Shown here: positions 1 to 64,000 of the stretch, in pieces
How positions within the stretch are numbered: the stretch's first letter is position 1
Layout: every line of letters starts with the position of its first letter
Source: an uncultured Chloroflexia bacterium
GTDB taxonomy: Bacteria > Chloroflexota > Limnocylindria > Limnocylindrales > CSP1-4
Length of the DNA: 64,000 bases
Assembly: GCA_963813335.1 (NCBI GenBank)
Contig: CAWEYL010000001.1
Coordinates: forward strand, 32,001-96,000
Direction of reading: 5' to 3'
The notes under the pieces: generated by a model
The model's input: only the letters and a program-made list of their open reading frames with translations
Database searches by the model: none
What the model was told of the DNA's origin: nothing
Position numbers and translations under genes: made by a program

Positions 1-350
1 ACCGACGCGTTCGGTGCCAGCTCGACCAGGGCGAGGGTCACCCGCTCGCCGTTGATCGACCGGGCACGGACATCGGGACCCCAGACGTCGAGGGGCGGGA
101 CATCGTCGAAATCGACCAGGAACGACACGCTCGGGTCCTCCACCTGCGGGCGCCCCAAGTCTGGCACGGCCGCCCGCCACGAAGGGGGGATGGCGGGACG
201 CACCAGAATGTGAGCGTTGGTGACGTCGAGCAACAGGAATAGGTCCCATACGCGTCGCGAGTTGGTAGGCTGGAAGGATGTCGGCACAGATCTGCAGACG
301 CTGCCACGCTCCCCGGACCGGAGGCTTCCGGTACTGCCGGGAATGCGGCT

Positions 351-1463
351 ATGACTTCGATGCCGAAATCGATGGACGCGGCCGGCGCGGCCGCGCGCGC
401 GAAGACCAAGACGAAGGCTGACGCCGCCGCGCGAGATGCGAGGAAGCGTGCCAGCCGCCAGACCGGCCATCCGGTCCGCCGCTACATGTTCCGGGGCTTG
501 ATCGCCGTCGAGGTCATCGCCCTGGCCGGCCTCGCGGGCTACGGGATCCTGACGAATGTCTCCGTCAGCGGGGGCATCGCGGCCATCTTCGCCACGCCGC
601 CGCCCACCCCGAAGGCGACCCCGACACCGGCGGTCACCCTGCCAGCGACCGGCTTCGTGCCGACCGGCCCGACCACCGAGGCGAGCGTCGTGCGCGTCGT
701 CGACGGCGACACGATCGTGGTCAAGGTCGACGGCGTGGACCTGTACGTGCGCTACATCGGGATGGACGCCCCCGAGGCGGTCAAGCTCGACACCCCGGTC
801 CAGTTCATGGCCCCCGAGGCGACCCAGGCCAACGCCCAGCTGGTGAGCGGCCAGACGGTCATCCTCGAGCGCGACGTGTCCGAGGCCGACGGTTCGGCGC
901 GCCTCCTGCGCCACGTCTGGGTCGACCGCGACGGGACCCTCTTCCTGGTCGGGCTCGAGCTGGTCAAGGCCGGCTTCGCGCAGGCCACCCCGCTGCCGCC
1001 CGACACGAAGTACGCGGCCCGCTACGCCGAAGCCGAGGCCGCGGCCAAGGCGGCCGGTCTCGGCATCTGGGGCGCCCCGCCCAGCCCGGGGACCGAGGCG
1101 ACCCTGCCGCCGACCGGCCCGACGCCGTCGCTCGGGCAGTTCCTCAGCCTGCAGCCCGTCACCGTGACCTCGGAGCCCCAGCCGTTCCGCGGCGGGATCG
1201 GGATCTACGACTGGTCCGCGGTCACGTTCGAGGGCCCCAAGGCGGTCGTCCGCTCGGAGGTCACCTCGTCCTCGCGCGATGGATGCCAGCTCGAATGGTC
1301 GCTGGCCGCCCTGGGCGGGGAGCCCGCGACCGGCGGGGCCCAGCTCGACGGCCGGGCCACCAAGAAGGCCCAGGCCACCATCACGGCCCCGACCTCGACC
1401 GCCAGCTTGCGGGTCACCAGCACCTGTTCCGACTGGCTGATCACGATGCGCGAGGCCGGCTGA
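351..1463 (+). CDS. Membrane-anchored thermonuclease (SNase-fold) family protein with C-terminal two-Cys beta domain
   Basis: N-terminal hydrophobic helix, Pro/Thr linker, SNase motifs VVDGDT, VRYIGMDAPE, RLL and GLGIW. Confidence 0.88.
   Translation: MTSMPKSMDAAGAAARAKTKTKADAAARDARKRASRQTGHPVRRYMFRGLIAVEVIALAGLAGYGILTNVSVSGGIAAIFATPPPTPKATPTPAVTLPATGFVPTGPTTEASVVRVVDGDTIVVKVDGVDLYVRYIGMDAPEAVKLDTPVQFMAPEATQANAQLVSGQTVILERDVSEADGSARLLRHVWVDRDGTLFLVGLELVKAGFAQATPLPPDTKYAARYAEAEAAAKAAGLGIWGAPPSPGTEATLPPTGPTPSLGQFLSLQPVTVTSEPQPFRGGIGIYDWSAVTFEGPKAVVRSEVTSSSRDGCQLEWSLAALGGEPATGGAQLDGRATKKAQATITAPTSTASLRVTSTCSDWLITMREAG
642..1115 (+). repeat. 474-bp direct repeat, copy 1 (nuclease domain)
   Basis: Matches 2218..2691 by eye; overlapping alternative-frame ORFs (752..1006 and 2328..2582) translate identically. 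Confidence 0.9.
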
Positions 1464-1638
1464 CCCGTCGCAGCGGGCGCCCAGCGGCAGGTGCGGCGAG
1501 GCACCAGAAGATGGTCCTGGGGGGTGCCGAGCGGTTGACCGCGCAACGGCGCCGTCTAGACTCCCCCGCACTGGCCCACACGTCCACCAGGCAGAGGCGG
1601 ACGAAGCGCGCGTGTGGCCGGCTGAGGGTGAGCTTCCG

Positions 1639-3042
1639 ATGCTCCAAGAGTTCTGCCCTGATTGCGGGACGCGCAGGGTCGCCCTGTTCCGGTGGTGCCG
1701 GACGTGCGGGCTCGACTACGACGAGCTCGATGCACGCGGCGACCTGCCAGGCAGCCCGTACGCGACCGTCGGGGCTGCGGGCGCCGGGTCTCGTCCCGCC
1801 GCGGCGGTCGCCCCGCCCAGGGCCGAGCGAGCCGCGCCGCGCATCACGTCGGTGACGATCCCGGCCGCGATCGCGCGCCTGGCGACGCTGCCCGGCCGCG
1901 AGCCGTCCGCCGGCCGGGGCCTCTCGGTGGCGACACCTCCCGACCTGTCGTCCGGGGCGCCCGAGCCCGCGCCGGACGGCGCCGTCACCCAGCCGGTCTT
2001 CGGCGGGATGTCGATCCTCCGCCGACGCTCGACCCGGCGGCCCATCAGCCGCTCCCTGGCATTCGGCGTCGCGGCGCTGCTGGCGGTCGGGCTCCTGGGC
2101 GGCGCCTATGCCGCCGACCTCGGCGGGGTGCAGACCGCGGTCGCGACCTTCGCCGGCGAGCCGGGCGCTGTCGCACCGGCGGCGGCCGCCGCCCCGAACG
2201 CGGATCCCACGCCGACCCCAGCGACCGGCTTCGTGCCGACCGGCCCGACCACCGAGGCGAGCGTCGTGCGCGTCGTCGACGGCGACACGATCGTGGTCAA
2301 GGTCGACGGCGTGGACCTGTACGTGCGCTACATCGGGATGGACGCCCCCGAGGCGGTCAAGCTCGACACCCCGGTCCAGTTCATGGCCCCCGAGGCGACC
2401 CAGGCCAACGCCCAGCTGGTGAGCGGCCAGACGGTCATCCTCGAGCGCGACGTGTCCGAGGCCGACGGTTCGGCGCGCCTCCTGCGCCACGTCTGGGTCG
2501 ACCGCGACGGGACCCTCTTCCTGGTCGGGCTCGAGCTGGTCAAGGCCGGCTTCGCGCAGGCCACCCCGCTGCCGCCCGACACGAAGTACGCGGCCCGCTA
2601 CGCCGAAGCCGAGGCCGCGGCCAAGGCGGCCGGTCTCGGCATCTGGGGCGCCCCGCCCAGCCCGGGGACCGAGGCGACCCTGCCGCCGACCCCAGCGCCC
2701 GCCCCGCTGCGGCTCACCACCAACGACCCGGTCACGTTCACGAACGGCGTCCGGTCGGACTTCCACGGGGCCGAGGGCAGCTACACCTGGCGCGCCGTGA
2801 ACCTGACCGTCCCGACGGTCAAGGTGGCCTGGACCGTCGACGGGGCGCCCGGCGCGAGCTGCTCCGTCGAGTGGGCCCTGACGCCCGCCACCGCGGCGCC
2901 GGTCGCCGGTCAGGTGGACGTCGCCCGCAAGGGCCACAAGACCGGCAAGTCGAACCACGAGACGCCGTTCCGGCGGGCGATGCTGACCGTGGCCAGCACC
3001 TGTCCGATGTGGCGGCTGTCGGTCACGGGCGAGGGCAGCTAG
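1639..3042 (+). CDS. Thermonuclease family protein with N-terminal zinc ribbon and TM helix
   Basis: CPDCG..CRTCG at the N-terminus (ATG 1639 preferred over GTG 1612), TM segment, nuclease domain identical to that of 351..1463. Confidence 0.85.
   Translation: MLQEFCPDCGTRRVALFRWCRTCGLDYDELDARGDLPGSPYATVGAAGAGSRPAAAVAPPRAERAAPRITSVTIPAAIARLATLPGREPSAGRGLSVATPPDLSSGAPEPAPDGAVTQPVFGGMSILRRRSTRRPISRSLAFGVAALLAVGLLGGAYAADLGGVQTAVATFAGEPGAVAPAAAAAPNADPTPTPATGFVPTGPTTEASVVRVVDGDTIVVKVDGVDLYVRYIGMDAPEAVKLDTPVQFMAPEATQANAQLVSGQTVILERDVSEADGSARLLRHVWVDRDGTLFLVGLELVKAGFAQATPLPPDTKYAARYAEAEAAAKAAGLGIWGAPPSPGTEATLPPTPAPAPLRLTTNDPVTFTNGVRSDFHGAEGSYTWRAVNLTVPTVKVAWTVDGAPGASCSVEWALTPATAAPVAGQVDVARKGHKTGKSNHETPFRRAMLTVASTCPMWRLSVTGEGS
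2218..2691 (+). repeat. 474-bp direct repeat, copy 2 (nuclease domain)
   Basis: Offset 1576 bp from copy 1, apparently identical. Confidence 0.9.
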
Positions 3043-3081
3043 ACCGCCACGAGCGGCCCCGCCGAGCGCCACACTGACGGC

Positions 3082-4278
3082 ATGTCGGATCCGCACTGCC
3101 CGCGGTGCCAGGCGCCGTCCTTCGAGGACACCCGCTACTGCTGGTCCTGCGGCTTCGACCTCGGCGACCCCGAGACCCGGGTGAACGCAGCGGCGATGGC
3201 GCCGCCCGCGACCGACCCCGCGGCCGCCGACCCCGCGGCCACCGCTGCTGCCACTGCCGACACCAGCGGCGCAGCGCCGGGCCGATCCGGGCAGGGGCGG
3301 CTGCTCCGCTACGGCGCGGCCGCACTGGTCGCCGTGGTCGCCATCGGGGTCGTCGCGAATCTGCCCGGCCTGACCGGTCCCGCCACGAGCCCGGCTCCGT
3401 CGGGTGCCGCCGGCGCATCCGCCTCGACCGCGGCCGCGGCCTCACCCGAACCGTGGGCCTCGCTCGCCCCGACGGGCCGCACCACCGCGGCGACCGTGAC
3501 GCGGATCGTCGACGGCGACACGATCGTCGTCGACATCGACGGGACCGAGCAGCGGGTCCGCTACATCGGGATGGACACCCCCGAGACCGTGAAGCCCGAC
3601 ACGCCGGTCCAGCCGATGGGCGAGGAGGCGGCCGCGGCGAACGCCGCCCTCGTCGACGGCCAGGCGGTCGTCCTGGAGCAGGACGTCTCGGACACCGACC
3701 GGTTCGGGCGCCTGCTGCGCGATGTCTGGGTGCGCCGCGACGGCGTCCTCGTCCTGGCCGGGCTGGAGCTGGTCCGCCAGGGCTACGCCCAGATCAGCAC
3801 GTTCCCGCCGGACGTCCGCTACGCCACCATGCTGCTGGCGGCCCAGCGGGAAGCGCAGCGGGACGGGGTGGGACTGTGGGCGTCGGCGGGCGCCGGCGGG
3901 AGCGCGTCGCCGTCGCCGGCCGCGGCGCCCGGTCCCACCCTGCCGACCTTCACCAGCGTGACGCCCGTGATCGTCACGTCCGGGCACAAGTCGAGCTTCC
4001 GCGGGGCGATCGGCATCTACGCGTGGCGCGACGTCCGCTTCGAGGACCCGGCCGTCCGCATGACGTGGGACGTCCATTCGAACCTGGCGTCGGGGTGCCG
4101 CATCGACTGGCGGATCCAGCCGCTGGACGGGCCGGCGGTCCAGGGCTCGGTGAAGGTGAAGGGAAAGGGCCGGACCACCGGGAAGCGCAACCTGGCCGTG
4201 CCGGCGGGGGATGCGCCGCTGGAGGTGCGGAGCACCTGCTCCGAATGGCTGCTCACGATGCAGGGGAAGGGCGCCTAG
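3082..4278 (+). CDS. Thermonuclease family protein with N-terminal zinc ribbon and TM helix
   Basis: CPRC..CWSCG, TM segment, IVDGDT, VRYIGMDTPE, canonical DRFGRLL. Confidence 0.88.
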   Translation: MSDPHCPRCQAPSFEDTRYCWSCGFDLGDPETRVNAAAMAPPATDPAAADPAATAAATADTSGAAPGRSGQGRLLRYGAAALVAVVAIGVVANLPGLTGPATSPAPSGAAGASASTAAAASPEPWASLAPTGRTTAATVTRIVDGDTIVVDIDGTEQRVRYIGMDTPETVKPDTPVQPMGEEAAAANAALVDGQAVVLEQDVSDTDRFGRLLRDVWVRRDGVLVLAGLELVRQGYAQISTFPPDVRYATMLLAAQREAQRDGVGLWASAGAGGSASPSPAAAPGPTLPTFTSVTPVIVTSGHKSSFRGAIGIYAWRDVRFEDPAVRMTWDVHSNLASGCRIDWRIQPLDGPAVQGSVKVKGKGRTTGKRNLAVPAGDAPLEVRSTCSEWLLTMQGKGA

Positions 4279-4298
4279 CAGCACCCCGGGAATCGAAC

Positions 4299-4325
4299 GA
4301 CCCGGGTCGGCTGACGACCCGGGTC
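4299..4325. terminator. Hairpin between convergent genes
   Basis: gacccgggtcg-gctga-cgacccgggtc inverted repeat. Confidence 0.5.
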
Positions 4326-4379
4326 AAGGTTCACTGGTTCAACGGCGGGTCGACGATCGACCCGCGGGAGTGGGTGGGA

Positions 4380-4730
4380 CTAGCCCCGCTGGCTGCGGAA
4401 GCAGTCGCTGCAGTAGACGGGCTTGCCGCTCGTCGGGCGGAAGGGGACCTGAGCCTCCTTGCCGCAGGACGAGCAGGTGGCGCTGAACATCTCGCGGGGG
4501 CCGCGATCGCTATACCCACCGGAGCTGTAGCCGCCGCCGCCCGAGCTGTAGCCGGCGCCGGAGCTGTAGCCGCCGCCGTCCGAGTTGCGGGCAGCCTTGC
4601 GGCTGGCGCGACAGGACGGGCAGCGACGGGGCTCGGTGAAGCCACGCTGCGCGTAGAAGTCCTGCTCGGATGCGGTGAAGACGAACTCCTGTCCACAGTC
4701 CGCGCAGGTCAGGTTCTTGTCGTTGTACAC
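4380..4730 (-). CDS. Zinc-ribbon / CxxC-x17-CxxC domain protein
   Basis: LTCADCGQEFVFTASEQDFY..RCPSCR, Gly-rich linker, ATCSSCGKEAQVPFRP..PVYCSDCF; GAGAGGAG RBS. Confidence 0.9.
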   Translation of the reverse strand: MYNDKNLTCADCGQEFVFTASEQDFYAQRGFTEPRRCPSCRASRKAARNSDGGGYSSGAGYSSGGGGYSSGGYSDRGPREMFSATCSSCGKEAQVPFRPTSGKPVYCSDCFRSQRG

Positions 4731-4740
4731 GAAAACGAAA

Positions 4741-4798
4741 ACTCCTCTCGATAGCCGGCGCGAGCCGTCGGGTTTCTCGCGTCAGCCGTGAGAGGAGT
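4741..4798 (-). promoter_or_regulatory. RBS-sequestering stem-loop in the 5' leader of the zinc-ribbon gene
   Basis: actcctctc (4741-4749) and gagaggagt (4790-4798) form a perfect 9-bp inverted repeat that includes the SD sequence, with further internal pairing. Confidence 0.55.
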
Positions 4799-5013
4799 CC
4801 GAGTTATGCGTCGAGCTATGTTCGTGCCACGGGCTGTCCCGTGGCGATTGCCTTCCCATGGTAGACGCTGGCGCAGGATCTGCCTAGCCCCATGTTCGGT
4901 GACGTCGCGCAACGACTTCGGCCGGCACCCCATTCTCACGAATCAGGACCTTCGGCTACGATGCCTGTCCGAATAGTCCTACGTCACCCAATCCGCAACG
5001 TGTAAGGGGACAC

Positions 5014-7078
5014 ATGCGATCCGCGCGATCCGCACGCCTCAGCCGCCTGTTCATCGGGGCCACCCTCATCACCGGGCTCATCGGCACCACGGCGACATCC
5101 GCGCTCGCCGCCAGCGCCGTGACCTTCGGGCTCATCCGCGAGGAGAACCCGCACAACGGGGTCCAGTCGACCGACGTGGTCTTCCGCGACACCGACACCA
5201 TCACCGGGACCGGCGACACGACGACCGGGATCACGGTCAACCTCTCGTCGACCAGCCCGGCCCACACCGCGTCGCTCACCTTCGCCCCGGAGACCGGCGG
5301 GACGATCATCGTCGGGACCTACCCCCTGGTCGGCGCGACGCCGACCGCGCTCCATGCCGGCATGACCCTCACCCTCGACGGCACCGTCTGCGACTCAGGG
5401 CCGGCGCTGGTCAAGGTCAACCAGCTGCACTTCGCCGGCACGGACATCGATGCGCTGAGCATCGGCGTCGAGGGGACCTGCCCCGCGGCCGGCCTCGACG
5501 AGGTCCACGCCCAGTTCGCCATCGCGGCGACGACGGCGCTCAAGGCCGTCGTGACCGACCCGGCCAACACGCTGGCCATCGGCAACGTGGACGTCGGTGA
5601 CGCGTCGACCCAGCAGACGGTCACCTTCACCAACATCGGCAACACCGCGATCGACATGAGCACCCTGGCCAAGGGCGGCCGCTACCCCGAGCTGTACACG
5701 TTCACTGAGACGTGCAGCGCGACCCTCGCCCCCGGCGCCTCATGCGACGCCAAGATGATCTTCAAGCCCACCACGTACGGCCTCAAGGAGGGGGCGGTCG
5801 TGCTGGCCGGCGACGACATCTCGACCGAGGGCCTCAAGAAGGAAGTCCTCGTGACGGCGACCGGCATCGTCATCGACGCGCCGAACGACTCGCCCGCCAC
5901 CGCCATCGACGTCAACCCGATCCCGACGGCGACCACGCCGTTCTACAGCGGCGTCCAGCTCCAGAACGTCGACCCCAGCGCGGGGAACTGCGACACCGAC
6001 AACAACGCCGCCGTCTGGTACCACCTCAAGTCCACGACGACCAAGACGTTCGACCTGACCACCGTCGATAGCGACGTGGCCACCAACATCGAGCTGTACA
6101 CCGGTCCCGTCGGGGCGCCGGTCTTCGTCAAGTGCGGCGTCAACATCGATGCCAACCTGCGCGACAAGCTGACGTTCAGCGCAGCGGCGAATGTCGACTA
6201 CTTCATCCGCGTCGCCCGGGAGGTCCCGCCCCCCGGTGACTACGCGATCGTGCTCAAGGTGAGCCTCGGCTCGCCCGACACGATGGTCGACGTCTCCGGC
6301 TTCATGACCAGCCGCGGGACCTTCTACCCGGTCGTCGACGGCTACCGCGACACGGTCGACATCCGCGCCACCCGCGGCGAGACGGCCTCGGCCTCGATCG
6401 CCATCTACAACTCGGCGCGGCACGAAGGTCCGGACCCTGACGGTCCCGTCGGGCGACGGACCCTACAGCGTCACCTGGAACGGCCGGACCTCCGGTGGCA
6501 CGCTCCTGGCGGCCGGCAAGTACAAGATCATCTCGACCGTCACGGACACCACGGGCAACAAGCTCAGCGATACCCGCTACGTGACGACCTCGCTCAAGAA
6601 GCTGGTCACCAAGACCTTCACCCAGACCATCGACGCGGCGAAGTACACCCAGCTCCTCAAGAGCGGGACCGGCGCCGCCTCGAAGACCTCGACGGCCTAC
6701 ACCGGCGGTCTCAAGATGACCTCCGGCTCCAACGGGACCGTCGCCGCGGTGTACTCGTTCTCGGCGCCGTCCGCGATCAGCTACACCACGGTCACGTTCA
6801 CGGTCATCGGCAAGGGTGCGACCAACACCATGTCCGTCGGCCTCCAGAACTGGACCGTCTGCACCGCCTACTCGACCACCTGTGTCACGGCCATCCACGC
6901 GGGACCGCATTCCAGCGGTATCGCGTCGGCCTCGGTCAGCGCCCCGGCGGCGACCACGATCTACTCGACCATCCACCGCATCCGCGGCTACCTGTTCGCC
7001 CCGGCACTGCCCGGGACGACCCGGACCATCGATGCACGGGACGTCAAGATCACGGTCACCTACAAGGCACTCGGCTAA
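5014..7078 (+). CDS. Large secreted Ig-like repeat protein (ASH/choice-of-anchor-D-like plus FlgD-Ig-like C-terminal region); frameshift near 6420
   Basis: Signal peptide, VTFTNIG..TCSATLAPGASC motif, TFYPVVDGYRDTV; frame continues in the 6581..7078 ORF. Confidence 0.7.
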
Positions 7079-7094
7079 GCGCACTCGGCTGCAC

Positions 7095-7132
7095 CAGGAG
7101 CGCCGAGCGGGTCCGCCCGCTCGGCGCTCCTG
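7095..7132 (+). terminator. Intrinsic terminator-like hairpin
   Basis: caggagcgccgagcggg-tccg-cccgctcggcgctcctg directly after the stop codon. Confidence 0.7.
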
Positions 7133-7176
7133 CGTGTCCGCGACCTGACGCGGCGGGGGTTCGGTAGGATCCTCCG

Positions 7177-7551
7177 ATGACGACGCCCGAGGTCGACGCG
7201 TACCTCGCCGCCCTGCCGGCCGCCGACCGCGCGGCGCTCGAGCACGTCCGGGCGACCATCCGCGCCGCCGCGCCCGACGCCACCGAAGGGATCGGCTACG
7301 GGATCCCGGTCTTCCGCTGGATGGGGTCGCTGATCGGCTATGGCGCGACCGCGACGCACTGCGCGCTCTACGTGATGAGCCCGGCCACGCTCGACGCCTT
7401 CCGACCCGAGCTCGAGGGACGGGCGCTCTCGAAGGGCACGATCCACTTCACCGCCGACGACCCGCTTGCCGATGATCTCGTGACCCGGATCGTCGTGGCG
7501 CGGATGGCCGAGAACCAGGCGGCCAGGCTCAGGACGAAGGCGGGCCGATGA
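7177..7551 (+). CDS. DUF1801 / YdhG-like protein
   Basis: EVDAYLAALP..RATIRAAAPDATEGIGYGIP..SKGTIHF; leaderless TAGGAT-N6-ATG. Confidence 0.85.
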   Translation: MTTPEVDAYLAALPAADRAALEHVRATIRAAAPDATEGIGYGIPVFRWMGSLIGYGATATHCALYVMSPATLDAFRPELEGRALSKGTIHFTADDPLADDLVTRIVVARMAENQAARLRTKAGR

Positions 7552-8047
7552 TCGCCTCGATCGGCGCGCCCATGAGCGCGATCTCGAGCTCGGAGCCCTC
7601 GCGCAGCGGCATCCGCTCGCCGAGGTCCACGAAGCCCTTCCGCTCGTAGAACGTGACGGCCGCCGTGTTCGTCGTGGTGACCCCGAGGCCGATGAGCGCG
7701 TAGCCCGCGGAGCGCGCCCAGCCCGCGACCGCGTCGACCAGCGCGCCGCCGATGCCCTGGCCGCGGACCTCCGGCGCGACCCACATCCCGAACAGCCCGG
7801 CGGCCTCGGGATGGTCGGGCGCCGGCGCGCCGACCGCCATGCCGACCAGGCTGCCGTCCGTCGCCTCCGCCACGTACGTCACGGCCTCGGCCGGGTCGGC
7901 CGCGGCCCGGCTGCGCCAGCGCTCGTCGTCGTGCTCGATGGCGTCCTCGAGCCGGCCGCCGAACGCATCGGGGTCGCTGGCGAGCGCCCGCAGGCGCAGG
8001 GCCTTTAGGGCCTGCCACTCGTCGGGGCGGATCGGCCGGATCTCCAC
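7529..8047 (-). CDS. GNAT family N-acetyltransferase
   Basis: MWVAPEVRGQGIGGALV acetyl-CoA motif, N..A..FYERKGF; GTG start at 8047. Confidence 0.9.
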   Translation of the reverse strand: MEIRPIRPDEWQALKALRLRALASDPDAFGGRLEDAIEHDDERWRSRAAADPAEAVTYVAEATDGSLVGMAVGAPAPDHPEAAGLFGMWVAPEVRGQGIGGALVDAVAGWARSAGYALIGLGVTTTNTAAVTFYERKGFVDLGERMPLREGSELEIALMGAPIEAIIGPPSS

Positions 8048-8187
8048 CGGCCGAGTGTATGCGGCGACGCACGGCACACGCCGTTGCCCGCACGCGCCAC
8101 ACCCCTTGACCCGGGGTGCTGGCTCGATGACACTCCGCTCGAACTCGCCAGACAGGACCGACAACACCATATCGAGGGGGTTCGATC

Positions 8188-9378
8188 ATGCGCCGCCCAC
8201 GCCTGCGCCCCTGGCTCCTGGTCGCCACCCTCGTCGTCGGTCTGTTGCCGACCTCGACCGTCCTCGCCGACGACCCGATCGCGACGGTCGTGTACGGCAG
8301 CTGGTTCGCGACCGACCAGCCGCTGCAGGAACACCACGTCATCACCTTGCAGGCGCAGATCCAGGCTCCGTCCGATGGCTGGGCGACGGACGCCACCGTG
8401 ACGTTCGAGCCGGTCGTCGCCGACGCCGGCCCGACGTGCGTCAGCGCGGTCAACCCGGAGAACGGGACCCTGTGCGAGATCCCGACGATGGCGCCCGGCT
8501 ACTACCAGTACCACGTGACCTATTCGGGGAATGCCGTCTTCGCGAGCTCGGTGAGCGATCCCTTTGACTTCACCATCGAGCCGGACACGTTCGATGCGAC
8601 CGGCATCGGCGTCAGCGCTTCGACGTTCTACCCCTACAAGGATTCCTACCTCGACACGGTGTCGATCCGCGGCACGCGGAACGAGCCGATGTCGGTCCTG
8701 ATCCGCATCTACCGGCCCACCGGCGCCCTCCTCCGGACGATCTCGATCGCGAAGGGCACCGGCGCCTACAGCTTCGCGTGGAATGGCCGGTATTCGACCG
8801 GGACCATGCTGGCGACCGGCCGCTACCGGGTCACGCAGACCCTCACCGACAGCGGAGCCTCCAAGTCGTTCACGTCGTACACGACGCTCAGCGCCAAGCG
8901 GCTCGTGACCAGGACCACCTACGTGACCAAGAAGGGCAACGCCATCACGGCCAAGGGCACGGACGGGAACGGCTCGATCTCGATCTCCTCGAGCGGCGGC
9001 TACACGAAGCTCGTCGGCCGGTACCCGACCGGCACGACCGCCATCGGGTATCAGTTCGCGCTGCCCTCGGCGGCGGTCTACAAGTCGATCTCGTTCCAGG
9101 TCTACACGAAGGGCGGGTTGCGGGTCCCGCCCAACGAGATCGGGCTCCAGAACTTCAAGACCTGCCCCTATGTGGCCGGCTCCTGGGACATCAACTGCTT
9201 CGACCACTGGAAGGCGTTCCCGAGCTCCGGGAGCTCGGGCCTCTCGTGGACCTCGGCCAGCGGGTCGGCGACCAACGATCGCTACTCGCGGACCGTCCGC
9301 GGCAGCGTCTCGGTCATCAACGGCACCATGTACGTCTACACGGCCCGGATCAAGGTCACGTACGGCGTCCTGCAGTGA
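8188..9378 (+). CDS. Secreted protein with Ig-like and FlgD-Ig-like domains
   Basis: Signal peptide, YSG Ig motif, YSFAWNGR..G.Y FlgD-Ig-like motif; C-terminal half paralogous to 5014..7078. Confidence 0.7.
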   Translation: MRRPRLRPWLLVATLVVGLLPTSTVLADDPIATVVYGSWFATDQPLQEHHVITLQAQIQAPSDGWATDATVTFEPVVADAGPTCVSAVNPENGTLCEIPTMAPGYYQYHVTYSGNAVFASSVSDPFDFTIEPDTFDATGIGVSASTFYPYKDSYLDTVSIRGTRNEPMSVLIRIYRPTGALLRTISIAKGTGAYSFAWNGRYSTGTMLATGRYRVTQTLTDSGASKSFTSYTTLSAKRLVTRTTYVTKKGNAITAKGTDGNGSISISSSGGYTKLVGRYPTGTTAIGYQFALPSAAVYKSISFQVYTKGGLRVPPNEIGLQNFKTCPYVAGSWDINCFDHWKAFPSSGSSGLSWTSASGSATNDRYSRTVRGSVSVINGTMYVYTARIKVTYGVLQ

Positions 9379-9421
9379 GCGCGGTCCACGACCTGTAACG
9401 CGACTGCGAAGGGCTCGAACT

Positions 9422-9856
9422 CTAGGCCGCGTCCACCCGTCGGACGTGCATGTACTGGCGGATGCCGAACCGACGTGAGAGGAACCGGATGATGGCCGGC
9501 AGGGACGCGTCGGCGACCTCGAGGGGGATGACCTCGGGCTGGTCGATCTCGACGGTGCGGCCGGACTGGCGGAGGCGGCCGCCGCCCGCCGCCAGCACGT
9601 TCTTCGCCCACTGGGTGGACTCGCCGAACGGCATCGGGATGAGATAGGCGTCTGAGCGGCGGAGCGCCACGATCGGCGTCTGGTACGGCGTTCCGGACGT
9701 GCGGCCGGTGTGGCCGAGGACGGCCCACAACGGGAACCAGCGGGTGCCGGCCAGGGCGCGGGACATCGACCCGAAGCGGATCGACAGGCGGTGCATGGGG
9801 CTGCGGCGCTGCGGCGCGGCCGCGTGAGCGGGGAGGGGAGCGGTCGGGGTCGTCAT
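9422..9856 (-). CDS. Deazaflavin (F420)-dependent nitroreductase family protein
   Basis: LGHTGRTSGTPYQTP..WAKNVLAAGG. Confidence 0.8.
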   Translation of the reverse strand: MTTPTAPLPAHAAAPQRRSPMHRLSIRFGSMSRALAGTRWFPLWAVLGHTGRTSGTPYQTPIVALRRSDAYLIPMPFGESTQWAKNVLAAGGGRLRQSGRTVEIDQPEVIPLEVADASLPAIIRFLSRRFGIRQYMHVRRVDAA

Positions 9857-9939
9857 GCCACCGATGATGCCCGGCGCGACGGTCCGGGCGCATCCCCGCC
9901 GTCCGGCAGCAGCGCTCACGGAATCCCGTGAGGAGCTCC

Positions 9940-10992
9940 TCAGGCCAGGCCGTTCCGGATCGCCCAGGCCGTCGCGTCGGCGCGGCCGCGCGCGTCGATC
10001 TTGCGGTAGACGTTGCTCACGTGGCGCTCGACCGTGTTGATCGAGATCCCGAGGCTCGCGGCGATCTGGCCGTTCGATCCCCCGGCGGCGACGAGCCGGA
10101 GCACCTCGCGCTCGCGCGGCGAGAGCCCGCCGGTGGCGTCGCCACGGACCGGCGCCGACGCGGCCGGACGCGTCGCCATCGATGGGTCGAGCGCGAACGC
10201 CGTCAGCAGGTCGACCATCTCGTCGGTGCCTTCGAAGAACAGGGTCGCCGAACGGCCGTCGACGACCTCGAGCCGTCCGTGCGGCATCGCGTCGGCGAGC
10301 GCGCGCGAGACCTCGAGCGGGATGACGGTCGCGTCGCGGCGATGGATGACGATGGCCGGCGCCCGGACCAGCGGGGCCGCGTCGGACACGTCGATCTCGC
10401 CGGACGCCTGCAGCGTCGCCTTGGCGATGGCCGGGCTGGTCGAGGTCCGGAAGACCTCGGCCGCGAGCCGCCCGTCCTCCCCGCCCGGCCAGCCGAGCCA
10501 CGCGTGGGTGACCGATTCGACGAAGGTGTCCCAGTCGCGGTCGATGAGGCTGAGCAGCGCCTGGGTGCCCGGTCCGCTCATCAGGTCCCAGCCGCGCAGG
10601 GCGCCGCCGAAGAGGGCGAGGCCGCGGACCCGGTCGGGATGCCGCGCGGCCCACGCGACCGCCGACATCGCCGAGTGGTAGAAGCCGAAGAGCACGACAT
10701 CGCGGGCCCCGGCGGCCGCCAGCACCGCGTCGAGGTCGCGCAGGTCGGCCTCGAGCGAGACGTCGTCGACCTCGCGCTGGCTGCGCCCGGTGCCGCGCCC
10801 GTCGTACTGGATGAGCCGGACGCGCTCGCCGAGCCGGCCGTAGGCACGCTGCAGGACCGGGATCCGCCACTCCGCCTCGAGGTTCGAGAGCGGGACGCCC
10901 GGCATGTGGACGAACACCGGGCCCGAGCCGACCGCGGACCACGCGATGCGGACGCCGTCGCTCGCGGTCGCGAACTCCATCACGGGGGTCAT
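9940..10992 (-). CDS. Alpha/beta-hydrolase-fold sensor fused to a LuxR HTH transcriptional regulator
   Basis: YDGRGTGRS hydrolase motif; C-terminal LSPREREVL..NGQIA..ISINTVERHVSNVYRK. Confidence 0.88.
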   Translation of the reverse strand: MTPVMEFATASDGVRIAWSAVGSGPVFVHMPGVPLSNLEAEWRIPVLQRAYGRLGERVRLIQYDGRGTGRSQREVDDVSLEADLRDLDAVLAAAGARDVVLFGFYHSAMSAVAWAARHPDRVRGLALFGGALRGWDLMSGPGTQALLSLIDRDWDTFVESVTHAWLGWPGGEDGRLAAEVFRTSTSPAIAKATLQASGEIDVSDAAPLVRAPAIVIHRRDATVIPLEVSRALADAMPHGRLEVVDGRSATLFFEGTDEMVDLLTAFALDPSMATRPAASAPVRGDATGGLSPREREVLRLVAAGGSNGQIAASLGISINTVERHVSNVYRKIDARGRADATAWAIRNGLA

Positions 10993-11000
10993 CGCCGGAG

Positions 11001-11369
11001 CTACATCTCCATCGGGCTCATGAGCTGGAAGTAGTTGCCGTCGGGGTCGGCGAGCGTCGCGATCGACGTGTTCGTGATCTGCCCGTCCGCGTCGAAGTCG
11101 TACGGCTCGCGGACGACGATCGCGCCGGCGGCCTTCATCCGCTCGAAGTCGCCCTTGACGTCCTTGGTCTCGATGTTCCAGATGAGCCGGCCCGGGACGG
11201 TATTGCTGCCGTGGACCTCGGAGTGCGGCCCGCACGTGACCCAGCCCGAGCCGACCTGCCAGGCGGTGTACCCGCCGTCCGAGAAGGCCGGTGCGCCGAG
11301 CAGCTTCGAGTAGTACTCGACCAGGCGCTCGGGGTTCTCCGTCCCGATCAGGATGCTGTTGAAGTCCAT
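11001..11369 (-). CDS. VOC / glyoxalase family protein
   Basis: C-terminal ATLADPDGNYFQL, GGAGG RBS. Confidence 0.85.
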   Translation of the reverse strand: MDFNSILIGTENPERLVEYYSKLLGAPAFSDGGYTAWQVGSGWVTCGPHSEVHGSNTVPGRLIWNIETKDVKGDFERMKAAGAIVVREPYDFDADGQITNTSIATLADPDGNYFQLMSPMEM

Positions 11370-11461
11370 CTGGAGCCTCCTCGGCCGACGTGATTCCTGA
11401 CAGCCCATGGCAGGTCCGCGGCGTATATCGAGCATGACACGTCAGACATGAAGGAGACGTC

Positions 11462-11986
11462 ATGGGAAGCACCAGCAGCACGGTCCTCGGCATCGCGCCC
11501 GAGACCTTCGAGCCCGGCCCGGCCGTCCACGACTTCGACTTCTACATGGGCACCTGGGCGGTCCACCACCGACGGCTCGTCAAGCGCCTCGCGGGCAGCG
11601 ACGAGTGGGCCGAGTTCGAGGGCGCGTCGACCGCCTGGCCGATCCTCGACGGGGCCGGCAACATCGACGACAACGTCCTCGAGCTGCCCGATGGCGAGTA
11701 TCGGGCGATCTCGCTGCGGACCTACGACCCCGAGACCGACCGCTGGTCGATCTGGTGGCTCGACGGGCGGACACCCGGCCGGCTCGACCCGCCGGTGGTC
11801 GGCGGCTTCGTGGACGGGATCGGCACGTTCATCGCCGAGGACACGTTCGATGGCCGGCCCATCCTGGTCCGCTTCCTGTGGTCCGACATCACCGCCACGA
11901 CCTGCCGCTGGGAGCAGGCGTTCTCCGCGGACGGCGGCGCGACCTGGGAGGTCAACTGGGTGATGACCTCGACGCGGATCGCCTGA
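11462..11986 (+). CDS. DUF1579-like protein
   Basis: HDFDF..G.W.VHHRRL..WEQAFSADGGATWEVNW. Confidence 0.75.
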   Translation: MGSTSSTVLGIAPETFEPGPAVHDFDFYMGTWAVHHRRLVKRLAGSDEWAEFEGASTAWPILDGAGNIDDNVLELPDGEYRAISLRTYDPETDRWSIWWLDGRTPGRLDPPVVGGFVDGIGTFIAEDTFDGRPILVRFLWSDITATTCRWEQAFSADGGATWEVNWVMTSTRIA

Positions 11987-12051
11987 GGGGGTCCTCGCGA
12001 CCGCCCGCTACGATGGCTGGAGTCAGTCGACTCGAGCGAAAGGGGAGGACC

Positions 12052-12437
12052 ATGGCTTCGTGGCCGGGCGGGATCTCCGCCATCACGCTGTTCGTCGAGG
12101 ATCTCGAGGCGTCGAAGGCCGTTCTACCAGGACGCGTTCGGCCTGCCCGTCTTCTACGAGGACCCCAACTCGGCCGTGTTCCAGTTCAAGGACACGGTCA
12201 TCAACCTGCTCGACGTCAGCGAGGCGCCGTCGCTGATCCATCCGGCGACGGTCGCCTCTCGCGACGCCGGCCACCGCTTCCAGTTCACGCTGGCGGTCGA
12301 CGACGTCGACGCGATGGTCGCCGAGCTCCGCTCCCGCGGCGTCGAGATCCTCAACGGCCCGATCGACCGGCCGTGGGGCATCCGGACCGCCAGCTTCGAG
12401 GATCCCGGCCGGCCACATCTGGGAGATCGCGAAGTAG
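12052..12437 (+). CDS. VOC / glyoxalase family protein (frameshifts near 12120 and 12410)
   Basis: ISAITLFVEDL..FY..; GPIDRPWGIRTASFEDP.GHIWEIAK across frames. Confidence 0.8.
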
Positions 12438-12514
12438 GTCGCTCGGTGCCCGCCATCGAGACGGTCACGTGACGGCCGGGGTCTAGCGTTCCCCAGACCT
12501 GCGGGAGGCCAACC

Positions 12515-13753
12515 ATGTTGCGTGTCTTCATCTCATCGACCGTCCGGGATCTCGAGGCCCATCGAGAGGCGGTCATCGACAAGGTGGAGCAGATGGGCGC
12601 CACGGTCGTCGCCTTGGAGCAGTTCGGCGCCCGCGACGCGCGCCCAAAGGCCGAGTGCCTGCGCATCATCCGCGAGGAGACCGATGTCCTCGTCGGGATC
12701 TATGCCCACCGCTATGGCTTCATCCCGAAGGGCGACGAGAAGTCCATCACCCAGCAGGAATACGAGCAAGCGCTCGTCGCGAAGAAGCCCACGTTCGCGT
12801 ACATCGTCAAGACGGAGTACGACTGGCCGGCCGACCAGGTCGAAGGCGGCGTGGGTGGCGAGAAGCTGTCGACCTTCCTGACGCAGCTCAAGGAGGATCG
12901 CATCGTCGAGCGCTTCACGACGGCCGACAAGCTGGCGGGCTCCGTCGTCGCCGACCTCGGCCGCTACGTCGCCGGCGACCTCTCGCAGACCGTCGTCCGG
13001 CACGGGCAGATCCATCGCCCACCGGAGGACTGGGTGTCCGGCGCCAAGCAGAACGCCCTGCCGTACAAGCTCGTGGTCTTCGACTTCGACGGGACGCTCC
13101 TTCGGGGCAACGAATTCGATTTCTCGTGGGAGGCGATCTGGAACTCGCTCGGCTTCGCGCAGTCCCAACAGAAGGCACTTCGGGTGGCGTATCGCAAGCG
13201 GGCCGCGCCAGGCGTCCCGACCGCCGAGCGGATCGCCGCGTACCAGGACTGGTGCGACAAGGCCGTGGACAAGTTCAAGGCCCGTGGCCTGACTCGGACC
13301 CAGCTCCGCGAGCTGACGACGCCGATGCATCTGACCGTCAACTGCCGGGAGGCGCTGACGAAGCTCCGGGAAGCTGGGGTCGCGACGGCGCTGGTGTCGG
13401 GCGGGGTGAACACCTTCGTCGAAGATGCGTTCCCCGACTTTCGCGAGTACTTCGACTTCGCCTTCATCAACGAGCTCGCCTTCACGGACGACGGGGTCAT
13501 CCAGGGCGTTCTCGCGACGGCGTACGACTTCGAGGGCAAGACCGACGCCATGGACCTCATTCGCAAGCGAGTGGGTTGCGCGCGGGAGGAGACGGTCTTC
13601 GTTGGCGATCGATTCAATGACGTGGCCGTCCTGCTAGCCGTCGGCCTGGGCATCGCCTATCCCCCGACCGACTTCGAGACGCGCGAGAACGCCAACGTGG
13701 TCGTCGAGGATGACGACCTCCTCGAGATCCTGCCGCACGTCTTCGGGACCTGA
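12515..13753 (+). CDS. DUF4062 domain fused to a HAD-family (phosphoserine-phosphatase-like) phosphatase
   Basis: N-terminal RVFISST..DL..R..GIYAHRYG..SITQQEY; C-terminal FDFDGTL, VSGG, K, VGDRFND HAD motifs I-IV. Confidence 0.85.
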   Translation: MLRVFISSTVRDLEAHREAVIDKVEQMGATVVALEQFGARDARPKAECLRIIREETDVLVGIYAHRYGFIPKGDEKSITQQEYEQALVAKKPTFAYIVKTEYDWPADQVEGGVGGEKLSTFLTQLKEDRIVERFTTADKLAGSVVADLGRYVAGDLSQTVVRHGQIHRPPEDWVSGAKQNALPYKLVVFDFDGTLLRGNEFDFSWEAIWNSLGFAQSQQKALRVAYRKRAAPGVPTAERIAAYQDWCDKAVDKFKARGLTRTQLRELTTPMHLTVNCREALTKLREAGVATALVSGGVNTFVEDAFPDFREYFDFAFINELAFTDDGVIQGVLATAYDFEGKTDAMDLIRKRVGCAREETVFVGDRFNDVAVLLAVGLGIAYPPTDFETRENANVVVEDDDLLEILPHVFGT

Positions 13754-13783
13754 GGGGGTCTGGCGCCCGGTCCGAACACAAAG

Positions 13784-13816
13784 ACGGCCGGGAGGCCCCA
13801 AAAGCCTCCCAGCCGT
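13784..13816 (-). terminator. Hairpin terminator between convergent genes
   Basis: acggccgggaggc..gcctcccagccgt, followed by ctttgtgtt on the minus strand. Confidence 0.55.
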
Positions 13817-13853
13817 TCCGAATCCTACGCCCGGGTGGCAAGCACCCTTCGCG

Positions 13854-14672
13854 CTACGGCGTGGTCACCGTGAAGGTATCGGTGCTCGTGAGATCCGTGC
13901 CCCCGACCGTCACCGTCAACGGGCCGGTCGTGGCCCCATCGGGCACTGTCACGGTCAGCTTCTTCGCGGCGTCATCCCAGGCCGGGTCAGTCCCCGCCGC
14001 GCCCCCGCCGAAGGCCACCGGGGCGATCCCGGTGAGGCCGCCGCCGGTGATGGCGACCTGGCTGCCGACGGCGCCGGAGGTCGGTGAGAAGGCGATCGGT
14101 GGAGGCGCGTCCTTGATCAATTCGCTGCCGGGCTTCTCGGGGGCCAGGATCGTCTCGAACACGGTCTTGAGCTTCGAGGCGGCCTGCGCGCTGAACATGC
14201 CCGTCAGGGCCGCGATCGCTGCGAACCCCCAGATATTGCCTTCCGAGCCGTCGACCCCCCCAAGGAGCCCGGCGCGCAGGACCACGTACATGATGAGGGC
14301 GATGCCGGCACCCACGAAGGGGATCAGGAAGTATGAGGCGACCCAGCTCCAGACCAGGCTGCGTTCGCCGACGTACTTGAAGAACGAGCGCATGACGTGG
14401 ACCATCGCGCCGAGGGAGCCCATCAGGGCGACCGTGATCAGGAGCTGCTTGTCGCGGGAGATCGTGAAGGTGTTGCCGAGGAAGTTGATCGTCGAGTCCC
14501 CGGCCTGCCCGTCCGCTGGGGCCGTCGGTGGCCAATACGTGATCGTCACGTAGAAGAGCAGGACCGACAGCGCGGCGAAGATCACCAGCAGGACGGCGAC
14601 CCAGAAGGCGCCCACGGCACCTTTCAGGACGCCGGAATCGGTCGGGGGTCTCTTGGGAACGGACGCCGCCAT
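13854..14672 (-). CDS. Multi-pass membrane protein with C-terminal IPT/TIG domain
   Basis: About 4 TM helices (GSLGAMVH, GMFS..A..KL), FSPTSGAVGSQVAITG..VPDGATTGPLTV; AAGGAGG RBS. Confidence 0.75.
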   Translation of the reverse strand: MAASVPKRPPTDSGVLKGAVGAFWVAVLLVIFAALSVLLFYVTITYWPPTAPADGQAGDSTINFLGNTFTISRDKQLLITVALMGSLGAMVHVMRSFFKYVGERSLVWSWVASYFLIPFVGAGIALIMYVVLRAGLLGGVDGSEGNIWGFAAIAALTGMFSAQAASKLKTVFETILAPEKPGSELIKDAPPPIAFSPTSGAVGSQVAITGGGLTGIAPVAFGGGAAGTDPAWDDAAKKLTVTVPDGATTGPLTVTVGGTDLTSTDTFTVTTP

Positions 14673-14969
14673 TGGATCCTCCTTCGCCAACTCGAGGCGG
14701 AGCTTTCGGACTCTCGCCCTCAACCGGTGCCACCGCTGCCTCACCGCCCTTGACCCCCTCGGTACCGATCCGCGACGTTGGGTCGATCGATCTGCGATGG
14801 GAGCCGATCGCGCGCCAGCCAACACACCTTATGTGGCGGGCGTCACGTTGCCGTCACGACGGCTCACGGCTGCGGATCCGGCGGTGTCATCCGGCTCGGG
14901 GTGGACCCAGCCCTCTACACTCGGTCCAATGCGGGCCATGAGCCGACGCCCGCGGAGGGAGAGCGATCC

Positions 14970-15269
14970 ATGTGCTGCCTGATCTCGACGCTGTTCCTGA
15001 TGGGGCCGAGGGCCGCGATCCTCGTCTGGTGGCTGCTCCAACCGGTGCGCTGGAGCCAGAGCTTCGACACGTTCATCTGGCCGTTCCTCGGCTTCCTGAT
15101 CGCCCCGTGGACGACCCTGATGTACGTCGTCGTGTTCCCCGCCGGGATCAACGGCTTCGACTACGTCTGGATGGCGATCGCGGTGGTGATGGACCTGATC
15201 ACCTGGTTCGGCGGCGGCTACTCGAACCGGGGCCGCCTCCCGTCGTCGACTGGGCCGACCCAGCTCTGA
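14970..15269 (+). CDS. Small membrane protein
   Basis: MCC..GPR..LGFLIAPWTTLMY hydrophobic 99-aa ORF with RBS. Confidence 0.7.
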   Translation: MCCLISTLFLMGPRAAILVWWLLQPVRWSQSFDTFIWPFLGFLIAPWTTLMYVVVFPAGINGFDYVWMAIAVVMDLITWFGGGYSNRGRLPSSTGPTQL

Positions 15270-15347
15270 TCCTTCGAACGCCAGCGAGATCCCCCAGTCG
15301 TAGGATGAGTCGCCGACACCGGCGAGTCGCTGCGACAGGGAACTCGG

Positions 15348-18300
15348 ATGCAGAGACGACGGCTACGCGGACCAGCCAGGTACTACGTTGCCGCGCTCGT
15401 CGTGGTGCTCGTGGCCGTCGGGCTGGTCGTGGTCGCGCGCACTGTCAGCCAGCCCCCGAGCGCGGCTCTGCCGACCCCCGGCGCGGCGTCGCCACCGGGC
15501 GCAGAGTCGCCGCTCCGCCAGGCCCTCGATGGCATCCGCGACGACGGGACATGGTCGAAGGACACCGCGCTCGCCGCGTTCGCGGCCGCGTTCGGTCCGC
15601 TCCCCGACGTCCCGGTCCCGCCCGCTGACCCGACCTACCACTCCGGCACGGCGGCGCTCGAGATGGTCGAGGCCAAGTGGTCCGAGTTGACCGACGCCCA
15701 GCGACAGGCTATTCGCGCATACCTAGGACCCGTCGCGCCCGAGGTCGTCCCGGCGGCCTTCCATGGTGTGGCGCTCGACACCTACCAGACCCTGGCCGAA
15801 CAGGCGGCCACCGACATCGCGGCCCATCTCGGCCGACCGCTGGGCATGCCGATCGAGGTGTACCTCTCCGACGTCGAGAACGCCACGGACTGGGCCTGGG
15901 CCACCGGCATCTGGTACCAGACCCCGCCGGAGCCGCTTCCCCACCTGTGCAAGGTCTCGATCCCACCGTCCACGGCCAAGGACGCGTCACGCGCGCCCTA
16001 TCTCCGCTGGCTGATCACCCACGAGATGTTCCACTGCTTCGAGCACACGCTGGTCGACCACGCGACGTCGCTCAAGGTGCCGAGGTGGGTCACGGAGGGC
16101 GAAGCCAATTGGGTCGCCGAGGCCATCACTGACGGTGTCGGCGAACCCCCGGGCGTCGATGTGGACTGGGACCGCTACATCACCGATCCCGAGCAGGAAG
16201 CTGTACGCCCGCGTCTACGACGGGATGGGGTTCTTCGCCCAGCTCGCCCAGGTCGGGATCGACCCTTGGACGATCCTCGACGCCACGTACAAGGCCGGCA
16301 CTGGCGGCAGCGATGCCGCCTTCGAGGCCTCCGGGGCGAATACCCCCACCTTCACCGACCGGTGGGGCTCCAGCTGGTATCGCGACGGCGAGTCGACCGC
16401 GGCCTGGGCGATGACCAGCGGGTACGGGATCACTGGACTCAGCCACTACGCCACTCCGGGCCAGATCCACCTCGTCGACGGGGGATCTGCGTCGATCAGC
16501 GCGGACCCGCTCACGGCGACCATCTCGAACGTCAACACGACCGCCTTCGTCACCCGGATCGAGGTCCCGACCGGGACCGCGCGGGTGGGCGAGCGGCGAG
16601 CGGGTGGGCTCGACAAGGTCGTCCGAGGATCCACGCTCGACCTCTGCACGAGCGCGTCGGGCGACTGCACCTGCCCGCAGGGGACGACGGCCCTCAGCTC
16701 CACGCCGCAGGTGGCGCCGCAGGACCTGCGACTCGCCGCGACGGGCGAGGAGCACACCACCACCACCGTGGACCTGCGCGGGATCTCCATGGCCGAGTGG
16801 TGCACCCCGAAGATCCTCGTGCGAGGCGAACTGCGGTGGAAGCAACGGCGATCCGCACCTGCGCACCGTCGACGGCGTGCGCTACGACCTCCAGGCCGCC
16901 GGCGAGTACGTCCTGCTTCGATCTGCCGATGGCTCGATCGAGATCCAGGGTCGCCAGGAGCGTCCGACCGCCGGAGAGAACACCACCATCGACACCGCGA
17001 TCGCGGTCAAGGCCGCTGGGCACCGGATCGGCTTCTACATCGCGCCGTCGGGCCCACCGCAGGTCCACGTCGACGGGGTGGCGCTCGACGGGGCGACGGC
17101 GGGCTCGACCGATCTGGGCACGGGGACGAAGCTCCAGGCCTATCAGCGCGGCTACCAGCTCGACCTCCCGGACGGGACCAGGTTGTGGGCGTTGTCCGTC
17201 GGCCGCTGGGGGATCAACCTCCTGGTCCTGCCATCGGACGCGCTGCGGGCCTCGGGTGTCGGCTTGATCTCGCGGATCCCCGATGGGGCGGGCCTGCGCC
17301 TTCCGGCCCCGGCCGACGGGTCGCGGATCCCCCTCCCGATCAACCGTCACGAGCGCTACCACGACCTCTATGAGGTCCTCGCGCCCAGCTGGCTCGTGAC
17401 CCCGGCGACGTCGTTGTTCGACTATGCCTCGGGTCAGACGACCGCATCCTTCAGCGTCGCAGGGTTCCCGCCCGAGGCGGTGCCGGAGACGACCGCGGAC
17501 CTGCCCGCAGCGACCCTCACGATCGCCCAGGCCGCGTGCAGCGGCGTGACCGACACCGACCTCGCCGACCAGTGCGCCTATGACGTCGCGGTCACCGGTT
17601 CGAACGACTACGTCACGTTGTACCAGGTGACCGACGAGCTGCAGACGCAGGGACCGGCGTCGCTGGACCTGCCGCTCCCCACGCCGGGATCGGGCGGCAC
17701 CGGCGGCACGCCGACCGGCGCCATCGTCGTCGAGGACCACGTCACCGGGACCGGCGGTCATGTCGTGGGTCCGGACGGGACGCTGTACCTCAGCGTCTCC
17801 GAGGCCAGCCAGTCGGCCGGCGGCTCGACGGCCATGCTGCTGGCCATCGATGGGGCGACCGGCAAGGTCAAGCAGCGTGCCTCGGGGGCGGACATCGGGG
17901 ATCTCGCCTGGGCGGCGGGCTCGCTCTGGGCGGGTGAGTTCAGCCGCAAGGATGCGAACACCTGCGAGGTGACCCGGCTCGACCCGGCCACGCTCGCGGT
18001 CCAGGCGACCGTCCCGACGACCTGTTTCGGTCAGACGGCCTTCGCCGCGGTCGGCGACGCGATCTGGTTCGCGGACGCGACCGGCGCCGACGCAAGCGGC
18101 AGCGGCGGGCACCTGCGACGCATCGACCCGGCCACGAACCAGGTCGATCCGAGCCCGAGCGGGAGTGTCGTGATGCCGTTCGTGTCGGGCACGCTCGCCC
18201 TCGGACGGGAGGGCTCGGTCTTCACCTCGACCTCCGAGGGCCTCATCTACGGGGACCGCGAACACGGACTGTTCCGGTTCACGGCGGCCGACGGCGCCTT

Positions 18301-18745
18301 CCGACCGCTCGGTCAGCCCGGGAACGGCGGGGTGTGGTACCCGGCCGGGCGGGGCGTCTGGACGCAGACCGAGTCGAGCATCTTCGGCGATGCCGAGGGC
18401 GTCGCGAGCTTCTTCACCGGCGGCTCGACGCCCGATGCGCAGGTCGGGATCAACGGCATGCTCGTCGGTGCCGACGCGTCATCGGTCTACGCCGGCGGCG
18501 TCGTCCAGGACATCACCCAGCCGCAGGACCTGTGGCGCTACCCGGCGGATCGCAGCACGCAGCAGCGGGTCGTCACGAGCGGCGTGATCACGGATGCCTC
18601 GGGCGCCAAGCACGGCCTGAGCTTCCAGGACCCGCGGGTGCCGTTGATCGTGACCGACGACCGCGTGATCAAGCTCTGGCTCGTGCCGTCGCCGACGTCG
18701 GCCGGGCAAGAGGCCCTGGTGTTCCAGTCGGCCCCGCTCCCGTAG
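15348..18745 (+). CDS. Large surface protein: HExxH metallopeptidase-like, VWD and beta-propeller domains (frameshifts near 16195 and 16820)
   Basis: N-terminal TM, HEMFH..W..EG.A, GDPHLRTVDGVRYDLQAAGEY (VWD), repeated RIDPAT blades. Confidence 0.7.
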
Positions 18746-18860
18746 GGGAGGCGCCAAACCTGGCGCTGCGCGTCCGTGGGACCGGCGCGGGGTAGGGGTT
18801 CGGCCAGCAAGGCGCGACAGCGATTCGGGCCAACTGTCGCGGGACATCCCTCCGAATCAA

Positions 18861-18892
18861 CAAACGGCCGGACGATAGCGTCCGGCCGTTTG
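18861..18892. terminator. Terminator hairpin downstream of nrdJ
   Basis: caaacggccggacg-atag-cgtccggccgtttg perfect 14-bp stem. Confidence 0.8.
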
Positions 18893-18913
18893 AATAGCGT
18901 TCGACTCAGGACT

Positions 18914-22084
<3,171 letters not shown>

Positions 22085-22248
22085 CTCTGCCTCTCCTCCA
22101 GTTCGCCAGTTGCCGCTGTTCGCGGCAGCTGCCGCGTTCTCCGTGTCGTCGTGCTTGCCGATCATCCTGGGGGCCGCTCACGGACCGGCGGTCTGGGCCG
22201 GCGAGGAGCGTGTCGTGGGCGACGCGGTGAGATCAGGCGACCCCTCGA

Positions 22249-22277
22249 ACGTTACGCCTGTCGCGAGGGTGAGTCAA
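22249..22277 (-). promoter_or_regulatory. Sigma70-type promoter of nrdJ
   Basis: Minus strand TTGACT-N17-TAACGT. Confidence 0.65.
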
Positions 22278-22285
22278 GCCCGAAA

Positions 22286-22334
22286 ACACAAGATGTAGTG
22301 GTACGTTCGGGTGGCCCGCCGCTACATGTGGTGG
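22286..22334. promoter_or_regulatory. Tandem NrdR boxes
   Basis: ACACAAGATGTAGTGG (22286-22301) and CCGCTACATGTGGTGG (22319-22334), 33 bp apart, resembling acaCwAtATaTwGtg. Confidence 0.8.
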
Positions 22335-22350
22335 TTTCCGCGTTTCGTGC

Positions 22351-22478
22351 TCGTCCACGCTCAGCCCACGTTCGGGGCGTGGTTGTCCACGTTCCGGGGG
22401 GTGTCGTGCACCGGCTCGTGCGGGGTTGTGCACGCGGTCGTCCACCGGTTCGCGGCGGTTGTCCACGGGTCGTGCACA
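22351..22478 (+). promoter_or_regulatory. Cluster of seven DnaA-box-like 9-mers
   Basis: T(T/C)GT(C/G)CAC(A/C/G) at 22351, 22383, 22404, 22426, 22438, 22459 and 22470, all in the same orientation. Confidence 0.55.
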
Positions 22479-22600
22479 GTGTCGCATACCGCACAAGTGT
22501 TCGGTTCTGGGGCGTCGAGGGAGGGCTGTGGCGCTGGTCCGCCGCGACCTGCGCAGCCCGCGGCGCCTGGCGCTTCCCGGCACTCCCCGGCCCCCGCCGA

Positions 22601-22785
22601 ACCTGGCACAACGACCATGGGCAGAACGTTATGGCCGATCCAGGCCCGGACCCGCCGGCTTCGAGGCCGGACCGCCAGTCCCGCGAGCACGGGGCGGACC
22701 GGTTCGGTCGCCGTCCAGGTCCGATTCCGGCGCTCCGGACCCTTCGACCTGCCATAACGTTCTGTGGATGAGCGTCATGCCGGGT
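22601..22785 (+). mobile_element. Inverted-arm element A (36-bp arms, 113-bp spacer)
   Basis: ACCTGGCACAACGACCATGGGCAGAACGTTATGGCC ... TGCCATAACGTTCTGTGGATGAGCGTCATGCCGGGT. Confidence 0.75.
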
Positions 22786-22872
22786 CGGGCGCCCGACGGG
22801 ACCACGCCGAGACGCCCCCGCGACGACCACGACCTAGCCTGACGTCCCGCTCGATACAGGAGGCACGGTCCG

Positions 22873-23322
22873 ATGGAGACGATCGCCGAACCCGACCACG
22901 ACGACGAGGCACGTCGCGCCGCGACGATGAAACGGCTCGACTTCCTCATCGACTGGTATCGCCGCCACGCCGAGCAGGAGCGGCTGGTGTACCGGGTGCT
23001 CAAGGTCCTGTCGATCGGGACGGCCGCGGCCGTCTCGGTGTCGGCGGCCGCTTCGAACCCGCAGGTGGTCACCGCCACACTCGGGGCGCTCATCGTCGTG
23101 TTCGAGACCATCCAGTCGGTCTTCCACCTGCACGCCGACTCGGTGTCATACGCGCAGACCAAGGAGCTGCTGATCCGCGAGAAGGCGCTGTATGACGCGA
23201 GGGCCGGGGGGTATGCCCGTTCGTCGAACCCCGATCGGTACCTGGCCGAGCAGGTCGAGCGGATCGCGGCGGCCGAGCTCTCGTCCTGGGTCGACAAGCA
23301 GACCGACGAGAAGGCCGCGTGA
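22873..23322 (+). CDS. DUF4231 / SLATT-like two-TM protein
   Basis: IDWY, two TM helices, Y..TKELLIREKALY..GGY..ERI...E..W; AGGAGG RBS. Confidence 0.75.
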   Translation: METIAEPDHDDEARRAATMKRLDFLIDWYRRHAEQERLVYRVLKVLSIGTAAAVSVSAAASNPQVVTATLGALIVVFETIQSVFHLHADSVSYAQTKELLIREKALYDARAGGYARSSNPDRYLAEQVERIAAAELSSWVDKQTDEKAA

Positions 23323-23436
23323 CCCGCGGTCGACCGAGCGGCGATCGGCGGGTGGCCGGGCGGTGATCCGCGGTTAACCGAGCGGTGAGTGGCAGGTGGC
23401 TGGCCGATACGTGCCGCCAGTCACGATCTCGGTGTC

Positions 23437-24213
23437 GTGGATGATCAGCGGATCGGGTCGGCCATCCGGTCGGTCCGGCTCAAGCGGCGATGGCGCCAGG
23501 CGGACCTTGCGACGGCGGCGGACGTGTCGCGCTCGACGGTCTCGCGGATCGAGCGCGGCCATCTCGACCAGCTGTCGCTCGAGACCCTCCGCACGGTGGC
23601 GCGCGCCCTCGATGTCCGGGTCGATTTCGTCGTTCGATGGCGCGCCGGAGACCTCGACCGACTGCTGAATGCCCGGCACTCGAAGCTGCACGAGTCCGTC
23701 GCCCGGATGTTCCGAGACGACCTGCCGGCCTGGGCACTCCGGCCCGAGACCTCGTTCGCCATCTTCGCGGAGCGCGGCGTCATCGACATCCTTGCGTGGC
23801 ATGCCGGTCGCCGCGCCCTGCTCGTGATCGAGCTCAAGACGGACATCGTCGACGTCAACGAGCTGGTCGGAACGGTCGACCGGAAGCGGCGCCTCGCGGC
23901 ACAGGTCGCGGCGGAGTTCGGCTGGGAGGCGCAGACGGTGTCGGTCTGGGTGATCGTGGCCGACGGCCGGACCAATCGAGCCCGGATCGCGGTCCACAAC
24001 GCCATGCTGCGCGCGGCGTTCCCGACCGATGGACGGTCGATGCGGTCGTGGTTGCGGGACCCGGCCGAAGCGGTCGCAGCCATGTCGACATGGCACGACG
24101 ACCATGGGGAGAACGCAATGGCCGATGCGACACCGGTCAGGCGCGTCCGACGGCCCAAGCCGAAGGCGGTCGGTGTGCGATCACGCACGAAACGGAACGA
24201 CACGATGGCCTGA
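23437..24213 (+). CDS. XRE-family HTH fused to a PD-(D/E)XK restriction-endonuclease-like domain
   Basis: RQADLATAADVSRSTVSRIERG HTH; E..F..GVIDILAW..VIELKT nuclease motif; Arg/Lys-rich tail. Confidence 0.8.
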   Translation: MDDQRIGSAIRSVRLKRRWRQADLATAADVSRSTVSRIERGHLDQLSLETLRTVARALDVRVDFVVRWRAGDLDRLLNARHSKLHESVARMFRDDLPAWALRPETSFAIFAERGVIDILAWHAGRRALLVIELKTDIVDVNELVGTVDRKRRLAAQVAAEFGWEAQTVSVWVIVADGRTNRARIAVHNAMLRAAFPTDGRSMRSWLRDPAEAVAAMSTWHDDHGENAMADATPVRRVRRPKPKAVGVRSRTKRNDTMA

Positions 24214-24284
24214 GTGGCCGTCCCGGGGGTGGTTCCGGGCCAGCGATCGGCCATTACGTTCTGTGGATGAGCGTTGTGCCGGGT
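24088..24284 (+). mobile_element. Inverted-arm element B, overlapping the 3' end of the HTH-nuclease gene (125-bp spacer)
   Basis: ACATGGCACGACGACCATGGGGAGAACGCAATGGCC ... GGCCATTACGTTCTGTGGATGAGCGTTGTGCCGGGT. Confidence 0.75.
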
Positions 24285-24309
24285 CGGCGTCGGCCTGGGC
24301 CGCCGGACC

Positions 24310-25264
24310 CTATCCCGGACCTGGCGCCGCCATCACGCGAGCCAGCACGTCGCTGAACCGGGCCGTCGCCACGCCGATCGACGTGTCCGCGGCCCCGTAG
24401 TAGAGGTGCAGCTGGTCGGCCGGCTCGTCGAGGACCCAGCCGCACGGGAAGACGACCTTGCCGACGTCGCCGATGACCTCGTGCGGCGCCGTCGGGCCGA
24501 ACACCCACTCGTCCATCCGCCGCAGGAGCACGCGGGGATCGGCGAGGTCCAGCAGGGCCAGGCCGACGCGGTAGATCGGGCCGTCGCCGGTCAGGTGCAC
24601 GCCGTGGTACATCAGCAGCCAGCCCTCTTCGGTCTCGAGCGGTGGCGGGCCGAGGCCGATCTTGTTGGCATCCCACCACGCCCCGTCACGCGCCTCGAGG
24701 AGCAGCGCGTGGTCCCCCCAGTGCCGCAGGTCCGGCGACCACGAGAGCCACATGTGGGCGTTGCCGTGCAGCGGCGAGGGCCGATGGATCATCGCCCAGC
24801 GCCCGTCGAAGCGGACCGGGAACAGGGCGGCGTCCTTGTCCTCGGGCGGCATCGCCGGACCCAGGCGCCGCACGCTCCGGAAGTCGCGCGTCACCGCCAG
24901 CGAGACCAGCGGACCGCGGCGGCTGTACGCGGTGTAGGCGATCGCCCACTCCTCGCGCTCGGGGAGCCACGTCAGCCGCGGGTCCTCGCAGCCCCAGATC
25001 TCCTCGGGGTGGTTCGCGGCGTCGGAGCGGAGCAGGGGCTCGGGGTCGAACGTCCAGCCAGTCGATCCCGTCGGCGCTGCGCACGACGTGGAGCTGCGAG
25101 ATGCCGCGCATGTCTTCGACGCGGACGAGCAGGACCGTCTCGTCGCCGACCCGCGCCGCCCCCGGGTTGAAGACCGAGTTCGCTGGGTAGGGGACATCGG
25201 CGACGGTCAGGATCGGATTCGAATCGGACCGGCGGAACAGCATCGCGTCGTCGAGGTGCGTCAC
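24310..25264 (-). CDS. GH130 family glycosidase/phosphorylase (frameshift near 25060)
   Basis: NPIL..VFNPGA..LLVRVED, GCEDPRLT, DKDAALFP, IHRP, VVFPCG, YYGAAD. Confidence 0.88.
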
Positions 25265-26532
25265 CGGGTGGATGTTGGCAGACGTGGACCCATCCCGTGG
25301 CTGCGGGCCATCGATGCCGCGGATCGCTGGCGCATCGAGCCGACCACCGTCGTCGTTCGCGGCGCCGGCCAGTCGGTGTCGGGCGGCTCACCGGGTCCGG
25401 CGACGACCGGACGGGTCACGCCGGCGGCGCTCGCGGCCGCACTGGCCCGCGCCCACCGGATGTGCTCGAGCGCGACCAGCCACATCAGCGTCGATTCGGC
25501 GCCCTGGTTCTGGTTGACCCGGTCGTGTTCGAGGCCATCGAACCCGGCGCCGCGCTGCGGATCCACGACCGGGAGCCCGACATCGTTGTGGCCGAGGAAC
25601 CAGGCGTAGCAGTGTTCCATGGCGGCAACGTAGCGCTCGTCGCCCGACTCGTCGAGCGCAGCTTCGGCCGCGAGCAGGAGGGCGGTCGCCTCGATCGGCT
25701 GCTGGTCGAACCTCGACCGCTCGCCGTCGCGCGGCCACCAGCCGTTGCCGACCGGCGAGAAGTCGTCGTCGCCGCCGGTCTGGATCTCGATGAGCCAGTC
25801 GAGCGCGCGCCGGCCGGTCTCGATCATCGGCGTCGAGCCGAGCCATCGGCCGGCCACGATGAGCGCCCGTGGCGGCAGGCCGTTCTCGTAGGTGAGGATG
25901 GGTTCGGGCCACGGCCAGGCATCGTCGGTGGCGCCCGTGATGAACCTCGAATGGAGTCGGCGCGCCAGCATCCGGTAGGCGCGGTCGGTCAGGTCCGTCG
26001 GGTCCACCCGGATCGCGGCGTCGCAGCCCAGCAGGACTGATGCCTGCGCGCGGATCGCGGTGACGCGGACGGCTTCGGGCAGGGCGTCGCTGAAGAGGGA
26101 GGCAGCGAGCGCGACCATCCGGCCGTCCGGCGCTGTCGCGACGACCGTGCCGAGGGCGAGCATCGCCCGGCCCTGGCTGTCCTCGGAGGGGATGCCGTCG
26201 ACCCACGAGCCGTCGGCGCGCCGGAAGTTGCGGAACGTCCCGGCCGACGGGTCGAAGGCGTCGCGCAGGAACCGGACGTTCTGCCAGGCCCGCTCCGAGA
26301 CCTCGGCCCAGCCGAGCGTCCGGCCGTGGAGCAGGTCGACCTCGAGGGCGCGGGCGACGTCGTCGGTGCAGGAGCCGTGCGCCGGGTCCGGCGCCGAGAA
26401 CGTCGCGTGCTGCGCGATCCCGAACGGGCCGGTCAGCGCATCGAGGTGCTCGCGGCTGACCGGGTAGAGCGGCACGAGTCCGGGGACCGGCGCCGGCGCC
26501 GGCGCCGCCCGCCCGGACCCGGCCTCAGGCAT
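25261..26532 (-). CDS. Glycosyltransferase-associated (alpha/alpha) six-hairpin-like protein
   Basis: GIAQHA..CTDDVARAL, SEDSQGR, WPEPILTYENG, FDQQPIE, NQGAESTL; start overlaps the GT4 stop. Confidence 0.75.
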   Translation of the reverse strand: MPEAGSGRAAPAPAPVPGLVPLYPVSREHLDALTGPFGIAQHATFSAPDPAHGSCTDDVARALEVDLLHGRTLGWAEVSERAWQNVRFLRDAFDPSAGTFRNFRRADGSWVDGIPSEDSQGRAMLALGTVVATAPDGRMVALAASLFSDALPEAVRVTAIRAQASVLLGCDAAIRVDPTDLTDRAYRMLARRLHSRFITGATDDAWPWPEPILTYENGLPPRALIVAGRWLGSTPMIETGRRALDWLIEIQTGGDDDFSPVGNGWWPRDGERSRFDQQPIEATALLLAAEAALDESGDERYVAAMEHCYAWFLGHNDVGLPVVDPQRGAGFDGLEHDRVNQNQGAESTLMWLVALEHIRWARASAAASAAGVTRPVVAGPGEPPDTDWPAPRTTTVVGSMRQRSAASMARSHGMGPRLPTSTR

Positions 26533-27691
26533 TGATGGTCGCGAGCTGCCCGGATCGGGTGACGACCGAGGCCGGCGCGACGACCCGCTCGAAGAGGCGT
26601 CGATACTCGGCGCCGACCTCCGACCAGACCATGTTCCGGCTGTAGGCATAGGCGCGGCGGCCGAGGGCGTCGCGGAGCTCACTGTCGTCCAGCACGCGGT
26701 TCAGCGCCGCCGCGAACTTGGCCGGCGAGCCGGGCGCGACGAGGATGCCGCGGCCGTCGGCCAGCAGCTCGGCCGCATATGCGTACGGGGTCGAGACGAT
26801 CGCCCGGCCCGCGCTCATCGCGTACGACAGCGTGCCCGAGACGATCTGGTCGAGGTTCGGGTAGGGGGTGACGAAGACGTCGGCGGCTTCGAGCCAGCGC
26901 GTCAGTTCGACGTGCCCGACGAACTTGTCGATGAAGCGGACGTGGTCGGCCATCTTGAGGTCCTTGACCCGGGCCACCAGCGCCTCGCGGTACGCCTCGC
27001 CCTCGCGCGCCAGCAGGTCGGGATGAGTCGCGCCGACGATGACGTAGACGGCGTTCGGGTGGGCGGCCACGACCTCGGGCATCGCGTCGATGGCGAGCTC
27101 GTAGCCCTTGCCCTGGCCGAGCAGGCCGAAGCTCAGGATGACGTCGCGCCCGACCAGGCCGACGGCGGCCTTGATCGATTCGGACGGGACCAGCGGCAGC
27201 TCCGGGACGCCATGCGGGATGATGTCGACCCGACTCGGGTCGACCCCGTAGGCGGTCTCGAGGAGCGTCGCGGCGGACCGCGACATGACGACGGTCGCCG
27301 TCGCCGCAGAGGTCAGCTCGATGAGGATCTCGCGCTGGCGACGGGTCGGCTTGCGCAGCACCGTATGGAGCGTCGCGACCGCGGGCATGTCGAGCTCGTG
27401 GATGAAGCCGAGGACCGACTCGCCGTCATCGCCGCCCCAGATCCCGTACTCGTGCTGGATCGACACGACGTCGACGCAGCGCGAGAGCGAGCGGGCCGTC
27501 GAGATGTAGTCGGCGGGCTCGTCGCGGCGGATGCGGTGATGGACTTCCATCGGGTAGGGGACGCCGCGCTCCGGCGAGACGAGCGCGACGACCTCGCGGC
27601 CGCTCGAGGCGCGTGACAGGGCATGCGTGAAGGTCGCGATGCCGCAGTGGCGCGGCGGATACGTGGAAACGAAGGCAGTTCGAACGATGAT
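26525..27691 (-). CDS. GT4 family glycosyltransferase
   Basis: STYPPRHCGIATF, IQHEYGIWGG, IPHG, FGLLGQGKG, SGTLSYAM; frame open to an ATC codon at 27691 behind a GAGAGGA RBS. Confidence 0.88.
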   Translation of the reverse strand: MIVRTAFVSTYPPRHCGIATFTHALSRASSGREVVALVSPERGVPYPMEVHHRIRRDEPADYISTARSLSRCVDVVSIQHEYGIWGGDDGESVLGFIHELDMPAVATLHTVLRKPTRRQREILIELTSAATATVVMSRSAATLLETAYGVDPSRVDIIPHGVPELPLVPSESIKAAVGLVGRDVILSFGLLGQGKGYELAIDAMPEVVAAHPNAVYVIVGATHPDLLAREGEAYREALVARVKDLKMADHVRFIDKFVGHVELTRWLEAADVFVTPYPNLDQIVSGTLSYAMSAGRAIVSTPYAYAAELLADGRGILVAPGSPAKFAAALNRVLDDSELRDALGRRAYAYSRNMVWSEVGAEYRRLFERVVAPASVVTRSGQLATINA

Positions 27692-27808
27692 GGGAGTCCT
27701 CTCGATCGATCGGCGCGGCTCGGACCGGGGTCGGTCGGGCGCGCCGGATATGAGCCGGAGCCGGGGGTGGGTGAGCGGCTCACCCGTGAGTGGGCCGCTC
27801 AGGTCCGG

Positions 27809-28012
27809 TCAGGCGGGGCGCACCTGGGTGGCGCGGGGACCCTTGGGGCTCTGCTCGATCTCGAAGGTGACGTGCTCGCCACCGACGATCCGATCGAAGT
27901 CCATGCCGGCGTCGAGGGCGCCGCGATGGAAGAAGTACTCCTTCTCATCCTCGGCAGCGATGAAGCCGAAGCCGCGATCGGCGATGACTCGTTTGATGGT
28001 TCCGGTGGTCAT
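27809..28012 (-). CDS. Cold-shock domain protein
   Basis: GTIK..RGFGFI..YFFH..KGPRA; GGAGG RBS and about 100-nt leader. Confidence 0.92.
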   Translation of the reverse strand: MTTGTIKRVIADRGFGFIAAEDEKEYFFHRGALDAGMDFDRIVGGEHVTFEIEQSPKGPRATQVRPA

Positions 28013-28180
28013 GTGGACCTCCAACACTTCCCGAACAGGGATGGCAGATCGCACGGTCCGTTCGAAAAGGGGATCGACCACGCGGAGCATCGCCACGCAG
28101 TGCGGCGAGGTCCCCACCGTAGCACAGATGTTCGAGGCTGCCTCGTGAAACGGGCCGGGAGGGTCGCGGCGGGGGCGTCG

Positions 28181-28326
28181 TCGCGGACCCGCGGCGGGGG
28201 TCGCGGACCCGCGGTGGGCGGTCAGGCGCCGGACCCGGCGGTAGGCGCCGGACCCGCGGTGGGCGGTAGGCGCCGGACCCGCGGTGGGCGGTAGGCGCCG
28301 GACCCGGCGGCAGGCGCCGGACCCGG
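28181..28326 (+). repeat. Degenerate GC-rich tandem repeat (GGCGCCGGACCC core)
   Basis: About seven GGACCC-containing units of 19-27 bp running into the left arm of element C. Confidence 0.75.
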
Positions 28327-28515
28327 CACGACGCTCATGGACAGAACGTTATGGCCGGTCTCGCGCGGCCGTCTCGGTCCGCCGCCGATCCGGCTCGACC
28401 CGCTGAGCACGGATCGAGCGTGAGCGGCCGTCGCTGAACCGCGGATCGACTGTGTCGGTCGCTCCGACGGCTCCCGACCGGCCATTACGTTCCCTGGGCG
28501 AGCGTTGTGACAGGT
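28321..28515 (+). mobile_element. Inverted-arm element C (123-bp spacer)
   Basis: ACCCGGCACGACGCTCATGGACAGAACGTTATGGCC ... GGCCATTACGTTCCCTGGGCGAGCGTTGTGACAGGT. Confidence 0.75.
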
Positions 28516-28647
28516 CGGGCCGGGGACGGGTGTCGCGCCAGGGACGGGTGTCGCGCCGCGGGGATCGACCGACTGACGCACGCGGCGCCGCCCTCGGCAT
28601 CCCAGGCACTGCCCGCCGCGGCCGCCTCCGAACTGCCACCCGCGCGA

Positions 28648-28728
28648 ACTTTGTACGGGGTATTTACAAAGTGGCGACGGCTCGCTAGCATCCGGGCCGA
28701 CAGGCTTTGCCAACTCTCTGGACAAAGT
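28648..28728 (+). promoter_or_regulatory. Two palindromic ROK-repressor operators flanking and overlapping a sigma70 promoter
   Basis: ACTTTGTA-N9-TACAAAGT (28648-28672) and GCTTTGCC-N9-GACAAAGT (28704-28728); TTTACA-N17-TAGCAT. Confidence 0.75.
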
Positions 28729-28850
28729 GCGGGAGGGGGCGGACCGGCGACGGGACCCGGCGACGGGACCCGGCCACGGGACCCGCGGCCACGGGACCCG
28801 CGGCACGGACGAGGTCGGCGAGCCACCGTCGGAGGAGGACAGCACGGCGC

Positions 28851-30023
28851 ATGCCACGCATCGAGTACTCCCTCAAGGCGACCCACGCGCAGACCCGTGC
28901 CCACAACGCCAGCCTGGTCCTGCGCGCGCTCTACGACCTCGGCCCGATCTCCCGCGCCGAGATCGCCCGCCTCACGGGCCTCACGAGAACCAGCGTCGGC
29001 GAGCTGGTCGCGGACCTCGAGGCGGAAGGGCTCGCCCGCGAAGTCGGCCGCGGCCCCAGCACCGGCGGCAAGCAGCCGACGCTGGTCGCGCTCGAGAGTG
29101 ACGCCCGGACCGCCATCGTCCTCGACCTCGGCGAGCGCACGTTCTCGGCCGCGCTCGCGAACCTGCGCGGCGAGCTCACCCACCGGCACACCCGCGACCT
29201 CGAGGGGCGCGACGGCGATGCCGCGCTCGCGCTCGTCCACGAGCTGATCGAGGAGGTCTCCCGCGAGGCGACCAGCCCGATCCTCGGCATCGGCGTCGGG
29301 ACCCCGGGCATCGTCGACGCCGGCGGCACGATCCGCTGGGCGGTCAACCTCGAGTGGAAGGACCTGCCGCTCGCCGAGCTGCTCCGCGACCGCTACGGTC
29401 ACCCGACGATCGTCGCCAACGATGCCCGCGCGGCCGCCCTCGCGACGTTCCTGTTCGAGGGCGAGGACCGGCCGGCGAACCTGATCGCGATCAAGGTCGG
29501 GCGCGGCATCGGCAGCGGTCTGGTCCTCGACGGCGACCTCTTCGGCGGCGACGGCGACGGCGCGGGCGAGATCGGCCACATCGTCGTCGAGCCCGACGGC
29601 GCGGCGTGCCACTGCGGCCGCTTCGGCTGCCTCGAGACGGTCGCCTCGGCGCCCGCGATCCTGCGGGCGGCGGTCGCGGCCGGCCTGCCGCCGAGCACCA
29701 CCCTCCCCGAGCTGGCCGCCGCGGCCCGACGCGGCGACGAGCGCGCCCTGGGCGTCACGCGCGCCGCGGGCCGGGCGCTCGGCTCGGCCATCGCCAACCT
29801 CATCGGCATCCTCGACGTCCGCCACATCGTGGTCCACGGGTCGGTGACGGTCCTCGGCGAGCCGTGGCTCGACGCGATCCGCGACGAGGCCACGCGCCGC
29901 AGCCTCGGCCCGCTCGCGCGGGAGACCCGCATCGTCGACGGCGGGACGGGCGAGGACCTGACGCTCGTCGGCGCCTGCGCGCTGCTGCTGACCAGCGAAC
30001 TCGGCCTGACGGTCCAGCGATGA
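28851..30023 (+). CDS. ROK family transcriptional repressor (NagC/XylR-like)
   Basis: GPISRAEIARLTGLT HTH, GEIGH, CHCGRFGCLE. Confidence 0.92.
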   Translation: MPRIEYSLKATHAQTRAHNASLVLRALYDLGPISRAEIARLTGLTRTSVGELVADLEAEGLAREVGRGPSTGGKQPTLVALESDARTAIVLDLGERTFSAALANLRGELTHRHTRDLEGRDGDAALALVHELIEEVSREATSPILGIGVGTPGIVDAGGTIRWAVNLEWKDLPLAELLRDRYGHPTIVANDARAAALATFLFEGEDRPANLIAIKVGRGIGSGLVLDGDLFGGDGDGAGEIGHIVVEPDGAACHCGRFGCLETVASAPAILRAAVAAGLPPSTTLPELAAAARRGDERALGVTRAAGRALGSAIANLIGILDVRHIVVHGSVTVLGEPWLDAIRDEATRRSLGPLARETRIVDGGTGEDLTLVGACALLLTSELGLTVQR

Positions 30024-30110
30024 CAAGCCGACCGCCCGCGGCCGCCACCGCGCGCGACTCCCCGGCCGACCGCCGCTCCCCGGCCGACCGCCGCGGCTGC
30101 CGCCGCGACC

Positions 30111-31112
30111 ATGACGACCGCCAGCGTCCCGAGCGGCGGCCTCGTCGCGGGGGTCGACATCGGCGGCACCAAGATCGCCGTCCTCGTCGTGAACGCCTCG
30201 GGCGCTGTCCTCGGTCGTGCCACGCGATCCTCCTCCGTGGGCGACCAGGACGGTGCCGCCGAAGCGATCGTCGCCTGCCTCGACGACGCGCTGGCCACCT
30301 CGAACCTCGACCGCGCCGACCTGCGCGCGGTCGGCGTCGGCGTCCCCGGCCGGGTCGACCCGGCCGAGGGCACGGTCACCCTCGCGGTCAACCTCGGCTG
30401 GCGCGACTTCCCGCTGAAGGCCGCACTCGAGACCCGCCTCGGTCGCCCGGTGATCGTCGAGAACGACGCCCGTGCCGCCGCCATCGGCCTGCACGAGCGC
30501 GGTGTCCTCGGCGACTTCGACGACCTCGCCTATCTCGCGGTCGGCACCGGGATCGCCGCCGGGGTCGTGCTCGACGGCACGCTCCACCGCGGTGCGCGCG
30601 GCCTCGCCGGCGAGATCGGGCACGCCATCGCCGACCGCGACGGCCCGGTGTGCGCCTGCGGCCAGCACGGCTGCCTCGAGGCCTTCGCCTCCGGGCCGGC
30701 GATCGCCCGGCGCGCCCACGCGGCGACGGCCAAGGACGTGTTCGCCGCCGCCGCCGCGGGCGACGCGCTCGCCGCGGACCTCGTCGACGACGTCGGCCGC
30801 CGGCTGGCCTGGGCGGTCCACCTGCTGGTCATGACCTACGACGTCGAGCGCGTCGTCATCGGCGGCGGGGTCTCCCATGCCGGCGCCGCGTTCGCCGCGC
30901 CGATCCATCGCGAGCTGGCGCGACTGCGCGCCGCGTCCGCCTCGGCGGCCGAGCTGCTGCCGGCCGACGTCGTCGAGATCCTGCCACCCGAAGCCGAGGC
31001 GGGCGCCTGGGGCGCCGTGACGATCGCCGCGGCCCACATCGGGCTCGAGCCGGTCCGCGGATCGGGACCGAGCCACGGATGGAGGGAGGTGGGCCACGTC
31101 CGGGAGTCGTGA
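30111..31112 (+). CDS. ROK family sugar kinase
   Basis: GVDIGGTKI, ENDA, GEIGH, CACGQHGCLE; no HTH. Confidence 0.9.
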   Translation: MTTASVPSGGLVAGVDIGGTKIAVLVVNASGAVLGRATRSSSVGDQDGAAEAIVACLDDALATSNLDRADLRAVGVGVPGRVDPAEGTVTLAVNLGWRDFPLKAALETRLGRPVIVENDARAAAIGLHERGVLGDFDDLAYLAVGTGIAAGVVLDGTLHRGARGLAGEIGHAIADRDGPVCACGQHGCLEAFASGPAIARRAHAATAKDVFAAAAAGDALAADLVDDVGRRLAWAVHLLVMTYDVERVVIGGGVSHAGAAFAAPIHRELARLRAASASAAELLPADVVEILPPEAEAGAWGAVTIAAAHIGLEPVRGSGPSHGWREVGHVRES

Positions 31113-31176
31113 TGCACCGACATCGACCACACACCGAAGCGCAGACCCGACCAGGGAAGGAACCAGGAGGAGGAGC

Positions 31177-32577
31177 ATGAAGACTCAGCGAACCATCGTC
31201 CTCACCGCGCTCATGGCGCTGGTGGTGGGCGCCTGCGGCACGGCCGCGTCGCCGTCGCCGAGCGCGCCGGCGTCCGTGGCCCCGACGGCCGCGGCATCGC
31301 CGTCGGCATCGGCCGAGGCGTCGGCCTCGACCGCCCCCGCGAGCCCGACCCCGCTGCCGGTCGACCCCAAGGAAGCGGTCATCCAGGGCGTGGAGCAGGG
31401 CGCGACCATCGAGTTCTGGACGTTCTACCTGTCGCCCACGTTCGACCAGTACATCAAGGACACGATCGCCCGGTTCCAGGCGACGTATCCGGGCGTGACG
31501 GTCTCGTGGCACGACCACCAGGGCACGTTCAAGGACGACCTCAACAACTCGTTCGCCGCGGGCAACGCGCCGGACGTCATCAACCTCTCGGTCAGCGAGG
31601 GCTGGGTCAGCGAGTACGCGGGCAAGGGCCTGCTGCTGGGCCTGGACACCCCCGTCCCGCAGGCCGTCAAGGACATCTACTTCCCGAACCTCTGGAAGCA
31701 GCAGCTCATCGACGGCGTCAACTACCAGTTCCCGTGGTACCAGGGCCTCAACGTCGAGCTGCTCAACAAGGCCATCTTCGAGAAGGCCGGGGTCGATCCC
31801 GCCGCGTTCCCCAAGACGCTCGACGGGCTCCCGGCCCTGTGCAAGACCTTCCTCGACAAGGCCGGCGCGCAGTGCGCCATCCGCCTGACCGTCAGCGACC
31901 TGCTCGCCCAGATGGTCTACGAGGGCAACGTGAAGGTCTTCGGCCCCGACGGCAAGACCTTCGCCTTCAACTCGCCCGAGGGCGTGGCGTGGCTGCAGAT
32001 GTACGTCGACATGAACACCGCCGGGACGCTCGACCCGACCGTCCTCACCGGCGATGACCGGATCGGCCTCAACGCCTTCTCGGCCGGCGCCGCGCCGTTC
32101 TACGCGACGGGCCCGAACCTGGCCCGCCAGGTCAAGGACACCAACGCCACCCTGTACGGCAACCTCGGCATGGTCCCCTCGCCGCTCGGCAAGTCCGGCG
32201 TCGCGGGCAAGGGCCTGATGTCGATCTCAGTCAAGAAGGACACCAAGTACCCGAACGCGTCCATCGCGCTCGCGCAGTTCTTCACGAACCCGCGGAGCAT
32301 GGTCGAGTTCTCCAAGAAGGTCGCCATCTACCCGTCGTCGCCCTCGGCGTATGACGACCCGTTCTTCTCGACCCCGCCCACCGCCATCGAGGATGCGGCC
32401 CGCGGCATCGCGAAGGAGACCGTCGCGACCTACCAGGACATCGTCCCGACCGTCCCGAACAAGGCCGACGTCAACGACATCGTCCGCAAGGCGGTCGAGT
32501 CGGCGCTGTTCAACAAGGTCGCCCCGCAGGCGGCCCTCGACCAGGCCGTGGCGGACGCGAACAAGCTCACCAAGTAG
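31177..32577 (+). CDS. Sugar ABC transporter substrate-binding lipoprotein
   Basis: Lipobox VGAC, AGNAPDV, typical CUT1 substrate-binding features. Confidence 0.9.
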   Translation: MKTQRTIVLTALMALVVGACGTAASPSPSAPASVAPTAAASPSASAEASASTAPASPTPLPVDPKEAVIQGVEQGATIEFWTFYLSPTFDQYIKDTIARFQATYPGVTVSWHDHQGTFKDDLNNSFAAGNAPDVINLSVSEGWVSEYAGKGLLLGLDTPVPQAVKDIYFPNLWKQQLIDGVNYQFPWYQGLNVELLNKAIFEKAGVDPAAFPKTLDGLPALCKTFLDKAGAQCAIRLTVSDLLAQMVYEGNVKVFGPDGKTFAFNSPEGVAWLQMYVDMNTAGTLDPTVLTGDDRIGLNAFSAGAAPFYATGPNLARQVKDTNATLYGNLGMVPSPLGKSGVAGKGLMSISVKKDTKYPNASIALAQFFTNPRSMVEFSKKVAIYPSSPSAYDDPFFSTPPTAIEDAARGIAKETVATYQDIVPTVPNKADVNDIVRKAVESALFNKVAPQAALDQAVADANKLTK

Positions 32578-32621
32578 GCCTCACCGGCCCGCGACCCAGG
32601 TCCCCCGGGTCGCACCCGATC

Positions 32622-32651
32622 GCTGGCCCGTCCCATCCGGGGCGGGCCAGC
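32622..32651 (+). terminator. Intra-operon stem-loop after the substrate-binding gene
   Basis: gctggcccgtccc-atcc-ggggcgggccagc. Confidence 0.55.
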
Positions 32652-32704
32652 CTCGTCACCGCGTCGACGACGCCCCCGACGCGGCACCATGCACGGGACA
32701 GGAC

Positions 32705-33584
32705 ATGACCAGGAAGACCTCGTTCACGCCCTACACGTTCCTGCTGCCGGCGCTCGTGCTGCTCGGCATCTTCGTCGTGTACCCGATCATCGCGGTCGTC
32801 TACTACAGCTTCACCGACTACGACATCGCCACCCCGCCGGTCTGGGTGGGCCTCGACAACTTCGCCAGAGCTGCTCGATGACGAGACCTTCCGGCTGGCG
32901 GTCGTCCACTCGTTCGTCTACCTGCTGGTCACGCCGATCCTGATCTTCCTCTCGATCGTGCTGGCGATCATCGTCAACCGCCGGATGCGCGGCATCCACA
33001 TCTTCCGGGCGCTCTACTTCGTGCCCGCGGTCAGCGGCAGCATCGCCATCGGCCTCGCCTGGCGCTGGATCTTCGACCGCAACGGCTTCCTCAACGGGAT
33101 CCTCCAGTCGTGGGGGATCATCGACAAGCCCGTCTCGTGGCTGACCGAGCCGTCGCTGGTCCTGCCGATCGCGATGCTGCTCACGATCTGGGCGGGCGTC
33201 GGCTACTACTCGGTCATCTTCCTGGCCGGGCTCCAGAACATCCCCGAGGAGCTCTACGACGCGGCCCGCATCGACGGCTGCAGCGACTTCCAGAAGCACC
33301 GCTACGTGAGCCTGCCCGGGCTGCGGCCGCAGATCGTCTTCGTGGCGGTCATCTCGAGCCTCGCCGCGCTCAAGGTCTTCGACGAGATCTACGTCCTGAC
33401 CAACCGGACCGGCGGGATCCTCGACAGCGGCGTGACGATGGTCTTCTACCTCTGGAAGCAGGCGTTCATCAACAGCCACGCGGGCTACGCGTCGGCCATC
33501 GCCATCGCGCTCCTGGCCATCACCCTGGTCTTCTCGATCTTCAACGTGCGGCTGCTCGAGCGGGGCCAGGAGGGCGAGGCATGA
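32705..33584 (+). CDS. Sugar ABC permease (frameshift near 32870)
   Basis: VWVGLDNF, FLAGLQNIPEELYDAARIDG EAA motif. Confidence 0.9.
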
Positions 33585-34483
33585 GCCAGGCGCCGATGAT
33601 CCAGATCGCCCAGCCCGTGGCGGAGCTCCAGCAGGTGCGCCGGCGGCGGGCGCTGCGCCCGAGGGCGATGGCCGGGAGCGCGCTCTGGTACGTCGTCCTG
33701 CTGCTCCTCGCGGCCATCACGGTCTTCCCGTTCTTCTGGATGCTGATGACCTCGCTGAAGGGCCCGGGCGACCCGGTCTACTCGATCCCGCCGCAGATCT
33801 TCCCGCGCGACCCGACGCTCGCGGCCTACCAGCGGGTGCTCGAGACGCTGCCGATCCCGACGTTCTTCCTCAACAGCCTGATCGTGGCGGTCGCGGTGGG
33901 GCTGCTCAACGTGCTGGTCGCCGCGATGGCCGCGTACCCGCTCGCGAAGATGCGCTTCCGCGGCCGCTCGACCATCTTCTACGCGCTGCTCGCGACGCTG
34001 ATCGTGCCGGCCCAGCTGACCTACATCCCGAGCTTCGTGCTGGCGGTCAACGTCTTCCACTACTACGACACGCTGCCGGCGCTGATCCTCCCGAACCTGG
34101 TCAGCGCGTTCAACATCTTCCTGCTGCGCCAGGCGTTCCGGGGCGTCCCCAACGACCTCATCGACGCCGCCCGCGTCGACGGGGCCGGGGAGTGGCGGAT
34201 CTGGTGGTCGATCCTGCTGCCCATCGTCCGGCCGTCGCTGGCGGCGGTCGCGATCTTCACGTTCGTCACGTCCTGGAACGACTTCCTGTGGCCGTCGCTG
34301 ATGCTCCATACGAAGGAGGGGCTGACGCTGCCGGTCGGGCTGGCCGCGCTGCAGAGCTTCTTCCAGTCCGACTTCCGCTCGATCGCGGCCGGGGTGACCA
34401 TCACGGTCGTGCCGATCCTGCTGTTCTTCATCGTGGTCCAGCGCTACTTCGTGCGCGGGCTGGCGGGCGCGGTCAAGGGGTGA
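33581..34483 (+). CDS. Sugar ABC permease
   Basis: DLIDAARVDGAGE, SWNDFLWP, GAVKG terminus. Confidence 0.92.
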   Translation: MSQAPMIQIAQPVAELQQVRRRRALRPRAMAGSALWYVVLLLLAAITVFPFFWMLMTSLKGPGDPVYSIPPQIFPRDPTLAAYQRVLETLPIPTFFLNSLIVAVAVGLLNVLVAAMAAYPLAKMRFRGRSTIFYALLATLIVPAQLTYIPSFVLAVNVFHYYDTLPALILPNLVSAFNIFLLRQAFRGVPNDLIDAARVDGAGEWRIWWSILLPIVRPSLAAVAIFTFVTSWNDFLWPSLMLHTKEGLTLPVGLAALQSFFQSDFRSIAAGVTITVVPILLFFIVVQRYFVRGLAGAVKG

Positions 34484-36103
34484 CGGCCGGGGCGGCAGCC
34501 GACGCCGGTCCCGCGGCGGTCCTCGGCCGGGTGATGGTGGCGTTCGACGGCGACCGGCTGCCGGCCTGGGTGGCCGAGCGCCTGGACGCCGCGCCGGTCG
34601 CGGGGATGACCGTGTTCCGGCACCTCAACGTCCGGTCGCCGGGCGGGTTCCGCGAGCTGGCCGAGGCCTTCCAGGCCGCCGGGCGCCCCGACCCGTTGCG
34701 GCCTCGGCTGATCGCGGCCGACCAGGAGGGCGGCCAGCTCCAGGCGCTCGGCGACGGCCCGACCCAGTTCGCCGGCAACATGGCCATCGGGGCCACCGAC
34801 GACCCGGCCCTCGCCGAGCGGGTCGGCGAGGCCATCGGGCTCGAGGCTCGCGCGATGGGCGTCAACGTGGTCTATGCCCCGGTCCTCGACGTCGCCAGTG
34901 CGCCGGCGAATGCGGCGATCGGGATCCGTTCGTTCGGCGACGACCCGGCCCGTGTCGCGGCGCTCGGCGTCGCGTTCCTGGGCGGGTTGCGGCGAGCCGG
35001 CGTGGCCGCCGCGGTCAAGCACTTCCCGGGCCTGGGCGACACGGACACGGACACGCATCACGCGCTGGCGGTCGTGCGCGCCCCGCGCGAGCGGCTCGAG
35101 GCGGTGGACCTGCTGCCCTTCCGGGCCGCGATCGACGCCGGCGTGCCGATGGTGATGTCCAGCCACGTGGCGGTGCCCGCGCTGAACGACGGGGCGCTGC
35201 TGGCGTCGACGCTGGCGCCGGCGGTCATGACCGGGCTGCTCCGGGGGTCGTACGGGTTCGGCGGCGTGACCATCAGCGACGCGCTGGACATGGCGGCCAT
35301 CGCGCAGGGCGAGGCGCAGGCGGACGCGGTCCTCGCCGCGGTGCGCGCCGGGGTCGACCTGCTGCTGTGCGGGCCCGACCGCGACGCGCAGCGGCGGATC
35401 GAGGCGGCGTTGCTCGCCGGCGCCCGGGACGGCCGGATCGACCCGCTGGCGGACGCCGCGGCCCGGGGCCGGATCGACGCCCTGCGCCGCTGGCTCGGCG
35501 AGGCCGGGGCGCCGCCGGACCTGGCCATCGTGGGTGGGGCGGCCCATGCGCGCCCTCGCGCGCGAGCTCGCCGAGCGGTCGCTGACGCTGGTTCGCGACG
35601 AGGCGCGGTCGCTACCGCTCGCCCTGTCCGCGGAGGCGACCGTCCTGGCCGTGATGCCGACCCCGACCGACCTGACCCCGGCCGACACGTCCTCGACGGT
35701 CACGCCGGGGCTCGCCGCCGCCCTGCGGACGCGGTTCGGACGGGTCGACGAGGTCGTCACGGGCGCGGCTCCGAGCGATGCCGAGATCGCGGCGATCCGC
35801 GAGCCGGGTGGGCGCGGCGGATGCCGTGGTCGTCGGCACCATCGACGGCGACCCGCGAGCCGCGCCAGCTCGCCCTGCTCGAGGCGGTCGCGGCGGCGGC
35901 CGGTCCGCGGCCGGTGGTCGCGGTCGCGCTGCGGACGCCGTGGGACGTGGCCAGGTACCCGGCCGGGATCGCCGCGGTCTGCACCTACTCGATCCACGCG
36001 GCATCGCTGGTCGCGCTCGCGGGCGCGCTCTCGGGCGCCATCCCGTTCGCGGGCCGGCTGCCGGTCGCGCTGGACGGCGGTCAGCGCGGCTGCCCGTCGA
36101 TGA
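34480..36103 (+). CDS. GH3 beta-N-acetylhexosaminidase-like protein (several frameshifts in the 3' third)
   Basis: AADQEGG, RSFG, KHFPGLG..DTHH, ISDALDM. Confidence 0.85.
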
Positions 36104-37141
36104 GCCTCCACGACGAGATCCTCGAGCAGCCGGCGGTCGCGGCCAGGTTCCTCGCGTCGCAGCACGGCGCCATCGACGCGCTGGCCGGCGCCCTCCGCGA
36201 CCGGCGCGACCGGATCGAGCACGTCGTCATCGCGGCCCGCGGCTCGTCGGACCACGCCGCCATCTATGCGCAGTACGTCCTCGGCGTGCGCCACGGGCTG
36301 ACCGCCGGGCTCGCGACGCCGTCGATGGTCTCGCTCTACGGCGCCGACCCCGGGCTCGCCCACACGCTGGTCGTCGCCATCAGCCAGTCGGGGGCGTCGC
36401 CCGACATCGTCGCCGTCGTCGAGGCGGCCCGGCGCCAGGGCGCGCCGTCCGTCGCGATCACCAACGACACCGGGTCGGCGCTGGCTGCCGCCGCCGACTG
36501 GACGATCGATCTGTCCGCCGGCCCGGAGCGACTCGATCGCGGCGACCAAGACGTACACCGCCTCGCTCCTGGCGATCGCCGCGCTGTCGGCGGCGCTGGG
36601 GGACGAGGCCGACCGGCGGGCGCTGGCGTCGATGCCGGACGCGATCGCGTCGGTGCTCGAGCTCGAAGGCTCGATGGTCGCCATCGCCGAGGCGCACGCG
36701 CACGCCGACCGCCTGCTCGTGGTCGCCCGCGGCTACGAGTACGCGACCGCGCGCGAGTGGGCGATCAAGATCAAGGAGCTGGCGCACGTCTTCGCCGACC
36801 CGTACTCCGCCGCGGACTTCCAGCACGGTCCGGTGGCGCTGGTCGAGCCGGGGGTCCCGGTCGTCGTGGTCGTGCGCGCGGGGCCGACGGCGGCCGACCT
36901 GGTCGAGTTGCTGGTGCGGCTCCGCGACGACTTCGCTGCCGACGTGACCGTGCTGTCGGACGTGCCCGAGGCGCTGGCCGTGGCGACTCGGCCGGTGCCG
37001 CTGCCGGCGGTCGCCGCAGAGTGGCTGGCCCCCATCGCGACGATCGTCGCGGGACAGCTGCACGCGCTGCACCTGACCCGGGCGCGGGGGCTGGACCCCG
37101 ACGCGCCGCGGAGCATCAGCAAGGTGACCCGCACCCGCTGA
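36100..37141 (+). CDS. SIS-domain glucosamine-6-phosphate deaminase/isomerase (GlmS C-terminal-like); frameshift near 36530
   Basis: EILEQP, ARGSSDHA, ISQSG.SPD, ATKTY, KIKE, HGP, SKVTRT. Confidence 0.85.
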
Positions 37142-37197
37142 CCGTCCTGGTGGCTGGCGGGCGGTGCCCCGCGCCCGCCCGTGTCCCCCGGCCCGCT

Positions 37198-37383
37198 ACC
37201 CGGCAGAACGACCACGGAGAGAACGCTATGGCCGGTTCTCGGTTCGTCCGGCCGGTCCGACACGGTCGCGGCGCCCCACCCCGGGCACTGTCACGCACGC
37301 TCGAAAGGTCCGGATGGCGGTCACGGCGCGAAGCGGGCGTCACGACCGGCCATTACGTTCTGTGGATGAGCGTTGTGCCAGGT
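37198..37383 (+). mobile_element. Inverted-arm element D (114-bp spacer)
   Basis: ACCCGGCAGAACGACCACGGAGAGAACGCTATGGCC ... GGCCATTACGTTCTGTGGATGAGCGTTGTGCCAGGT. Confidence 0.75.
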
Positions 37384-37457
37384 ACGGGCCGACCCGGGCA
37401 GAGCCGAGGAGCCGAGGGCCGCGGCCCGATCGGTCCGGCGGCAGCCGCCCCTGGGCC

Positions 37458-38399
37458 CTAGAGGCCGCTGTAGGCGTGCAGGCCGCTGAACCAGAGCGAC
37501 CCCGAATACGTCACCAGCACCATCCCGAACCCGACGACCAGCAGCAGTGCGGCCGGCCGGCCGGCCCATGAGCGCTGGTTGCGGGCGTGCAGGTAGACCG
37601 CGTAGATGAGCCACGTGACGAGCGCGGCGGTCTCCTTCGGGTCCCAGCCCCAGTAGCGGGACCAGGCGATCGACGCCCACCACGACCCGAGGATGATCAT
37701 CGTGGCGAAGATGGGGAAGCCGATGATCACCGACTTGTAGGCGACCTCGTCGAGCACCTTGTGCGACGGCAGCCAGGCGAACCGGTCGCCCTGGCCCTGG
37801 ACCAGGTACGCGACGCCGGCCGCGAAGCTCGTGGCGAAGATGCCGTACGCGGTGACGGCCATGCCGACGTGGATGGTCAGCAGCGGCGCGTTCTGGAGCG
37901 CGGGCACCAGCGGCTTGATGTCGGACGGGAGGCTCGACGCGTACAGCAGCATCGCGAGCGCCACGCCGGTGGGGATGAAGCCGATCGAGCGGATCGGGTA
38001 GCGCCGCTGGAGGAACAGGTAGCCGCCGATCATCGAGAACGCGAACGCGACGCTGAACTCGAACATGTTGCCCCACGGCCCGCGACCGACCACGATGGCG
38101 CGCGCCAGCAGCGACGCCCCGAGGGCCAGCCAGGCCACGAACGTGATGCCGATGGCGGCCTTGGACAGCGGGCTCGGCGAGGCGAAGGTCGTGGGTCCGC
38201 CCGACGCGGCGCGCTCCTGGCTCGAGACGAACGAGCCGGTGACGACGCCGGCATAGGCCGGCTGCGACGCAGGCATGAGGGCCGGGATCGTCCGGCGGCC
38301 GTTGGCGAGCATGACCGCGTGGCCCACGAACGCCGCGAAGCCGATGGCGATCAGCAGGGTCCCCACGCTGAACAGCGCTGAGGACAGCTGTGGCAGCAC
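37458..38399 (-). CDS. ccsA: Cytochrome c biogenesis protein (system II, CcsA/ResC type)
   Basis: PWGNMFE, LVPALQ..IHV, WASIAWSRYWGWDPKET WWD domain, GLHAY. Confidence 0.9.
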   Translation of the reverse strand: MLPQLSSALFSVGTLLIAIGFAAFVGHAVMLANGRRTIPALMPASQPAYAGVVTGSFVSSQERAASGGPTTFASPSPLSKAAIGITFVAWLALGASLLARAIVVGRGPWGNMFEFSVAFAFSMIGGYLFLQRRYPIRSIGFIPTGVALAMLLYASSLPSDIKPLVPALQNAPLLTIHVGMAVTAYGIFATSFAAGVAYLVQGQGDRFAWLPSHKVLDEVAYKSVIIGFPIFATMIILGSWWASIAWSRYWGWDPKETAALVTWLIYAVYLHARNQRSWAGRPAALLLVVGFGMVLVTYSGSLWFSGLHAYSGL

Positions 38400-38401
38400 G
38401 G

Positions 38402-38884
38402 TCAGGCGACCGCGGCGCCGCCGGGCTTCGGCCCGACGCTGGAGCGGACCGCGACGGCGCGTGGCACGACCTTGAGGACGAGGCCGCAGTTGGTGCACGT
38501 GTCGACGACGGCGGCCCGGCCCAGGTCGCACATCGGGCAGATCACCGCGAGCTCCTCGTGGCACGTGTCGCAGCGGGTCGCGCCCGACGGGTAGACGAGG
38601 GCATCGCGGCGGCAGTAGGGGAGGCCCTTGGGGAAGACGGGCAGCCCGCCGGCGTCGAGCTCGGCGACCCGCGGACCTTCCTCGAAGGCGACCTTCACCC
38701 GCGGCTTGCGGGCGAGGTAGACCACCGATCCGAGCATGACGGCGGTGATGAACGGCCCCACGACGCCGACGAAGATGAGCACGGGCAGGATGCTGATGAG
38801 CCAGCCCCAGTCGGGCATGACGAACTGGGCCGTGATGTCGAGGATCGTCGTCCAGATGCCGTTGAGCGTATCGATCAGGCTCAC
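38402..38884 (-). CDS. Membrane protein with C-terminal multi-CxxC zinc ribbon
   Basis: TM helix then YCRRD, CDTC, CPMC, CTNC. Confidence 0.7.
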   Translation of the reverse strand: MSLIDTLNGIWTTILDITAQFVMPDWGWLISILPVLIFVGVVGPFITAVMLGSVVYLARKPRVKVAFEEGPRVAELDAGGLPVFPKGLPYCRRDALVYPSGATRCDTCHEELAVICPMCDLGRAAVVDTCTNCGLVLKVVPRAVAVRSSVGPKPGGAAVA

Positions 38885-38909
38885 ATCCGCATCCTAGCAG
38901 TCGAGGCCG

Positions 38910-39521
38910 TCAGTCGCGGGCGGCCGACCGTGGCGCCCGCTTCGGGTTCCCCTTCTTGACGGTCGCGCCGCGCCCCGGTTCCCAGCGGCCCGCGTCGGGG
39001 TCGTCGTCCTCGGACGGCTCGCGCGGGACCGGCCGCGGCTTCGTCGCCGGCTTCGCCGGCTTCGACTTCGCGCCAGTGGGCGGGCGGCCGCTCCCGACGC
39101 GGTCGAGCCGGCCGAGCAGCCAGTCCGCACCGGCCGTCCGCGCGCCCCGGGCGTGGAGGAGCGCCTTCAGCTCGCGGTCGTTGGTGACCACCAGGATCGC
39201 CGCGGTCCCGGCCGGCCCGTCGGTGGCGCGGGTCTCCTCGACCAGCGACAGGAGCACGGCGTCGGCCGTGCGCGGCCCCGAGTAGCGGACCCGCAGCCCC
39301 GACGCGATGCGCTCGTTGCGCAGCCCCCGCTCGCCGGGCCCGTCGAAGACGACATCGATGGCGACCGCCGGCGGCACGGCCCCGCGCAGCCGGCCGATGA
39401 GCGCCGACCCCGGCGCGGCGCCGGGTGCGCGCGACATCGCGAACAGCAGGTTCGTGCCGTCGACCAGCAGCCACTCGGTCTCGGCGAGCGGGTCGGTGGG
39501 GCGGGCGGGGCGTTTCGACAT
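38910..39521 (-). CDS. NYN/PIN-like (YacP-like) domain protein
   Basis: LLVDGTNL, VVFDG, TADA, VVTNDREL. Confidence 0.8.
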   Translation of the reverse strand: MSKRPARPTDPLAETEWLLVDGTNLLFAMSRAPGAAPGSALIGRLRGAVPPAVAIDVVFDGPGERGLRNERIASGLRVRYSGPRTADAVLLSLVEETRATDGPAGTAAILVVTNDRELKALLHARGARTAGADWLLGRLDRVGSGRPPTGAKSKPAKPATKPRPVPREPSEDDDPDAGRWEPGRGATVKKGNPKRAPRSAARD

Positions 39522-39644
39522 CGGAGCCATCGTACGCGGGCGGGCGCCGCGGCCACGAGGCGGACGTCGCCGCCACGGGCGGGCGCCAGCGCCACGGGCG
39601 GGCGCCGCCCCACGCCCCGTCGTCCGCGCCGCTACCCTCCGGGG

Positions 39645-40493
39645 GTGAGCCTCCTCCTGCTGGTCGATCTCGACGGCGTCGTCTACCGCGGCGCCGACCC
39701 CGTCCCGGGCGTCGCGGCCGTCCTCGCCGATCGCGCGGCCCGCGGCGACGACGTCGTGTACGTGACGAACAACTCGATGCACTACCACGACGACTACGTG
39801 ACCCGCCTCTCGGCGATGGGCGCGCCGATCACCGCGGACACGGTGGTCTCGTCGGCCCGGGCGACGGCGATCCACATCGCCAGCCACGAGCCGGGCGTCC
39901 GGCGCGTGCTCGTCCTGGGGGCCGGCGGCCTGGAGCGCGAGCTGCGCGACGCCGGCCTCGACGTCGTGACGGCCGGCCACGCGGCAGCCCGGATGCACCA
40001 GGAGGGCATCGACGGCTGGACGGCGGCCGGGGCGCCGGACGCGGTCGTGACCGGGCTCGACCCGAACCTCACCTACCTGCGGCTCGCCGCGGCCGCCGAC
40101 TGCGTCCGCGCCGGCGCCCGCTTCATCGCCACCAACCGCGACCCCGTCTACCCGACGGAGCGCGGCCTGCGGCCGGGGGCCGGGAGCATCGCGGCCGCGC
40201 TCGAGGCGACGACGGGCGTCGTCCCGTACACGATCGGCAAGCCCGGGCCGCACCTGCTGGAGCTGGCGGCCGAGGCGGTCGGCCGCGACCCGCGGGACGC
40301 GGTGATGATCGGCGACGGGATCGCGACGGACCTCGCCGCGGCACGCGCCGTTGGCGCGAGGTGCGTCCTGATGCTGACCGGCGTGACCACCGCGGCCGAG
40401 GTCGCGGCGCTGCCCGAATCCGACCGGCCGACGGCCGTGGCCGAGGATGCGGCCGGACTGGCCGCTGCGCTCGAGGCGCTCACGACCGCCTGA
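39645..40493 (+). CDS. HAD-IIA family hydrolase (NagD-like)
   Basis: DLDGVVY, VTNNS, IATNRD, IGKP, MIGD..TD. Confidence 0.92.
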   Translation: MSLLLLVDLDGVVYRGADPVPGVAAVLADRAARGDDVVYVTNNSMHYHDDYVTRLSAMGAPITADTVVSSARATAIHIASHEPGVRRVLVLGAGGLERELRDAGLDVVTAGHAAARMHQEGIDGWTAAGAPDAVVTGLDPNLTYLRLAAAADCVRAGARFIATNRDPVYPTERGLRPGAGSIAAALEATTGVVPYTIGKPGPHLLELAAEAVGRDPRDAVMIGDGIATDLAAARAVGARCVLMLTGVTTAAEVAALPESDRPTAVAEDAAGLAAALEALTTA

Positions 40494-40517
40494 CGCAGGA
40501 CGCGACAGCCAGGCCGG

Positions 40518-43500
40518 CTAGGCCAGCTCGGCCACCTCGGTCCCGCTCGACGGTCCCGTGGCTGCCACGCCGCCGGGCGCTTCGGCGCCGCCCGGATCGC
40601 CGGGCTCGCCGAGCAGCGCGTCGAAATGCGCGACCACCGGAGCGGCCCCGAGCTCGACGGTGATCTCGCGACCTCGCCGGCCGATCGTGCGGATCTCGCC
40701 ATGGTCCGGTCCCAGGGTCGCGAGCGCGCACCACGCCGTCCACGCCTCGTCCCACAGAACCCCGCCGTCGCGCCATGCGGCCATCGCCGCCCGGAAGCCG
40801 GCGATCGCCTCGGCCGTCCGCCCCTCGAGGGCATCGATGCCCGCGCCGATGGCCTGCCGCTCGATCTCGAGGACCTGGCCGCGGACCCCGAGCGCATCGA
40901 GCCGGGCGATCGCCTCGCGAGCGCCCGCGGCATCACGTGCCAGCAGGGCCGCCCGTGCCGCGCGCGGCAGCGCGAACGGCGCGTTCGTGTCGCTCGCGTC
41001 GGCCTGCTTGAACCATTCGTCGCGGGCCACCGGGTAGCGGCCCTCCACCAGCGCGACCCAGCCGTCGAGGTCCAGCGCGGTGTTCGCGTAGTCGGTGTCG
41101 CCGACGAAATCGATGTCGGCGTGGACCTGTTTGACGACGTCCCTCCAGCCGGGAGCCGCGCGCAGGGTGGCGATCACGGCCCCGGCGAATCCCATCGCGA
41201 CCCGGTGGAGCGACGACAGCTCCGTGTCCTCGAAATGCGCGGCTTGCGACTCGTGCCACGCCCATTCGCCGAGGCGGATGGCGTCTTCCCCGGCATTGCT
41301 GATCAGGGTGATCTCGAAGTCGCGTCGCCCGATCCGGCGGGCGAAGGCGATCCCCTCGATCTCCATCTCCCAGGTCGCCCGCACGTCGCGGGTCGCGAGG
41401 ACCAGCGACAGGCCGGTGATGGCCCGGCTCTCCATCAACGGGAAGCCGTTCTCCTGCGAGACGCGGCGCGCCGTGTCGAGCAGGCTCAGCCCCTCGACCG
41501 AGCGGCCGTGCTGGCTCAGGATGTTGCCCTTGGTGATCAGCGATTCGGCGATGACCTCGAACAGCTCGAGCGGCTCGGCGATCTCGAGCGCCCGATCCGC
41601 GAGGGCCAGGGCCTCGAAGTAGCGCTGTTCGAGCGAGCGGACCCGCGCCAGGATCGCGATGAGCTGGGACAGGTCCGCGTCGTCGGCGACGCCCGGAGCC
41701 TTGGAGACGGCCGGCTCGAGGATGGCCGATGCGCGTTCGGTGAGCCGGCCCGAGAGCAGGCCCTGGGCGAGCGCCACGGTGGTGCGGTAGACCGCCTTGT
41801 CGTCGCCGAGCGAGCGGCGGATCTCGATCGCCTCGGTCAGCGGCGGCTCGGCGAGGTCCGGGCGAGCGGCCGACGTCGCGGCGCGGCCGAGCCGTTCGAG
41901 GATCGCGGCCCGTTCCGCGGGCTCGGCCTTGATCTCCTTCGCCTGGGTCAGGAACGCGATGGCCTGCTCGGGCGACCCGAGCGCGGTCGCGCGGTCGGCG
42001 GCGCCCACCAGCGCGAGCCGGGCCTGGACCGCGAGCGCGTCGCCCTCCGGCCCGTCCGGCACGGCCTCGTAGGCGGCGACGTAGTGGGCGGCGAGGGCGC
42101 CGGCCAGCTCGTCCTCGCCGAGCGATTCGAAGAAGCGGGCGGCCGCCAGATGGCGCGACCGCCGGTCGCGCTTGGCCAGCGTCGCGTAGGCGACCTCGCG
42201 GATCAGCGCCTGCACGAACGCGTACTGGCCCAGCTCCGGCGAGCGCGGGTCGACCCGCTGGTCGAGGAGCTCCATGTCGCCGAGCGCGCGCAGGCGGGGC
42301 TCGATCGCCTCGGGCGGCTGCCCCGCGACGGCTGACAGCCCGGCGAGGGTGAAGCTCTGGCCGAGGACCGCCGCGTCCTGGAGCAGCGCCCGGTCGGCCG
42401 CCGGCAGGCCGTCGAGGCGGGCGGCGATGAGCGCCTGGAGCGTCTCCGGCACCGCGAGCTCGCCGAGTTCGCCGATCGGCTCGTAGCGGCCTTCGACCTC
42501 GCGCAGGCGGCCGTCGGCGACGAGCATCCGGACGGTCTCGACGGCATAGAGCGGGATCCCATCCGCGCGGGCGACGATGGAGCGCGCGGTCGCGGTCGCG
42601 AGCCCCGGGACCAGGCCGGCGAGCAGCTCGAGCATCGAGGCCTCGTCGAGCGGCTCCAGCCCGAGCGCCAGGAAGTTGCGCCGCCCCGCGCCCCAGTCGG
42701 GCCGGCGGGTCAGCAGGTCCGGCCGGGCGAGCGTGATGATCAGGATCGGGACGCCGCGGCTCCACTCGAGCATGTGGTCGATGAAGTCGAGCTGGCCGGC
42801 ATCGGCCCAGTGCAGGTCCTCGAAGGCGAGGACGACGATCCCCGTCGAGGCGAGCCGCTCGAAGAACGTCCGCCAGGCGCGGAACAGCTCGTCGCGCCCG
42901 CCAGCGGGCGCCTCGCCGACGCCGAGCAGGGCGAGGAGGGCCGGCTCGATCCAGCGCCGCTCCCCTTCGTCCGGCACGTGCTCGATGACCGTCGCCGCCA
43001 CCTTCTCCCGGGTCGTCGCCGGATCGTCCGTCTCGATCAGCCCGCAGCGGGCGCGGACCATCTCGCCGAGCGCCCAGAAGGTGATCCCCTCGCCGTAGGC
43101 GGGCGAGCGCCCGTCGTGCCACCAGATGCCTTCGACGAGCCCATCGAGGTACTTCTCGAGCTCCCAGGTCAGGCGCGACTTGCCGATCCCGGCCTGGCCG
43201 GTGATCGACACGAGCCGGGCGCGGTGCTCGCGCGAGGTCGCGTGGAACAGGTCCTTGAGCAGGCGCAGCTCCGTGTCGCGCCCGACGAACGGCGCTTCGA
43301 GGCGGTCCGACCGGCCGCGCCCCTTGCGCTCGGCCACGACGCGCAGCGCGCGCCAGGCCGCGACCGGCGCCTCCTTGCCCTTGAGGACCGTGTCGCCAGC
43401 ATCCTCGAAGGTGATCGAGGACGCGGCTGCGCGGTGGGTCGCCTCGCCGACGAGCACGGTGCCCGGGGCCGCGACCGACTGCAGGCGCGAGGCGGTGTTG

Positions 43501-44096
43501 ACCAGGTCGCCCGCGACCATGCCCTGGTCGCGCGAGCCCAGGGTGACGGCCGCCTCGCCGCTGAGGACGCCGGCGCGGGCGTGGACATCCGGTCCCAGGC
43601 CGCGGACCGCATCCACGAGCTCGAGGGCGGCGCGGACCGCGCGCTCCGGGTCGTCCTCGCGGGCGACCGGGGCGCCCCACACCGCCATGACCGCGTCGCC
43701 GATGAACTTCTCGACGGTGCCGCCGTAGCGCTCGATGACGGTACGCGCGAGGTCGAAGTACTCGGACAGCAGCTCGCGGACGACCTCCGCGTCGCGGCCC
43801 TCGGCGATCGTGGTGAACCCGACGAGGTCCGCGAACAGCACGGTGACGAAGCGTCGTTCCGCGACCGGGGCATCGATCCCGGCGGGAGCACTCCCGACGG
43901 CGACGCCGGCCAGCGGTCGGCTCGCGGCGGCGGCCGCCTCATCGCTCAGGAGGCGGGTCCCGCACTCCCCGCAGAAGCGCGCCTGGGGCGGGTTGCTGCT
44001 GCCGCAGGTCGGGCACGCGGCGGCCAGCTTGGACCCGCACTCGTGGCAGAACTTGCGGCCGGCCTCGTTGACCGTGCCGCACGCCGGGCACTGCAT
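40518..44096 (-). CDS. Double zinc ribbon + class III adenylate/guanylate cyclase + AAA/STAND ATPase + TPR-like protein
   Basis: CPACG/CHECG, FADLVGFT, EKFIGDAVMA, GDLVNTASRL, GQAGIGKSRL, EDLHWAD. Confidence 0.92.
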   Translation of the reverse strand: MQCPACGTVNEAGRKFCHECGSKLAAACPTCGSSNPPQARFCGECGTRLLSDEAAAAASRPLAGVAVGSAPAGIDAPVAERRFVTVLFADLVGFTTIAEGRDAEVVRELLSEYFDLARTVIERYGGTVEKFIGDAVMAVWGAPVAREDDPERAVRAALELVDAVRGLGPDVHARAGVLSGEAAVTLGSRDQGMVAGDLVNTASRLQSVAAPGTVLVGEATHRAAASSITFEDAGDTVLKGKEAPVAAWRALRVVAERKGRGRSDRLEAPFVGRDTELRLLKDLFHATSREHRARLVSITGQAGIGKSRLTWELEKYLDGLVEGIWWHDGRSPAYGEGITFWALGEMVRARCGLIETDDPATTREKVAATVIEHVPDEGERRWIEPALLALLGVGEAPAGGRDELFRAWRTFFERLASTGIVVLAFEDLHWADAGQLDFIDHMLEWSRGVPILIITLARPDLLTRRPDWGAGRRNFLALGLEPLDEASMLELLAGLVPGLATATARSIVARADGIPLYAVETVRMLVADGRLREVEGRYEPIGELGELAVPETLQALIAARLDGLPAADRALLQDAAVLGQSFTLAGLSAVAGQPPEAIEPRLRALGDMELLDQRVDPRSPELGQYAFVQALIREVAYATLAKRDRRSRHLAAARFFESLGEDELAGALAAHYVAAYEAVPDGPEGDALAVQARLALVGAADRATALGSPEQAIAFLTQAKEIKAEPAERAAILERLGRAATSAARPDLAEPPLTEAIEIRRSLGDDKAVYRTTVALAQGLLSGRLTERASAILEPAVSKAPGVADDADLSQLIAILARVRSLEQRYFEALALADRALEIAEPLELFEVIAESLITKGNILSQHGRSVEGLSLLDTARRVSQENGFPLMESRAITGLSLVLATRDVRATWEMEIEGIAFARRIGRRDFEITLISNAGEDAIRLGEWAWHESQAAHFEDTELSSLHRVAMGFAGAVIATLRAAPGWRDVVKQVHADIDFVGDTDYANTALDLDGWVALVEGRYPVARDEWFKQADASDTNAPFALPRAARAALLARDAAGAREAIARLDALGVRGQVLEIERQAIGAGIDALEGRTAEAIAGFRAAMAAWRDGGVLWDEAWTAWCALATLGPDHGEIRTIGRRGREITVELGAAPVVAHFDALLGEPGDPGGAEAPGGVAATGPSSGTEVAELA

Positions 44097-44128
44097 CCAC
44101 GGAATGTAGCGTGCGGCGGCGTCCGCCG

Positions 44129-45172
44129 TCAGCGCTGCAGTTCGGGGATCTCCTCGCCCCACGCCGCGAACGCCGCCCGGAGCGGCCCGAGCGTCGCCTC
44201 GTCCGCGAACGCGACGTCGAGCGCGTGCCGGTCGATGGCCCACAGCTCCGGCAGGGTCAGCCCGACCGCCTCGAGCGCGTTCGCGTACTCCTCGGACAGC
44301 GTGATGTCGGAGACCGTGGTGTCGTCGGTCGAGAGCGTCACGGGCACGCCCGCCCGGTGCAGGCGCGCCAGCGGGTGCCCGGCGAGTCCCGCGACGATCC
44401 CGGCCTGCATGTTCGAGGTGGGGCACAGGTCGAGCGTGACCCCGCGGTCCGCGAGCTCCGCGCAGAGCGACGGGTCGTCGATCGTGCCCGGGCCGTGGGC
44501 GATGCGCTCCGGGTCCATGGCGAGGGCGCGGCGCACCTGCGCCGCGCCGCCCCACTCCCCGGCGTGGAGCGTGATGCGCAGGCCACCGGCCCGCGCGGCC
44601 TCGAACGCGGCGGCGTGCTGCGCGGGATCGGGATACGCGGCTTCGGGCCCGGCGAGGTCCCAGCCGACGAGCCCCTGGTCGCGGAAGCCCGCCGCGGTCT
44701 CGGCCAGGACGAGGTTCGCGGCGGGGTCGTGCGAACGCAGCGCGGTGCAGATGAGCCGGACGACGGACCCGCTGCGGGCCGCCCCGGCCGACGCGCCGGC
44801 GCAGACCGCCGCGATCCCGTCCGCGAGCGACAGGCCGCCGGCCACGTGGAGCAGCGGGCCCCAGCGGATCTCCATGTAGCGGACGTTGTCGGCGGCCTTC
44901 GTCTCGACCAGCTCGAGCGTGATCCGCTCCAGCGCCTCGGCGTCCTGCATGAGCGCGATCGGCAGGGCGAACGCTTCCAGGAGTTGCGCCTGGTCGACGC
45001 AGGGCATCGGCGCGATCAGCGCGCGCGACATCCCCGTCCAGTCCCGCGGCGCGTCGATCCCGCGCGTCCGTGCCAGCTCGAGGGCGGTCGCCACGCGGAG
45101 CGACCCGTCGAGGTGGAGGTGGAGTTCCGCCTTGGGCATCGCCTCGACCAGGCGTCGCAGGGGGGTCGTCAT
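44129..45172 (-). CDS. add: Adenosine deaminase
   Basis: PKAELHLHLDGS, HAGE, RIAHG, CPTSN, STDD. Confidence 0.92.
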   Translation of the reverse strand: MTTPLRRLVEAMPKAELHLHLDGSLRVATALELARTRGIDAPRDWTGMSRALIAPMPCVDQAQLLEAFALPIALMQDAEALERITLELVETKAADNVRYMEIRWGPLLHVAGGLSLADGIAAVCAGASAGAARSGSVVRLICTALRSHDPAANLVLAETAAGFRDQGLVGWDLAGPEAAYPDPAQHAAAFEAARAGGLRITLHAGEWGGAAQVRRALAMDPERIAHGPGTIDDPSLCAELADRGVTLDLCPTSNMQAGIVAGLAGHPLARLHRAGVPVTLSTDDTTVSDITLSEEYANALEAVGLTLPELWAIDRHALDVAFADEATLGPLRAAFAAWGEEIPELQR

Positions 45173-45197
45173 GCCCGGATGCTACGATTCCGCGCGC

Positions 45198-46172
45198 ATG
45201 TCCACCATCCTGGTCACGGGCGCGGGCGGGTTCGTCGGCAGCTGGACCATCCCGGCCCTGCTCCGCGCCGGTCATGGCGTCGTCGCGATGGTGCGCACCC
45301 CCGACGCCGGCGCCGTCGTCCGCGACCGCCTCCCGCCCGCCTGGCGCGACCGTGTCGAGCCGCGCATCGGCGACGTCACGATGCCGGCCACGCTCGGCCC
45401 GGTCCTCGGCGGCGTCGACGCGGTCGTCCATCTCGCGGCCATCCCGCTCGACCGGACGGGCGGCGCCGAGCTGTACCGGGTCAACACCGGCGGGACGCGC
45501 AACGTCCTGGCCGCGACGGTCGCCGCGGGGGTCCGGCGGTTCATCCACATGGGCGCCCTCGGCCTGGTCGACGACCCCGCACTCCACTACGCGAGCTCGA
45601 AGACGAAGGCCGACGTGGCCGTGCGCGAGTCGGGCCTCGACTGGACGATCCTCAAGCCATCGCTCCAGTTCGGCGAGGGCGACGGCTTCTTCAACATCGT
45701 GGCCGACCTCGTCCGACGCTCCCCCGGGATCGTCCCCGTGCCCGGCGACGGCCGGAGCCGGTTCCAGCCGATCCACAGCGGCGACGTCGCGCGGATCGTG
45801 GTCCAGTGCCTCGCGGACCCGGGGACCGTTGGCGAGGGGTTCGACCTCGGCGGGCCGCGCTACTGGACCTACCGCGAGATCACCGCGGAGATCGCCCGGG
45901 CGCTGGGCAAGCGGCGGCTGATCGTCCCGGTGCCGGTGCCGCTGATCTCGCTCGTGGCGGGCACGGCCGAGACCGTCCACCTGCCGTTCCCCGTCGCCAC
46001 CGACCAGCTCCGCCAGCTGCGGTCCGACAACATCGGCGCGCTCGACGTCATCGGCCCACGGTTCGGGTTCGAGCCGCGCCCGATGGAGGGCGCGCTCGGC
46101 TACCTGCGCGCCAGGCGCCCCGAGCAGCGGACCCGCGGCGACCTCGCCGGACCGCCCGGGCCCCTCGCATGA
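45198..46172 (+). CDS. NAD(P)-binding epimerase/dehydratase (NDUFA9-like SDR)
   Basis: ILVTGAGGFVG, HLAA, Y..SK, FQPI. Confidence 0.85.
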   Translation: MSTILVTGAGGFVGSWTIPALLRAGHGVVAMVRTPDAGAVVRDRLPPAWRDRVEPRIGDVTMPATLGPVLGGVDAVVHLAAIPLDRTGGAELYRVNTGGTRNVLAATVAAGVRRFIHMGALGLVDDPALHYASSKTKADVAVRESGLDWTILKPSLQFGEGDGFFNIVADLVRRSPGIVPVPGDGRSRFQPIHSGDVARIVVQCLADPGTVGEGFDLGGPRYWTYREITAEIARALGKRRLIVPVPVPLISLVAGTAETVHLPFPVATDQLRQLRSDNIGALDVIGPRFGFEPRPMEGALGYLRARRPEQRTRGDLAGPPGPLA

Positions 46173-47137
46173 GCGAGCGGACCGGGCGGGTCCTCGGCGC
46201 CGTCCTCTGGGTCGTCGCGGTCGTCGCGATCGGGTTCGGGGCGGCCGGGCTGACCGTCGCGATGCAGCCGAGCCCGGACCGGCCCGCGACCTCGGAGCTC
46301 ACGGCGAGCGGGGATCGCGCGGTCCAGCCGCACCTCGACGCCGCCGAGGCGTCGGTCGCCGCGCTCTCCGCGGACGTCGACGCGCTCGGCACGCAGGCGC
46401 GCGGCGCGCTGGCCGCGATGATCGGCGGCGAGACCGGGACGATGGACGCCGCGATCTCGGAAGGCGGCCGCCGCTTCGAGCGGGTCCGCGCGGAGTCGGC
46501 AGCCATCCGCGCCGAGCTCGCCGCTGCGCCATACCTCGGGACCCCGCTTGCGGACCTGTATGTCTCGCCGGCGCTGCAGGCCCGCGCCCGCACCCTCCAG
46601 CAGGTGGCCGCCGCGGTGGGCGGCCTGGACCGGCCGTGGGCCCGGCTCACCACCGGGGGCACCGCGGCGGCGCAGCTGTCCGCCCAGCTCGCCGAGCACG
46701 ACCGGCTGGTCGGGGTCGCCGCCGGGCAGGGACGCGATGCCAAGTACACGGAGGCGATCGCGACCATCGATTCGGCCGCGGCCGTGCTCAAGGCCGCCCA
46801 CGCGGCGCGCGACCGCCTGGCGAACACCGTCGACGTCAGCACGCTCGACCAGTGGCTCGAGCGCAACGAGAGCTACGACGCGGCCTTGCGCGCGCTCTAC
46901 GAGCTGACGCCCAACGTCGGCAAGCGGGTGACCGCCCAGCTGAAGGCCGCGATCGCGGCGGAGAAGGCAGCGCGGGCGCGGCTGCCAGCGAACTCCCGCG
47001 GGCTCGTCGTGATCATGTCCGACATCGGCCAGGGCTGGATGAACGGCGCGGTCATCGCCATCGAGGAGGCCAAGGCGGCCATCGCCGACGCCCTCGAACC
47101 GGCGGCGGCGGCGTCCCCCGACCCGTCCACGCCGTAG
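46169..47137 (+). CDS. Membrane-anchored helical hypothetical protein
   Basis: ATGA overlap with the upstream gene, N-terminal TM, Ala-rich helices. Confidence 0.65.
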   Translation: MSERTGRVLGAVLWVVAVVAIGFGAAGLTVAMQPSPDRPATSELTASGDRAVQPHLDAAEASVAALSADVDALGTQARGALAAMIGGETGTMDAAISEGGRRFERVRAESAAIRAELAAAPYLGTPLADLYVSPALQARARTLQQVAAAVGGLDRPWARLTTGGTAAAQLSAQLAEHDRLVGVAAGQGRDAKYTEAIATIDSAAAVLKAAHAARDRLANTVDVSTLDQWLERNESYDAALRALYELTPNVGKRVTAQLKAAIAAEKAARARLPANSRGLVVIMSDIGQGWMNGAVIAIEEAKAAIADALEPAAAASPDPSTP

Positions 47138-47214
47138 GTACACTGCCCGCACTATCCCCACCACCGTCGCGCACGTAGACGCGCGACGTCACGCCTCCGG
47201 AGGTTCCAGGGCCC

Positions 47215-48726
47215 GTGGATGTCCGTGTCGTCAATGACCAGCCGTGGGAAGTCGCCACCGACGTCCTCGCCATCCCGATCGTGGCCGATCCCGCCTTCGA
47301 TGGACCGCTCGACGAGCTCGACCGGCGCAGCGGCGGCGAGCTGCGGGCGCTCGCGGCCTTCCGCGAACTGAGCGGGAAGCGCTACGCGACATCGCTGGCC
47401 GCGGCCGGCGAGCTACCGGCGAGCCGCCTGGTGACGGTGGGCATCGGCGATCCCGAGGCGCTCGACCGCGAGACCGTGCTGCGCATCGGCGCGACGGCGG
47501 AGCGACGGCTCGGCGGCCGGGCGGTGGAGCGGCTGGCGATCTGGATCACGCCGCTCGTCGAGGCGCTCGGCGGACCGCCCGAGACGGTCGCGGAGCTGGT
47601 CGCGCGCGGGGTCGTCGAGGGTTCCTACGATCCGGCGACCATCTACCGCGAGACCGTCGAGACGTCGCCGCCGGACCTGGTCGAGCTGATCATCGTCGCC
47701 CCCGGCACCGACACGGCCGCGCTCGCCGCGGCGGCGGAGCGCGGCGTGATCATCGGCGAGGGCGCCAACATGGCCCGGACCCTGTCCAACCGCGCCTCGA
47801 ACGACGTGAGCCCGGAGGTCCTCGCCGACGAGGCGCGCTCGATCGCCGAGGAGCACGGGCTGTGGATCGACGTGATCGAGCCGGACCGGGCGACCGAGCT
47901 CGGGATGGGCATGTTCATGGCGGTCGGGCGCGGCAGCGACAACCCGCCGCGGATGATCGTCCTGCGCTCTGGCGGAGCGGGGGAGCACGACGCGCTCGAC
48001 CGGCACCTCGCCCTCGTCGGCAAGGGGGTCTGCTTCGACTCCGGCGGCATCAGCATCAAGCCGGCCGACCGGATGGAAGAGATGAAGATGGACAAGACCG
48101 GTGCGTGCACCGTGATCGCGGCCATCGCCACCCTCTCGCGCCTGGCGCCGGGCACCCCGCTGCTCGCGGTCGCGCCGACCGTCGAGAACATGCCCGGACC
48201 GCATTCGACGCGGCCCGGCGACGTCGTCCGGGCGCTCAACGGCAAGATGGTGGACATCACCAACACCGACGCCGAGGGCCGGCTGATCCTCGGCGACGCG
48301 ATGACCTACGCGGAGCAGCTTGGCGCCACGCACATCGTGGATGTCGCCACCCTGACGGGCGCCGTCGCCCGGGCGCTCGGCCACCTCGTCACCGGGGCGT
48401 TCGGACGGCCGCAGGCGTTCTACGACGACGTGATGGCGGCCGCGGACCGGGCGGGCGAGCGCTACTGGCAGCTCCCGCTGATCGACGACTACGTGCCCGA
48501 GATGGAGAGCTGGTACGGCGACCTGCAGAACTCCGGCGCCCCCGACGGCTCGCTCATCAAGAGCGGCCTGTTCCTGCGCGAGTTCGTGACCGTCCCGTGG
48601 GTCCACCTCGACATCGCCGGGACCGGCTATTACCGCAAGGCGCTGCCCTTCGCGCCACGCGGCGCGACCGGCGTCTCGCACTCGACGCTGGTCGAGCTGG
48701 CGCTGGCCGGGGCCGGCGCGGACTGA
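47215..48726 (+). CDS. pepA: Leucyl aminopeptidase (M17)
   Basis: GKGVCFDSGGISIK, MKMD, NTDAEGRL, ATLTGA, HLDIAG. Confidence 0.93.
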   Translation: MDVRVVNDQPWEVATDVLAIPIVADPAFDGPLDELDRRSGGELRALAAFRELSGKRYATSLAAAGELPASRLVTVGIGDPEALDRETVLRIGATAERRLGGRAVERLAIWITPLVEALGGPPETVAELVARGVVEGSYDPATIYRETVETSPPDLVELIIVAPGTDTAALAAAAERGVIIGEGANMARTLSNRASNDVSPEVLADEARSIAEEHGLWIDVIEPDRATELGMGMFMAVGRGSDNPPRMIVLRSGGAGEHDALDRHLALVGKGVCFDSGGISIKPADRMEEMKMDKTGACTVIAAIATLSRLAPGTPLLAVAPTVENMPGPHSTRPGDVVRALNGKMVDITNTDAEGRLILGDAMTYAEQLGATHIVDVATLTGAVARALGHLVTGAFGRPQAFYDDVMAAADRAGERYWQLPLIDDYVPEMESWYGDLQNSGAPDGSLIKSGLFLREFVTVPWVHLDIAGTGYYRKALPFAPRGATGVSHSTLVELALAGAGAD

Positions 48727-48769
48727 CGGACGCCAGACCGCTTCCGGGCGACCCAGGCCGGGCCGGTCG

Positions 48770-49420
48770 ATGGACCCGCTGACCGTCCTGTCCGTCGCCC
48801 TCGGTGTCGCGGGCTTCGCCTTCGGGCTCGCCGCCGACCGCTTCGCCACGCGATGGCCGGACCATGACGAGGAGCATCCGCCGGGCCGGCGCGTCGACTG
48901 GCGGACCGCCACCGTGGCGGTCACCTCGGCGCTCGCGTTCGGCCTGCTCCCGATCCGGTCTGCCGGCGATCCGCTCGCGTTCGTCATCTTCGGCGCCTGG
49001 TTCGTCACGCTCGTCGTCGGGCTTGCGACGGACCTCGACCAGCGGTTGCTCCCGGACCTGCTCACGCTGCCCGTCATCCCGGTGGCGCTGCTGTACGCCC
49101 TGAGCGGCCAGAACCCGTTCGTGGGTGGGGCCGTCGTCTGGGCCGTGGCTGCCGCGGTCGTCGTGCCGCTCGTGCTCTACCTGCCATCGATCCCGTTCGG
49201 GGCCGGCGCGTTCGGGATGGGCGACGTGAAGCTGCTGGCGGGCGTGGGCCTGCTCGCCGGGGCGGGCCGGCTCCTCTCATCCGTGGTGTTCGCGCTGGTG
49301 CTCTCGGGGGTCGTGCTGATCACGCTGCTGGCGCTCAAGCGGATCGGCCGCAAGACGTACGTGCCGTTCGGGCCCTTCTTCATCATCGGCGCGCTCTGGG
49401 CCGTGCTGATCCGCGGCTGA
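48770..49420 (+). CDS. Prepilin peptidase-like A24 family peptidase
   Basis: TDL..LLPD, GMGDVKL, PFGPF. Confidence 0.85.
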   Translation: MDPLTVLSVALGVAGFAFGLAADRFATRWPDHDEEHPPGRRVDWRTATVAVTSALAFGLLPIRSAGDPLAFVIFGAWFVTLVVGLATDLDQRLLPDLLTLPVIPVALLYALSGQNPFVGGAVVWAVAAAVVVPLVLYLPSIPFGAGAFGMGDVKLLAGVGLLAGAGRLLSSVVFALVLSGVVLITLLALKRIGRKTYVPFGPFFIIGALWAVLIRG

Positions 49421-49645
49421 GCGGGCTCCTTGGTCCCACGCTCGGCGGGACCATCGTCACGCTCGGCCGCCGAAGGGCGGGCGACTAGACTCCCGGGGGT
49501 ATGATGCCGGGAAGCCGGTGTCGTCCTGTCGAGGTGCCCGATCGGGACGGTGGTGAACCGGCGGGCGTACCCGTCTGACGTCGACCCGGTGGTGAGACAC
49601 GGGGGAACGACCCACGGAGATTGCTCGCACGATGACATCGCCAAC

Positions 49646-51037
49646 GTGAAAGGCCGCCAGACCGACCGATCGGCATACCCGATCGCCAACGGCTGGGCGT
49701 CCGCGACCCGACGTCGCGAGCCCTCCTGGCGCCGGATCGGGGCCGTGGTCCTTCTCCTCCCGATCGTCCTCGGGCTCCTCGGCTCGCCGAGCGTCGCCCC
49801 GACCGTGCGCGGCGACGAGCTGACGGACGCCCGCGCCAAGGCCGCCGAGATGAAGAAGCAGGTCGAGCTGGAGAAGGCGCAGATCGCCCAGCTCAACGCC
49901 CTGCAGGCGGGGCTCGCCGCCGACATCGCCTCGACCCGCCACCAGCTGGCCGGCATCAACGCCGACCTGTCGGCGGTCAAGACGAAGATCACCCGGATGA
50001 CGAACCGGATCAAGATCGTCCAGCACTCGTACAACGACCTCGTCCTCGAGCTCTCGATGCTGGACGTGGAGCTGGCCCGCCTGCAGGGCCAGGAGGACCA
50101 GAAGCGCATCGAGCTCGGCGAGCGCAAGGCCCTGCTCGCGGACCGCATCCGGAGCGCCTACGACACGAACCGCACGTCGCTGCTCGAGTCGTTCCTCTCG
50201 AGCGGGTCGTTCAGCGACCTGCTCGCGGAGATGAGCTACTACATCGACGTCGGCGAACAGGACAAGGCGCTCGCCCAGCAGGTCGCGCAGGACCAGGAGG
50301 ACCTGGCGGCGATGCACGAGATCGTGCAGGCCACGCGGTCCCGGACCGACGACCTGCGTCAGACGACCGCCGCCCAGAAGGTGGCCCTCAACAAGAGCCT
50401 CAAGGGGCTCAAGGACGCCAAGGCAGAGCTGCGCCGGCTCGAGAAGGAGACCCAGCGCAACCTGGCGATCCAGCGGGCGAGCTACGCGAAGGTGGCGGCC
50501 AACAAGAAGGACGCGGCGAAGGCGCTGGCGGCAGCCGCCAAGCACCAGAAGGCGCTCGCGGCGAGGATCGCGGAGATCGTCCGGCGGCAGTCCCAGCAGG
50601 GCAACATCCCGTCCCAGTACAACGGCACGCTGAACTGGCCGATGGCCGGCAACGTCACCCAGAACTTCGGGTGCACCGGGTTCTCGTGGGAGCCGCCACT
50701 GGGCAGCTGCGCCCACTTCCACCAGGGCATCGACATCGTCGCGCCCTACGGCACCGCGGTCCGCGCGTCGGGTGACGGCGTCGTGGCCTACATCGGCTGG
50801 AACTACGCCGATGGCCCGGACCCCGCCTGGATCGTGATCATCGCGCACAGCTCGGGGCTGCAGACGTGGTACGCGCACATGACCGCCGCGTACCCGGGCA
50901 ACATCCACCAGGGCAGCATGGTGAAGGCCGGCCAGGTGATCGGCCACGAGGGCAACACGGGCCACTCCACGGGCGCCCACCTCCACTGGGCGGTCATGCT
51001 CAACGGGGACTTCGTCAACCCGCGCCTCTTCCTGTAG
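49646..51037 (+). CDS. Coiled-coil + M23 peptidase (murein hydrolase/activator); start uncertain (49550 or 49646)
   Basis: Long coiled coil, HQGIDI, YAHM, GNTGHSTGAHLH, VNP. Confidence 0.9.
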   Translation: MKGRQTDRSAYPIANGWASATRRREPSWRRIGAVVLLLPIVLGLLGSPSVAPTVRGDELTDARAKAAEMKKQVELEKAQIAQLNALQAGLAADIASTRHQLAGINADLSAVKTKITRMTNRIKIVQHSYNDLVLELSMLDVELARLQGQEDQKRIELGERKALLADRIRSAYDTNRTSLLESFLSSGSFSDLLAEMSYYIDVGEQDKALAQQVAQDQEDLAAMHEIVQATRSRTDDLRQTTAAQKVALNKSLKGLKDAKAELRRLEKETQRNLAIQRASYAKVAANKKDAAKALAAAAKHQKALAARIAEIVRRQSQQGNIPSQYNGTLNWPMAGNVTQNFGCTGFSWEPPLGSCAHFHQGIDIVAPYGTAVRASGDGVVAYIGWNYADGPDPAWIVIIAHSSGLQTWYAHMTAAYPGNIHQGSMVKAGQVIGHEGNTGHSTGAHLHWAVMLNGDFVNPRLFL

Positions 51038-51181
51038 CCCGGCTCGCGGCCGCCTGGCCCGGCCCGGCCCACGCGGCTCCCCGGCCGACGTGGCTCCCCG
51101 GCCAGTGCGGCTTCCCAGCCGACGCGGCTCTCTGGCCGGCCCGCGGCCGTGCCCAGCCCCGATCGCGCCTCCGAGTCGCCG

Positions 51182-51366
51182 ACCTGTCGTAACGACCACC
51201 GACAGAACGTTATGGCCAGTGCGCGTTCCCGCCGGCATGTTCAGCGAGCAGGATCCTGCGCTCCCACGCACGACCCGCGCCACGCACCGGCTGATCGCGG
51301 CCGTCCGGACCCGTGGAGAGATTCGGCAATGGCCATAGCGTTCTGCCCATGAACGTCATGCCGGGT
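51182..51366 (+). mobile_element. Inverted-arm element E (113-bp spacer)
   Basis: ACCTGTCGTAACGACCACCGACAGAACGTTATGGCC ... GGCCATAGCGTTCTGCCCATGAACGTCATGCCGGGT. Confidence 0.75.
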
Positions 51367-51440
51367 CCCCACCGATGAAGGGCCAGCCCCAAGGCGGTCC
51401 GATGTGCCGACCCCCGGGTCGGCCCGCCCGGCGCGCCCCG

Positions 51441-51512
51441 ACCGCGGCCCCGGCCGCGGGCCACCCGCCCCCGCCCACCGCGGCCCCGGCCGCGGGCCAC
51501 CCGCCCCCGCCC
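51441..51512 (+). repeat. 36-bp perfect tandem duplication
   Basis: accgcggccccggccgcgggccacccgcccccgccc twice. Confidence 0.8.
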
Positions 51513-51642
51513 GCCGCGCGGCCCACGCGCGGCGTTCACCCGACGGCAACAGCCCGTTCACGTTCGTTCCGTCGGCCCGTGCTAGCATCGCCGCGGGGCC
51601 CGCGCACGGCCCCGGCCACGGATCCTGGAGGCTTGACGGACC

Positions 51643-53007
51643 GTGAAACGGACCATGGCGGTGATCCTCGCCGGCGGTGAGGGCGAGCGACTGTCGATCC
51701 TGTCCCAGGAACGGGCGAAGCCGGCCGTCCCGTTCGGCGGGAAGTACCGGATCATCGACTTCACGCTGTCGAACTGCGTCAACTCCGACATCGACGACGT
51801 GGTCGTCCTGACCCAGTACAACCCGCGCTCGCTCAACGACCACATCGGCCTCGGGCGGCCGTGGGACCTCGACCGCAACTACGGCGGCGTGAAGCTGCTC
51901 CAGCCGTACATCGCGCGCGGCCGCGTGGCGGAGTGGTACCGCGGCACCGCCGACGCCGTGCTGCGAAACCTCAACGTCATCGAGCACGACTCCTCGGACA
52001 CGGTCCTCGTGCTCGCCGGCGACCACATCTACAAGATGGACTACCAGCCGTTCGTCGCCGCCCACCGGCGGAAGCGGGCCGACGTCACGATCGCGGTCCG
52101 CCGCGTGCCGCTGGCCGAGGCCTCGCGGATGGGCATCCTCGCCCTCGACGAGAGCGACCGCGTGACCGAGTGGCAGGAGAAGCCCAAGCAGCCCAAGAGC
52201 GACCTGGCCTCGATGGGCGTCTACGTCTTCTCGAAGAAGACGCTGCGGCGCTGGCTGTCCGAGGACCGCGTCGACTTCGGGGCGAACGTGATCCCGGCGA
52301 TGCTCGATGCCGGCGCGCGGGTCTTCGGCTACCGCTACAACGGCTACTGGCAGGATGTCGGGACGATCCAGTCGTTCTGGGAGGCCAACATGGCGCTCCT
52401 GGCCGACGATCCCGAGCTCGACCTGTACGACAAGGACTGGATCATCCACACCCGGTCCGAGGAGCGCGCCCCGGCCAAGGTCGGGCCGACGGCCCAGGTC
52501 CACCGCAGCCTCATCAGCCATGGCTGCGTGATCGATGGGACGGTCGTGAACTCGGTGCTGTCGCCGGGCGTCCGCGTGGGCGTCGGCGCGGTGATCCGCG
52601 ATTCGATCGTGATGTTCGACTCGGTCATCCGCTCGGGTGCGGTCGTCGACCGCTCGATCCTCGACAAGGAGGTCGTGATCGGGCAGGGCGCGATCGTCGG
52701 CGACGGACCCTACGACGACCGGCCCAACAAGCAGGAGCCCGGCCGCCTGAACACCGGGATCACCGTGGTCGGCAAGCGGGCGGTCGTCCCGCGCGGCACC
52801 CGCATCGGGCGGAACGTCCGTGTCGCGGCCGACATCCGCTCCTCGGACTTCGTGAAGAAGGTCATCCGCAGCGGCGAATCGGTCGACGCGAAGCCGGGCA
52901 CGCGCAGCGCCCCGCTGCAGGCCGTGGCCGGGGCGCCCGCTGCGCGCGTCGTCGCGGGCTCGCACACCGCGACATCGAAGGGCAAGGGGCGGCTCCCCGA
53001 GGACTGA
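51643..53007 (+). CDS. glgC: Glucose-1-phosphate adenylyltransferase
   Basis: [49 protein letters not shown]. Confidence 0.95.
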
Positions 53008-53097
53008 GCGGGGTCCGGCCCCGCCGCGCCTGGCCCCCGGCCGCGCTCGCCCGCGCCGGCGGCCCGAGTCGGACGCCTCGGGTAGACTCCGCGGGCC

Positions 53098-53724
53098 ATG
53101 TCATCCGTCGACCACGGCGCCGCGTCCCCGCGCCCGGCCGACGTCGAGCTCTGGCTTGCCGGACTGGGCCTCGAGCCCGTCGAGCGAGCCGAGCGTGACG
53201 GGATCGCCAGCTGGGATCTCGTCCTCGACGGTCGCCGCCGCTTCGATCTTCGCGTCACGGTCATCCTCGATCCGTCCCTCGCCGTCATCGTCTGGGCGCA
53301 CTACGCCCCGCCGATCGGCGACATGTTCCGCAAGTCGTACCGGAAGCTCCTGCGCTGGAACGACGAGTTCCCGTTCGCCAAGTTCAGCGTCAGCGAGGAC
53401 GAGCGCCCGGTACTCGCCGTCGAGCTGCCGATCGCGGAGGCGAGCGGCGACGAGCTCGGCCTGGCGCTGGCGCGGATCCTCGGGATCGCCGACCGGCTGC
53501 TCGAGGAGACGGCCGGCTGGCTGTGGCTGGGCGGCCGGATCCCCGACCAGGGCGACCGGACCTGCCGGAACGAGGCCCTCCTGGCGCGCTATGAGGCGAG
53601 GCTCCCCGAGCTGCTCGGCGCGGAGCCTTTGACCGCCGACGCGGGCACCGGCGCCGAGCCCGTGACCGCCGCCGCCGAGCCGATGACCGCCGCCGCGGCC
53701 GCCGGCGCCGAGGACGACGCGTGA
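53098..53724 (+). CDS. YbjN-like domain protein
   Basis: YRKLLRWN..KF pattern of the YbjN/chaperone-like fold. Confidence 0.6.
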   Translation: MSSVDHGAASPRPADVELWLAGLGLEPVERAERDGIASWDLVLDGRRRFDLRVTVILDPSLAVIVWAHYAPPIGDMFRKSYRKLLRWNDEFPFAKFSVSEDERPVLAVELPIAEASGDELGLALARILGIADRLLEETAGWLWLGGRIPDQGDRTCRNEALLARYEARLPELLGAEPLTADAGTGAEPVTAAAEPMTAAAAAGAEDDA

Positions 53725-55734
53725 CCCGCCGCCTCGTCCCGCTGGTGCTGGCGCTGGTCGCCGCGGTCGGGCTGCTCGGCGCGCCCGCCTCGACGACCGA
53801 GGTGCGGGCCGCGAGCCCCGACCTGACCATCGTCGCGGACGCCCGCTACGACGTGCAGCCCGCCCAGCGGCGCGTCCGGGTGACGCTGAACCTGACGCTC
53901 ACCAACCATCTCGCCGACACGAAGACCACGCGCTACTACTTCGACAAGGCGTTCCTCGCCGTCCTGCCCGGCACGAAGGCGTTCGGGCTGTCGTGGGCCG
54001 GTTCCGGGACGCCGACGGTCGTCGCGACGAAGGCGACCAAGGACTACACGCTCCTGCGCCTGGGTCTCGCGCAGCGCCTCTACAGCGGCAAGAGTGCCCA
54101 GTACACGTTGCGCTTCGACCTGCCGGACCCGGGCGGTGCCGCGACGCGCGACCTGCGCATCGGAGATTCCCTGGCCTCCTTCCCGGTCTGGGGCTTCGGT
54201 ACCGACTCGACGACCGGCGGCTCGGTCACGGTCGTCTTCCCGAAGGGCTTCTCCGTGAACGTCCAGGCCGGTTCGATCCCGAAGCCGACGGTCGACGCGA
54301 CGGGCCGGGTCATCTTCCATTCAGGGACCCTGGCCCAGCCGCTGTCCTTCTTCGCCTACCTCGTCGGCGACCGCCCGGGCGCGTACACGACCCGGTCCGT
54401 CTCGGCGACCGTCGAGGGCACGCCCGTCTCGATGTCCGTCCAGTCGTGGCCCGACGACAAGGCCTGGGCCAAGCGCGTCGGCGACCTCATGGCCAAGGCC
54501 CTGCCGGTCCTCGGCAAGGACGTCGGCCTGCCGTGGCCGCGGGCGGACACCCTGACCGTCCGCGAGGCCGTCAGCCATTCGACCGGCGGCTACGCCGGGC
54601 TGTTCGATCCCGCCAAGGGCGTCGTCGAGGTCGCCTACTACGCCGACAGCTTCGTGGTCCTGCACGAATCCGCGCACGGCTGGTTCAACGGCGCGCTGCT
54701 CGCGGACCGCTGGGCCAACGAGGGGTTCGCCTCCTACTACGCGCTCCAGGCCGCCGGCGGCCCTGAAGGTCAAGGCCACCGGCGACGTCCTGACCGCCAA
54801 GCTCAAGGCGTCCCGCATCCCGCTCAACGCCTGGGGTCCGATCGGGCGGGACACCGGCGCCACCGAGGACTACGCGTACGCGGCCAGCCTCGCCCTCGCG
54901 ACGGCCATCGGCGACCGGGCCTCGTCCGATGCCCTCAAGGCCGTCTGGGCCGACGCGGCCGGGCATGTCGGCGCCTACCAGCCACCCGCCGGCGGCACGC
55001 CCGAGACCGTGGATGGCGCGCCGGACTGGCGCGGGCTGCTGGATCTCCTGGAGGCCGAGGGCGGGGTCCGCTTCGACGACCTGTGGCGGACCTGGGTCGC
55101 GCGCGACGAGGACCTGCCGCTGCTCGACGCGCGGGCCGCGGCGCGTGAGCGCTACGACCAGGTCGTGGGCGACGCCGGCGACTGGACGCTGCCGAAGCCG
55201 ATCCGCGACGCCATGCGCGCCTGGCGGTTCGACGACGCGACGCGGATGCTCGGCGAAGCGAGCGCGGTCCTCGCACGACGGGCGACCATCGAATCGACCG
55301 CCGCCGCCGTCGGGCTGACCCCGTCCCCGGCGCTCGAAGCCGCCTTCGAGGGCGACGACGGCTTCGCCGACGCGATCGCCGAGGCCGACGCCGAGGACAT
55401 CGCGATCGCCGCCTATCGCGACGCCGTCGCCTCGCGTCCGGTCGCCGCGGACCCGCTCATGTCGCTCGGGCTGTGGGGCGTCGACCCGGACGTCCAGCTG
55501 GTCGCGGCCAGGTCGGCCTTCGAGGCGGGAGACCTCGTCGGCTCGGCGAAGGCGGCGGACGCCGCCGAGGCGACCTGGGCCGGGGCGACATCCATCGGCC
55601 AGGGCCGCGCCCTCGGCATCGCCATGCTGCTCGCCGCCATCGTGCTCGCGATCGTGCTGGCCTTCGCCTGGGTCCGTGGGCGGACCGGCCGCCGGCGCCG
55701 GCACCGGATGCAGGCCCACCGGATCAAGCAGTGA
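53721..55734 (+). CDS. Secreted, C-terminally anchored gluzincin (M1/MA-like) metallopeptidase; frameshift near 54760
   Basis: Signal peptide, HESAH..W.NEGFASY, C-terminal TM plus basic tail. Confidence 0.7.
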
Positions 55735-55860
55735 TGGCCCGCGGCTGGCACCGGGGCGCCCGGCGGGCCGGGACTCATACGCTACACTCGCCGCCACCTC
55801 CGGGCCGGTGCCGCCGCCCGTCGAGGCCACACCGCGCGAGGAAGGAAGCACGCCGGACTG

Positions 55861-56889
55861 ATGGGGCTGCAGCGCGTTCGACCCTCGCACGAGATCCTGT
55901 CCGGCGACTCGGCCGACGTCTACTTCAGCCGCGCAGAGCACATCCTCGAGCAGGAGGGCCGGGACCCGCTCGTCTCGATGGAGGTCTTCGCCCGCGAGGA
56001 GGCGGTGCTCTGCGGGATCGGCGAGGCCAAGAACCTGCTCGGCCACGTCCTGGCCTCCGCCGACCCAGCGGAGACCCACCTCGAGGCGCTCGACGACGGC
56101 GACCTGATCGCCCCCAAGGAGGTCGTCCTGCGGATCCGTGCGCGGTATCGCCGGTTCGGGCTGTACGAGACCGCCTTCCTCGGGATGCTCGCCCACTCCA
56201 CCGGCTGGGCGACGGCCGCGCGCGAGTGCGTGGAGGCGGCTGCGCCGGAGCCGGTCATCAGCTTCGGGGCGCGGCACATCCACCCGGACATCACCGACGT
56301 CCTCGACTACGCCGCGATCGTCGGCGGCTGCGTCGGCGCGTCCACGCCGGCCGGCGCCCGGCTGGCCGGACTCGCCCCGACCGGCACGATGCCCCACTCG
56401 CTGGTGCTGATCTTCGGCGACACGGTCGAGGCATCGCTCGCGTTCGACCGCCATGTCGGCCCCGAGGTCCCGCGGATCGTGCTCGTCGACACGTTCAAGG
56501 ACGAGGCCGAGGAGGCGCTCCGGGTCGCCCATGCGCTCGGCGACCGGCTGTACGGCGTCCGCCTCGACACCCCGTCCGAGCGCGGCCGGGTGACCGTGGA
56601 CCTCGTCAAGGAGGTCCGGGCGCGGCTCGACCAGGCCGGCTTCGGCCACGTCAAGATCGTGGTCTCGGGCGGGCTGACGCCCGACCGGATCGCCTACTTC
56701 AAGGAGGCGGGTTCGCCGGTCGATTCGTTCGCCGTCGGGTCCTACATCTCCGGCGCGACGCCGGTCGACTTCACCGGCGACATCAAGGAGATCGACGGCA
56801 CGCCGATCGCCAAGCGCGGGCGGATCCCCGGACTCACCGACTCGCCGCGCCTGCGGACCGTGGACCTGGCCGCTTACCGCGAGGGCTGA
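55861..56889 (+). CDS. Nicotinate phosphoribosyltransferase (archaeal-type short form)
   Basis: DVYF, SFGARH, GTMPH, LVDTF, GVRLDT, VSGG, KRG. Confidence 0.85.
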   Translation: MGLQRVRPSHEILSGDSADVYFSRAEHILEQEGRDPLVSMEVFAREEAVLCGIGEAKNLLGHVLASADPAETHLEALDDGDLIAPKEVVLRIRARYRRFGLYETAFLGMLAHSTGWATAARECVEAAAPEPVISFGARHIHPDITDVLDYAAIVGGCVGASTPAGARLAGLAPTGTMPHSLVLIFGDTVEASLAFDRHVGPEVPRIVLVDTFKDEAEEALRVAHALGDRLYGVRLDTPSERGRVTVDLVKEVRARLDQAGFGHVKIVVSGGLTPDRIAYFKEAGSPVDSFAVGSYISGATPVDFTGDIKEIDGTPIAKRGRIPGLTDSPRLRTVDLAAYREG

Positions 56890-56980
56890 GCCGGAGGTGC
56901 CGCGAGGCTTGCTGCGGTCCGCGACCGTCGCGATCGCGCTCGCATGGCCGCGAATCGGGTCTCGTGCGACGATCGACGCC

Positions 56981-57406
56981 ATGGACGACGAACGCGACGC
57001 GGGCATCACGAACGAGTCCGGCGGTGAGCCCGGGACCGAGAACGCGTATGACCTGCTCCAGCGCGGGCACGAGCTGCTCGGCGACCGGCACTACGCGCAG
57101 GCGGCGGTCGTCCTCCAGCGGGCGGCGCGCCTGGAGCCAGGCCGCGGCTCGATCCTCGAGGCGCTCGCCCGGGCGTTCTACAACTCCGGTCAGTCGGAGG
57201 CGGCGCGCGAGACCTTCGAGGCGCTGCTCGAGGTCGACCCGTCCTCGCACTACGGCCACTACGGGCTGGGCCAGAGCCTCAAGCGGCTCGGTCGCCGGAA
57301 CGAGGCGCGGACGCATGTGCGGCTGGCCGTCGCGCTCAGCCCCGGGACGGCGCTCTATCGGGACGCGCTCGCCCGGCTGGGTCCGGCCCCGGCAGCAGAC
57401 GACTAG
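56981..57406 (+). CDS. Tetratricopeptide repeat protein
   Basis: TPR helices (EALARAFYNSG, YGHYGLG). Confidence 0.8.
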   Translation: MDDERDAGITNESGGEPGTENAYDLLQRGHELLGDRHYAQAAVVLQRAARLEPGRGSILEALARAFYNSGQSEAARETFEALLEVDPSSHYGHYGLGQSLKRLGRRNEARTHVRLAVALSPGTALYRDALARLGPAPAADD

Positions 57407-58029
57407 GGCTTCGACTCCCCGCGCAGCCGGGCGAGCCAGAACAGCCCCACCAGCGACTTCGCGTCGACGATCTCGCCCCGTTCCGCCTCGGCCAGCGCGT
57501 CCCGCCAGGGGATCCGCTCGACCAGCAGGCGCTCGTCCTCGTCGGGGCCGAGGCGGCCGTCCTCGGCCGCCGCCCGCAGGTCCGTGGCGAGGTAGAGGTG
57601 CATCAGCTCCTCGGTGAAGCCCGGCGCCGAGAAGAAGCTGCCGAGCAGCCGCCACGTGCCGGCCTGCAGGCCGGTCTCCTCCTCGAGCTCGCGCCGCGCC
57701 GCGTGCTCTGGGTCCTCGGTCGTCCCGTCGTCGGCGACGTCCAGGCCGCCGGCCGGGATCTCGCGCAGGATCCGTCCCGCCGCGAGGCGGAACTGGCGAA
57801 CCAGCAGGATCCGGTCCTCGTCGTCGATGGCGACGATGGCGACGGCGCCCGGGTGCCCAGCGATGTCGCGCGTCGAGCGGGAGCCGTCGGCACGCTCGAT
57901 GGTGTCGACGCGGAACGTCAGGTAGCGGCCGTGATGGAGGACCGTCGAATCCACGACGCGCTCGACGAGATCGGCCCCGGAGGGATCCTCCGGGGCCGTC
58001 TGGGGTTCCTGGTCCGGGCCGGTGGTCAG
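57403..58029 (-). CDS. NUDIX hydrolase (ADP-ribose pyrophosphatase NudF-like); start uncertain
   Basis: HPGAV, LVRQFR, EIPAG..ARRELEEETG, SAPGF, DAKS. Confidence 0.88.
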   Translation of the reverse strand: MTTGPDQEPQTAPEDPSGADLVERVVDSTVLHHGRYLTFRVDTIERADGSRSTRDIAGHPGAVAIVAIDDEDRILLVRQFRLAAGRILREIPAGGLDVADDGTTEDPEHAARRELEEETGLQAGTWRLLGSFFSAPGFTEELMHLYLATDLRAAAEDGRLGPDEDERLLVERIPWRDALAEAERGEIVDAKSLVGLFWLARLRGESKP

Positions 58030-59204
58030 CTGACGACCACCGAGGGGGAGTCGCTCGGCGCGGCGTGCGAGGTGATCACCGCCGGGGGCGCGTCCTCGGT
58101 CGGGATGAGGTCCGGGGCCACCGTCATGCCGGTCTCGGCGTCGAACAGGTGGACCTTGGTGAGCGGCAGCACGAGGTTGACGATGTCGCCCGGCCGGACG
58201 CGATGCTCCGAGTCGACGATCGCCACGATGTCCTTGTCGGCGGCGTTGAGGTGGAGCAGCTCCTCGTTGCCGAGGTACTCCACGACGTCGGCCCGGGCGC
58301 GGAACGAGCCGACATCGCTGGCCGGATCGCCGATGTCGAGGTGCTCCGGGCGGAACCCTGCGACGAGCGAGCGACCGGGCACGACCGCGGCGTCCTTGTA
58401 CTGCCTGGGCAGCGGGATCGACCAGTCGCCGGGGCCGACGAGGCGCGAGCTGCCGGTCGAGTTGTCGAGCGTGACGTCGACGAAGTTCATCGACGGGCTG
58501 CCGATGAAGCCGGCGACGAAGCGGTTGATCGGGGTGTCGTAGAGGGTCTGCGGGGTGCCGACCTGCTGGAGGATGCCCTCGTTCATGACCGCGATCCGCG
58601 AGCCCATCGTCATGGCCTCGATCTGGTCGTGGGTGACGTAGACCATGGTGGTCCCGAGGCGCTGGTGGAGGCGGGCGATCTCGGCGCGGGTCTGCACGCG
58701 CAGCTTGGCGTCGAGGTTGGACAGCGGCTCGTCCATGAGGAACACGGCCGGTTCGCGGACGATGGCGCGACCGAGCGCGACGCGCTGGCGCTGGCCGCCG
58801 GAGAGCTCCTTCGGCTTGCGGTCGAGGAGCTTGTCGAGCTGGATGGTCTCGGCGGCTTCCTTGACGCGGCGCTCGATGTCGGCCTTGGGGACCTTGCGCA
58901 GCTTGAGCCCGAAGGCGAGGTTGTCGCGCACCGACATGTGCGGGTAGAGCGCGTAGCTCTGGAAGACCATCGCGATGTCGCGATCCTTGGGCGGGACGTC
59001 GTTGACGACGCGGTCGCCGATGCGGAGGGTGCCGGTCGTGATCTCCTCGAGCCCGGCGATCATCCGCAGGCTGGTGGTCTTCCCGCAGCCCGATGGCCCG
59101 ACCAGGACCATGAATTCGCCGTCGCCGATCTCGAGGTTCAGGTCCGAGACGGCGTGGAAGTCGCCGTACATCTTGTTGACGTTCTCGAACGTCACGGTCG
59201 CCAT
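58026..59204 (-). CDS. Sugar ABC transporter ATP-binding protein (MsmX/UgpC-like)
   Basis: GPSGCGKTT, LSGGQRQRVALGRA, DEPLSNLDAKLR. Confidence 0.95.
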   Translation of the reverse strand: MATVTFENVNKMYGDFHAVSDLNLEIGDGEFMVLVGPSGCGKTTSLRMIAGLEEITTGTLRIGDRVVNDVPPKDRDIAMVFQSYALYPHMSVRDNLAFGLKLRKVPKADIERRVKEAAETIQLDKLLDRKPKELSGGQRQRVALGRAIVREPAVFLMDEPLSNLDAKLRVQTRAEIARLHQRLGTTMVYVTHDQIEAMTMGSRIAVMNEGILQQVGTPQTLYDTPINRFVAGFIGSPSMNFVDVTLDNSTGSSRLVGPGDWSIPLPRQYKDAAVVPGRSLVAGFRPEHLDIGDPASDVGSFRARADVVEYLGNEELLHLNAADKDIVAIVDSEHRVRPGDIVNLVLPLTKVHLFDAETGMTVAPDLIPTEDAPPAVITSHAAPSDSPSVVVS

Positions 59205-59357
59205 GGCACAACCTCCATCCTGACCGTCATCGCGGGTCCATGCATCCGGCCACCGAAGTGGCGTGGACGGACCCCGTACGTGGCGGCGCAGGGCCCTTGC
59301 ATCGTAGGGTCGCGGACCCCTGCCCGCAACCCCGGAATGCGCCGTCCGCGTCGAAGC

Positions 59358-60470
59358 CTACGCCCCGTCGACCCAGCGGCCGCCGCGGAGGACGCGGCGG
59401 ACCCGGAGGTCGTCGTCGAGCTCGACGAGGTCCGCTCGCTGGCCGGCGGCGAGGCGTCCGCGGTCCTCGACCCCGAGCATCGCCAGCGGGTTGCGCGAGG
59501 CGGCCGCGACGGCAGCGGGCAGCGGGACACCGCTCGCGACGAGGTTCCGGACCGCCGTGTCGAGCGCGATGACCGAGCCGGCCAGCGTCGAGGTCCCGGC
59601 CAGCGTGGCGCGCCCCCCGGCCACGTCGACCTCGAGCCCGCCGATCCAGGCACGGCCGTCGCCGGTCCCCGCGGGCGGGATGGCGTCGCTGACCAGGAGC
59701 AGGCGGTCGGCGGGCTTCGTGCGGATGATCAACGGCCAGATGGCCGGGTCGACGTGCTCGCCGTCGGCGATCAGCTCCACGTAGGCACGGTCGTCGACCA
59801 GGGCCGCCGCGGCCAGTCCCGGCGCCCGGTGGTCGACCCCGGTCATCCCGTTGAACAGGTGGGTGGTCGATGTCGCACCGGCGTCGTAGCCGGCCCGTGC
59901 CTCGGGGAGCGTGGCGGCGGAATGGCCCAGCGAGACGCGGACGCCGAGCGCGTGCAGCCGCTCGATGAGGGCCAGGGCGCCCGGCCGCTCGGGGGCGATG
60001 GTGATCAGCCGCAGCCCGCCCAGCAGCGGCCCGATCTCGGCCGGGTCCACGTCGGCTGGGTCGCGCAGCTGCGCCGGGTCGTGGGCGCCGCGCTTCGCGT
60101 CGGCCAGGAACGGGCCTTCGAGGTTGGACCCGAGCGGCGCCGCGCCATCCGCGGGCGCGACCGGCATCCAGCCGCGGACCCGCTCCGCGAACTCGGCGAG
60201 GACCGGCAGCGGCGCGGAGACCGCGGAGGGCAGGAACGACGTGACCCCGTGGCGCAGCAGCGCGCGGGCCATCCCGTCGAGCGCCGCCGTGTCGCCCATC
60301 GCGTCGTGGCCGCCCCAGCCGTGGACATGGACGTCGACGAATCCGGGGGCGATGAGCGGGCCGCCCGCGGCGGCCGGGTCGACCTCGACGGCCGTGATGC
60401 GGCCGTCGGCCACCTCGATCCAACCCGGTTCGACCCGGTCGTCGAGGACCAGCCGGCCACGGACGATCAC
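59358..60470 (-). CDS. nagA: N-acetylglucosamine-6-phosphate deacetylase
   Basis: PGFVDVHVHG, LEGPF..GAH, THLFNGM, DGEH, LAGS. Confidence 0.92.
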   Translation of the reverse strand: MIVRGRLVLDDRVEPGWIEVADGRITAVEVDPAAAGGPLIAPGFVDVHVHGWGGHDAMGDTAALDGMARALLRHGVTSFLPSAVSAPLPVLAEFAERVRGWMPVAPADGAAPLGSNLEGPFLADAKRGAHDPAQLRDPADVDPAEIGPLLGGLRLITIAPERPGALALIERLHALGVRVSLGHSAATLPEARAGYDAGATSTTHLFNGMTGVDHRAPGLAAAALVDDRAYVELIADGEHVDPAIWPLIIRTKPADRLLLVSDAIPPAGTGDGRAWIGGLEVDVAGGRATLAGTSTLAGSVIALDTAVRNLVASGVPLPAAVAAASRNPLAMLGVEDRGRLAAGQRADLVELDDDLRVRRVLRGGRWVDGA

Positions 60471-60500
60471 GGCGACCCGGCTCGACCGTGGGCCACGGCG

Positions 60501-61415
60501 TCAGACGACATATGGCCGCAGCACGTTGCGGGCGAGCAGAAAGCCGCCCTTGACCTTCTCGTCGGTGCCCTCGAAGTCGCGGTCCTCGTGCTCGATGATC
60601 ACGTCGCCGTCGTAGCCGGCGCGCCACAGCGCGGCGAACAGGACGCCCCAGTCGACGTCGCCCAGGCCGGGGATGCGCGGGATCTGCCAGCCCATGCCCA
60701 TCGAGAACACGCCGCGCTCGTACAGCCCCTCGCGGTCGATGGTCAGGTCCTTGGCCTGCACGTGGAGGATGTGCGGCCCGAACTCGCGGATGAAGCGCGG
60801 GATGTCGATCATCTGCAGGACCAGGTGCGACGGGTCGAAGTTCAGCCCGACCGTGCCGCTCCACTGCTCGAGGATCCGCCGCCACATGCGCGGCGTCGTC
60901 GCGAGGTTGTGGCCGCCGGGCCACTCGTCGTACGAGAACAGCATCGGGCAGTTCTCGAAGGTGAGCTTCCGGCCGTGGTCCGCCGCGAAGGCCACGATGT
61001 CCGGCCAGACCCGGAGCGCGTCCTCCCAGTTCTGGTCCGGGGTCTTGGCGGCGTCGGCGCCCATGAACGTGTTGACGATCGGGACGTCCATCTTCTCGGC
61101 GGCGGTGATCACCTGCTTGAGGTGGCCGATCACCGTCTCGCGATGGGCCGGGTCCGGGTGGAGCGGGTTCGGGTAGAAGCCGAGGCCCGAGATCGTCAGG
61201 CCCGTGGCGCGGATGCCCGCCGCCAGGTCGCGGCCGTCGGCCACGGACAGGTTCGCGACGTCGATGTGCGAGGTCCCGGCGTAGCGCCGGGTCGGGCCGC
61301 TCGTGCGCGGCCAGCACGCGATCTCGATGCTGTCGAAGCCGTTGGCGGCGGTCCAGTCGACCACCTCGTCGAGCGGCGTCTCGGGGAACGGGGCGGTGAG
61401 CAGGCCGAGTCTCAT
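60501..61415 (-). CDS. Sugar phosphate isomerase/epimerase (xylose-isomerase-like TIM barrel)
   Basis: ENCPM, NFDPSH, HVQAKD, IEHED. Confidence 0.9.
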   Translation of the reverse strand: MRLGLLTAPFPETPLDEVVDWTAANGFDSIEIACWPRTSGPTRRYAGTSHIDVANLSVADGRDLAAGIRATGLTISGLGFYPNPLHPDPAHRETVIGHLKQVITAAEKMDVPIVNTFMGADAAKTPDQNWEDALRVWPDIVAFAADHGRKLTFENCPMLFSYDEWPGGHNLATTPRMWRRILEQWSGTVGLNFDPSHLVLQMIDIPRFIREFGPHILHVQAKDLTIDREGLYERGVFSMGMGWQIPRIPGLGDVDWGVLFAALWRAGYDGDVIIEHEDRDFEGTDEKVKGGFLLARNVLRPYVV

Positions 61416-62596
61416 GCGTGCGCTCCTGGGGCGACCGGCGGCCGGGCGACATCGACCCACGCGCCGCGACGGGCGCTCTCCGCGATCGCCTCCATCACCA
61501 GCATCTCGTCGTGGCCGTCGGCGAACGTCGGATAGGCGGGTCGGGCGGCGGGCCGTCCCGCGACGACGTCGGCGTAGATGGCCCGGAAGAGCGCCGCGAA
61601 CGTGTCGGCGAAGCCCTCGACGTGCCCGGCCGGCAGGGCCGCGGCGGCCTGGCCGCCCGGCGACATCAGGGCCGCGTCCTTGAACAGGATCTCGTTGGGC
61701 CGCTCGCGGTGGCCCAGCCAGATCTGGTCGGGCAGCTCCGAATCCCAGGCCATCGACGAGTCGGACCCGTCGATCTCCCACTGGACCGAGTTCTTCCGGC
61801 CGGCGCTGATCTGCGACACGCTCAACGCGCCCCGGGCGCCGCCCTCGAAGCGGAGCAGGATCGTGGCGGTGTCCTCCGTGCTGATCTCGCGAGTGACGGT
61901 CTCGGCCGAGCGCTCGGTCGAGAACGTCTCGACCGGCCCGGCCGGCTGCTGGCGGACCGGGATGAAGGTGGCGAGGTCGGCCATGACCGCGGCGATCCGG
62001 TGGCCGGTCACGAAGGTCATGAGGTCGAGCCAGTGCGACCCGATGTCGCCCACGGCGCGGAGCGCTCCGCCGCGGTCCGGTTGCAGCCGCCAGTTCCAGT
62101 CGCCCGGGAGGAGCAGCCAGTCCTGGAAGTAGCGTCCCGTCACCAGCCGGACCTCGCCGAGCGCCCCGCCCGCGACGGCGTCACGGGCGTGCTGGTTCAG
62201 CGGGTAGTGGCGGATGTTGAAGTTGACGGCGTTGACGCGGCCGCTCGCGGCGGCGGTTGCCACCAGCCGGGTCGACTCCGCGGACGTCAGGGCGAGCGGC
62301 TTCTCGCAGACGACGTGGCGCCCGGACTCGAGGACCGCGATCGACTGGCTGACGTGGAGGTCGTTGGGCGAGGTCACATGGACGACGTCGACACTCGGGT
62401 CCGCGAGGAGCTCGTCCAGCGAGGCATAGGCCTTCGCCACCCCGAGGGTCTCGGCACGCGCCGCGCCTCGCTCGGCGGTGCTGCCGAGGACGCCCCGGAC
62501 CTGGACTCCGATGCGGCGGAGCGCCTCCACGTGGACGGTGCCGATGAAGCCCGTCCCGATCACCGCGGTGCCGACGCCCGCGATCCCGCTCGTCAT
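61412..62596 (-). CDS. Gfo/Idh/MocA family oxidoreductase
   Basis: IGTGFIG, HVVCEKP, DIGSHWLD. Confidence 0.92.
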   Translation of the reverse strand: MTSGIAGVGTAVIGTGFIGTVHVEALRRIGVQVRGVLGSTAERGAARAETLGVAKAYASLDELLADPSVDVVHVTSPNDLHVSQSIAVLESGRHVVCEKPLALTSAESTRLVATAAASGRVNAVNFNIRHYPLNQHARDAVAGGALGEVRLVTGRYFQDWLLLPGDWNWRLQPDRGGALRAVGDIGSHWLDLMTFVTGHRIAAVMADLATFIPVRQQPAGPVETFSTERSAETVTREISTEDTATILLRFEGGARGALSVSQISAGRKNSVQWEIDGSDSSMAWDSELPDQIWLGHRERPNEILFKDAALMSPGGQAAAALPAGHVEGFADTFAALFRAIYADVVAGRPAARPAYPTFADGHDEMLVMEAIAESARRGAWVDVARPPVAPGAHA

Positions 62597-62700
62597 GCCC
62601 GGCTCACCTGCGTAGGCTCTCCGTCCGGTGGGGACGTCCCGGTGCCATCATCACCTATCCGCCGCACCCCGCGCCTGCCGGCGCCCGATGGAGGAGCCGC

Positions 62701-64000
62701 ATGACCCCGCCGATCGGTCCGACCGCCGCGCCGCTGACCGACGCCGGCGTCGTCGAGGCGGCGGGCCGGATCCGCGACGGCGAGTGGACGGCGGTGGCGC
62801 TGACCACCGCATGTCTCGAGCGGATCGACGCGCTGGATCCCTCGGTCCGGGCGTGGGTCCACCTTGATGCGCGAGCCGCCCTCGCCGAGGCGCGCGAGCG
62901 CGATGCCGCCCGCGCGGCCGGGCACGCGCCCGGACCGCTCCATGGCGTGCCGGTCGGGGTCAAGGACATCATCGATGTCGCCGGCATGCCCACCCGGGCC
63001 GGCGCGGCGGCCTTCGCGCACACGTTCCCGTCGAGCGACGCGCCGCTCGTGGCCCGGCTCCGCGCCGCCGGGGCGGTCATCCTCGGCAAGACCCACGCCA
63101 CCCAGTTCGCCTACCGCGACCCGGCCCCCACGCGCAACCCGTGGTCGCTCGGGCACACGCCGGGCGGGTCGTCGTCCGGGTCGGCGGCGGCCGTCGCGGC
63201 GCGGATGGTCCCCGGCGCCATCGGCACGCAGACGGTCGGCTCGATCCTGCGGCCCGCCGCCTACTGCGGCGTCGTCGGCTGCAAGGGGGCGTTCGGCGCG
63301 GTCCCGCTCGAGGGGGTGGTGCCGCTGTCGCGGCCGCTCGACCATGGCGGGCCGATCGCCCGGTCGGTGGCCGACGTCGCGCTGCTCGAGGGCGTGCTGA
63401 CGGGCGAGGCGCTCGAGGTCCGGCCGGCCGTCGCGCCGCGCCTGGGCGTGGTCCGCGCCTCCCTCGACCGGGCGGGACCCGAGCTGCGACGCCACCTCGA
63501 CGAGGTCGTCGCGAGGCTGGCGGATGACGGGGCGCAGGTCGTCGACCTCGCGCTGCCGCCGGCCTTCGACGGCCTGGCCGACGCGGGTCGCGTCCTGCTC
63601 GAGGCCGGCGCGGCCGCGGCCCATGCCACGTGGTTCGCCGCCCGCGGGGCGGAGTACGGGCCGACCATCCGCGACCTCGTCCTCGCCGGGCAGGCGCGGA
63701 CACCTGAGGAGGTCGTCGACGCGGAACGGGTCCGCGCCGCGGCCCGCGAGGCATGGGCCGGGCTCGCGAGCGAGGTGGACGCGCTCGTCACGCCGGTGGC
63801 CGAATTCGGTCGCTCCGACCCTCGTCGAGGGGACCGGCGACGGCTCGCTGTGCGCGCCGTGGAGCACGCTCGGCGTCCCGGCGATCTCGCTGCCGACGGG
63901 CCTCGATGCGACCGGGCTGCCGTTCGCGGTCCAGCTCGTCGGGACCGTGGACGACCTGCGGCCGCTCCTCGGTGTCGCCACCTGGGCCGAGCGATCGCTC
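62701..64000 (+). CDS. Amidase-signature family protein (runs off the window; frameshift near 63810)
   Basis: Manual translation: PLHGVPVGVKD, GKTH, TRNPW..TPGGSSSGSAAAVA, GTQTVGSILRPAAYCG. Confidence 0.88.
   Translation, partial: MTPPIGPTAAPLTDAGVVEAAGRIRDGEWTAVALTTACLERIDALDPSVRAWVHLDARAALAEARERDAARAAGHAPGPLHGVPVGVKDIIDVAGMPTRAGAAAFAHTFPSSDAPLVARLRAAGAVILGKTHATQFAYRDPAPTRNPWSLGHTPGGSSSGSAAAVAARMVPGAIGTQTVGSILRPAAYCGVVGCKGAFGAVPLEGVVPLSRPLDHGGPIARSVADVALLEGVLTGEALEVRPAVAPRLGVVRASLDRAGPELRRHLDEVVARLADDGAQVVDLALPPAFDGLADAGRVLLEAGAAAAHATWFAARGAEYGPTIRDLVLAGQARTPEEVVDAERVRAAAREAWAGLASEVDALVTPVAEFGRSDPRRGDRRRLAVRAVEHARRPGDLAADGPRCDRAAVRGPARRDRGRPAAAPRCRHLGRAIA

Follow-up and report, generated by a model that had tools for sequence, protein, structure and literature searches.

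The window, a 64,000-nt stretch of DNA from a 2.54-Mb genome (G000) that was 81% complete, contained an XRE-HTH/NucS-like PD-(D/E)XK nuclease gene at 23437..24213 on the forward strand. The reading frame started with GTG at 23437, ended with TGA at 24211-24213 and encoded 258 aa, including STWHDDHGENAMAD. Upstream of this gene, element A (22597..22789, forward strand; arms at 22597-22640 and 22746-22789) was located between nrdJ on the reverse strand and the SLATT and XRE genes. The SLATT_1/DUF4231 gene (22873..23322, forward strand; NCBIfam SLATT_1, E 3.6e-21; Pfam DUF4231, E 2.4e-12) separated element A from the XRE gene, and tblastn detected it neither in 80 homologue loci nor in loci L121-L130. 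Element B (24084-24288) covered the 3′ coding tail of the XRE gene. Its left arm (24084..24127, forward strand, ACGACC-type) provided the codons for residues ~217-231 of the tail, of which codons 24088-24123 encoded TWHDDHGENAMA; its central 8-mer CACGCACG (24181..24188, forward strand) was found at the midpoint of the element, inside the reading frame; and 22 nt separated its right arm (24245..24288, reverse strand, ACGCTC-type) from the 3′ end of GH130, a convergent gene. This confirmed the arrangement described in the initial annotation, in which the left arm lies in frame in the 3′ end of the gene, the stop codon falls in the spacer and the right arm follows. The metagenome contigs from four DNA runs that covered 21500-29500 were short and ended at repeats, and the joints were short-sided or came from other copies.

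Elements C, D and E were gene-less. Element C (28317..28519, reverse strand) was located between glycosyltransferase and ROK-family genes and was preceded by 69-nt GC-rich tandem repeats; element D was at 37194..37387 on the forward strand; element E (51178..51370, forward strand) was found between M23 peptidase and nucleotidyl-transferase genes. The five copies reported earlier in the window were thus all recovered, and the whole genome contained 37 arms (nhmmer arm profile; E 2e-13 to 0.028), comprising 18 pairs and one lone arm, a number far above chance. An element of ~200 nt consisted of two inverted arms of ~44 nt around a spacer of free sequence, which measured 100-128 nt in all 18 pairs. 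The central 8-mer occupied a relative position of 0.46-0.51 in 8 of the 18 copies. Each ~44 bp arm was itself an imperfect palindrome, GGCAYAACG-N13-CGTTATGGCC, with 90.9% of cells paired and almost no covariation. Many copies were found at the 3′ ends of genes, and an IS-like spacing of arm pairs was observed only in the A-B pair flanking the XRE gene.

The protein comprised an HTH domain (residues 1-58), a nuclease-fold domain (72-219) and a disordered tail (220-258) with a conserved PVRRVRR motif. The HTH belonged to the XRE family (Pfam HTH_3, E 2.5e-13; 50.3 bits vs. a cut-off of 23) and was structurally similar to HipB and C.AhdI (Z 11). In the AF2 model (pLDDT 86), the C-terminal domain displayed a PD-(D/E)XK fold with an alpha-beta-beta-beta-alpha-beta core (helix 72-95, strands 99-134, helix 140-159, strand 167-175), acidic residues and ExK. 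This fold resembled NucS (2vld_B; Z 9.0, rmsd 3.2, 105 residues aligned), Can2 (7bdv; Z 8.7) and Card1 (6wxw; Z 8.2). Residues E112, D117, E132 and K134 were invariant or nearly so in 118 aligned homologues, and the XRE HTH and nuclease motif originally noticed in the protein were both borne out. The sequence search of solved structures matched the HTH part only; none of the solved nucleases was matched at the sequence level, and the nuclease domain retrieved only unnamed Chloroflexota clusters from the ESM Atlas. By fold and conserved residues, the protein is a candidate NucS-like PD-(D/E)XK nuclease. The homodimer model scored 0.43 vs. 0.01 for the best control (contacts agreeing in at least 66%, pLDDT at least 74). 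Among solved structures, 20 of 30 homodimers and 1 of 23 monomers attained this mark; because XRE dimers have already been solved, this pass may reflect likeness.

The initial annotation regarded the left arm of element B as fused to the gene. The overlap was real, but the arm represented the native tail of the gene and not foreign DNA, since the anchors W219 and P-V-R-R-V-R were conserved in the family; both were kept in homologues down to 63% identity, with a variable stretch between them. Lineages whose arm sequences were quite different repeatedly showed an overlap starting at the W219 codon. In the ungapped test, an inverted repeat over the tail with a score of at least 14 was found in 11 of 76 homologue loci vs. 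6 of 456 control windows. In the gapped test, the tail repeat exceeded all of a locus's own controls in 31 of 73 loci (Wilcoxon p 5e-7). The expectation that homologues end in a cognate arm element thus held for these 31 loci, but the other 42 showed no tail repeat above their own controls at the sensitivity of this test. A cognate upstream arm was significant in just 8 of the 73 loci (Wilcoxon p 0.16). The upstream copy was also present in G012, G019 and G035, where the gene was flanked by elements as in G000.

The nrdJ gene adjoined the XRE gene in 34 of the 80 homologue loci used for the synteny and neighbor search (Chloroflexota, Limnocylindria). From these comparisons, the main-clade gene appears to be single-copy, housekeeping-like and vertically inherited; G000 contained one close copy of the gene and one paralogue of 43% identity. 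The main-clade gene, being single-copy and syntenic with nrdJ, would therefore behave as a resident, domesticated gene comparable to a RAYT rather than as a hopping transposon, and its earlier description as an autonomous driver was not supported. The paralogues occupied variable sites, and in G019 and G037 they were located between Ku and LigD. In G030, the gene was internally deleted and the arms were locus-proximal only. The flanks of the gene in G000 contained 16-mers with maximum counts of 8 and 5 vs. 3 in the gene body, and a count of 8 was reached at only 390 of 2.54 million positions.

The arm consensus was genome-specific, and the motif differed between species of one genus. An initial model of the arms, R1, derived solely from G000, recovered few of them in relatives owing to this genome specificity, and it was superseded by R2. 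The arm over the gene tail was nearest to the dispersed arms of its own genome in three of four genomes, with a tie in G019. When the tail elements were used as queries on their own genomes, dispersed cognates were found for six of six: at least 10 in G068, ~6 in G067, two in G002 and one in G001, together with the second family of G012 and the family of G000. Genomes G068 and G067 carried arms of their own. The paralogue L130 of G012 (37% identity) was associated with another arm type, present both over its tail and 425 nt upstream of the gene, and this type occurred at no fewer than 15 dispersed loci in the same genome. In these comparisons, the gene tail and the arms changed in concert by lineage.

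The correlation across the whole genus was weak. Among 19 genomes carrying a gene at 49% identity or more, 7 had at least three arms, vs. 3 of the 21 that lacked one; the arm model was biased to G000-like arms, and absences were therefore uncertain in both directions. Genomes G020, G008 and G066 had at least three arms but no close gene, and G020, which was 65% complete, had 11. The expectation that the arm follows the gene lineage was accordingly retained for the genome-specific consensus and for the paralogue's own arm family, but it was weak at the level of the genus. Homologues without arms and arm-rich genomes without the gene had been named in advance as observations against a link, and both were seen in part of the sample: the 42 loci mentioned above and these three genomes.

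In at least 30 relatives, the two genes that flank element E were present as a pair without it, and the copy at C3:55416 was absent in five of seven. Because these sites were empty in relatives, the elements are gained. The inserted block at element E measured ~480-500 nt and contained GC-rich tandem repeats in addition to the 200-nt element. Neither a target-site duplication nor a clear-cut insertion boundary was visible, and the sequences flanking filled and empty sites aligned too loosely to show duplications. Two copies were found at orthologous sites in other species, where the arms were conserved and the spacers could not be aligned; this indicated that many copies are old and stable.

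Here, we propose that the gene and the elements may form a partnership similar to REPIN/RAYT but driven by an HTH-PD-(D/E)XK nuclease, an explanation that, on the present comparative data, we consider about equally likely to be right or wrong. HTH dimers would bind the palindromic arms, two dimers would draw both arms of one element together, and the nuclease domains would cut at or close to the element. By repair or transposition, the cut element would add copies at new intergenic sites, and the same process would also copy sequence between existing elements. Such copying would keep the arms of a genome alike, including the arm embedded in the gene. The suggestion of a REP/RAYT analogue driven by a PD-(D/E)XK nuclease had already been made in the initial annotation; the comparative tests were largely favorable to it, but not to an autonomous driver.

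Another explanation, unlikely but deserving serious weight, is that the protein binds DNA site-specifically and acts as a transcription factor or as a ParB/parS-like chromosome organizer. The arms would be its binding sites, one of them in its own gene, the nuclease fold would serve as a sensor or oligomerization module, and ordinary recombination would make and homogenize the sites. The operator-type palindrome in each arm, the predicted dimerization of the HTH domains, the presence of two copies at orthologous sites across species and the conservation of their arms around unalignable spacers all fit this explanation. Several copies in G000 had DNA-repair genes as neighbors (nrdJ, Ku, LigD and LigD-PrimPol, with UvrD and PolX within ~1-1.3 kb), and in B. 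subtilis the coding sequence of spo0J itself contains a parS site. However, the catalytic residues were invariant or nearly so, and a motif that differs among species of one genus is unusual for a regulon. The number of copies was ~2 to 18 per genome, the sites were empty in most relatives, and 6 of the 18 copies in G000 were located between convergent gene ends. The neighbors of the copies in G012, G019 and G035 were unrelated housekeeping genes. A DNA-damage regulon, prompted by the repair genes, was rejected as the main reading because of these unrelated neighbors and the many copies between convergent genes. Origin-proximal clustering of the parS kind was also considered and rejected: dnaA was located on contig C2, which carried no elements, and the GC skew was too weak to place the origin.

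An improbable explanation is that recombination, or an unrelated and unseen transposase, moves the elements as ordinary MITEs or passive repeats, with the overlap as a tolerated insertion in a disordered linker and no functional link to the protein. The tail beyond W219 was disordered in the model (pLDDT 40-59) and variable, and could thus tolerate foreign sequence; the many homologue loci without a detectable tail repeat are also consistent with this explanation. However, the overlap from the W219 codon recurred across lineages with quite different arms and again in the paralogue of 37% identity, which had an arm family of its own, and the only IS-spaced arm pair in G000 was A-B around the gene. 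No Y1/RAYT transposase (Pfam Y1_Tnp, PF01797) was found in G000, a genome just 81% complete, and the control search with PF01797 was positive in 6 of 14 reference genomes.

The elements might instead act as RNA, for example as a structured 3′ UTR, terminator, stabilizer or small RNA, in which the paired arms would give a long imperfect hairpin of the kind suggested for REP sequences. We consider this quite improbable. The frequent location at gene 3′ ends would suit such a role, and the two arms were able to pair over ~40 nt with a complementarity of 71-88%, but the copies occurred in both orientations relative to the flanking genes. RNAalifold predicted local arm hairpins only, with no long-range pairing and compensatory change in 0 of 18 predicted pairs. 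Reading of the arm alignment by eye revealed no compensatory changes between the left and right arms of one element. At the gathering score, Rfam gave no match on the five window elements, and only chance-level matches were obtained in 22500-24400. No RNA data set was listed as containing positions 22400-24500.

It is highly improbable that the gene is a selfish or defense nuclease, for example of the homing endonuclease or Shedu-like kind, with the repeats as self-marks or as cleavage or homing sites that spread the gene: the Shedu nuclease SduA was the top Foldseek match of the whole model (E 2.2e-5; BstEII and PfoI were also matched), the SLATT gene was adjacent in G000 and the paralogues occupied variable sites, but PADLOC gave only HTH matches and a weak PDC-S02 match (E 6.4e-4, residues 112-185), the main-clade gene was syntenic and not multi-copy, and the SLATT gene was confined to this one among the loci searched.

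If the partnership with a nuclease is true, the lifestyle of REPIN/RAYT would have evolved more than once, the second time with an unrelated enzyme class. We tentatively suggest, with the chances leaning slightly against it, a second, independently evolved class of "replicator plus caretaker", in which a domesticated HTH-PD-(D/E)XK nuclease would copy and homogenize bipartite palindromic elements. The copy in its own frame would make the enzyme and the repeat inseparable, and several pairs of differing specificity per genome would exist across a class of abundant soil and freshwater Chloroflexota. Limnocylindria is a class known almost solely from metagenomes, and an uncharacterized, widespread protein family of this class would thereby be explained. 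The protein would also represent a sequence-specific, HTH-guided nuclease with a long (~34-44 bp), evolvable target and several natural specificities, and its disordered tail would be a clean case of protein sequence overprinted with a function at the DNA level. To our knowledge, there is no precedent for a PD-(D/E)XK transposase acting on such elements. The literature searched contained no paper tying an HTH or PD-(D/E)XK protein to dispersed repeats, and none on Limnocylindria repeats. In the searched passages of the RepRanger paper (PMC12306157), three other Chloroflexota genomes appeared, in a table only.

Several known systems share some of these features. The attC sites of integrons have imperfect inverted arms, whose conserved asymmetry confers polarity, around a center of variable sequence. 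The elements were similar in their imperfect, asymmetric inverted arms and variable central part, but the arms lacked the R''/R' core motifs, the copies were dispersed rather than arrayed, and no integrase gene was linked (neighbors named by Pfam). As in parS/ParB, a protein of DNA-binding type had a candidate palindromic site in its own coding sequence and a handful more in the chromosome. Unlike in that system, there was no ParB fold and no clustering round the dnaA contig, the motif changed between species of one genus, and sites were gained and lost. NucS/EndoMS and Can2/Card1 shared the fold of residues ~80-222 and the E...D...ExK residues, but the XRE HTH took the place of the NucS N-terminal domain and of CARF.

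MITEs resemble the elements in being non-coding, dispersed sequences of ~200 nt with inverted terminal arms, gained at sites empty in relatives, and the gene, bracketed by elements, is reminiscent of a parent IS with complex ends. However, only the arms and the central 8-mer were conserved between copies, not the interior as in MITEs, and the linked gene was syntenic, not multi-copy, and did not encode a DDE, serine or tyrosine transposase.

REPIN/RAYT systems, on which Bertels and Rainey reportedly worked in 2011, differ in their enzyme: RAYT is an HUH/Y1 transposase of the IS200 type, in contrast to the XRE HTH and NucS-like PD-(D/E)XK domains found here. The elements are also unlike REP hairpins of ~25 nt: they span ~200 nt, and a long spacer separates their two palindromic arms of 44 bp. 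One repeat overlapped the coding tail, and the copy numbers were low (2-18). REPIN/RAYT systems (Bertels et al. 2017; PMC5581495) consist of REP doublets with a REP-associated tyrosine transposase. The two systems share a mostly single-copy, housekeeping-like, vertically kept gene flanked by its repeats, short inverted-repeat elements dispersed in intergenic DNA, a repeat sequence particular to each gene lineage or paralogue, and high-frequency 16-mers in the flanks of the gene.

The HTH-nuclease gene (23437–24213, +; stop codon 24211–24213) encodes a 258-aa protein whose start is equivalent to the MDDQR used by most homologues, and its codons at 24088–24123 encode TWHDDHGENAMA. Pfam returned HTH_3 only (E 2.5e-13), and NCBIfam and PADLOC gave essentially HTH matches, the sole non-HTH PADLOC match being a weak one to PDC-S02 (E 6.4e-4). 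The nuclease domain belonged to no Pfam family and was found in the Atlas only in unnamed clusters. In the AlphaFold2 model (118 homologues, pLDDT 86), residues 1–58 formed the HTH, residues 72–219 a helix and then a mixed sheet, and the residues beyond W219 were disordered (pLDDT 40–59). VIA-align placed residues 80–222 on NucS (2vld_B; Z 9.0, rmsd 3.2, 105 aligned), with Can2 (Z 8.7), AF1548 (Z 8.7) and Card1 (Z 8.2) as further folds, and Foldseek matched the Shedu nuclease SduA, BstEII and PfoI. E132, K134, R113 and G114 were invariant among the 118 sequences, and E112 and D117 were nearly invariant. The predicted homodimer, with an interface formed by the HTH and strand 59–69, passed with a score of 0.43 against 0.01 for the best control (contact agreement ≥66%, pLDDT ≥74); among solved structures, 20 of 30 homodimers and 1 of 23 monomers attained that mark. 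The pass may reflect only likeness to known dimers, because XRE dimers have already been solved.

Past the fold, the 22 homologues in the alignment (identity ≥63%) shared LSxW, a variable stretch of 10–14 residues, and PVRRVR; W219 was nearly invariant, and R235 and R236 were invariant. The left arm of element B, the repeat copy overlapping the 3′ end of the gene, spans this variable linker from the W codon on. Since the linker lies between conserved W219 and PVRRVR, the left arm is, on this alignment, not an insertion that disrupted or lengthened the gene, and the initial annotation's picture of an element fused onto it was not borne out. The gene adjoined nrdJ, divergently, in 34 of 80 homologue loci; the family was found in Chloroflexota, class Limnocylindria, and the source genome held one close copy together with a paralogue of 43% identity. 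In this genome nrdJ, a class II ribonucleotide reductase gene, is split across two frames (19288–22165, −; overlapping ORFs 19288–21351 and 21047–22165). The frameshift was confined to this assembly, the N- and C-terminal matches lying in one frame in loci L006 and L007, and is probably an assembly indel. The HTH-nuclease gene is separated from the upstream element by a SLATT_1/DUF4231 gene (22873–23322, +). This gene was not found at the 80 homologue loci or at loci L121–L130, and so seems to be a conflict-system membrane effector that was inserted in this lineage.

Both arms of element B (right arm 24245–24288, the inverted partner of the coding stretch) recurred at four further places in the window: elements A (22597–22789), C (28317–28519), D (37194–37387) and E (51178–51370). 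An nhmmer profile built from the ten window arms detected 37 arms at E ≤0.028 in the whole source genome (2.54 Mb, 7 contigs, 72% G+C, 81% complete; the window is C1:32001–96000), comprising 18 pairs and one lone arm. The arms were ~44 nt long with a mean column identity of 80%, and the spacers measured 100–128 nt in all 18 pairs and were unconserved in sequence. Each arm is an imperfect palindrome, GGCAYAACG-N13-CGTTATGGCC. Its seven internal pairs were formed in 90.9% of cells with near-absent covariation, which indicated a conserved palindrome and gave no evidence for RNA structure. When the copies were oriented by MAFFT, (A/T)GACC followed the conserved AAC in 14 of 18 left arms and in no right arm, and the oriented strand carried GAGCGT in 12 of 18 right arms (ACGCTC in reverse complement; manual count). 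The gene tail is an ACGACC-type arm. The 8-mer CACGC[AT]C[GA] occupied relative position 0.46–0.51 in 8 of 18 copies, and three more had it on the opposite strand; 1000 shuffles of the spacers gave a mean of 0.22 per set (maximum 3).

Several other repeats and features were observed. GC-rich tandem repeats lay directly beside element C (28193–28325, period ~69 nt) and element E (51040–51170 and 51400–51560). Arrays of several same-strand left arms followed by one right arm occurred in two other genomes, at G008 C30:40677–41097 (L158) and G020 C179:8378–8500 (L155), the latter with two identical arms 81 nt apart. A second palindromic family in the source genome, the 16-mer ATGCAGCCGAGGTGCA (complement ATGCACCTCGGCTGCA), had 11 occurrences over both strands, more than every arm 16-mer. 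One occurrence, at C1:173255, lies in the stretch from the Ku-LigD element to LigD, and the family may represent independent sites of a regulatory or REP-like kind. A malK-III RNA was found at 59202–59293 (−; RF03009, 84.5 bits, E 7.9e-18). A 300-nt stretch was present in triplicate (642–941, 2218–2517 and 3451–3750), with two copies 100% identical and 1576 nt apart and the third 73% identical, which suggests a recent tandem gene duplication.

Inverted repeats over the gene tail were enriched among the homologues. With the left arm starting 120–20 nt before the stop and a gap of 80–180 nt, the best ungapped repeat scored ≥14 in 11 of 76 loci and ≥12 in 19 of them; the corresponding numbers for 456 control windows were 6 and 17 (Mann-Whitney p 2e-7). 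The left arms began 34–114 nt, mostly 63–97 nt, before the stop, and their sequences varied among lineages. In the gapped test, 31 of 73 loci scored higher than each of their own controls (Wilcoxon p 5e-7) and 42 did not; the former loci accord with the proposal that homologues end in a cognate inverted-arm element. Upstream of the gene, only 8 of the 73 loci had a cognate arm exceeding the controls (p 0.16), and an upstream element copy was found in the source genome, G012, G019 and G035.

The arm sequence differed between genomes. A model built from the source genome's arms alone gave only a few weak matches in 13 of 60 other genomes, and the pan-genus profile R2 recovered paired elements at ~9–10 places in G012, 7 in G035, 5 in G019 and 2 in G030. 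The consensus was ...ACG(A/C)(C/T)CA...CAGAACGTTATGGCC in the source genome, ...ACGTGCA...GGACCGTTATGGCC in G012, ...CTTGCC...GGACCGTTATGGCC in G035 and ...CCACCCGAGGAACGT... in G019. Similarity of dispersed arms was 0.68–0.78 within and 0.56–0.69 between genomes. The tail arm was nearest to the dispersed arms of its own genome in the source genome (0.78 vs. 0.61–0.69), G012 (0.73 vs. 0.60–0.69) and G035 (0.70 vs. 0.50–0.65), as expected if arm sequence tracks gene lineage, but the G019 tail arm was tied (0.641 with its own, 0.647 with the source genome). Orthologous copies (source genome C7:10779 and G035 C6:111425; source genome C3:394390 and G012 C10:246336) were alike in their arms and central motif alone, and their spacers were unalignable. 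In more distant lineages, too, the tail element had dispersed cognates within its own genome, at ≥10 loci in G068, ~6 in G067, two in G002 and one in G001.

A paralogue-linked second family was present as well. G012 contained five homologues, one of which (L130, 37% identical) had a quite different arm, CTGACAAACGCTCACCAGGCGAGCGCTCGTCAG, at two positions, 425 nt before the start and over the tail from 104 nt before the stop; its tail element gave 52 BLAST matches in G012 at E ≤1, in at least 15 separate loci. The 43%-identical paralogue of the source genome (L002, C3:152746–153430) had an 'LFLSD' tail type and was frameshifted at about residue 185. The tail of this paralogue matched the G012 family-2 arm at 77%, with one more arm at C1:1147333 and about two arm matches in all. 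Since nrdJ is also frameshifted, in this assembly only, both shifts may be assembly errors.

Of 40 other genomes, 19 had a gene of ≥49% identity, and seven of these carried at least three R2 arms; of the 21 without such a gene, three reached that number, namely G020 (11 arms, 65% complete), G008 (one locus) and G066. This co-occurrence is weak evidence, because R2 favours arms like those of the source genome and the genomes are incomplete. At ~2490–2780 of locus L157 (G030 C3:522700–528900), a remnant of the gene beside nrdJ retained residues ~19–31 and 196–219, and its halves were separated by a duplicated arm, a copy of the left part of the upstream element. All four strong arms of G030 were at this locus, and one weak match (E 0.08) was 22 kb off.

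Comparison with relatives indicated that element copies are gained. In at least 30 relatives, 34–199 nt separated the M23 peptidase and nucleotidyl-transferase genes that flank element E, compared with ~600 nt in the source genome, and the alignment showed a ~480–500-nt block unique to the latter, consisting of the element and GC-rich tandem repeats. At C3:55416, five of the seven relatives with both flanks had no insert, and the remaining two carried other inserts. Ku and LigD were spaced by ≤60 nt in at least 10 relatives; G023 carried an element at the same Ku-LigD site as the source genome (arms at C5:102339 and 102457), gene-less in both. No target-site duplications were discernible at the filled and empty sites compared, where the flanks were too loosely alignable. 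Paralogous HTH-nuclease genes (36–39% identity) were located exactly between Ku and LigD in G019 (C1:1700877–1701521) and G037 (C58:4922–5626).

We propose that HTH dimers would bind the palindromic arms, that the fixed 100–128-nt spacing would allow two dimers to pair both arms, that the NucS-like domains would then cut, and that repair would produce copies at new sites or convert one arm by another; this whole scheme has about an even chance of being right. The main rival is a pure binding-site system, in which the protein would be a regulator or a ParB-like organiser. It appears rather unlikely, given that 6 of 18 copies lay between convergent genes, neighbours in other genomes were unrelated, empty sites occurred, and the catalytic residues were invariant or nearly so. 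An unrelated MITE is improbable, and an RNA element somewhat more so; the elements matched no Rfam family, and RNAalifold predicted neither a long-range helix nor compensatory pairs. A defence or homing system is the least probable.

The literature search found nothing on repeats tied to an HTH-PD-(D/E)XK gene, and no Y1 transposase was found in the source genome (81% complete). REPIN/RAYT, the system of REP-doublet repeats with a linked transposase gene, is defined by a Y1/HUH enzyme, and in this respect the present gene differs from that family. In the features given in PMC5581495, it would work in the same way. By analogy, the data fit a REPIN/RAYT-like logic with a different enzyme: repeats flank a resident gene that would act as their caretaker, specificity is lineage-bound, one genome can hold several pairs, new copies arise over time, and arm sequences change in concert.
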